A stretch of 36,742 nt of DNA from an uncultured Deinococcales bacterium (lineage in GTDB: Bacteria > Deinococcota > Deinococci > Deinococcales > JAAFIG01): assembly GCA_964247135.1 (NCBI GenBank), contig CAXTTL010000010.1, positions 1-36,742 of the forward strand. The letters run 5' to 3'. Each line of letters starts with the position of its first letter. Within the stretch, counting starts at the first letter, position 1. The position numbers were made by a program, and so were the translations under genes. The notes beneath the pieces were generated by a model, which was given only the letters and a program-made list of their open reading frames with translations, ran no database searches and had not been told where the DNA came from. Positions 1-36,742 of the stretch are shown piece by piece.

Positions 1-2028
<2,028 letters not shown>

Positions 2029-2173
2029 GGATGGAGCTTGAAGTTTTGAGTTTTTGCTACTTGCTTTCTAAGTACAAGTAAATTGGATAATCGAACATAA
2101 ATATGCTGAGTGTACTTATTCATGAAAACCACACATCAAGATCAGTTAGGCTTTCTCTGAGAGGATCATACTT

Positions 2174-2677
2174 ATGGCAAAGTGGTGGTTACTGTCAATA
2201 TTGTTGTTAGGAATGGCTCACGCAAATAAGCCTTCGGTTGATCTACGTCAACAATTCATGCGGGCGCTAGAAAGGTCAGAAACCACCATTAGCGATTGCT
2301 CGAAGGTTGCAGACAGCGCAGCTCGAGGAGCTTCAACTTTAGCAGTACAGTTCAAAGATCGAATTTGGGGGAGTACAGTTTTTAAATGGCAATTTTGCGC
2401 TACAAACAGTCTTCAGTTTGACAAATGGAAGCCAAATATCGAAGCTGCGCTCAAAAGAACCTTTGGGAAGAAAATACAGATCAAAAATTATGCTAAACAC
2501 TCTTGGATTCAGTGGGATTTCTGTTTTAGTTGTTTTGCACAAGCTTATGAAGTGCTTTCTCAAGATGGGAAACACGAGGTCTGGATTGAATATCACAAAT
2601 ATGAATTTTTTGAAGGGGCAGTTACCGTTTATACTAACAAACCAGGGGGCTTCATTCGTGTTGGAGCACTGTATTGA
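2174..2677 (+). CDS. Hypothetical secreted protein, 167 aa
   Basis: GAGG upstream of the ATG. N-terminal signal peptide (MAKWWLLSILLLGMAHA). No recognised family. Confidence 0.7.
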   Translation: MAKWWLLSILLLGMAHANKPSVDLRQQFMRALERSETTISDCSKVADSAARGASTLAVQFKDRIWGSTVFKWQFCATNSLQFDKWKPNIEAALKRTFGKKIQIKNYAKHSWIQWDFCFSCFAQAYEVLSQDGKHEVWIEYHKYEFFEGAVTVYTNKPGGFIRVGALY

Positions 2678-2696
2678 GAATGTTTGAAGTTTTCGT

Positions 2697-2732
2697 GCAA
2701 GCTCTGTGTTAAGGAAATGACACAGAGCTTGC
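2697..2732. terminator. Hairpin between convergent genes, likely bidirectional terminator
   Basis: GCAAGCTCTGTGTTA-aggaaa-TGACACAGAGCTTGC, 14/15 complementary. Confidence 0.7.
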
Positions 2733-2749
2733 CAACCGATTTTCAGGAA

Positions 2750-4603
2750 CTAAATACCAATTTGAACTTCTTCCTCGGTTGAGCCAGCAGGAATTACTTG
2801 TACTTGCGTCGCAGAGGTAACACAATCTTCACTTACATCACTGCTAAGTGTTCCCCACCCGTGCAGACCTGCCAATCCTAATCCATCTCCAGCAAGACGC
2901 ATGTTTAACCAAAGTACAGCGAAGAACGCCCCAGTGTTAGGTGAGTAGATCGGAAGTCTAGTTAGCCTGTCTGCTTGAGCAATAGTGGTCAAGCGTTTGA
3001 GTTTATTGAAAGTGCCGTCGGCTTTCAGACCAGGCGCATACTGGTTTATTGATGTAAGTGTTGTGCTCCCTTGGGTTGCTGTGATCCTTACCTGGTTGTC
3101 AGCAATGACGGCAAAAGTTAAATTGACTGGCGACCCACCGCTCAGCCTCGTACTTGAGGTGGTTGGTCTTCCACCACTCAGCGAGTAAAGAGACCAGTTA
3201 TTAAATGTATAGCTGTACTGCAAGCCGATATCAAGACCTGTGCTACCGAAATAAACATATGGAATCTCCAATACACCCGGATTCGTCCCAGGTGCATTGG
3301 ATCGATCAGCCAGCAATGGAGGTGAAATAGTGGCAAATGAGTATGCAAATCGAGCGATAGCAAATACACTTGCAGGATTTCCCAATCCGAAAGCAGTACG
3401 CACACGCCTGAATGGACCAGAGGTCGTAGAACAAGTGGTTGATCGTGGACTCAAAGGCGCATTGGAGGCTCCGGTTTGACTGCTTGGTTGTGTTGTTACG
3501 AAGTCTTCGCCAGTTGCTGGATCACGATAAATAACCCCACCGATAGGAGTGGCAAGATTGAATTTCCCCCTCAAGCTCACTCGGTTCACGGAGATGCTTA
3601 CACCGTTGTTGAAGATCACTTCATTCCACTGACTTTGCGGCAAAGATCGCATGTTTTCAGCGACATATTCACGCTCGAGTCCAGTGATTTGAGCATCAAT
3701 TGATCCTTGAATCTGTTGTCCAAGGGTATCTGGAACGGTGTTAGTCCGCAACCGCACGTGCCGCAGTGTGGTCACAGGAGCAACAGCGCTGTCGCCGTCC
3801 AATCCAGTAAAAAACACCTGTTGTGCTCCAATAGTGGTGGCTCGAGTTAGAACGGCTGCTGTGGTTTCTTCGGGGCTTCGTGAAACACGTTTGGCTATTT
3901 CATTGGCAATTTCTACAGTGATGGTAAATTTTATTGGGTTGTTGCTGGTGGTGGTTTGAAAGGGTACGAGAAAACCAAGCGTGACTTGTCCAAGTTCATT
4001 GGGATTGATCTGTCGCCCACCAGTTGCATTGCGGAGGACGTAACCATACTCGAGCACCTGATCGCTGGTAATATCGCCAGCTTGCACGGCGGCAGTTTGC
4101 AGTGCGGTACTTTCACTGGTCAGAAAGCCTTGAAAATCGGCTTCGGCTGGATTGACCTGCAAGAGTCCCGTGTTGAGTTGCATTCCATGACTTGGGCGAA
4201 TGCTTTGCGCGACACTGGGATCGGTGATTGCCACATTACTGGAATTGAGCAGGGATTTGAATGCCGTACCACCAAGGTTATTGGCAGCTTGGTTGTAGGC
4301 GTAAAGGGTCAAGTTATTCCAAGCTGTGGTGCTGATGTTCTTAAATTCAAAAGTTCCCCAGAGGTAACGCAAGCTGTTGGTGGTGTCATCAAGGAAACCA
4401 CCTGATACCTTACGGGTGATTTGATATCCGGTAGTGATTAAAGTTTTTGGGCTGATTGAAGTTTCACTGTTTCCAATGGTCAAGTTGACTGTGCTGTAAG
4501 TTGGTTCAGGATGTGGTGGAGCGCTCGAAGTGGCTTGTTGACAGGCAGCCAAACCTAAGAGAAAAACCAGAAATCCGAGGGTAGCGGAACGTCGCAAGAG
4601 CAT
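2750..4603 (-). CDS. Lipoprotein, ~617 aa, with a possible YrpD-like C-terminal domain
   Basis: GGAGG-N5-ATG at 4603 and lipobox LAAC. C-terminal PYVYFGSTGLDIGLQYSYTFNNW resembles Bacillus YrpD (recalled as YIYSGF..SDIGFQYS..YNVW). Confidence 0.7.
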   Translation of the reverse strand: MLLRRSATLGFLVFLLGLAACQQATSSAPPHPEPTYSTVNLTIGNSETSISPKTLITTGYQITRKVSGGFLDDTTNSLRYLWGTFEFKNISTTAWNNLTLYAYNQAANNLGGTAFKSLLNSSNVAITDPSVAQSIRPSHGMQLNTGLLQVNPAEADFQGFLTSESTALQTAAVQAGDITSDQVLEYGYVLRNATGGRQINPNELGQVTLGFLVPFQTTTSNNPIKFTITVEIANEIAKRVSRSPEETTAAVLTRATTIGAQQVFFTGLDGDSAVAPVTTLRHVRLRTNTVPDTLGQQIQGSIDAQITGLEREYVAENMRSLPQSQWNEVIFNNGVSISVNRVSLRGKFNLATPIGGVIYRDPATGEDFVTTQPSSQTGASNAPLSPRSTTCSTTSGPFRRVRTAFGLGNPASVFAIARFAYSFATISPPLLADRSNAPGTNPGVLEIPYVYFGSTGLDIGLQYSYTFNNWSLYSLSGGRPTTSSTRLSGGSPVNLTFAVIADNQVRITATQGSTTLTSINQYAPGLKADGTFNKLKRLTTIAQADRLTRLPIYSPNTGAFFAVLWLNMRLAGDGLGLAGLHGWGTLSSDVSEDCVTSATQVQVIPAGSTEEEVQIGI

Positions 4604-4960
4604 GTTGACCTCCATTTGACAGTGAAACTCGAGTTGATTTGCTTACCGATACGTTGCCAACGATGTTGACCAAAGAATCTTCCTTTCTTTTCCGCTTCAC
4701 AAACAGTACGGAATAAGTATGCTAAAAACATATTACAATATACTAAGTATGTAAATACATAAGCAGATAGCAACGCTTTCTGACCCCTCCAAACATCAAT
4801 CAAATTACTGATGGCTTGTTGAGTACGAGATTCTCGCCATAATGCTAGAACAACGTCATGAGTGAATTATGGTAGAAAATTTCCAGGTGAAACAGATAAT
4901 TTTTACTATCAGAAACCAGCGCTTTGTCGAAGATAGTTTTTTGATACAACAGCTTCACAC

Positions 4961-5305
4961 CTCGAGCCTCACAAAAACATAACGCTCGAGACTCCCAAAA
5001 AAACCCCCAGTTTTTTCGCTGTCGCTTTGCTGATGCCCCGTTTGCCAGCAAGAATCTGTGACAGTGTGCTCTGCGCCACCACACCAGCTTTCTCGAGTTT
5101 GTTGGTTCGCTTATGCTGGGTTTGATGGACGTGATGCTCGCTCGAGAAATGCTCTTTATGCTGTGGGCGGGTAATCGTCCAAAGCTCCAACTTCTGCCCA
5201 AGGGTGCTTGTCCACGAAAATCACTGGCACAACCAAACCATGCTGTTTGACTGCCCGCTCGAGACTTTCATCGGCTGTAATGAACTCACAACCCAAAGAT
5301 TCAGC
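4961..5305. repeat. Copy A of a ~350 bp segmental duplication (HigA HTH fragment + linker + vapC 3' end); copy B at 8322-8694
   Basis: Aligns by eye with 8322-8694 from CTCGAGCC to CCCAAAGATTCAGC. Confidence 0.9.
4969..5097 (-). pseudogene. Orphan C-terminal HTH half of a HigA-type antitoxin
   Basis: LEKAGVVAQSTLSQILAGKRGISKATAKKLGVFLGVSSVMFL*, nearly identical to the C-terminus at 5873-6038. Similarity stops at CTCGAG 5092-5097. Confidence 0.8.
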
Positions 5306-5677
5306 AATTGCCAAAAACTCTGCATCGCCAGTGCTTCGGGTGCGATGCAAGGCTTTTTGCAGGGCATAAACCCGACCCCAATCGGGTGTGTGACTCTGCC
5401 AACTCGCGCCAAGAATGTCCTCGAGCACACCCAAACCATCCTCGAGCGCGACCAAACCCGCGCCAATGGCATCGCGGTAAATGACGTTTGCAACTTCGGA
5501 GAAGAACAATTCTGGCACGTGCAATTCTGCCCCGTGAATCGCGGCACGACTGAGGAAAGTTGCGGCAGCGTTGGCGAGTGTGCGGCTGCTCTCGGGAATC
5601 AGACTGTCAGGTAAACCGCCAAGCACAGCAACATTCGTGTCAATCACATAACGTCGGGCAATATTTCGGGCGTTCAC
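5156..5677 (-). CDS. vapC: PIN-domain (VapC-family) toxin
   Basis: PIN acidic motifs YVIDTNV, ELFFSEVAN, GDAEFLAIA and FITADESL. Confidence 0.88.
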   Translation of the reverse strand: MNARNIARRYVIDTNVAVLGGLPDSLIPESSRTLANAAATFLSRAAIHGAELHVPELFFSEVANVIYRDAIGAGLVALEDGLGVLEDILGASWQSHTPDWGRVYALQKALHRTRSTGDAEFLAIAESLGCEFITADESLERAVKQHGLVVPVIFVDKHPWAEVGALDDYPPTA

Positions 5678-5829
5678 TTGCCATCGCGCAAGCGGCGTAC
5701 AGATTTGACTGGATCAAAACCGCCTGGTTTCAACACTTTGACCTTGCGGCGTTGAATGCCCGTAAAAGCTTTGGCTTTCGCTTGTGGGCGCGTGCTCGAG
5801 GTTTGGTTTTGAGGGTTGCCCTTGCTCAT
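5674..5829 (-). CDS. 51-aa putative antitoxin (absent from the ORF track)
   Basis: MSKGNPQNQTSSTRPQAKAKAFTGIQRRKVKVLKPGGFDPVKSVRRLRDGK*. Its stop overlaps the vapC start (GTGA). TAAACT-N6-ATG leaderless start. Confidence 0.75.
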   Translation of the reverse strand: MSKGNPQNQTSSTRPQAKAKAFTGIQRRKVKVLKPGGFDPVKSVRRLRDGK

Positions 5830-5872
5830 GTTTACAGTTTACACCATTTTAAATTAGCAAAACTCGAACCAA

Positions 5873-6326
5873 TCACAAAAACACAACGCTCGAGACTCCA
5901 AAAAACACTCCCAGCTTTTTCGCTGTCGCTTTGCTAATCCCCCGTTTGCCAGCAAGAATCTGTGACAGGGTGCTTTGCGCGACCACGCCCGCCAGGTGCA
6001 TTTTGTGGTCAAGAAGCGACCACACCAGCTTTCTCGAGTTGGACTTGGGTTGTGCCACGGTCACGCATCAGGCTGGCGAGCGCATCGCGTGGCGTGCTTG
6101 GGGTTGATGCCCACGGGTCGTTCGCGTTCTCCCACTCGAGCATGTAACGGGCGATCAGGTCTATCAATGGCTCGAAAGTCGGGTCATCCATCGCGTAACG
6201 GTTCGTCAGGTTTTCGAGCAGCGCGTGAAGCTCGAGGTATTCACTTTCGGTTTCGGGTCGTTTGATGTGCGCGTGATGTTGGAAGGACACCCAAGCATTT
6301 TGGGCTTGCTCGAGGTTGATTTTCAT
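5873..6326 (-). pseudogene. higA: HigA-type HTH antitoxin interrupted by a 37-nt insert
   Basis: N-part ..RPETESEYLEL..LIARYMLEWE..TPRDALASLMRDRGTTQVQLEKAGVVAS* (6009-6326). The HTH resumes in another frame as AGVVAQSTLSQILAGKRGISK. Removing 5979-6015 restores one ORF. Confidence 0.85.
5979..6015. mobile_element. 37-nt hairpin micro-insert in higA
   Basis: GCGACCAC repeated 37 nt apart (5979, 6016). Internal stem GACCAC/GTGGTC. Absent from the paralogous copy near 5075. Mobility is inferred only. Confidence 0.55.
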
Positions 6327-6327
6327 T

Positions 6328-6720
6328 CTATCGAATCAGAACAACTTTAAAAGGCAAGTGTGGCAATTTCTTCCAAGCTTGTTCTGCGGTCAAAACGTTT
6401 TGCTGGCTGACTTCTGCCAGTGCCAGACACGCGCAATCACCAAGGCTGAGGTTATACGGATTTCGTCTGGCATAGTAAAACGCGGCGACATCAGATTGTT
6501 CAGCATCAAAAGCGACCACCTCGAGTACATCTTTTAATAAATCAAAGCGAGTATCAATCATTTGTGGCGTGTACGTTCCTGACCCGACCAGTTTGCCTTT
6601 GACTTCGGTTCGGTTGACGGTTGAGATCAGCAAACTACCTTTTTCAAGTTCTTTTTTGACGGCTTCATCGCCAGTTTCCTTCAGAAAGAAAGCCATCAGA
6701 GCACTGGCATCTACGACCAT
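6328..6720 (-). CDS. vapC: PIN-domain (VapC-family) toxin
   Basis: VVDASALMAF, STVNRTEV, LSLGDCACLALA and VLTAEQAW. Confidence 0.92.
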   Translation of the reverse strand: MVVDASALMAFFLKETGDEAVKKELEKGSLLISTVNRTEVKGKLVGSGTYTPQMIDTRFDLLKDVLEVVAFDAEQSDVAAFYYARRNPYNLSLGDCACLALAEVSQQNVLTAEQAWKKLPHLPFKVVLIR

Positions 6721-6980
6721 TTTTTGGCTGCCTCGGCATGGCGTTCATCAAGCAATTCTTGTACCAAATCACGACCATCTTCTCGAGCGAAAGCGCCGTG
6801 TAATTCTTCGATGATGGCATGACGGGTGGTGATTCTGACACTGTTATTCTCGAGTCGCACGATTAAAGCATCGCCTGGTTTAAGGTTGAGGGCTTCCCGA
6901 AATTCGGCGGGGATGACCACTTGTCCCTTTTCACCCAATTTGGCATCTTTGGAAACTTTTCCTGTTAATGTGAGTGTCAT
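6711..6980 (-). CDS. vapB: AbrB/MazE/SpoVT-family antitoxin (VapB-type)
   Basis: KLGEKGQVVIPAEFREALNLKPGD motif. Overlaps vapC. TACAAT-N6-ATG. Confidence 0.92.
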   Translation of the reverse strand: MTLTLTGKVSKDAKLGEKGQVVIPAEFREALNLKPGDALIVRLENNSVRITTRHAIIEELHGAFAREDGRDLVQELLDERHAEAAKKWS

Positions 6981-7117
6981 ACTCTCATTGTATAACGATT
7001 TTATCTCGAGTTCAACTTATTGTTTGTAGTTACCCATAAAGCAGTGTCAATCCCTCGAGTTTAGCTGCATTCCAAATTCTCGAGCATCTTAAACCCTAAG
7101 AAAGGAGCAAAGAATTA

Positions 7118-7537
7118 ATGCTTAATGTCACCAAAATTACCGATGTCTGGGCGAAAAACAGTGCCGTCCTGAACCACATCAGCCGTCCAAAAACCCAAGC
7201 AGATTACCTCGAGTTGATTGATTTGATCGAACACATTACCGACACGGTGGATGACCTCGAGAACAACCCGTACATCGGCTTGCTCGACATTGCCATGACG
7301 TATGCGGACGAATGGGAAGAGCTTCATGTCATACTCGAGGATTCAACCACACCTTGAGATACGCTGGCATTTTTGATAGAACAACATGACCTGACGCAAA
7401 AAGACCTCGAGCGTCTGGGTATTGCCTCGCAACCTGTGATTTCCAAAATTTTAAAAGGCGAACGTGCCATTAGCAAAAGGGTAGCGCAGAAGTTGGCAGC
7501 GTATTTCAATGTGAAACCAAGTGCATTTCTGTTTTGA
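7118..7537 (+). pseudogene. higA: Second HigA-type antitoxin with in-frame TGA at 7355-7357
   Basis: AAGGAG RBS. ..EDSTTP*DTLAFLIEQHDLTQKDLERLGIASQPVISKILKGERAISKRVAQKLAAYFNVKPSAFLF*. The paralogue reads TPRDALA, so a CGA>TGA change is likely. Confidence 0.88.
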
Positions 7538-7579
7538 GAAATTGCTGCTCGAGACTCCAAAAACACGCACAACTTTGAC

Positions 7580-7609
7580 TGCACATTTAAATGTGCAATA
7601 TGCTAAAAT
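7580..7609 (+). promoter_or_regulatory. Perfect 18-bp palindrome (candidate TA operator) plus -10 box
   Basis: TGCACATTTAAATGTGCA at 7580-7597. TGcTAAAAT (-10 at 7604-7609) lies 6 nt before ATG 7616. Confidence 0.65.
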
Positions 7610-7615
7610 ACCTTT

Positions 7616-7858
7616 ATGGAAACGCAAAATCTGACGCTCAGAGTCCCAAAAACCCTGCTGCAAAAAGCAAAACGAACAGCCGCCGCTCGAGGCACAACCA
7701 TCACCAACTTGGTCATTGAAGGACTGACTCGAGCGACAAACACCAATCTCGAGTACGAGGCGGCTTTAAAGCGGCAACGCGCCATGATGGACGACGCAAG
7801 CCCACGACGCGGCAAAGGTGAGGTCATACCCAACCGTGAAGCAGCGCATGAGCGCTAG
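7616..7858 (+). CDS. Ribbon-helix-helix-type antitoxin
   Basis: NLTLRVPKTLLQKAKRTAAARGTTITNLV RHH pattern, C-terminal REAAHER, overlaps the PIN gene. Confidence 0.85.
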   Translation: METQNLTLRVPKTLLQKAKRTAAARGTTITNLVIEGLTRATNTNLEYEAALKRQRAMMDDASPRRGKGEVIPNREAAHER

Positions 7859-8279
7859 TCTCGAGTTTGTTGACACCAACATTTTGCTGTACGCCTTTGA
7901 TACTACCGAACCCGAAAAGCATTCAAGTGCTCAAAAACTCCTCGAGCGTTTGTGGGAACAACAAAACGGTTGTTTGAGTGTGCAAGTATTGCAAGAATTT
8001 TTTGTCAACGCCACGCGCAAACTGAAAAAACCGTTAACCCGCATCGAAGCTCGAGCGGTTCTCGAGGATTACAGTTTGTGGATTGTGCATGTCCCAAGTG
8101 CGGCGGAAGTCATCATGGCAACCACACTGATGGATACAACCAGTATTTCATTTTGGGATGCGATGATGGTCACGAGTGCGCTCGAGTTGGATTGTCGTGT
8201 TGTTTGGAGTGAAAATTTGAATGCGGGGCAAAAAATAAATGGATTGGAAATCCGCAATCCGTTTGCATCAGGTGTTTAA
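7848..8279 (+). CDS. vapC: PIN-domain toxin
   Basis: FVDTNILLYA, SVQVLQEF, SFWDAMM, WSENL and IRNPF. Start placed at ATG 7848. Confidence 0.92.
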   Translation: MSASLEFVDTNILLYAFDTTEPEKHSSAQKLLERLWEQQNGCLSVQVLQEFFVNATRKLKKPLTRIEARAVLEDYSLWIVHVPSAAEVIMATTLMDTTSISFWDAMMVTSALELDCRVVWSENLNAGQKINGLEIRNPFASGV

Positions 8280-8321
8280 CTCGAGCATCAAAGGTTTTTA
8301 ATTTGGCAACACTCGCAAATT

Positions 8322-8694
8322 CTCGAGCCAATCACAAAAACACCACGCTCGAGACTCCAAAAAACGCTCCTAGCTTTTTCGCTGTTGCCTTGCTAATCCC
8401 ACGCTTGCCAGCAAGAATTTGTGACAGTGTGCTTTGCGCGATCCCGCCCGAAGGTGCGTTTTGGGATCAAGAAGCGACCACACCTGCTTTCTCGAGGTTG
8501 TTGGTTCGCTTATGCTGGGTTTGATGGACGCAATGCTCGCTCGAGAAATGCTCTTTATGTTGTGGGTGGGTAATCCCAGACTCCGCCCAAGGGTGCTTGT
8601 TTATCAAAATCACTGGCACGACCAAACCATGCTGTTTGACCGCCCGCTCGAGACTTTCATCGGCTGTAATCAATTCACAACCCAAAGATTCAGC
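8322..8694. repeat. Copy B of the segmental duplication (HigA HTH fragment with insert + degenerate vapC 3' end)
   Basis: Matches 4961-5305. Has a ~10-nt deletion in the vapC tail and a 36-nt insert in the HTH fragment. Confidence 0.9.
8438..8473. mobile_element. 36-nt variant of the hairpin micro-insert
   Basis: GCGATCCCGCCCGAAGGTGCGTTTTGGGATCAAGAA followed by GCGA. Stem GATCCC/GGGATC. Confidence 0.55.
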
Positions 8695-8696
8695 CG

Positions 8697-8987
8697 ATGG
8701 TTGTGCTGGTAAACGATCAAACAGCGTCATGCGGAGAATACTTTGCCAGTGAAATGCAATGGCAAAAACGAGCACTGGTTATTGGGCAAGTCACTGCTGG
8801 AATTGGTAATTCTGCGGCAGAACTTTTCTTGCTTACCAACGGATGGAGAATTGCAGGTGACCACTTCGCTCACCTTTCATGACGATGGTAGCCCCTTAAC
8901 CCCTCAGTATTTCCAGATATCGAAGTGGTCAACGCTTGGGAAAAGCTGTTCACGGGTCGCGACGTTATTTTGGAAAAAGCAATTTAA
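8697..8987 (+). pseudogene. C-terminal remnant of an S41-family peptidase, two frameshifts
   Basis: VVLVNDQTASCGEYFA..RALVIGQVTAG, then ELQVTTSLTFHDDGSPL, then VFPDIEV..GRDVILEKAI*, in shifting frames. Confidence 0.8.
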
Positions 8988-9028
8988 ATTCTTCAAAATC
9001 CGTAACATTCGCTTGGGCAATAACACAT

Positions 9029-10201
9029 TCAAATCCTTCCCAGCGCCGTCTCGAGGTCGCTCCAAAGATCGTGCACATCCTCGAGACCCACATGAATCCG
9101 CACGGTGTTTTCTGGAATCCCAAAAAAATCGTAAGGGTTTAACGCGCCGCGATTCAGCAATCCCAACGTGATCGGAAAAACCAAACTTTCGTGCCCGCCC
9201 CAACTGACTCCGAGCTTAAAATACCGCAACGCATTGACAAACCGTTTGATGCCTTCACGGTCGGCGTTGAGTTCAAAACCCATCAAACCCGTTGTGCCGC
9301 CCAGTTTGGCTGCCAGCTCGGCTTGGGAAAAACTTTTTAAGCCAGGATAATTCACTTTGACAACTTTCTCGTGCTGCTCGAGTTTTAAAGCAATCTCGAG
9401 CGCACTTTTTTGGTGTGCCTCGAGTCGCAGGTTTAGGGTTCGCAGTCCGCGCAGCAACAGCCAACCCTCAAACGGCGAGAGTTTGCCACCCAGGACGTTG
9501 TACTCGAGTCGGTTGATTTTTTCGATGTCTGCGTGTTTGCCAATGATGATCCCCGCCACCGTGTCGCTGTGACCACCCAAATACTTTGAGGCGCTGTGCA
9601 CCACCATGTCGATGCCGTGTTCAATCGGGCGCTGAAAGATGGGCGTCGCCCAAGAATTATCGATGATCGTGTACACGCCCCGCGCTCGAGCCATGTCGGC
9701 AATGGCGCTTAAATCTTGCAAACGAAAGACCATGCTGGTCGGATTCTCGAGGTAGAGCAGGGTCGCGCCAGGCAGTGCGGCTTGAATGGCGTTTAAATCC
9801 CGTCCATCGACAAATTCCACGGTGATGCCGTAACGCGGGGCGAGTTGGGTCAAGAACTTGAACGCATCGGGATAAACGCACTCGACGCACAATACCCGAG
9901 AACCCGCCCGACAACGCGCCAGAATCGCGGTGCTGATGGCTGCCATCCCGCTCGAGAAGGCACGGGCGGCTTCACCACCCTCGAGCTGCGCGACTTTTTG
10001 CTCAAAGACTTGCACGCTCGGGTTGTTGCCCCTCGAGTACATTGGGTGCCCGTCCAGACCGAGGCTCTGAAACGAATCTTCCATCTGCTCGAAGGATTCA
10101 AATGTGAACAACGAGGTTTGATAGATTGGCGGCACCACCGCGCCGAATGGGTACGTTTCATCGTGGGTCAGGATGCTGGCAACTCGAGTTGATTTGGACA
10201 C
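9029..10201 (-). CDS. Cys/Met metabolism PLP-dependent enzyme (cystathionine gamma-synthase/beta-lyase family)
   Basis: PPIYQTS, YSRGNNP, FSSGMAAI, DNSWATP, HSASKYLGGHSD, SWGGHESL and RIHVGLED. AGGAG-N5-GTG start at 10201. Confidence 0.93.
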   Translation of the reverse strand: MSKSTRVASILTHDETYPFGAVVPPIYQTSLFTFESFEQMEDSFQSLGLDGHPMYSRGNNPSVQVFEQKVAQLEGGEAARAFSSGMAAISTAILARCRAGSRVLCVECVYPDAFKFLTQLAPRYGITVEFVDGRDLNAIQAALPGATLLYLENPTSMVFRLQDLSAIADMARARGVYTIIDNSWATPIFQRPIEHGIDMVVHSASKYLGGHSDTVAGIIIGKHADIEKINRLEYNVLGGKLSPFEGWLLLRGLRTLNLRLEAHQKSALEIALKLEQHEKVVKVNYPGLKSFSQAELAAKLGGTTGLMGFELNADREGIKRFVNALRYFKLGVSWGGHESLVFPITLGLLNRGALNPYDFFGIPENTVRIHVGLEDVHDLWSDLETALGRI

Positions 10202-10285
10202 GCGCACTCCTATTAGGCATTTGAGCTTCTTGTCGTTTAGGCTAGCATTTTCGAGCATCAGGAACTTTTTCGCTCGAGTCATCGT

Positions 10286-10593
10286 ATGGTTAGAGCCTGG
10301 TACGCACTCGATCTAACTTTCTACGAGAATTACGCTTAAAGACTAAAGCATCGTTATGCACGACTTTTTTAACTCTCGCTCGTTGGGTATATTTGGAGTT
10401 TGACAGGTCATCTCATACCCCGAAACCAGATTTACGAAAATAGGCGAAGTATGAAACAACAACCAAACGAGTCGAACGTATATCAAAATAGCTGTGTAGA
10501 ACGGGAAATTTTAGATATTAAGATTCGAGTATTTCGGAGAAACCAGAAAACTACACTTCGATTTAGAAGAGCTTCAAACCAGCCTCTAACCAT
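10286..10593. repeat. 16-bp inverted repeat pair (10286-10301 / 10578-10593)
   Basis: ATGGTTAGAGCCTGGT versus ACCAGCCTCTAACCAT, 15/16 complementary. Confidence 0.6.
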
Positions 10594-10621
10594 GATTGTG
10601 ACCACCGCAAATGACCTGTCA
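10592..10621 (+). pseudogene. ybjQ: Detached 5' end of ybjQ (MIVTTANDLS)
   Basis: Typical UPF0145 N-terminus, which is exactly what the ORF at 11571 lacks. Confidence 0.75.
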
Positions 10622-10727
10622 CTTGTTTTCTAAGAAATAAGTAGCTATAACTATCTTAAGGTATATGTTAGCAATTAGTATGATAAGAATTAGTGTTAGT
10701 TTATTTTAAGAAATTAACAAGATGGGA

Positions 10728-10798
10728 TTTATCCGATACTAAATTTAGTACCGAATAAACCTTATTTTAACTTTAGTACCAAATAAGTCTTATTTAAC
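10728..10798. repeat. AT-rich palindrome plus a two-copy ~28-bp tandem repeat
   Basis: TACTAAATTTAGTA at 10737-10750 with imperfect arms. TTTAGTACCGAATAAACCTTATTTTAAC / TTTAGTACCAAATAAGTCTTATTTAAC. Confidence 0.7.
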
Positions 10799-10829
10799 TG
10801 TGTAAAATTCAGATAATTTTATAGATAAG

Positions 10830-11432
10830 TCATACTATAGTTGAAATTTCTTTTTTATCAAGATAACGTCCATTGGATGAAATTTCGTAATTACCAGTCC
10901 TTAAATCGTTTAAAAATTCCTCCATAAGCATTGTAAAGTTATCAGATATAAAAAATAGGTCATGATAATCATCATTTACAAAAATAATTTGCCCATGAAT
11001 TCCATTTTCTGTTGGATCAAGATCTAGAAAATGAAGAAACATGTTAGATTCTGCCAATATTGGAATCCACCTAGGATTCCAAATTTCTTTCTTTATTTTT
11101 TCACTTGATGCGCTATCAGAATTTATTGCCATATCTTTTTTTAAATATCTTTCTTGATAACGAATTATATTTTCATTATGAAAATCAATAACTTCACTTA
11201 AAGACAAAAAATCGTTACCATCAAACAACCAATTTGTAGATCCATTGTGTAATAAATACGACTTTTTTACCTCATCTGTAAACTGAATATTTAATTCTCT
11301 TTCAACTTGCTCAATCTCCAACAGTGTTGCTGGTGGATTTAGATAAGTTAGAAATTGAGGAAAATTTTCCCCGAGCCATTCTTCAATTTCTTGCCAAACT
11401 TCTTGAATTTTATCGCGCTTCTTTATTGACAT
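10830..11432 (-). CDS. SMI1/KNR4 (SUKH) family protein, AT-rich
   Basis: WQEIEEWL, LNPPAT..EI..VERELNIQF, SYLLHNG, WNPRWIPI and LDLDPTENG..GQII. GGAG RBS before ATG 11432. Confidence 0.92.
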   Translation of the reverse strand: MSIKKRDKIQEVWQEIEEWLGENFPQFLTYLNPPATLLEIEQVERELNIQFTDEVKKSYLLHNGSTNWLFDGNDFLSLSEVIDFHNENIIRYQERYLKKDMAINSDSASSEKIKKEIWNPRWIPILAESNMFLHFLDLDPTENGIHGQIIFVNDDYHDLFFISDNFTMLMEEFLNDLRTGNYEISSNGRYLDKKEISTIV

Positions 11433-11570
11433 TTTCACTCCCAAATAAATTGATACAGGTTTAAAACATTAAAACCATAATACCATAATTTATTGCTGAC
11501 CAACATATTGGCGCTCAAAACTCAACCTCGGATCAGGAACATCAAAAGACCACCGAAGAACAGACCAACC

Positions 11571-11867
11571 ATGCCAGTCACCCGTCAACTTGGTGTGGTG
11601 CGCGGCATCACCGTGCGCTCGAGAAGCGTGCTGGGAAACATCGGCGCGGGTTTCCAAGCCATGTTTGGCGGAAACATCACATTGTTTACCTCGCTTGCCG
11701 AAAAAGCCCGCGAAGAGGCGTATGAATTGATGGTTGACCACGCCAAGGTTCGCGGCGCGAACGCGATCATTGCCATGCGTTACGACGCGAACGAGATCAT
11801 GGAGGGCATTACCGAAGTGCTGGCGTATGGCACGGCGGTGGTGATCGAACCCCTCGGCGTCTCATAG
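11571..11867 (+). pseudogene. ybjQ: YbjQ/UPF0145 family gene lacking its native N-terminus
   Basis: [37 protein letters not shown]. It may still be translated from ATG 11571, which the insert supplies. Confidence 0.85.
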
Positions 11868-11881
11868 TTTGAGATGTTATG

Positions 11882-11922
11882 AAATCTCGAGGATGCGCAC
11901 TGTCACATCCTCGAGATTTTTT
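11882..11922. terminator. Intrinsic terminator between convergent genes
   Basis: AAATCTCGAGGATG-N10-CATCCTCGAGATTT perfect 14-bp stem running into a T-tract. Both arms contain CTCGAG. Confidence 0.75.
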
Positions 11923-11931
11923 AGGTGGTGT

Positions 11932-12612
11932 TTAAATTTCGCAGTCGAGTTTGACGCGAATGCTGGGGTCGGGAACGCTGTAGGCAATCTTGTAATTGTC
12001 TTGCAGGTACTTTGCGGTAAAAGCATCGGGTCTGATGAACAGCAATAACTTCTTTGGTTCGCCCTGAATTTGTTTGATGTTCTCGAACGTCACCTCGGAC
12101 ACCACGCCAGCCCCAGGTGGAATCGGGGGGTCGGTCAGGTCGTTGACGTTGTAGGGGTCCAGGGTGTTGCCGTCATTAAATGCCAGTTTAAAACTTTCAT
12201 AGCCTGTGCCGCCCAAGGCAATTCCGTTGGCTTTGGTGGCGTTGCGGAGTTCCATCTTCAGCTTCCAACCCACGCGGTCATTGTCCTGGTAGGGCGCAAT
12301 CGAAATCACCCGAAAACGCCAGATGCCGTTGAAAAACCAGGTGTTTCGGCAACCCTCGAGCGCGGTCACCTCGGTTGCGCCGCCAGCACTGGTGGCGTTG
12401 GGCAAGGTCAGGCTTAACGTACCGCCTTTTAAACTCGAGCGAACCCCAGAGGCTTGCAAGGCTTTTAACGGCACATAGGTTTCGCCTTTGACCACAATCG
12501 CGTTGCTCGAGAAGGCTTTGTTGTTGATGACCAATTTGTACCCAGTCTGCGCGGCTTGTGCCAGGACGACAGAACCCAAAACGATTGCCAGAACCATCAG
12601 TTTGTGTTTCAT
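11932..12612 (-). CDS. Secreted hypothetical protein, 226 aa
   Basis: Signal peptide MKHKLMVLAIVLGSVVLA. KGETYVPLKAL resembles the copper-amine-oxidase N-terminal/stalk motif. AAGG RBS. Confidence 0.75.
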   Translation of the reverse strand: MKHKLMVLAIVLGSVVLAQAAQTGYKLVINNKAFSSNAIVVKGETYVPLKALQASGVRSSLKGGTLSLTLPNATSAGGATEVTALEGCRNTWFFNGIWRFRVISIAPYQDNDRVGWKLKMELRNATKANGIALGGTGYESFKLAFNDGNTLDPYNVNDLTDPPIPPGAGVVSEVTFENIKQIQGEPKKLLLFIRPDAFTAKYLQDNYKIAYSVPDPSIRVKLDCEI

Positions 12613-12661
12613 GTGTTTGCCTTTCTTGGAAATATTTAGGCGCATTGTAGCGGCTCGGGTT

Positions 12662-13138
12662 CTAAAAATGGTACTCGAGCGAAAAGGTGATCGAAAAAAG
12701 CGTGAACAATCGTGCAAACGCTTTGGAAAAAACCGTTACCAGATACACGGGGTCTGAGATTGGTGTGTCTGACCAGAGCGATGGCAAGTACATGGGTCGG
12801 AACTCGAGCGCCAAGACGGTGTTGGGTGCGACAGTCGAGGCAATTGCGATCAAGCCGCGAATCACAAGGTCCTGAAAATCTTTGAAGACCACAATGCCAA
12901 CTCCGAATCGAACCGCAATGTTTGAAGTACGATCAATGCTTGCATAAACGTCCGCACCCCACAGACCAAGGTAGGTCAAGTATGCTCGCACGCCAAAATC
13001 TTGTGCCTCATAACCAACCCGCACCTCGAGCACCGAGGGGCTGTCTAAACTTGCACCGACACTAAAACCTTGCGCCCATGCACCTTGAGCGAACATAAAC
13101 ACGAGCATGATGAGCCATGGCAGACCGAAACGCTTCAC
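12662..13138 (-). CDS. Small secreted protein, possibly an outer-membrane beta-barrel
   Basis: GAGGAGG RBS before GTG 13138. Signal peptide ending AWA, alternating beta strands and C-terminal LEYHF. Confidence 0.65.
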   Translation of the reverse strand: MKRFGLPWLIMLVFMFAQGAWAQGFSVGASLDSPSVLEVRVGYEAQDFGVRAYLTYLGLWGADVYASIDRTSNIAVRFGVGIVVFKDFQDLVIRGLIAIASTVAPNTVLALEFRPMYLPSLWSDTPISDPVYLVTVFSKAFARLFTLFSITFSLEYHF

Positions 13139-13205
13139 GTGTGCCTCCTCGAGATTGCGGGTTTTAAACTTTTCGCTCGAGTTGTTGCACCTCGAGCGGT
13201 GTTGT

Positions 13206-13628
13206 TCAGGGTATTGGTGGATCGACTTGCACGGTAAATTCAAAGGGAAAACTGGTACGACCTGTCGAATCTTGAGCCTTTACCTGAACTTTTGCGCTTC
13301 CAGTCAATGGGATGCCATCTTGACCAGGTGTCATGATCCAGGTCAATGAAAATGGAGCCTTGTTCACTTCCCCGATTTTAAGATCACCATTGAAAAACGT
13401 GACACTCTGGACGTTGGTATACGGCGATGGCGGTCTACAACCTGTTGAATAACTAGAGGGTACGGTCATTTCTACGGCAGTGGGTTGATGAATAACAAAG
13501 GAATTCCTTGTGTCAATTGGGATTTTCTGACTGTACACGCTGACCCCGAAATATTGCTCGCCATTGCACTCGCAAGAAGTCACCCCAAACAGAATGCCAA
13601 GCACTGGCAAGATGAAAAACTTTCGCAT
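13206..13628 (-). CDS. Lipoprotein with an Ig-like domain
   Basis: GGAGG RBS, lipobox VTSC, and VQSVTFFNGDLKIGEVNKAPFSLTW..VKAQDSTG pattern. Confidence 0.75.
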   Translation of the reverse strand: MRKFFILPVLGILFGVTSCECNGEQYFGVSVYSQKIPIDTRNSFVIHQPTAVEMTVPSSYSTGCRPPSPYTNVQSVTFFNGDLKIGEVNKAPFSLTWIMTPGQDGIPLTGSAKVQVKAQDSTGRTSFPFEFTVQVDPPIP

Positions 13629-13667
13629 GGTTTTACCTCCTCGAGATGGCTCGAGTAAAACTTGGGT

Positions 13668-14005
13668 TTATGGCGTGTATGCAATGGTGGCGCTCACTTG
13701 CACGTCAAAGATCAAGCCGTCTTTTTGGGTAAACGTACCGCTTCCCATAATGTTGACGTTGCCGCCCGAAATGGTGGTGCGAACTGAAGTTCAATCACCC
13801 GATTGCCCTGACTGCCAGAGAACTGGAGCAGCAAGGTGGTTCGGCTTGTCAGTGTTGCCGCCGAGAACGGCTCGAGTGTGATGGCGGTCGTGCCGCTGGC
13901 GTTGCTGAACGTGGCGTTGATCTGACCTGTAGTGCCACCTGGGCAGGAGGTCAAACTGAGCGCGAGTAGCAAACTCGAGATGACGAACACGATTTTTGCT
14001 TTCAT
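13668..14005 (-). pseudogene. Frameshifted lipoprotein gene
   Basis: Lipobox LTSC. Near 13785 a second frame gives SVRTTISGGNVNIMGSGTFTQKDGLIFDVQVSATIAYTP* (stop 13668-13670), which looks like the true C-terminus. Confidence 0.6.
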
Positions 14006-14205
14006 GATTCTTTCTCCTTTGCAACCTCGGGTTGCGTTTCAAGCTCGAGCTTGACGGGTTGAAATTGTGTTCTCAGGTATTCCATGACCGCCATCAGGTC
14101 TGGAAAGTGTTGGGTTTGGTTGTTCGGTTCGCTTTTTAAGGTGGCGTGAATGTCACCTCTGACATCACGCCAGACTTTCAGCACGTAGACGCGTCGCTCG
14201 AGCAC
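14002..14205 (-). CDS. 67-aa small protein downstream of the BTAD regulator
   Basis: VYVLKVWRD..HATLKS....HFPDLMAVMEYL. GAGG upstream. Stop overlaps the next start (ATGA). Confidence 0.7.
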   Translation of the reverse strand: MLERRVYVLKVWRDVRGDIHATLKSEPNNQTQHFPDLMAVMEYLRTQFQPVKLELETQPEVAKEKES

Positions 14206-14240
14206 CCTTGCACCTCTGGGATAGAGTTTGCACCTTGGGG

Positions 14241-14257
14241 CGTCGCACTGCCGTCAC
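14241..14257 (-). promoter_or_regulatory. Direct repeat with 11-bp period, candidate SARP-type activator site
   Basis: Minus strand GTGACG-gcagt-GCGACG, then a -10-like CAAACT 10 nt downstream, ahead of the 14205 operon. Confidence 0.5.
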
Positions 14258-14285
14258 AAAAAATTGTTTGTCTCAGACGGCTAAA

Positions 14286-17200
14286 TCACAGCATTGTGAG
14301 CAAATCTGACCAGCGTCCAGCCACCGCAGCGCGAATCTCGCGGTTGAACCTGAACGCCTCGAGGTACTGTGTTCGGTGTGCTTCGGGCAGTGCGGCGGCA
14401 GAACGCTCGAGAATCGCATTTGCCCGTTCCGGTGAAACTCGAGCCTCTGGTTCATGCCCCAGCAAACGTTGAAGTTGGGCGTTGATCCACGGCACGGGTT
14501 CGGTCGGCAACTCGAGCCGCGCCTCCTCGGGCAGTGCCGCCAGCGCCCGATTGGACAACCCGAGCGCCTCCTCGAGCCGTCCCTGCCGCGCCACGACGAA
14601 CGCCAGCACGGTCTGCCCCAACACCCAATCGGGGTCGCTGTATTGACGGGTGATCTCGAGTTCATTGCGGGCGTGTCGTTCGGCGGCGGCAAAATCTTGG
14701 GTCAGGCTGCACGCCAGCGCCAAACCGTGCAGGATCGAGGATTGAAACTGGAACGCTTCCGCCCCTGGGGTCAGCGCTGCGCCGCATTGCTCGAAATAGG
14801 CATGGGCGGCTGAGCCGTTGCCCGCGTAAGCCTGAGCCAAACCCGAGATCAAATCGGTGCTCGGTCTGTCGAGCGCCAAATCGTGACGTGCGGCGTAACG
14901 CTCGAGTTCTGGCACGAGTTCCATCGCCGCCTCAAACGCGCCGATACGGGTATAGACCAGTCGAAGGTTGCCGCTCGCGCTAAAATAACAGGCTGGCAGT
15001 TGGTAGCGCTCCGCCTCGGAACGAACGTGCCGAAAGGCTTCTATGGCTTCGGCAAATTGTTGGAGGCGCAACAGCGCCAGGGCGCGGTTGTTGGCAAAAT
15101 TGAGCGCATCGGTGGTCGCGCCCAACTCGAGCGCCAGCCTTTCACCCTGAACGGTCTGCGCAAACGCATCCTCGAGTTTTCCCAGGTGATAGGCGTAGCG
15201 TACCCGAGCACGCAAGTAACGCAGCCGACGGGCGAGGTTGTCGGCAATCAAGGCGTCGGCTCGGGTGAACCAGGCGTCCGCCCGTTTTGCATCCCAGTGC
15301 TCGAAGCCGAGTTCTGCCAGCAGGATTGCCGCCTGAAACGCCTCTTCGGGGCTGTCGGGTTGATTAAAAACCGTTTCGGCAGTGCGCACCGCATCCTCGA
15401 GTGAACCGAGTTTCTCGAGGGTGTACACCAGCCGCAACTTGGCTTTTTGCGCCTCGCAGGCACGGTAATGCTGCGCGGCTTCCTGATATTGCGCCAGCGA
15501 TTCCGCCAAGCGCCCCTGACGAAATCGCAGTTCGTCGCGCAAGGCGGCGTCCTCGAAACGGAGTGCCGCCAGTCGTGTCAACTCGAGCGTCTGGGTTTCG
15601 CGCATTCCTTGGTGATACAGCGCCTCTTCGATGCCCAAGCGCAATTTCACCTCGAGCCTGATGTCTGACTCGAGTCGTGAGAGGCGATCAAAGGCTTCGC
15701 GCAAAAAAGTTTCGGCTTCTTGAAAGGCAAATTGCTCGAGCGCCTCAAACCCTGCCCGTTCCGCCCAGTACAGGGCGCGGCTGACATCCTCGGCGGCTCG
15801 GGCGTGACGCAGGCGTTCAGCCGCCTGACCGCGCTCAAACGGGACTGCCTCGAGCGCCTCGAGCACCCGCGCGTGCAGCAACACCCGCGTCGCCCCAGGA
15901 ATGCCCTCGAGCACCGCCTCGAGCATCAAATCGTGACCGAAACGCCCAGCCCCCATGATCTGGTCGCGCTCGAGTTGTTCGTTGGCTTCGATCAACGCCA
16001 GCGCGTCGGTGTTCAACACCCGAGCCGCCAACAGCAAGGTGAACGATGACCCCGCCACCGCCGCGACCCGCGCCAAATCTCGGGCGGCTTGACCCAGCCG
16101 CTCGAGCCTGGCTCGCAGCAACGCGCCGACCGCCGCCGAACGTGACAATTCCGATTCGACCCCGCCAGATTCGCCCCACTCGCGCAACCTCTCGAGCACA
16201 AACAGTGGATTGCCGCCCGTGATGCGGTGCACCTGTTCTGCCTGCAAACTAGCGGCTGGGTCTTGCGCTAGCAACTGCCGCACCGCGTCCAACTCGAGCG
16301 GTTCGAGTTGAATCAAAACCGCCAGCTTCGAGCGCACCAGTTCATCGAACCTACTTTGAACCTCAGGCTGCAATTCGCCGCGCCGAAACGTCCATATGGA
16401 GCGAATGCCAGCCTGAACCTGAGCCGCTCGAGTTGCCAGGTACACGCCCAATTCAAAACTGGCGGCATCAAAAAACTGGGCGTTGTCCAGCATCAGACCG
16501 ACTGATCCTTGAATGCTTTTCAGCAAGACCTGCGTCACCGCCTCAAACAATCGCAGCTTGCCCTCGAGCGGAATATGTTCCGTGCTTGAGTTTTCTGTCG
16601 GTGAATACTCCGGCATCAAGCGCCCCAACTCGGCGCGAACCCAGGGCGGCAGCGTTTCCAAAGGCACTCGAGGCAGCGCATTTCGCAGGTGTTGGATGAA
16701 CATGGCATAGGGCGCGGCGGCAGCATTTGGACGGCATTCGATCAAACCAAAATGTCCTTTAAAAGCCGCAAACTCGAGCGCCAAACGCGTCTTGCCGACG
16801 CCAGGCTCGCCCACAATAAACACGAATTTGTTGGCATTCCACGCCGCCTCGAGTTGCGCCCATTCACGTCTGCGCCCGACCAACGGATTCGAGCTTGCTT
16901 CCACACTCGAGCTTGGCGGCTTGGCGGCGTTCACCGTCCGAGCCAGTCGCAACTCGGCAGCCAACGCCAGCGTTTCTGGGGCGGGTTCAATCCCCAAATT
17001 CTCGCGCAAGGTTGTACCAAAGCGCTCAAAACGCTCGAGCGCCATTGAGGACTCACCCGCCTGCGCCAAAGCCCGCATCGCACCGCGCACGGCTTCCTCG
17101 CGCCAGGGGTCAAGCTCGAGCAAACTTTCAAAAGCCTCACACGCCCTTGCCCAATCCTGCAAGCCCAGCAAACTCGAGGCGTGAGCCGCCAGCGTTTGGG

Positions 17201-17663
17201 CGTAACGTTCCTGCCAGCGCTCTCGAGCCAGCAGCAACCACTCCTCGAAATTGGGCGCGTCGGAGACCATAAAACCCTCGAGCAACACACCGCGCCTGAG
17301 CGCAATGGCTTGCGCCCATTCGCCGTGCGCCAGCAGGCGCTCGAATCGCCCGAGGTCAGTCTCCAGCCCAGCCGCCAAACGCAAACGCCCCGCCGATTCC
17401 TCGAGCACCCCAGCGAAGGCGGTGTCGCGCAGACGGTACAACTCGCTGCGCAAATTCGCTCGGGCGCGATCATCGCTGGCTTCCCAGAGCAACGCCGCCA
17501 GTTCCGCCCGCGAAGCCGTCCCCTCGAGTGCCAAATATGCCGTCAACGCCAGCAATTTACGGGTTGGCAATGGCACACTTTTACCCGCCAGGCGCAACTC
17601 GGGACTCCCGAACAACCAAAGTTCTGGGACAGCCAATCGTCGTCCACGGCTTGGGCGAGGCAC
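14286..17663 (-). CDS. SARP-like regulator: wHTH + BTAD + AAA/STAND ATPase + TPR, 1125 aa
   Basis: LWLFGSPEL..ALTAYLAL..RAELAALLW..NLRSELYRLR. BTAD FEEWL..DPWREEA..LGIEPAPET. LVGR..GEPGVGKTRL, TGGNPLF and a helical C-terminus. Confidence 0.92.
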   Translation of the reverse strand: MPRPSRGRRLAVPELWLFGSPELRLAGKSVPLPTRKLLALTAYLALEGTASRAELAALLWEASDDRARANLRSELYRLRDTAFAGVLEESAGRLRLAAGLETDLGRFERLLAHGEWAQAIALRRGVLLEGFMVSDAPNFEEWLLLARERWQERYAQTLAAHASSLLGLQDWARACEAFESLLELDPWREEAVRGAMRALAQAGESSMALERFERFGTTLRENLGIEPAPETLALAAELRLARTVNAAKPPSSSVEASSNPLVGRRREWAQLEAAWNANKFVFIVGEPGVGKTRLALEFAAFKGHFGLIECRPNAAAAPYAMFIQHLRNALPRVPLETLPPWVRAELGRLMPEYSPTENSSTEHIPLEGKLRLFEAVTQVLLKSIQGSVGLMLDNAQFFDAASFELGVYLATRAAQVQAGIRSIWTFRRGELQPEVQSRFDELVRSKLAVLIQLEPLELDAVRQLLAQDPAASLQAEQVHRITGGNPLFVLERLREWGESGGVESELSRSAAVGALLRARLERLGQAARDLARVAAVAGSSFTLLLAARVLNTDALALIEANEQLERDQIMGAGRFGHDLMLEAVLEGIPGATRVLLHARVLEALEAVPFERGQAAERLRHARAAEDVSRALYWAERAGFEALEQFAFQEAETFLREAFDRLSRLESDIRLEVKLRLGIEEALYHQGMRETQTLELTRLAALRFEDAALRDELRFRQGRLAESLAQYQEAAQHYRACEAQKAKLRLVYTLEKLGSLEDAVRTAETVFNQPDSPEEAFQAAILLAELGFEHWDAKRADAWFTRADALIADNLARRLRYLRARVRYAYHLGKLEDAFAQTVQGERLALELGATTDALNFANNRALALLRLQQFAEAIEAFRHVRSEAERYQLPACYFSASGNLRLVYTRIGAFEAAMELVPELERYAARHDLALDRPSTDLISGLAQAYAGNGSAAHAYFEQCGAALTPGAEAFQFQSSILHGLALACSLTQDFAAAERHARNELEITRQYSDPDWVLGQTVLAFVVARQGRLEEALGLSNRALAALPEEARLELPTEPVPWINAQLQRLLGHEPEARVSPERANAILERSAAALPEAHRTQYLEAFRFNREIRAAVAGRWSDLLTML

Positions 17664-17697
17664 ACTTTAGCCTACAACATCAATCTCGAGCCTGGTT

Positions 17698-18030
17698 TTG
17701 AGTTCGAGAAATCCACATTCGACAGCGACACATTGCGTGGCTCGAACTTTGGCGATGGAACCGGTGGTGATGCCCACTTCCCAGCCCACTCAGCCCTATG
17801 TAGGCTCGAGCGCAACATTTTTCGTCTGGAGCGCAACAAAAACCCTGATTGCGCGATGGTTGGCACTTAAACCCAGGGTCTCGCTGCTCGACGAACCCAC
17901 CCGAGGCGTGGACATCGAAGCCCAATTCGAGATTTGTCGTATTCTTGCCGAAACGGGCATCGGCATTGTGCTGATCTCATCTGAACTTGCCGAACTCGAG
18001 CACCTGTATGATCGTGATGTGAAAGGGTGA
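17698..18030 (+). pseudogene. Remnant of a sugar ABC ATPase (RbsA/MglA-like second domain)
   Basis: [32 protein letters not shown] degenerate signature FSSGAQQK lies just upstream in another frame. The 5' boundary is uncertain. Confidence 0.8.
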
Positions 18031-18140
18031 AATCGCGGGCGAACTTGACCCCAGCAAAGGCGAAGCCATCACCCAAGTACAAATCATGTCGCTGGCGACG
18101 GGCGTGCGTTCAACCACCGATTTGGCTTGAGGCTCGAGCT

Positions 18141-18596
18141 TTACTTTTTTTGCGCGACCAGAAAGTAAACGCCGTCGGGACGTTTCACCACGAACAGCAA
18201 CAAGGTTTTGCCGTTGTCGTCATTCTTGAATTCGCTTCGGATGCGGGTTTCAGTACCAACCACAACACTCGAGTTTGAAACCTCAAAATAATTCGAGATG
18301 GCAAAACTGGTTTTGAGTTGGTTGACGTAATCCTCAGCCAATTGTTTGGCAAGCCCTTTGGCAACATACAATTGAAAATTCGTGTATTTCGCCGCGTCGG
18401 GCAGCAATGCCGCGAATTGCACGGCGTACTTTGGGTTCGAGACAAAACTCGAGCCTTGAGGAAGGTTAATGCTCGGGTCGAGGGCGCTCGAGATGGTGGC
18501 GACCACGACCATTTCGGCTGCCGTTTGCGCGTTCGCAACAGAATTGAAGAACAAAACCAGCAACAAGAAACTCGAGATTTTCAAAAGCGTTTTCAT
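18141..18596 (-). CDS. Secreted hypothetical protein, 151 aa
   Basis: Signal peptide ending ANA-Q. CATACT-N6-ATG at 18596. Confidence 0.75.
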   Translation of the reverse strand: MKTLLKISSFLLLVLFFNSVANAQTAAEMVVVATISSALDPSINLPQGSSFVSNPKYAVQFAALLPDAAKYTNFQLYVAKGLAKQLAEDYVNQLKTSFAISNYFEVSNSSVVVGTETRIRSEFKNDDNGKTLLLFVVKRPDGVYFLVAQKK

Positions 18597-18632
18597 GGGT
18601 TTAGTATGCGCCCAAAACCTCAAGCTTGATGG

Positions 18633-19118
18633 TCATTTTGCCAGTTGCATCGCCACCATTTTGGCTTGCCCCCAATGGTACGCCACGTGCCGTATCTGCC
18701 CGACGATCATGCCCATGACCTCGCGTTCGCCCGTTGGCGTCGGGACTTTTTGCTCGAGCTGGCTTGGGCTGGCGTCACGGAGGTCTTTCACGCCGCGCTC
18801 GAATTCTGCACTCACAAACTCGAGAATCTTGGCTTTGGAATCGGTCAGGCTGACAGGACTCTCGCCAAAAACAGCCAATTGCCAGGGTTTGTCCTCCCAG
18901 CCCAAATAGGCAAACCGTTCCGTGGTTTTGACCCCCTCGAGTCTGGGTGAAATCAAAATCCGATTCCAGTCGGCGGTGTGCAGAGCGTGCCAGGCGACGC
19001 TGTGACCGCCTGCGGGCGGGTCGCTGAAAAAATGTTCTTCTGGGGTTTCGGTTAAAGCCTTCAAAAAAGATTTGGCATGATTCTCGAGTTGATTTGCGGC
19101 AAACGTTTGTGCGTCCAT
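18633..19118 (-). CDS. DinB-family protein
   Basis: SVAWHALH and RHVAYHWGQ His motifs. TAAACT-N6-ATG. Confidence 0.88.
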   Translation of the reverse strand: MDAQTFAANQLENHAKSFLKALTETPEEHFFSDPPAGGHSVAWHALHTADWNRILISPRLEGVKTTERFAYLGWEDKPWQLAVFGESPVSLTDSKAKILEFVSAEFERGVKDLRDASPSQLEQKVPTPTGEREVMGMIVGQIRHVAYHWGQAKMVAMQLAK

Positions 19119-19173
19119 GCACCAAGTTTACACTCTTGCGGTAGACTGCGGCTTCAGACTTTGGAGGTTTACC

Positions 19174-19602
19174 ATGAAGAAAACGGGCATTTTAAACCGT
19201 GAGCTTTCCGATGTGATCGCCAGCCTTGGGCATCTGGATTTGATCGTGATTTCCGACGCGGGATTGCCCGTCGCGCCGTTTGTTCGCCGCGTCGAACTGG
19301 CACTCGCGCCAGATTTACCCACCGTGACACAGATTCTCGAGATTTTACTGCAAGAGGGACTTTTTGAGAAGATCAGTTTCGCCGAAGAGCAACTGACCGC
19401 CAGTCCCAAATTTCACGAGCGCTTAAAAGCTTTGGTCGGCACCATTCCGCTCGAGGCGCTACCGCATTACGACGGCTTTAAACCGCTCGCCGAACGCGCC
19501 AAAGTTCATATTCGCACGGGTGATTTCACGCCCTACGCCAACCTTGTCTTGACCGCCGGTTGGATTGGGCGCAGCATTCACGCGGGTGAGGGTGACGCGT
19601 GA
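19174..19602 (+). CDS. rbsD: D-ribose pyranase
   Basis: MKKTGILN..LGHLD..DAGLP..RTGDFTPYAN. GGAGG RBS. Confidence 0.95.
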   Translation: MKKTGILNRELSDVIASLGHLDLIVISDAGLPVAPFVRRVELALAPDLPTVTQILEILLQEGLFEKISFAEEQLTASPKFHERLKALVGTIPLEALPHYDGFKPLAERAKVHIRTGDFTPYANLVLTAGWIGRSIHAGEGDA

Positions 19603-20549
19603 GCCTCGAGCCGATTGAGATTGTGGTGGTCGGTTCGTGTAATGTGGACCTGATTACCTACACAAACCGTTTTCCCAAAGTCGGCGAAACCATCGAAGGC
19701 ACAGATTTTAAGCAAGGTTTTGGCGGCAAAGGCGCGAATCAAGCCGTGGCAGCCGCCAAATTGGGTGCGAAGGTCGCCATGATTGCACGGCTTGGCATGG
19801 ACGGTTTTGGCACGCAAACGCTGGCGAATTTCAAAACCCAGAATGTGGATGCCAGCTTTGTCCAGCAACTCGAGGGCGTACCGAGCGGGGTCGCACCGAT
19901 TTTTGTCAATGCCGACGGGCAAAACTTTATCGTGATCGTCTCGGGCGCAAATGCCAAACTGTTGCCTGATGATCTCGAACCCGCCAAAGAACGCTTAAGC
20001 CATGCCAAATTTGTGATTTGCCAACTCGAGATCAAACAAGAGACCGTGCTCGAAGCCTTCAGTATCGCTCGAGCCGCAGGGGTCAAAACCATTCTGAACC
20101 CTGCGCCCGCCACCGCATTGCTGCCAGGTTTGCTCGAGCTGACCGATTTGATTTTGCCCAACGAAACCGAACTGGAGCTTTTAACTGGGAAACCTGTGAG
20201 CACTGTGCTTGAAGCCAGGGATGCGGCAAAAGATTTGATTGTGGCTGGCGCAAAGGAGGTCATCGTGACGCTGGGCGAACGTGGTGCGCTGCACGTCACC
20301 GAACGGGGCGCGGTGCATCATCAACCTCGAGTCGTTGAAGCTTTTGATTCGACGGGCGCGGGAGATGCCTTTATTGGGGCGTTGGTCAGCGCGTTGTCGC
20401 GCGGTTTGGCGATAGAATACGCGATTGAATTTGCCAACGCCGCCGCCGCCGTCAGTGTGACCCGAGCTGGAACGCAAAGCTCTTTTGCAAACCTCGAGGA
20501 ACTGAAACTCGCGCCGCCCCCAAGCGGAACACCGGTCAAAATGGGGTAA
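19599..20549 (+). CDS. rbsK: Ribokinase
   Basis: GGKGANQA, LNPAPA, PNETE, VTLGERG and DSTGAGD. GTGA overlap with rbsD. Confidence 0.95.
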   Translation: MSLEPIEIVVVGSCNVDLITYTNRFPKVGETIEGTDFKQGFGGKGANQAVAAAKLGAKVAMIARLGMDGFGTQTLANFKTQNVDASFVQQLEGVPSGVAPIFVNADGQNFIVIVSGANAKLLPDDLEPAKERLSHAKFVICQLEIKQETVLEAFSIARAAGVKTILNPAPATALLPGLLELTDLILPNETELELLTGKPVSTVLEARDAAKDLIVAGAKEVIVTLGERGALHVTERGAVHHQPRVVEAFDSTGAGDAFIGALVSALSRGLAIEYAIEFANAAAAVSVTRAGTQSSFANLEELKLAPPPSGTPVKMG

Positions 20550-20557
20550 GCCTGGCA

Positions 20558-21166
20558 CTATTTTTTGACTTTTGCAGCCTGGACATCAGGCGAGCGATTG
20601 TTGAGACCAGCCATGATGGTTTTGACTTGCTCGAGTGATTTGTAAATTAAGTCCGTCCAACTGTTTTGGTTCTTTGGGTTGATATAACGCTCAAACACAG
20701 CTTTAAAAATGACGATGCCGGTTTCGGCGCTGAGGTTGGCGGTGATTTCGTCGATCCCGCGTTGCTGTAGCGCCTGGGCAATGCCACGGGCAAGGGCGTT
20801 GAATTTGGTCAGTTCTCGGGCTTGCAACTCTGGGTTTTGCTGAATCACCGCTTGGCGTTGCCGCGACCAGTCCAGGCGATCCGCAAAGATGGGTTCAAGT
20901 GCCTCGAGTCCAGCCGCGACCGCATCGATTGGCGTGGCTGATTTGGCTGCTTGGGTGATGGCGTTGACGACCAGTGCCTGCAATTGGTTTGAACTGCCAA
21001 ACAGCACTTCGCGCTTGTCGCTGAAGTGCCGAAAAAAGGTGCGTTCGGTCAGTCCGACGTGTGCGGCGATTTCGGCGACGGTGGTTTGCTCGAAGCCGCG
21101 CTCGAGATAAAGTGTCAGCGCCGCCTGGGCGAGACGTTGTTGAGCATCAGATTGCCACCGAGCCAT
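20558..21166 (-). CDS. TetR-family regulator
   Basis: TTVAEIAAHVGLTERTFFRHFSDKRE. TAGAAT-N6-ATG. Confidence 0.93.
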   Translation of the reverse strand: MARWQSDAQQRLAQAALTLYLERGFEQTTVAEIAAHVGLTERTFFRHFSDKREVLFGSSNQLQALVVNAITQAAKSATPIDAVAAGLEALEPIFADRLDWSRQRQAVIQQNPELQARELTKFNALARGIAQALQQRGIDEITANLSAETGIVIFKAVFERYINPKNQNSWTDLIYKSLEQVKTIMAGLNNRSPDVQAAKVKK

Positions 21167-21181
21167 GCTGTCATTCTACAT

Positions 21182-21242
21182 GATGACAGTAATTGACATC
21201 AGGATGGAATCGTGTATACTCGTGATGTCAGTGACTGACATC
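21182..21242. promoter_or_regulatory. Two 19-bp palindromic operators overlapping a sigma70-type promoter
   Basis: GATGACAGTAATTGACATC (21182-21200) and GATGTCAGTGACTGACATC (21224-21242). TTGACA-N16-TATACT at 21193-21220. Confidence 0.85.
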
Positions 21243-21288
21243 GATGTTATTCAACCAGTTAAGACCCCCAATTCACGGAGGAAAGATT

Positions 21289-22176
21289 ATGCGCGTATTT
21301 GTGACAGGAGCATCTGGTTTTATTGGTTCAGCGGTCGTCCCCGAACTTATCAACGCGGGTCATCAAGTCATCGGACTGGCACGCTCCGAAGCCTCAGCCA
21401 CTAAACTCGCCGCCGCAGGAGCGAGCGTTTTGCGTGGCGACCTGGGCGACCCCGACAGCCTACGCGCAGGCACAGCCAAGGCAGACGCGGTCATTCACCT
21501 CGCCTACATTCACGATTTCTCGCAAATGGAAGCCGCCGCTCAAGCTGACAGACAAGCCGTCGATATCATGGGCGCGGAGCTTGAAGGATCAAATCGTCCA
21601 CTGGTGATCGCCTCTGGCGTCGCGGGACTGCAATCCAGTAAGATTATCACCGAACAAGACATGCCCAACGGCGCTGCGCACCCACGCGTGGCGACGGCGC
21701 AAGCCGCCCTCGACTTCGCGGCTCGAGGCGTGCGCTCGAGCGTATTGCGTCTCGCGCCCAGCGTCCACGGCGAGGGCGACCCTGGTTTTATCAGCGCACT
21801 GATCAACATCGCCCGTCAAAAAGGCGTGTCCGCTTACATCCAAGACGGTCAAAACCGTTGGCCAGCCGTGCATCGCCTCGACGCCGCTCGGCTGTTCCGT
21901 CTGGCGATTGAAAAAGCCCCCGCCGGTTCAATTTTGCATGGAATTGACGACGAAGGTATCGCCACTCGAGAGATCGCCGAAGTCATTGGGCAAGAACTGA
22001 ACTTGCCGGTGACCTCCATTTCCAACCAAGCTGCCGCCGAGCACTTCGGCTGGATGGCAATGTTCTTTCGCCTCGATGCGCCGACCTCGAGCGCCCAAAC
22101 CCGTGAGTTGTTGGGATGGCAACCCACGCAACCAGGACTGATTGAGGACCTCAAATTGGGTCATTACTTCAAATAG
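21289..22176 (+). CDS. NAD-dependent epimerase/dehydratase (atypical SDR)
   Basis: MRVFVTGASGFIG, VIHLA and NRWPAVHRLDAARL. GGAGG RBS. Confidence 0.92.
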   Translation: MRVFVTGASGFIGSAVVPELINAGHQVIGLARSEASATKLAAAGASVLRGDLGDPDSLRAGTAKADAVIHLAYIHDFSQMEAAAQADRQAVDIMGAELEGSNRPLVIASGVAGLQSSKIITEQDMPNGAAHPRVATAQAALDFAARGVRSSVLRLAPSVHGEGDPGFISALINIARQKGVSAYIQDGQNRWPAVHRLDAARLFRLAIEKAPAGSILHGIDDEGIATREIAEVIGQELNLPVTSISNQAAAEHFGWMAMFFRLDAPTSSAQTRELLGWQPTQPGLIEDLKLGHYFK

Positions 22177-22356
22177 TCCTAAAAGCAACTGAAGTTTGCA
22201 TCGTCAGCCAGTGGAATTCGAACTGAGCTTTAATCACTCCTCAACAAGTCTTGTTCGTGTAATAGTACCGCGTCCAGCTTATTGTGGTGGGTATCTTGGA
22301 CTTTAAATTATCTGCCAGAAGGGAATCTCACCCACCAAATTAAGGCAGACAGGCTA

Positions 22357-22412
22357 GTGGGGTGCGCCCCGCGCACCAACGCTTTAAAGACGGTGCGCAT
22401 GGCGCACCCTAC
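22357..22412. repeat. REP doublet (GTAG-type, REPIN-like)
   Basis: GTGGGGTGCGCCCCGCGCACC-N14-GGTGCGCATGGCGCACCCTAC. The right arm is the reverse complement of GTAGGGTGCGCCATGCGCACC. Confidence 0.8.
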
Positions 22413-22458
22413 AAAATTCTATTCGAGATTCGGGTTGTTGAAAATTCTCAAGCTCAAA

Positions 22459-22845
22459 TCATTTGCCGATGCGTCCAAGGTGCGTGTCTTGGAAGCTCGA
22501 GTTTTTCAGCCCGTAACCAAACGTGCGGTCAAATTCAATGTGTGCCAGCCAGATCAGACCGATGAATGTGGCTGTTGGTAGGCTGGCGATCAAGCCAAAC
22601 GCCCCAAGCCCGATAGGGAAAGCTTGAAAGTGTGCCAGGTTGTAACTGATTGCGCCGACTTTGGGGTTGATGAGGTATCCGAGCATGGCAAAATCTGGCG
22701 TGAAGAACAGCACGGCTGCCAACCACCAAGGGCAACCGAGATGGATTAAGGCTGCGATACAAACGCCCAGCACGGCGGCACCCTCGAGACGCAGATAGAA
22801 GCTTGGGTTGAGATTGAGGTTTTGGGTTGCTGGGTTCTGGTTCAT
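22459..22845 (-). CDS. DUF4260-family membrane protein
   Basis: LRLEG..PDFAMLGYL..GAISYNLAH..AHIEFDRTFGYGLK...FQDTHLG. Confidence 0.88.
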   Translation of the reverse strand: MNQNPATQNLNLNPSFYLRLEGAAVLGVCIAALIHLGCPWWLAAVLFFTPDFAMLGYLINPKVGAISYNLAHFQAFPIGLGAFGLIASLPTATFIGLIWLAHIEFDRTFGYGLKNSSFQDTHLGRIGK

Positions 22846-22870
22846 AAATTTCACCCTTCCTTTCAAGACA

Positions 22871-22940
22871 AACACTGTACGTCTTGAATGCGAACAATGT
22901 ACGCCTTGCATTTTAATTTGTCAAGACTTACACTGTTCAT
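22871..22940. promoter_or_regulatory. Leaderless promoter with three ACANTGT operator-like cores
   Basis: TTGCAT-N17-TACACT-N6-ATG. Cores AACACTGTA, AACAATGTA and TACACTGTT. Confidence 0.6.
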
Positions 22941-23495
22941 ATGCCTTACCCAGCCAAAACCGATCCCGAAAGCATCCTGAGCGCCGCCCTCGAAATGCTC
23001 GAGCGAGACGGACCAGAGGCACTCTCGATGCGCAACCTGGCGACCGCCCTGGCAATGAAAGCCCCCAGTTTGTACCGCCATTACCCAGACAAGGCGGCGC
23101 TCGAGACTGGCCTCAAGATGCGCGGCGCAGCATTGCTGCAAGCCGTGCTCGAGAAAGCCAGCAGCTACCCTGAACCCCGTCAAGCCATGCGAAAAGCCGC
23201 CAATGCCTGCCTCAAATTCGCTCGTGTACATCCGTACCTTTACGACCTGATGCACGCCCCAGGCGGCACGCCGAGCACGGGGGCAGCCAAAGAACTCTGG
23301 AATACCATCCTCGAGATTGTTGGCAACGTCACCGGCAAATCCGACGACACCGCCTCGAGCGTGGCATTCTGGGCGTTTTTGCACGGCTTTTGCAGCCTCG
23401 AGCGCAGCGGGCAATTCGGGGCGAGTGGACCCAAAGCGGGTTTTGAAATTGGACTCGAGGCGTTGATTGTCGGATTCTCGAGCAACATGAAGTAA
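22941..23495 (+). CDS. TetR-family regulator (WHG-type C-terminus)
   Basis: LSMRNLATALAMKAPSLYRHYPDK and FWAFLHGF. Confidence 0.92.
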   Translation: MPYPAKTDPESILSAALEMLERDGPEALSMRNLATALAMKAPSLYRHYPDKAALETGLKMRGAALLQAVLEKASSYPEPRQAMRKAANACLKFARVHPYLYDLMHAPGGTPSTGAAKELWNTILEIVGNVTGKSDDTASSVAFWAFLHGFCSLERSGQFGASGPKAGFEIGLEALIVGFSSNMK

Positions 23496-23562
23496 TTCAA
23501 TTCACACGTCGTTTTGAGCTTTCAAACCAACAAAGCTTCAAGCTGAGGTACAATAAACATCA

Positions 23563-25146
23563 ATGGCGCTCGAATCAAGCATCAAAGACAATTTGCAAAA
23601 CATGGTCTTCGAGGCTTGGGCACAACGAGACGGGGACAGGGAACATGCCAAAGCGCTCGCCGAGTCGGTGCGGCAAGCCGCCGATGGTGACGCGCTGCTC
23701 GAGGTTTGCGCCAATGTGGTCACGGCATACACCATGATGCGTGGCGGTCTGATGGTTGAAGCCTTAAACCTCGTGCTGCCCGCTATTGCTTGGTTTGAAG
23801 ACAAAAACGAGCAACACTGGCTGGCACGTGCTTTCAACGTTCACAATTGCGTGGTTGCTGAAGTCGGTGACTTTGAACGTTGCATTGTCGGGCTTGGCAA
23901 ACAACTCGAGATCAGTCAACGGGTTGGTGATGCTGAAATGCAAGTCAGCGCACTTAACGATTTTGGTGTGGTTTTACTGGAACGCGACCCAGTACGTGCC
24001 GAACAATACTTGATTGATGCCCTCAAAATCACACGTCGCCCAGGTTTAGCGCTTGCCGAAGGGTACGCCCTTTTAAGCCTCACTGAGTTTTCAATCACCC
24101 ACAAACGCCTCGTAGATGCACAGATGTTCCTTGAGCAAGCCTTTGAGGTTGCTCAAGCCAACGCGTTAACCCACGTTGAAACCTATGCCCTAATGTACCA
24201 AGGCGTTCTGGCACTGAACGCCAATGCGCTCGAGGTGGCAGAAAACTTGTTCCAAGAAGCCTTAAACCGAACCAAAGCCAACTTGGAGCGCCCGCTTGCC
24301 GAAATTATGCCATTTATCGTCGAACTCTACCGTCGTTCAAACAGGTTGGAGGTTGCGCAAACCTTGCTCGAGGATCATGTCAAGCTAATGGCAGAGGCGG
24401 GCTTGTTGCCATTTGAAATTCAAGCCCACGAATTGTTGACCGATGTTCTAGAGGAACGTGGTGATCTGGCTGGCGCACTTCATCACAGCCGCAAGCATTT
24501 GCAATTGACACGTCAAATTCACAGCGCCCAAAATGATGACAAAGTCCGTGTACTTGAAGTCTTGCACCGCACCCAATTCGCGCAACGCCGTGCCGAAGAT
24601 GAGAAGCGCAAAAATACCGAACTCGCCGCCACGCTGAATCAACTCGAGGTCTTAAACCAAACCGTGCTCGAGGTCAGCTTGACCGATGAACTCACGGGTT
24701 TGCGCAACCGCCGGTATTTGATGAATCTTGACCTGAACGCTTGGTCTGATCAAAACGTGGCGCTGGCAATCCTTGATCTGGATTATTTCAAATCCATCAA
24801 TGACCAATTCGGTCATGACGGCGGCGACGTGGTGCTCAAAGAATTTGCGCGATTGATCCAAGCGCAAACCCGCAACCGAGACATTGTGGTGCGTTTTGGT
24901 GGTGAAGAATTCGTGATCCTGTTTTGCGATTCCTCGCTCGAGACGGCTCGTGCGGTGCTGGAACGGTTGTCGGCACGACTCAAAGAATCTGCTTTTGCGC
25001 CGTTGACGCTCGAGAAACCCCTAAGCTTTACGGCTGGAATCGTGACCTGCCAGGGCGGCAATATCTTGGAGGCACTCAAACAAGCCGATCAACTCTTGTA
25101 CCAAGGCAAAAACGCTGGTCGCAACCGCATCCAACTCGAGTCTTAA
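23563..25146 (+). CDS. TPR-repeat diguanylate cyclase
   Basis: TDELTGLRNRR, DLDYFKSINDQFGHDGGD, I-site RNRD, RFGGEEF and a helical N-terminus. Confidence 0.93.
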   Translation: MALESSIKDNLQNMVFEAWAQRDGDREHAKALAESVRQAADGDALLEVCANVVTAYTMMRGGLMVEALNLVLPAIAWFEDKNEQHWLARAFNVHNCVVAEVGDFERCIVGLGKQLEISQRVGDAEMQVSALNDFGVVLLERDPVRAEQYLIDALKITRRPGLALAEGYALLSLTEFSITHKRLVDAQMFLEQAFEVAQANALTHVETYALMYQGVLALNANALEVAENLFQEALNRTKANLERPLAEIMPFIVELYRRSNRLEVAQTLLEDHVKLMAEAGLLPFEIQAHELLTDVLEERGDLAGALHHSRKHLQLTRQIHSAQNDDKVRVLEVLHRTQFAQRRAEDEKRKNTELAATLNQLEVLNQTVLEVSLTDELTGLRNRRYLMNLDLNAWSDQNVALAILDLDYFKSINDQFGHDGGDVVLKEFARLIQAQTRNRDIVVRFGGEEFVILFCDSSLETARAVLERLSARLKESAFAPLTLEKPLSFTAGIVTCQGGNILEALKQADQLLYQGKNAGRNRIQLES

Positions 25147-25164
25147 AACGCGTAAACTAAAGTC

Positions 25165-26112
25165 ATGATCGTTCTGGTCGGCAACCATTTTTTACTCGAC
25201 GAAACCGCCCGAGAAACCCTCAAAAAACGCGGTTTTCAACCCCGCGACGTGCCCTGGCTCGAGGGTGAGGATGTGACAGAGGCGGGAATCACTGGGCATT
25301 TGCAGGGCGGTCTGTTCGGACCTGCGGCGCTGGTCGTGAACGTACTGGGCGTCAAAGAATACAAACCGATTGTCGAACTGATTTCCAGTGCGTCAGATGC
25401 CGTGGCAATCGTGCTCGACCCCGAAAATTGGACGAGTTTTGAGACCAGCAGCGAACAAACCCGCAAGAAAAAAGCCCAAGAAGCCAGGGCAAAACATTAC
25501 GAGAAACTCGGTGCGGAATTGCAGGTGCTCGCCACGCCCCTAAAAGGCGCGTTGATCGCCTGGATTGTGACCAGGGCAAAGAAAATGAAACTCGAGCTTG
25601 CCAGTGATGCCGCCAAAACGCTGTCCGAAATTTTCCCCGACGATCCGCCCGCGATTGCCAGTGAACTCGAGAAACTGAGTCTGCTCGACGGTAAAATTGA
25701 TGCCGAAACCGTGCGTCGCGTGGTCAACCACTTGCCGCCGACCACCATCTTCGCGGTTCAGGACGCCATCGCCGCCAAAAAACCCCTTGAGGCAAGCGAA
25801 CACCTCGAGCGATTGTTGAACGCGGGCGAAGACCCTTTCAAACTGCTCGGCGGGATTCAAGCGCAGTACAACCTGCTGGCGAGGGCGTTTGCGCTGCGCG
25901 AACGCGACCCGATGATGAACAAAGACGAGGCGGGCAAAGCCCTCAGCGTTCACCCATTCCGCGCCGAAAAAGCCTTGTTCGCCGCCAAAAAATTAACCGA
26001 GCGCAAACTCAAAACCGACCTCGAGTATTTGCTTTCAGCCGATGTCGGCATGAAAAGTGGACTTGATCCCCGCGTGACGCTCGAGCGACTGATTCTTGAG
26101 TTGAGTATTTAA
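25165..26112 (+). CDS. holA: DNA polymerase III subunit delta
   Basis: ASELEKLSL, TIFAVQDAI, VHPFRAEKA and ADVGMKSGLDPRVTLERLI. TAAACT-N6-ATG. Confidence 0.9.
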   Translation: MIVLVGNHFLLDETARETLKKRGFQPRDVPWLEGEDVTEAGITGHLQGGLFGPAALVVNVLGVKEYKPIVELISSASDAVAIVLDPENWTSFETSSEQTRKKKAQEARAKHYEKLGAELQVLATPLKGALIAWIVTRAKKMKLELASDAAKTLSEIFPDDPPAIASELEKLSLLDGKIDAETVRRVVNHLPPTTIFAVQDAIAAKKPLEASEHLERLLNAGEDPFKLLGGIQAQYNLLARAFALRERDPMMNKDEAGKALSVHPFRAEKALFAAKKLTERKLKTDLEYLLSADVGMKSGLDPRVTLERLILELSI

Positions 26113-26169
26113 ATCACTTGGCTGTAATTGCCAACCACAGCCCTGAGCTTCCAAATCGTTTCAATATTT

Positions 26170-28011
26170 TTAGCCAATCAAACGTCGGCGCACCATCGCG
26201 CTGATAAAATCCAAAACGTTGACCATGACAATCACCACCAACACGCAAACGCCCAATTGTTCGTACTTGCCGCTGCGCATGGTTTCTTGAATCAAAAAAC
26301 CAATGCCGCCCGCGCCAACAAACCCGAGGATGGCAGAGACGCGAAAGTTGATCTCGAAACGGTAGACGGTGTAGGAAACCAACAGGGGCAAAATTTGCGG
26401 CAACACCGCCCAACGCACGACGCTCGTGCCTGGAGCGCCGCCCGCCTCGAGCGCCTCTATGGGTCCTTTGTCGGCGTTCTCGATGGCTTCGGAGTACAGC
26501 TTGCCCAAATCGGCGGAGGAGTGAATCGCCATCGCCAGCACGCCCGCGAACGGTCCCAAACCGACGGCGGAAACGAACACGAGCGCCAAAATTACAGTAT
26601 CCACGCCGCGATTGATGTTAAAGCCAACCCTGGTCAGCACGTACAAAATGCGTCCGACCAAACTTTTGAAAGTCAGGTTGCGAGCCGCCAACAACGACAA
26701 TGGCAGGGCGATCAATGCCGCCAGCGAAGTCCCAACAAAAGCCGTGGCAACCGTGATGGTTGTGGCTTTCAGCACATCGCCCAGAATCCCTTGAAAATCT
26801 GGGTTGATGGCGCGACCCACGATCAGTGACATGAACGGAAATTTCTCGAACAAGACGGACAAATCAAATTCCACGGCGTGAAAGCCAAAGCCGAGCATGG
26901 CAATTAAACCCGCCAGAATCAGACCGCTTTGCAAATCGCCAGCCTCGAGCGCCTCGTCACCGCGCAGCAGCAAACCAGCCCCGCCAAACAGCGCCAGAAT
27001 CGAGAACAGCAACCACGTGCCAAAACCGTATCGCACCTGATCTGGGAAGACGCGGCGCACACCAGCTTCGCTCGAGTCACGACCCAAGCCTGTTTCGGCG
27101 AGGTCGCGTTCGATCACGTAACCTGAGGGCAATTCTGTGGCGCTCGAGATGTTGACCCAGGGTTTGCTGTCACCCACCCGCGCCTGTTGTTCGCGCAACA
27201 AATTAAATTTGCGTCTCGCGTCAAGCCAATCGCTTTGGGCGCGGCTAAACTCGAGTTTGGTCGTGTCGCTCGAGATTGCCAGTCCTTGCTTGGCGTTCTC
27301 GAGTCTGGTTTCGGCGGTTTTGAGGCTGTTTTGCGCCGTTGTCCAGTCGCTCAAGATTCGGGCGCGTTCTTCGTTGACACGATCCAAGTCTTCGTTGAAC
27401 TCTTGGGCGAGCCTCGAGTCGTTGTTTGTGTTGAACGAGCTTGTGACTTTGTAATAACCGCGCAGAGAATCGAAGGTGGTCGGCGCGGCACTGCTGAACA
27501 GGTACACGCCAAAAGCCACCGCCAGCACAGCCCCAACGCCCAATGTGACCAAACGTTGCCGCCCCGCTGGATACATCAGCGCGAGCACACCAGCAATCGC
27601 CATCACGATCAGCGGCAACGCAACCTCGAGCACGCCAGGCAAGCCAGAAATTTGAATCAGAAATTGTGGTTGGGTCGTCCAGAACCACGCCATGCCCAGC
27701 GCCACCGCGCCGAGCAGCACGCCCAAACCCGCCATGACTCGAGTGTTCAGCTTGACGCGCCAAATCAGGAACAGTGCCAGCCCAGCCAGCACGGGCGCAA
27801 TCCACAACCACGACGCAACCCCCGCCAATCCGAGCGGCGTGGGCGTGACCGTGTACCTCGAGAGTGTGCCGTAGACCGCCGAGAAGGGCTGGAGCGCAAA
27901 CGAGAGCACAAGACCCGCCGCACCCGCCACCACGAGCCTTCTTGCCGACCCTCGAGCGAGCAGGGTGGCAAGACTTAAAAGAATCCCAATCACCAAGTAG
28001 GTGGCGGTCAT
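26170..28011 (-). CDS. phnE: Phosphonate ABC permease with a long N-terminal extension
   Basis: C-terminal ALPLSLLAARN, GLGPFAGVLA, GKLYSEAIE and YRFEINFRVSAILGFVGAGGIG. Confidence 0.9.
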   Translation of the reverse strand: MTATYLVIGILLSLATLLARGSARRLVVAGAAGLVLSFALQPFSAVYGTLSRYTVTPTPLGLAGVASWLWIAPVLAGLALFLIWRVKLNTRVMAGLGVLLGAVALGMAWFWTTQPQFLIQISGLPGVLEVALPLIVMAIAGVLALMYPAGRQRLVTLGVGAVLAVAFGVYLFSSAAPTTFDSLRGYYKVTSSFNTNNDSRLAQEFNEDLDRVNEERARILSDWTTAQNSLKTAETRLENAKQGLAISSDTTKLEFSRAQSDWLDARRKFNLLREQQARVGDSKPWVNISSATELPSGYVIERDLAETGLGRDSSEAGVRRVFPDQVRYGFGTWLLFSILALFGGAGLLLRGDEALEAGDLQSGLILAGLIAMLGFGFHAVEFDLSVLFEKFPFMSLIVGRAINPDFQGILGDVLKATTITVATAFVGTSLAALIALPLSLLAARNLTFKSLVGRILYVLTRVGFNINRGVDTVILALVFVSAVGLGPFAGVLAMAIHSSADLGKLYSEAIENADKGPIEALEAGGAPGTSVVRWAVLPQILPLLVSYTVYRFEINFRVSAILGFVGAGGIGFLIQETMRSGKYEQLGVCVLVVIVMVNVLDFISAMVRRRLIG

Positions 28012-28754
28012 AAATCCGCCACGCTTCCGGCGTAAACGCGTTCTTCCTCGAGGTGCGTGAGTTGATCGGGTGTGCCGTCAAACACGAGTTGTCCTTTGTT
28101 AAACCCGAGAATGCGCCCCGCGAAATCTTTTGCCAGGCGCAACTCGTGAATGTTGACGATCACGGTCATGCCGTCGTCGCAAAAGGATTTTAACAAGCCC
28201 ATGATCACCCCAGAAAGTTTGGGGTCAATGCTGGCGGTGGGTTCGTCCGCCAGCATGAGTTTGGGTTCTTGTACCAATGCCCTGGCAATGGCGACGCGTT
28301 GTTGCTGACCGCCAGACAAACTCGAGGCTTTGGTGTACATTTTTTCCTCGAGTCCGACGCGGGTGAGCGCCTGAATGGTTTTGGCTTTGTCGGCTGGAGT
28401 GTACAAACCAAACAAACCGCGCAGTCGGTCATGATAGCCCAACCGCCCAGAAATCACGTTCTCGAAGGCGGTCAGCCGCGTGACCAAATTAAATTGTTGA
28501 AACACAAAACCAATCCGACGTCGCAATTTCCGAAGCTCGCGCCCTTGAGCAAACGCGATGTCCTCACCCTCGAGCAAAATCTGCCCAGAACTTGGATCGT
28601 TCAAACGGTTCAGGCAACGCATGAAGGTGCTTTTGCCAGCGCCGCTGAGACCGATCACGGCAATAAACTCGCCATCCTTGATGCTCAAATTGACGTTGTT
28701 CAAAGCCTTCGTGCCGTCAGGGAAAATTTTGGACAGGTTTTTGACTTCGATCAT
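28008..28754 (-). CDS. phnC: Phosphonate ABC ATP-binding protein
   Basis: GLSGAGKST, FQQFNLVTRLTAFENVISGRLG, LSGGQQQRVAIARAL and ADEPTAS. Confidence 0.93.
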   Translation of the reverse strand: MIEVKNLSKIFPDGTKALNNVNLSIKDGEFIAVIGLSGAGKSTFMRCLNRLNDPSSGQILLEGEDIAFAQGRELRKLRRRIGFVFQQFNLVTRLTAFENVISGRLGYHDRLRGLFGLYTPADKAKTIQALTRVGLEEKMYTKASSLSGGQQQRVAIARALVQEPKLMLADEPTASIDPKLSGVIMGLLKSFCDDGMTVIVNIHELRLAKDFAGRILGFNKGQLVFDGTPDQLTHLEEERVYAGSVADL

Positions 28755-28816
28755 GGCGTGTCCTCAAAAGAAGCTGCGCGAGGTGAGATTCACCCCGCGC
28801 AAGACTCGAGCCGTGC

Positions 28817-29728
28817 CTATTTGCGGTACTTGTTGGCTTCGCGCACAATGTCGTAATCGCTGTCTTTGGCGACGGTCAGGGCGTTGATGCGGTACAAATC
28901 TTGCAGCATTTTCTTGGTGGTAGGGTTGCTCTTCATGCCGATCAACGCGCCAACCACTTTCACCACCGTGCTGCGGCAAGCGGTGTTGTAACCCGTCCGA
29001 ACGGACACGGTGTCGCCAGGAATTGGCTTGGAATACTTCAGAACGCGAATTTTGGCTTGCTGTTCTTTGTCGGTGATAAATTGCGTCCAAGCCCCGCTCG
29101 TGCCTTTGGTGTTGTTGGCAAAGGTTGCACCAACGTCAACACTGCCATTCAAGACCGAAAGCACCACCGCGTCGTGACCGCCAGCAAAAACTTCCTTGCC
29201 AAAGAATTTGTTGGGGTCAAAACCGTTCAGCGCCAGCGTGGCTCGAGGGAACAAGAATCCAGCCGCCGAGTTCGGGTCAACCCAAGCCACGGTGGCGCCC
29301 TGCAAATCCCCAAGGGTTTTGAACCTCGAGTCGGTGCGTACAATAAAGGCTGACCAGTAAAACGGACCCGCCTCACGAACGCTTTTCAAAAGAACATCGG
29401 CAATGCCGGCGGCTTTGGCGTCCACGTAACCGCTCGGGTTGAGCCAGGCGAAATCGAGTTGACCGCTGCGGGTCGCTTCGATCAAGCCACGGTAATCCTG
29501 GGCGACGCTGGCACGAAATTCGACGCCACGGACTTTGCTTTCCAAATAATCCGTGATCGGTTTGGCGCTCGCCAACACTTTGGTCGCGTCTTGGGCTGGG
29601 TTAAAACCCATGCGCACCAAACGGCACGATTCCGCATTTTGTGCGATCACGCCAGCACTTTGACTCGAGATGGTTGCAATGATTGCGGCGGTGATTGCCC
29701 CTGCGATAGCGAAAACTCGTTTTTTCAT
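28817..29728 (-). CDS. phnD: Phosphate/phosphite/phosphonate ABC substrate-binding protein
   Basis: Signal peptide, DYRGLIEA, DPNSAAGFLFP, GGHDAVVLSVLNGSVD and DSDYDIVR. Confidence 0.9.
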   Translation of the reverse strand: MKKRVFAIAGAITAAIIATISSQSAGVIAQNAESCRLVRMGFNPAQDATKVLASAKPITDYLESKVRGVEFRASVAQDYRGLIEATRSGQLDFAWLNPSGYVDAKAAGIADVLLKSVREAGPFYWSAFIVRTDSRFKTLGDLQGATVAWVDPNSAAGFLFPRATLALNGFDPNKFFGKEVFAGGHDAVVLSVLNGSVDVGATFANNTKGTSGAWTQFITDKEQQAKIRVLKYSKPIPGDTVSVRTGYNTACRSTVVKVVGALIGMKSNPTTKKMLQDLYRINALTVAKDSDYDIVREANKYRK

Positions 29729-29782
29729 ACACGCCCCCTAAAAATTCTCTCGAGCAGCAGTCTCGAGCCGTTTTGTCAGCTC

Positions 29783-29811
29783 AGTATATTTTACTTGCGT
29801 TCAATTGTCAG
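29783..29811 (-). promoter_or_regulatory. Candidate promoter of phnDCE
   Basis: Minus strand CTGACA-N17-TATACT. AGCTGACAA occurs twice, 32 bp apart. Confidence 0.55.
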
Positions 29812-30011
29812 CTTTTTGCGGCAAGGCTTTTAACTTGAACGTTGCTTCTGAAACCTTATCAATCTGGTTTTATAACACCGTTTGAATACCATAAACCTGG
29901 CATCCAGCCGTCATGCCATGCAAAACCCTGACATCCTCGAGTGACAAAAAACCCCTGACGAGATCGAGCACTTGAATCTCGAGCATCGGGGGTCTGCATT
30001 TGGTTCTAAAT

Positions 30012-30806
30012 TTATTTGACAGCATAATAAAAATCTATTGTTGGATTGGCTTTTTTATATTCTAAATCTTTAGTAAAAATAAATTGCTTACTTTCAATAA
30101 GTTTTTTAGTGTAACTGTTCGGAGTTAAAAGTAATCCAATTTGCAAATTTCCTTTTTGATACGCCACATCTTCTGGAATCAAACCGCACATATATGAAAG
30201 CCACAACCGCACTGCAATTTTGCTGCCTTCTGAGTGATGAATACTAAAATTGTAAACGATGTTTCTATCAAGAGCTGTTTCGCAATTTTTTTCGTTATGA
30301 TCAGAAAGTTTTTCAATCAGTTCGTCAATTGATTTGGCGGTTGTTTTTTTGTTGTTTAAAAACTTTTGTATTATTTTATCGCTCAGTAAATTACTTACGA
30401 TTTCAGGTTCATTAAAAAAATCAGTAATTTTTGTATTTTTTTTGTTTTTAAAATCATATGAAATTACCCGCACATTACCTACATTTCTTAACGCACAATT
30501 CTTTCCAGGATCATCTCTAGATGTCTCGAGATACTGAATTTGGTCTCCAATGATTGAAAGGGGTTTAAATGATACATAAGAAACACAGCCAATCTGATTA
30601 GGTGCTTTTTCAAGAAGTCTATATTCATCATTTTGAGATTGAGAATATATCTTTCTCGCAGAGAAAAAATTAGATGTATTTTTTCTTAAAACTACATAGT
30701 CAAAACTACTTATTTTTATACTATAATTGTTGACAGTTATTGAGCTTTGATTTAAATCAAAGCTCAATAAAGAAAAAAATAATATGCTTAGGATACTAAT
30801 TTTCAT
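30012..30806 (-). CDS. AT-rich secreted protein, candidate immunity protein
   Basis: Signal-like N-terminus. Starts 30 nt after the muramidase gene and shares its low GC. Confidence 0.7.
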   Translation of the reverse strand: MKISILSILFFSLLSFDLNQSSITVNNYSIKISSFDYVVLRKNTSNFFSARKIYSQSQNDEYRLLEKAPNQIGCVSYVSFKPLSIIGDQIQYLETSRDDPGKNCALRNVGNVRVISYDFKNKKNTKITDFFNEPEIVSNLLSDKIIQKFLNNKKTTAKSIDELIEKLSDHNEKNCETALDRNIVYNFSIHHSEGSKIAVRLWLSYMCGLIPEDVAYQKGNLQIGLLLTPNSYTKKLIESKQFIFTKDLEYKKANPTIDFYYAVK

Positions 30807-30836
30807 AATTACCTTACTTAATCAGATTTTTTACAA

Positions 30837-33800
30837 TTAAAATTTAACTTTTTTAGCAAAAGAATTATAATCATCAATCCAGCCTGAGATTAGATTTCCA
30901 TATTCAGTACGATTATTCCATCCGTTATAATATCCGGCGAATGTAGTATAGTCGTTTGATTTTAGTGCCTCCAATGCTTTTGGCTTTGTGGCACTAATAA
31001 AAGTAAACAGAGAATCAAGTTGTGGTCTTACCCCTGATGACAAGTCGTCATACATATCTTTTGGTGATTTATATCCTTGTTTTTCAAAGTTTTCTCCTAA
31101 AATTTGACCTAAGCCAATGGAAATAGACTTATAAGCGGCATCTTCACTTAAATTAGCCGCGAATTTCAAGACTTTATTTTCCATGTTCTGATCTCCGTGA
31201 AAAGTCACCCATTTGTCTTGTTCAGATTCACGAAAATAATGCCCTGTCCAGGTTTTACCACCCGAATTGAATTTGAAGTGCTTATCAAATATTTTTGGGT
31301 TTGACTTGCCCCAAAAATCATAGAAATGATGGTTTTCAAAACGAATGATCGGTTTTGATGGTTCAGAAAAAGCCTGACCACCAGATTCAACCATCAGAAT
31401 AGCCACAATTGCACTGGAATTGACACCGAGTTGCGTTGAGAGGTCTTTAATGTATTGACCTTTTGAATTTAACAGATTTGCAATCTTTAAATCATTTCCT
31501 TTTAAGCCTTTTGTTGAAATGGGGTTCACCAAACCAAGCGTTGTATCATCACCCTCTGTAACAACAACATTCTCACCTGATGGTTTAATTCGACCTGTGT
31601 TTTCCGCAGAATTAACAGAGAAATCGAGCGTTTTATCTCCACCCGTCCACTTTCCCTCGAGTTTATCGCCCTTCTCCCCAGCAAAAGCACCGTTAAACGT
31701 CTCACCGTTTCCCTCGAGTTTCACCACTTTACTATCAGCATCAATCACGCCTGTTAATGGAATCGGTTTTCCTGCGCCTTGTTTGGTGTAATAATAACTT
31801 CCGTTTAACGTCGTGCCTTCACGCTCGAGGTGCATGTGAATGCCGTACTTGCCATCCAGTTGCCCGTTGAATTCTCGAGTCCATTTTGTGTCGCTCGAGG
31901 CTGTTGCGGGTTGGGTTATTGGTGTTTGTGGGGCTGGAGTTGGTTTGGTTGCCGCTGGTTGTTGCGGGGCTAGAACACTTGGACTTGGTTGCGTTGGTGC
32001 AGTCGGTGTCGGAACAGGGTTCGCTTGCGCAGGTTGACCGAGTGGTGCAATCAAAATCTCGCTCGCAACATGAAACTCGAGCTTGTCATTCCAACGACCC
32101 GTTGCATTCACGCCTTGCGCATCGAATTTCCCAACGAATCTCTCGCCACCGTCTTCGACCAGTTCAAAACTGTGGTTGTCGGTGTTGGTGATCTTGCCGT
32201 GCAGTTGAATGCGTTTTTCGCCTTGGTTCGTGTAAACGTAATACCCAGTCAAACCAGCGTCGGCTTGACGCTCGAGGTGCATTTGAATTGGGTAGGTTCC
32301 AATTTCGCCCATAAAATCTCGAGTCCAGGTTTGAGATTTTTCGGCTTTTTTTCGTTGAATACTTTCGCTCGAGGTTGCTTTTTTAGGCTCGAGCATCGCA
32401 CGTTTACCGCGTAATTTGGTACCTGCGGCAAAATTCTTGCCCTCGAGTTGGGCGGCTGATTCCAAGTTCGAGTCTGGGTCGATGCCAGCACTTACCCTGC
32501 CTTCGCGTTGTTGAATCACATGCGCAATTTCATGTCCGATCAGTTCTTTGTCGCTGGTGCTGGCGTTTTCGCTCAAGACAATGTTTTCGCCGATGGTGGC
32601 GGCATTGGCATTTAAATCTTTGGCAATCCTATGGGCGTTTTCGTCGCTGTGAATTCGGACATTCTCGAGGTTGACGTTAAAATGTTCCTCGAGTTCTTTG
32701 CGTTGCGTACTTTCCAAGGTGTTGCCACCCGTTAAATTCTGAAAATCTGGTTTGCTCGAGACTGTCCCAATCGCGTCCCGTTGTACAGTTTCGTCCTCTG
32801 GAATGGGTTTGAAGTTGATGGCGTCTTCGATCCATTTGCGTTGATGTTCGCTGTGCAATTCCTCGAGCCTGGGTGAAAGGCTGTTGCGGATTTCCGCCAT
32901 GATTTTTGGATCGCGCACCCCGTGGCAGATGGTTTCAAAGGCTTGAACATCGTCGTCGCTGACCCAGCCGTCGAGCAATCGGTTGAGGTGCTCGAGCAAT
33001 TGGTTGGCGCTGTAATTGGGGATGGTTGTTTTGTTGCCGCTCGCAAAATCCCTGGCGTTGGCGTCACCGCCCCAATTGCTGGCGGCATTCTCGAGTTCAA
33101 AACTGGTTTTGCCGATGCTGTGGCGCAAAAATTCGCTGATGCGGGAGTTTTGAAAGGTATCCGAATTGAGGGTGGCTTTGGCTCGGAACGTGTCCTCGCT
33201 GATGCCTGCCACCTTGTCGAATTTCTTGCCATTCTCGAACAAGTCTTTAAAGGCAGGATTTTCTTGCACGGCGTTTGAAACTGGAAACGCGCGGTGTTTG
33301 GAGACTTTTTCGCTGGCTTCTTTGACCACCACGCCGGTGCCAGGTCCAACGATTGCCCCAGCGATCAAACCAATGCCGTAATGTCTCATGCTGGCGCCGC
33401 TCGAGGGGTTCATCTCAAATTTGACCAGTGTACCTGGGGTCAGGGCTTCGCCCGCGCCGCTGACCACATCGCCGGCGACTTGGTAATGCGTGGACAAGAC
33501 CTGTTGATCTGGGTTGGCTTTGTTATGTTTTTTAAGTTGGGCAACATGTTTGGCATCGATTCCAGGGCTTTGAAAGGTAATGATTCGTCCGGTCAGCTCG
33601 GCAAATTCGCTGCCCGCCAGTTGCGCGAGTGCCCCACCGAGGCTGTGACCTGTGAGCCAAACCTTGCCCATTTTGGAGAGTTTTTGCAACTCGAGTTCGA
33701 TGCGGCGGCGGTTGGCGTTAAATTGCTCTAAGCCGACGCTCTGAGGCTCGAGGTCTGCCACCAAGTCTTTGGGTTTGCCAAATTCTGTGCCGCGAAACGC

Positions 33801-34124
33801 CAAGATTGGGTGCGGGTATTCGGGGTTGCTGGGCGTAAACGAACGCATTTCAAAACCGAAAGGTCCGTTCACCATACCACCGTCGCTGTAACCAAATTTT
33901 GCCAGCAAGGCTTGTTGCTGGGTGCTCAGTTTGTCTTCATACCCCATGTCGTGCGCAATCTGTTCGAGCAGCACCTCGTAAGGTGCGGTGCTCGGATTCT
34001 CGAGTTTGCTGGGTTCGGTTGGCGTTTGCGGGTTTGGCGTTTGTTGCCCCGTTTGCAGGGCAGCATTTTTTTTCTCAGGCTCGAGGCTTGGGTTGTACGT
34101 TTGTTGGACGGGTTCGCGCATCAT
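30837..34124 (-). CDS. Multidomain protein: lipase class 3-like + DUF4157 + two beta-rich repeats + N-acetylmuramidase (DUF3380-like)
   Basis: LAFRGTE and TGHSLGGALAQ. VRIHSD..ANAATIG..LIGHEIAHVIQQ. VESGG..IRFENHHF..SIGLGQILGEN..FAGYYNG. GAGGTG RBS favours ATG 34124. Confidence 0.88.
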   Translation of the reverse strand: MMREPVQQTYNPSLEPEKKNAALQTGQQTPNPQTPTEPSKLENPSTAPYEVLLEQIAHDMGYEDKLSTQQQALLAKFGYSDGGMVNGPFGFEMRSFTPSNPEYPHPILAFRGTEFGKPKDLVADLEPQSVGLEQFNANRRRIELELQKLSKMGKVWLTGHSLGGALAQLAGSEFAELTGRIITFQSPGIDAKHVAQLKKHNKANPDQQVLSTHYQVAGDVVSGAGEALTPGTLVKFEMNPSSGASMRHYGIGLIAGAIVGPGTGVVVKEASEKVSKHRAFPVSNAVQENPAFKDLFENGKKFDKVAGISEDTFRAKATLNSDTFQNSRISEFLRHSIGKTSFELENAASNWGGDANARDFASGNKTTIPNYSANQLLEHLNRLLDGWVSDDDVQAFETICHGVRDPKIMAEIRNSLSPRLEELHSEHQRKWIEDAINFKPIPEDETVQRDAIGTVSSKPDFQNLTGGNTLESTQRKELEEHFNVNLENVRIHSDENAHRIAKDLNANAATIGENIVLSENASTSDKELIGHEIAHVIQQREGRVSAGIDPDSNLESAAQLEGKNFAAGTKLRGKRAMLEPKKATSSESIQRKKAEKSQTWTRDFMGEIGTYPIQMHLERQADAGLTGYYVYTNQGEKRIQLHGKITNTDNHSFELVEDGGERFVGKFDAQGVNATGRWNDKLEFHVASEILIAPLGQPAQANPVPTPTAPTQPSPSVLAPQQPAATKPTPAPQTPITQPATASSDTKWTREFNGQLDGKYGIHMHLEREGTTLNGSYYYTKQGAGKPIPLTGVIDADSKVVKLEGNGETFNGAFAGEKGDKLEGKWTGGDKTLDFSVNSAENTGRIKPSGENVVVTEGDDTTLGLVNPISTKGLKGNDLKIANLLNSKGQYIKDLSTQLGVNSSAIVAILMVESGGQAFSEPSKPIIRFENHHFYDFWGKSNPKIFDKHFKFNSGGKTWTGHYFRESEQDKWVTFHGDQNMENKVLKFAANLSEDAAYKSISIGLGQILGENFEKQGYKSPKDMYDDLSSGVRPQLDSLFTFISATKPKALEALKSNDYTTFAGYYNGWNNRTEYGNLISGWIDDYNSFAKKVKF

Positions 34125-34166
34125 GGGTTTCACCTCGAGCGGTGCCAGGGTTTAGATTTTTACGGT

Positions 34167-36742
34167 TTACATGCGGTGACGTTCGTTCGCCAGTCGGCGC
34201 TTCAAAATCGTGTACACCTGTCGTGCCATCGCGTCCAAGTCTGGTGCGGCACGGTTTGGAATGGGTTCTGGTTTGGGTTGCGGGCTGGCAGGCAGTGGTC
34301 CGGCGGCTGGTGGCGGCGTTGGCACGTCCCGTTCTTGCGAGGCGGCTTGTGCGCCCACGGAGGCTGCCATCTGGTTCGTGGGGGCTGTCGGCACAAATGG
34401 GCTTTCACTTGGCGCACTGCTGGCAACATTGCTGGCTCGAGGTGCAGGTCTTGAGGTTGCCTGCGGCGGCATTCGGTCTTCAATAAACCATTGCGGCAAA
34501 TCGGCTGGCGCGGGCAAACCACCGTAGCTCGAACGATTTGTCTCCGTGTTGCTCGAGGTGCTTTGACTGCGAGAATTCTGGTTTGATGTTTGGTTAAAAT
34601 CGTTCCAGCCTTGACGGGCAAGCGCTTCAACGCCGAGCGCCAAACCTTCCTCGTTGCCCGCCTGGGCGCTGGCTGCCAAATTGCTGTTCCCTCGAGCCAC
34701 CGGCGGCACAAAACGCGCCTGTCGGTTGCGGGCGACGTGGGTCAGTTCGTGGGCGATCAAACCGAGCGTTTCAGGACTTTCGAGTGGGTTTTCGCTCGAA
34801 AGTAAAACCGTTTCGCCAACCGTCAACGCATCCGCTCGAGCGGCTTGGGTCAGGCGCTGGGTTTGTGGGTCACGGTAAATTTTTGCCTCGTTTGGGTCAA
34901 TGCCCACAATGGGTTTCAAAAAACGTGTCGCATTTTGACTGAGTTGCACGCGTTCACTGGCACCAAGTTGCAAGCGTTCATTGCCAGTGAATAAAGTGTT
35001 TGCCGTTTGGTCGCTCGGGTTTAGGGGCTTGCGATTTTTCAGGTTTGGCAGGTTGGGTAAAAGTGTTTGATTTATGCTTGGCGTTGAAGCTTCAAGGCTC
35101 GAGTTTATGCTTTCAGGAGTCAAGCTTTGAGCCTGATTTTGCTCTTGAGGCTCGAGGTTTGGTTTGAGTCTGTTTTTCACAACCCGTTGGAACAATTCGT
35201 CGGCTGTTTCGGTGACTTCCATGTCCTCAAAAAGTTTTTGGGCTTCGGTCTTTTGAATTTCAACTTTTGGTTTTGGTGGCAGAACACGCCGATTTGGTGG
35301 ATTAAACACATGGATTTTGCTGCCTTGTGCATCCACAATAACACTTTGCACTGGCACTGATGGTGGACTGGTTTGTGCGGCATTGTTTTGGGTCACATTG
35401 GTGGTTTGCGTTTTTGATTCTAAGGTTTCAAGGCTTCGATCAGCACCAACACTCGAGTTTACGGCGTTAAAGTTCTGTTGGTTTTGTTCGACTCGAGTTT
35501 CTGGGGTTTGTTCACTCCGAGCGTCCGTGTTATTTTGGATCAATGTTTTGTTAAAACTCGGAGTATTGGATTCAATAGCCTGTTTGGTGGGTTCCAGCGT
35601 TTCCTCGCTCAGATTGTCGATTGCCTGCGCGTTTTGCGGTTTGAGGATGGTTTCTTGCACGGGGTTTTGCACCTGAGTCGCGGTCACTATCGGCGGCAAA
35701 CCCTGGGCTTGTCGGATTGCATTGAGAACCTCTTGTTCGGTCATTCCTGGCGCGTCCGCGAAAAGTTTTTCCGCCTCGTTTGGCTCGCGTTTTGGTTTGG
35801 GCATAGGGCTTGGCATGGCGCGTTGGATGCGTCTTTGAGGGTTGTAAACGCTGACGCCTTGGGTGTTGTTCAAAAAACTGGCAGGTACGTTTTGGTTGGG
35901 ATTTGTTAGCGCTTGACTCGAGTTTGAGATTGCAGTTTGACTCGAGTCTGGGGTTTGATTTGGGATTTCTACCAGGTTTGAGTTTTGAATTTCGCTCGGG
36001 TTTTGGTTTGATTGAATTTCAATTGCATTTTCTATCAAGAATTGATTCGAGCGAAGCGTTTGAACTTCGCTCGAATTTGGTGTTTGAACTTCACTGGAGA
36101 ATTGATTCAAATTTTCGGTTTGAGTTTCGCTCAAGTTTGGTGTTTGAAGTTCGCTCAAAGATTGATTCACATTTGAGGTTTGAGTTTCGTTCAAGTTAGG
36201 CAATTGAGATTCATTCGAATTGACTGTTTGAAGACCTCTTGAGGTTTCGGACTGAACCTCGCTCGAGTTTGTTGTTTTAACTTCATTTGAGAATTGATTC
36301 AAATTTTCGACTTGAGTTTCGCTCGAGGTTGACAATCGAGGTTCACTCGGGTTTTCGGCTTGAAGCCCTCTTGGATTTTCGGACTGAACCTGGCTCGGGT
36401 TCTTGGGTGGGATTTCGTTCGAGGTTTGAGACTGAATCTCGCTCGAGTTTGCGGGTTGGGATGTTGTCGAGTTTGTCCGCTGATTCTCCCTCGAGTTTGA
36501 CATCAGACCACCGCTCGAGGGTTCTGTCATGCTTGAAGTGAGAATTGGTTTTTCGGCTTGAATATTGCTTGCCAGTTCCCGAGTTGAATTGTTTTCAATT
36601 GCGACATCCAAATCGGGGGACACAGTCTGGTTCGAGGCACTGGTTTCTGAACTTTGCGTTTCTGAACTTTGCGTTTCTGAACTTTGCGTTTCTGAACTTT
36701 GCGTTTCTGAACTTTGCGTTTTTGGATTCAGATTTTCCAGTC
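34167..36742 (-). CDS. Large low-complexity DUF4157 protein (5' end outside window)
   Basis: Frame open to the window edge. ARADALTVG..LGLIAHELTHV..EEGLA. C-terminal PDLDAMARQVYTILKRRLANERHR. S/N/Q/E/T-rich repeats. Confidence 0.85.
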   Translation of the reverse strand, partial: LENLNPKTQSSETQSSETQSSETQSSETQSSETSASNQTVSPDLDVAIENNSTRELASNIQAEKPILTSSMTEPSSGGLMSNSRENQRTNSTTSQPANSSEIQSQTSNEIPPKNPSQVQSENPRGLQAENPSEPRLSTSSETQVENLNQFSNEVKTTNSSEVQSETSRGLQTVNSNESQLPNLNETQTSNVNQSLSELQTPNLSETQTENLNQFSSEVQTPNSSEVQTLRSNQFLIENAIEIQSNQNPSEIQNSNLVEIPNQTPDSSQTAISNSSQALTNPNQNVPASFLNNTQGVSVYNPQRRIQRAMPSPMPKPKREPNEAEKLFADAPGMTEQEVLNAIRQAQGLPPIVTATQVQNPVQETILKPQNAQAIDNLSEETLEPTKQAIESNTPSFNKTLIQNNTDARSEQTPETRVEQNQQNFNAVNSSVGADRSLETLESKTQTTNVTQNNAAQTSPPSVPVQSVIVDAQGSKIHVFNPPNRRVLPPKPKVEIQKTEAQKLFEDMEVTETADELFQRVVKNRLKPNLEPQEQNQAQSLTPESINSSLEASTPSINQTLLPNLPNLKNRKPLNPSDQTANTLFTGNERLQLGASERVQLSQNATRFLKPIVGIDPNEAKIYRDPQTQRLTQAARADALTVGETVLLSSENPLESPETLGLIAHELTHVARNRQARFVPPVARGNSNLAASAQAGNEEGLALGVEALARQGWNDFNQTSNQNSRSQSTSSNTETNRSSYGGLPAPADLPQWFIEDRMPPQATSRPAPRASNVASSAPSESPFVPTAPTNQMAASVGAQAASQERDVPTPPPAAGPLPASPQPKPEPIPNRAAPDLDAMARQVYTILKRRLANERHRM
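36644..36718. repeat. Five perfect 15-bp tandem repeats, coding (TQSSE)x5
   Basis: TTTCTGAACTTTGCG x5, in frame within the DUF4157 gene. Confidence 0.97.

Follow-up and report, generated by a model that had tools for sequence, protein, structure and literature searches.

Short hairpin-forming repeats interrupt two antitoxin-type genes and recur across one uncultured family of Deinococcales

Two interrupted antitoxin-type genes

The window (the whole 36,742-nt stretch of contig CAXTTL010000010.1 analyzed here, from the genome of an uncultured Deinococcales bacterium, G000) carries two antitoxin-type HTH genes that are each interrupted by a short insert, as well as an uninterrupted paralogue:

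4969–5190, minus strand: uninterrupted HTH_3 paralogue, 73 aa; empty site reads GCGCCACCAC
5873–6326, minus strand: HigA-type antitoxin gene copy 1, disrupted (from ORFs and Pfam HTH_3)
5979–6015, plus strand: repeat unit copy 1, 37 nt; arms GACCAC/GTGGTC, core GCCCG-CCA-GGTGC, internal loop ATTTT, tail AAGAA
6016–6023, plus strand: GCGACCAC on the 3' side of copy 1; original HigA codons (V-V-A), resembling the unit 5' end
8332–8775, minus strand: HTH gene copy 2, disrupted (from ORFs and comparison with the intact PIN + HTH pair at 4969–5677)
8438–8473, plus strand: repeat unit copy 2, 36 nt; arms GATCCC/GGGATC, GAA-form loop
8474–8481, plus strand: GCGACCAC flanking copy 2, from the original gene sequence

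The limits and the outer stems of both inserts agree with those in the initial annotation, which also described a repeated GCGA 3' of each insert and a third paralogue, near 5075, with neither insert nor GCGA; both features are present, the two units being followed by GCGACCAC and the site in the paralogue reading CTGCGCCACCACACC. In both genes, the unit separates helix 2 of the HTH from helix 3 and lies directly 5' of GCGACCAC. The N-terminal part of HigA copy 1 (6009–6326) stops at a TGA within the unit (...AGVVAS, then stop), and the rest of the HTH (5873–5978) is in a different frame and restarts as AQSTLSQ...; Pfam HTH_3 matches this 3' piece only. Among the pieces of the window that were scanned, HTH_3 matches fall on the copy-1 3' fragment and on the uninterrupted paralogue, with PIN genes upstream. 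The insert in copy 2 keeps the frame, with one TGA (...GVVAS, stop, SQNAPSGGIAQSTL...), and the open frame 8467–8775 enters this HTH gene from a leftover C-terminal stretch of the preceding PIN gene, the 5' part of which is lost. The HTH modules are 87–90% identical, with clear sequence exchange among them.

Orthologues of HigA copy 1 in four genomes (G002, G003, G004, and G010) are intact, with an empty site. G004 encodes a 151-aa HigA, with HTH_3 at residues 99–147 (1e-09), beside an intact HigB_toxin (PF09907, 5e-21), and G000 has a PIN/MazE pair where HigB would be at copy 1. The assignment of the interrupted genes as HigA/XRE antitoxins is consistent with the HTH_3 domain and an adjoining toxin gene (HigB in G004, PIN genes in the window). 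Because ...GCGCGACCACACCAGC, or a close variant of it, stands at the empty site of the orthologues, the GCGACCAC octamer is older than the insertion of copy 1. Contigs of two metagenome runs join 5978 to 6016, skipping the 37 nt, and a second genome, like independent metagenome contigs, also has filled HTH modules. We infer that both HTH genes are inactivated toxin–antitoxin remnants that had already lost an intact toxin partner, rather than regulated genes.

The initial annotation had considered a recoding or excisable switch that uncouples the HigA domains. Full-length HigA would then be conditional on bypass, TGA read-through or hopping, or excision of DNA or RNA. Short hairpin-forming inserts with an early stop do occur in coding sequences that ribosomes bypass, as in T4 gene 60 and, in Magnusiomyces mitochondria, the byps (PMC5009743; bioRxiv 10.1101/2022.08.31.505936). 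HigA copy 1 has a GTC before the gap and again after its 37 nt, with TGA and a hairpin between, and copy 2 is in frame, with serine codons on both sides of the stop (UCU-UGA-UCC). Yet the stop is not adjacent to the candidate take-off GTC but, as had been annotated, two codons later (GTC GCT TCT TGA on the coding strand), and the re-creation of the interrupted codon after the insert, proposed for both genes, is seen in copy 1 (GTC...GTC), whereas copy 2 has GTC...ATC and no matched landing codon. If copy 2 were read through, HTH helices 2 and 3 would be separated by 12 extra codons, including the stop; moreover, with copy 1 out of frame (37 nt) and copy 2 in frame (36 nt), two different recoding mechanisms would be needed. 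TGA is an ordinary stop in G000, where it terminates 445 of 1,091 long open frames. Unlike a conserved bypass insert, the HigA interruption is missing from the four orthologues and sits at decayed loci, and the unit is mostly intergenic and breaks other genes out of frame, for example a Uma2-like gene (74 nt). A programmed switch at HigA is thus very doubtful.

Structure of the repeat unit

The repeat unit consists of GCG, a 5' arm, GCCCG-N1–4-GGTGC, RTYTT, a 3' arm, and CAAGAA; it is 36–40 nt long and contains no gene. The inner hairpin is invariant (GCCC-GNNA-GG(T)GC, with one bulged T), the conserved RTYTT forms an internal loop, and the outer 6-bp stem is free in sequence with its pairing kept. 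Copies 1 and 2 score 59.8 and 60.8 bits, respectively, with covariance model R1, and DNA folding gives an identical nested hairpin for both. Their single-copy folding energies are unexceptional (z −1.1 for copy 1 and −0.5 for copy 2); support for the structure therefore comes from covariation across the repeat family. In the G000 unit set 98.8% of 430 cells are paired, and in 58 units taken independently from other genomes 95.4% of 454 cells, percentages that are inflated because the unit sets were picked by patterns demanding at least four arm pairs, and a model-made alignment leans to the structure of its model. Five of the six outer pairs change on both sides in each set; in G000, double-sided changes amount to 79 cells vs. 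24.0 ± 4.9 in shuffles (0 of 500 shuffles reach 79), and pairing in slid controls is at most 41.9%.

There are 23 arm types among the units, and core and tail are invariant in five genera, with one 37-mer common to six genomes of three genera. The stem differences between the two HigA inserts had been read as two double compensatory substitutions; covariation is real across the family, but these particular differences are not the product of local evolution. The two inserts belong to different arm subfamilies, since copy 2 is identical at 36 of 36 positions to a unit on another contig (G000:C56:121–156), and GACCAC/GTGGTC arms are present in other genomes.

Copy number and distribution

The two inserts are members of a hairpin-forming repeat family with approximately 150–200 copies. 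Further copies, for which the initial annotation had proposed a search, were sought with the covariance model and other methods, and the unit recurs about 150 times, uninterrupted, in the genome: the covariance model gives at least 143 matches among the 150 candidates scored; nhmmer gives 150 matches spread over 88 contigs, with 125 matches near full length; and peeling of units by regular expressions gives 147 units at 114 sites. The exact-pattern search finds a match in 0 of 100 shuffles, and the repeat is not explained by chance. Units occur singly, in direct tandem arrays of up to five, with partial units at array ends, and nested in each other; neighboring nhmmer hits at most 150 nt apart are on the same strand in 37 cases and on opposite strands in one. 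The assembly is a fragmented MAG (386 contigs) with many units at contig ends, which could suggest a one-off local duplication or an assembly artefact; this reading, whose probability we regard as negligible, is refuted by the genome-wide copies, by the hundreds of copies over 18 independent assemblies, and by the filled modules in the second genome and the metagenome contigs.

Among the genomes compared, all of them incomplete MAGs, the repeat family is present in 17 of 18 from one uncultured Deinococcales family vs. 0 of 22 from four sister families. The pattern for the 38-nt variant is found in G000 and, within the same family, in 13 of the 18 other genomes; outside it, none of 345 Deinococcota genomes has a match. 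Presence also varies within the family: one copy of H1, another hairpin repeat, is filled in G000 and empty in G003, upstream of the same gene, and altogether 23 H1 copies hold units, of various arm types, as opposed to 66 empty ones.

It is improbable that the units are primarily functional (protein-binding sites, small RNAs, or transcript-end hairpins) and selected in place, with their spread being secondary. The strong conservation of core, RTYTT loop, and tail across genera would suit such a role, as would an excess of G.T over A.C pairs on the unit strand (7 vs. 2) and a chiefly intergenic location (30 of 114 sites lie in open frames of at least 200 aa, vs. 80% of 1,500 random positions). 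However, units lie inside other repeats, inside each other, in arrays, and inside broken genes; same-site presence differs between close relatives; and the surroundings of 12 loci from 11 genomes revealed no shared neighboring gene. A search of Rfam 15 also returned no family match to the unit: there was none in the window between 4500 and 9200, and ten repeat loci yielded one sub-threshold match to CRISPR-DR57 outside the unit (23.7 bits vs. a gathering score of 39).

Insertion sites

New copies arrive in a single orientation, typically between A and G. All 19 nested copies are at one spot of the host loop (GCCCG-N1–3-A^(A)GGTGC) and in the orientation of the host (opposite, 0), and in all 19 the arm type differs from that of the host. 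Most non-nested copies occupy the tip of a GTAG-type REP hairpin or a site within H1; with a looser pattern, 39 of 155 sites are at GTAG-REP tips and 35 of 155 inside H1. For sites outside H1, the left base is A in 62 of 88 and the right base is G in 69 of 88. A palindromic stem of at least 6 bp surrounds 21% of 105 sites, vs. 1.5% of 20,000 random positions. The usual target is the 3' edge of a DNA hairpin loop: that of another unit, that at a GTAG-type REP tip, or one fixed place in H1.

The HigA site is off this rule: it has C as its left base, a weak predicted target hairpin (5 bp, z +1.08), and 8 nt of homology to the unit 5' end. Microhomology is common at junctions, with GAA at the end of the left flank in 43 of 112 sites and GCG at the start of the right flank in 23 of 112, and is as compatible with homology-driven copying, whether by template switching or by gene conversion between HTH modules, as with transposition. 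CTCGAG is a hyper-abundant palindrome in this genome that is more widespread than the units; CTCGA^ sites account for 4 of 114 vs. 0.87 expected (P about 0.012), a minority of sites.

Comparison with known elements

The closest analogues are the small dispersed repeats (SDRs) of Nostoc, in particular SDR4–6 and especially SDR5, with Elhai et al. (2008, Genome Res 18:1484) as the source for the SDRs of Nostocaceae. Both kinds of repeat are discussed here by their general features: SDRs form hairpins and nest in one another, and families SDR1–8 are 21–27 nt long. Both kinds of repeat are gene-less, dispersed, and well under 100 nt, with precise insertion positions; in both, presence varies between relatives (here at the HigA sites, the H1 site, and in metagenome contigs), and both hosts have a hyper-abundant palindrome (HIP1 in Nostocaceae, CTCGAG here). 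The Deinococcales units differ in being 36–40 nt long and in occurring in another phylum; this separation is by size and description, not by sequence. SDR5 is given as 21 nt (PMC13756078) and as inserted after the third nucleotide of HIP1, the highly iterated palindrome GCGATCGC (PMC4390886); PMC5861425 gives further background on SDRs. In contrast to SDR5, the units here target A^G at the 3' loop edge of hairpins rather than the palindrome.

REP, BIME, and REPIN sequences, which are associated with RAYT transposases, are non-autonomous imperfect palindromes with compensating stem changes (PMC3116915; PMC3733652). The units resemble them as imperfect palindromes in the range of 20–40 bp, with about 100 copies or more, mostly intergenic with some in ORFs, stems kept by compensation, and no autonomy. 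Unlike REPs, they lack a GTAG or CGTC tag, starting instead with GCG and ending with AAGAA; they are co-oriented rather than inverted doublets, nest in each other, are not beside the Y1/RAYT genes of the genome, and use as insertion targets the tips of GTAG-type REPs present in the same genome. The insertion sequences IS1397 and ISKpn1 target REP loops. They likewise use the tip of a REP hairpin, but are full insertion sequences with a transposase gene, as opposed to 37 nt; the role of REPs as IS targets is treated in PMC3733652.

A third comparison, with the HUH transposons, concerns how the units may work, not membership. Elements of IS200/IS605, IS91, and the Helitrons insert strand-specifically at a short fixed target and use single-stranded DNA as the substrate. 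The units share with them an orientation-specific short target with no clear target duplication, a hairpin near the 3' end of the element, and tandem copies such as rolling-circle read-through could produce; they differ in being only 37 nt long, in encoding nothing, and in that no linked HUH gene was found.

Possible mechanisms of spread

Of the two explanations offered in the initial annotation, a site-specific micro mobile element gains support from the 150–200 copies, the filled and empty sites, and the exact nested insertion. The unit is probably a proliferating, insertion-competent repeat within one Deinococcales family, which broke the two genes. That an enzyme acting on single-stranded DNA moves it is a more tentative proposal, which we hold to be possible but somewhat short of probable. 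A putative trans-acting protein would then copy the unit on single-stranded DNA; it would recognize the fixed core hairpin, and would cut and join at the boundary of AAGAA and GCG and at A^G steps exposed in hairpin loops, after which tandem arrays might extend by local slippage or read-through. Such a logic would resemble that of the HUH enzymes of IS200/IS605, IS91, and Helitrons, which cut and join DNA as single strands.

Searches for a mobilizing gene were negative within their scope: the 700 nt to either side of each of the four Y1-transposase matches in G000 contain no unit core, and Y2_Tnp (PF04986) was not found, with the control genomes equally silent. Nor do Y1 genes follow unit numbers, as G008 and G006 have no Y1 match yet 40 and 112 unit matches, respectively, and G011 has four Y1 matches and only six units.

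Spread with no dedicated enzyme, by template switching or slippage, is an alternative that we consider rather unlikely. Here a nascent strand would leave its template at a hairpin, re-anneal by microhomology (GAA tail or GCG head), copy one unit, and return, with gene conversion between HTH modules then spreading the insert. The GAA and GCG flanks, the tandem arrays with partial units at their ends, the sequence exchange among the similar HTH modules, and the lack of a linked transposase near units in G000 would all agree with this, as would the HigA target, which already had GCGACCAC, an 8-nt look-alike of the unit 5' end, and the chimeric units of G001, which are best explained by recombination between neighboring cores. 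Against it, homology amounts to a single base at many nested sites (GTCA^GG, GTTA^GG), yet position and orientation are identical in 19 of 19; and the invariant core and tail, along with the 37-mer common to three genera, point to recognition by a factor rather than to hairpin formation alone.

A more specific and speculative model, one we would not expect to hold in full, is that of a minimal "hairpin-loop homing" element, in which 37 nt would contain all cis signals. A putative chromosomal single-stranded-DNA nicking and joining enzyme, other than a REP-serving RAYT, would place new copies of the unit, in a strand-specific manner, at A^G steps on the 3' edge of whichever hairpin loops are exposed. 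The phenomenon of very small mobile elements, otherwise represented by the Nostoc SDRs alone, would then have arisen a second time, independently, in Deinococcota.

Implications

To our knowledge, mobile or self-copying DNA of 36–37 nt is barely documented, and the SDRs of Nostoc are the only clear precedent. The Deinococcales units are a second and cleaner case, with a fixed core, free but paired arms, and one oriented entry point (19/19), and their taxonomic boundary is sharp (one family, with 0 of 345 other Deinococcota genomes). Because the family has relatives with few or no copies, a comparative search for the responsible enzyme is feasible. The HigA genes themselves represent an ordinary outcome, as insertion-inactivated remnants. 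There are also consequences for annotation, in that the units break genes, make false ORFs, and fragment MAG assemblies. Should the model of hairpin-loop homing be true, very small mobile elements would arise again in genomes saturated with short palindromes, which would hint at a shared DNA-processing activity.

Two Inserts in HigA-Type Antitoxin Genes

Two copies of a hairpin repeat of 36–40 nt (the mini-unit) lie inside HigA-type genes on the minus strand, at exactly the positions reported in the initial annotation, and each is directly followed by GCGACCAC in the window sequence. The paralogue near 5075 was likewise correctly described as free of an insert, its site being GCGCCACCAC. The features concerned are the following.

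4961–5088: HTH module copy
About 5863–5978: HTH module copy
5979–6015, within a minus-strand gene: mini-unit copy 1
6009–6326, minus strand: copy 1 ORF, ending ...EKAGVVAS*
7118–7537, plus strand: third HigA-type gene, without a mini-unit
8322–8437: HTH module copy
8438–8473, within a minus-strand gene: mini-unit copy 2
8697–8990: S41-type peptidase-like fragments (by eye), in two frames

At copy 1, the HTH remainder lies one base out of frame (AQSTLSQILAGKRGISKATAKKLGVFFGVSSVVFL*), and Pfam HTH_3 matches just this 3' fragment, the insert dividing the domain between helices 2 and 3. The copy 2 insert is in frame with a single TGA (...GVVAS*SQNAPSGGIAQSTL...). Reassignment of TGA was rejected, as this codon terminates 445 of the 1091 ORFs of at least 300 codons on the 60 largest contigs of the window's own genome (G000). 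The orthologue in G004, a genome of the same genus, is a 151-aa HigA (HTH_3) with a 103-aa HigB toxin upstream (PF09907, 5e-21); similarity between G000 and G004 stops ~10 bases ahead of the shortened HigA start, and at the copy 1 locus the position of HigB is taken by a PIN/MazE pair. The PIN gene upstream of copy 2 is reduced to its C-terminal part and adjoins the S41 peptidase-like fragments, which make up a small gene graveyard. In the third HigA-type gene, one in-frame TGA (7355–7357) separates the N-terminal part from the HTH (…EDSTTP*DTLAFLIEQHDLTQ…); this gene is probably another pseudogene.

The HTH module comprises the last ~35 HTH codons and ~90 nt downstream (…CGCTCGAGACTCCAAAAAAC…). 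Its copies are 87–90% identical and are joined to differing upstream gene bodies, both in the window and in related genomes, an arrangement suggestive of gene conversion, or of an exchange of modules, between antitoxin genes.

Anatomy and Copy Number of the Mini-Unit Family

The 55-nt insert neighborhood was searched with blastn-short against G000 (a 5.09-Mb MAG of 386 contigs, 84% complete). A search of this kind, or one with a covariance model, had been proposed as a means of finding further copies, and dozens of near-identical 36–37-mers were recovered on many contigs. A covariance model (R1) was built on an alignment of 44 diverse copies from G000. The consensus opens with an invariant GCG at the 5' end, followed by a 5' arm that varies in sequence, the core GCCCG-N1-4-GGTGC, then RTYTT, a 3' arm complementary to the first, and finally (C)AAGAA as the tail. 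Core and tail recur unchanged in longer units of 39–40 nt. Three methods are concordant on copy number: R1 detects at least 143 mini-units among the 150 candidates scored; a sequence-only nhmmer profile gives 150 matches on 88 contigs (125 near full length; 76 plus strand, 74 minus); and pattern-based "peeling" yields 147 mini-units at 114 sites. No matching Rfam family was found in a scan of the window region and ten repeat loci, and full-text searches on small repeats in Deinococcus brought up nothing on the mini-unit.

Covariation of the Stem

The hairpin is backed by covariation and not by folding energy: the predicted DNA fold of one mini-unit is a nested hairpin that is hardly better than that of shuffled sequence. 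In the 44-unit set, which was chosen by a pattern demanding at least four arm pairs, 98.8% of 430 cells are paired and two-sided changes occur in five of the six outer-stem pairs. Two-sided changes fill 79 cells, vs. 24.0 ± 4.9 in shuffles (none of 500 reaching 79), and pairing falls to 27–42% when the partner is slid by one to three columns. The inner pairs are near-constant: three of the four never vary, and the fourth has a one-sided change in just one copy. Because of the demand made by the pattern, the count was repeated on 58 mini-units from 54 loci of other genomes, found by R1 and with their alignment fitted to it; here 95.4% of 454 cells are paired, and five of six outer pairs covary again. 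Mispairs on the unit strand (7 G.T vs. 2 A.C) give a weak hint that the strand running from GCG to AAGAA is the one that folds.

The compensatory stem changes that the initial annotation saw between the two HigA inserts are not local evolution, as these inserts belong to different subfamilies. There are 23 arm hexamers among the 147 mini-units of G000; GACCAT is the commonest (63 of 147), and the sole GACCAC unit is the one in HigA. Arms of this type (GACCAC/GTGGTC), as in copy 1, are also present in HTH modules of G001 and in tandem units of G009, which belongs to another genus, and copy 2 is identical (36/36) to a mini-unit on another contig of G000 (C56). Identity between the two loci is 108/120 in the left flank, 30/37 in the unit, and 24/28 in the right flank. 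Since the subfamilies differ and their arms are found elsewhere, the stem differences reflect independent arrivals or an exchange with the pool of units across the genome, and owe nothing to selection on local structure.

Nesting and Target Sites

Mini-units occur singly, in direct tandem arrays with a 36–37-nt period (10 junctions abut exactly), or nested within one another. All 19 nested cases leave an intact host unit once the inner one is taken out. Entry is at one fixed point, between the A that ends the loop and the G that starts GGTGC; the inner unit invariably shares the orientation of its host (opposite, 0) and differs from it in arm type. The constancy of position is no artifact of the method, because removal of an inner unit restores the host wherever the insert lies. 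Among neighbors up to 150 nt apart, 37 cases share one orientation, vs. a single case of opposed units.

Outside mini-units, a looser pattern that admits some false positives gives 155 sites, of which 39 are tips of GTAG...CCCTAC palindromes (the REPs of G000, hit in both orientations) and 35 lie inside H1, a second hairpin repeat of G000. H1 has the structure AAACTCCCTTCTCYC-loop-GRGAGAA^GGGTYGGGGATGAGRG, where ^ marks the usual point of mini-unit entry; 66 copies are without a mini-unit, 23 carry units of various arm types at the marked place, and in another five a second place is occupied. H1 itself is present in about 105 copies genome-wide (form AAACTCCCTTCTCYC-loop-GRGAGAAGGGTYGGGGATGAGRG; for example, L001:190–275 on contig C23), has a stem that covaries on its own, is often situated directly upstream of start codons, and is a favored host of the mini-unit. 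At sites other than H1, A stands on the left in 62 of 88 and G on the right in 69 of 88. A perfect stem of at least 6 bp spans 21% of 105 sites, vs. 1.5% of 20,000 random positions. Coding sequence is avoided, with 30 of 114 sites in ORFs of at least 200 aa, vs. 80% of 1,500 random positions. A few mini-units do lie in genes, as listed below; in the insert on contig C313, the GAA at the end of the mini-unit restores the E-A-K motif at the 3' junction.

Insertions of mini-units into genes
Two nested mini-units, 74 nt in total: Uma2-like gene, frame broken
One mini-unit: IS6-type transposase gene
G000:C313:2868–2903, 36 nt: nuclease-like gene (by eye), VLVE|AKNE, in frame, without a stop
One 39-nt mini-unit: low-complexity linker

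The HigA site is atypical, with C as its left base and 8 nt of identity to the 5' end of the mini-unit. Its predicted target stem is only 5 bp and no better than that of shuffled sequence, and the loop rule therefore fails to explain this site. Homology probably helped here, by template switching or by gene conversion between the HTH modules. A separate region of G000 (C3:30560–30990) has a fragment laid out as the HigA side of the site (…QVQLEKVGVVAS), then a mini-unit, then an IS5-type transposase-like fragment (by eye), and seems to mark a breakpoint of rearrangement at a mini-unit.

Filled and Empty Sites

The initial annotation considered a site-specific micro mobile element and called for a search for filled and empty sites; HigA and H1 sites are each seen in both states, as evidence that sites gain mini-units. 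All four orthologues of the copy 1 HigA, from G002, G003, and G004 of the same genus and G010 of another, are empty (e.g., ...GCTTTGCGCGACCACACCAGC...). As these orthologues read straight through the site, GCGACCAC predates the insertion. Of the HTH modules inspected, some are filled in G000 (two of three) and G001 (three of four); those of G002 (one), G003 (four), G004 (two), and G010 (one) are all empty. Ahead of one and the same conserved gene, H1 carries a mini-unit in G000 but none in G003. Contigs of two public sediment metagenome runs, which derive from relatives and not necessarily from the same strain, join 5978 to 6016, with 37 nt absent.

The filled modules of G001 contain tandem GACCAC/GTGGTC mini-units and a further unit nested in a unit tail (CAA^GAA). 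Two chimeric mini-units in G001 raised the idea of a left arm derived from the target, which was rejected; the chimeras are accounted for by deletion between neighboring cores, and the GACCAC/GTGGTC units of G009 also count against this idea.

The alternative proposed for the HigA inserts, a recoding or excisable switch, is unlikely, given that the orthologues are uninterrupted and that the mini-unit also breaks other genes. The TGA does lie two codons past GTC, as described, and GTC is the only repeated codon; by comparison with the features of known bypass systems (PMC5009743), this arrangement disfavors translational recoding. So do the lack of a matching landing codon in copy 2, the difference in frame between the two copies, and the 12 additional codons (one of them a stop) that read-through of copy 2 would place in the HTH turn. 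We conclude that both HigA-type genes are remnants in which the mini-unit is a disruptive insertion and not a switch. None of the 19 sequencing runs listed, each with a share of at most 0.16, is an RNA run.

Distribution

Of 18 further genomes from the taxonomic family of G000, R1 finds the mini-unit in 17, across five genera, with per-genome counts from 6 (in G011) to at least 161, capped at 150 candidates scored; G015 has no match. Likewise, 22 genomes of four sister families have none. An exact pattern, which fits just the 38-nt variant, is present in G000 and in 13 of these 18 genomes, and in none of 345 other Deinococcota genomes; its reversed control matches nothing. The pattern has two matches in a metagenome contig collection and none in a viral one. 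One identical 37-mer is common to six genomes of three genera.

Comparison With Known Elements and Proposed Mechanism

Judged by descriptions in citing papers, the nearest analogue of the mini-unit is the SDR families of Nostocaceae. In these papers, SDR5 is given as 21 nt long (PMC13756078), as entering precisely between nucleotides 3 and 4 of HIP1 (PMC4390886), and as being of unknown function. A further likeness to Nostoc is that G000 is also saturated with a palindrome, CTCGAG, which occurs 33,925 times in 5.09 Mb, vs. about 1,370 expected, and at 241 sites in the window; GCTCGAGC is hyper-abundant in 18 of 18 other family genomes and some sister-family genomes. CTCGA^ holds four of the 114 mini-unit sites, a weak excess; any link is loose, as CTCGAG also abounds in family members with few mini-units and in some genomes of other families that have none. 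As characterized in PMC3733652 and PMC3116915, REP/REPIN elements bear a GTAG or CGTC tag, form inverted doublets, and are linked to a RAYT, whereas the mini-unit has neither tag, its neighbors are co-oriented, and no RAYT is linked to it. We class the mini-unit as an SDR/REP-like mini-element.

The fixed core and tail, the free but paired arms, and the orientation-specific entry at one hairpin-loop position, with a preference for A^G, point to a trans-acting factor that would work on single-stranded or hairpin DNA. Such a factor might act in the manner of the HUH enzymes of IS200/IS605, IS91, and Helitrons, and slippage would then lengthen the tandem arrays. The insertions show no clear target duplication, since each junction can be placed in more than one way, with a leeway of one to three bases. 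Template switching without an enzyme is the main rival, favored by the frequent GAA or GCG microhomology at junctions and by the features of the HigA site; nested sites with a single base of homology and the constancy of the core across genera argue against it. Confidence in the mechanism is low.

Several results count against such a factor. A RAYT/Y1 transposase was rejected as the mover: no mini-unit lies near the four Y1 matches of G000, and Y1 gene numbers are out of step with mini-unit numbers. The IS91-type Y2 transposase (PF04986) has no match in any genome, an outcome without weight given that control genomes were equally silent, and no gene is shared around identical mini-units in 12 loci. 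Expansion of Uma2-family nuclease genes is seen throughout G000–G018 (6–40 copies per genome); it was rejected as a correlate, as a genome from a different family that lacks mini-units has 33 copies.

Confidence in the identity of the element is high: the mini-units are a real, previously undescribed family (to judge from full-text searches on small repeats in Deinococcus) of very small, insertion-competent hairpin repeats with an unusually exact rule of entry.
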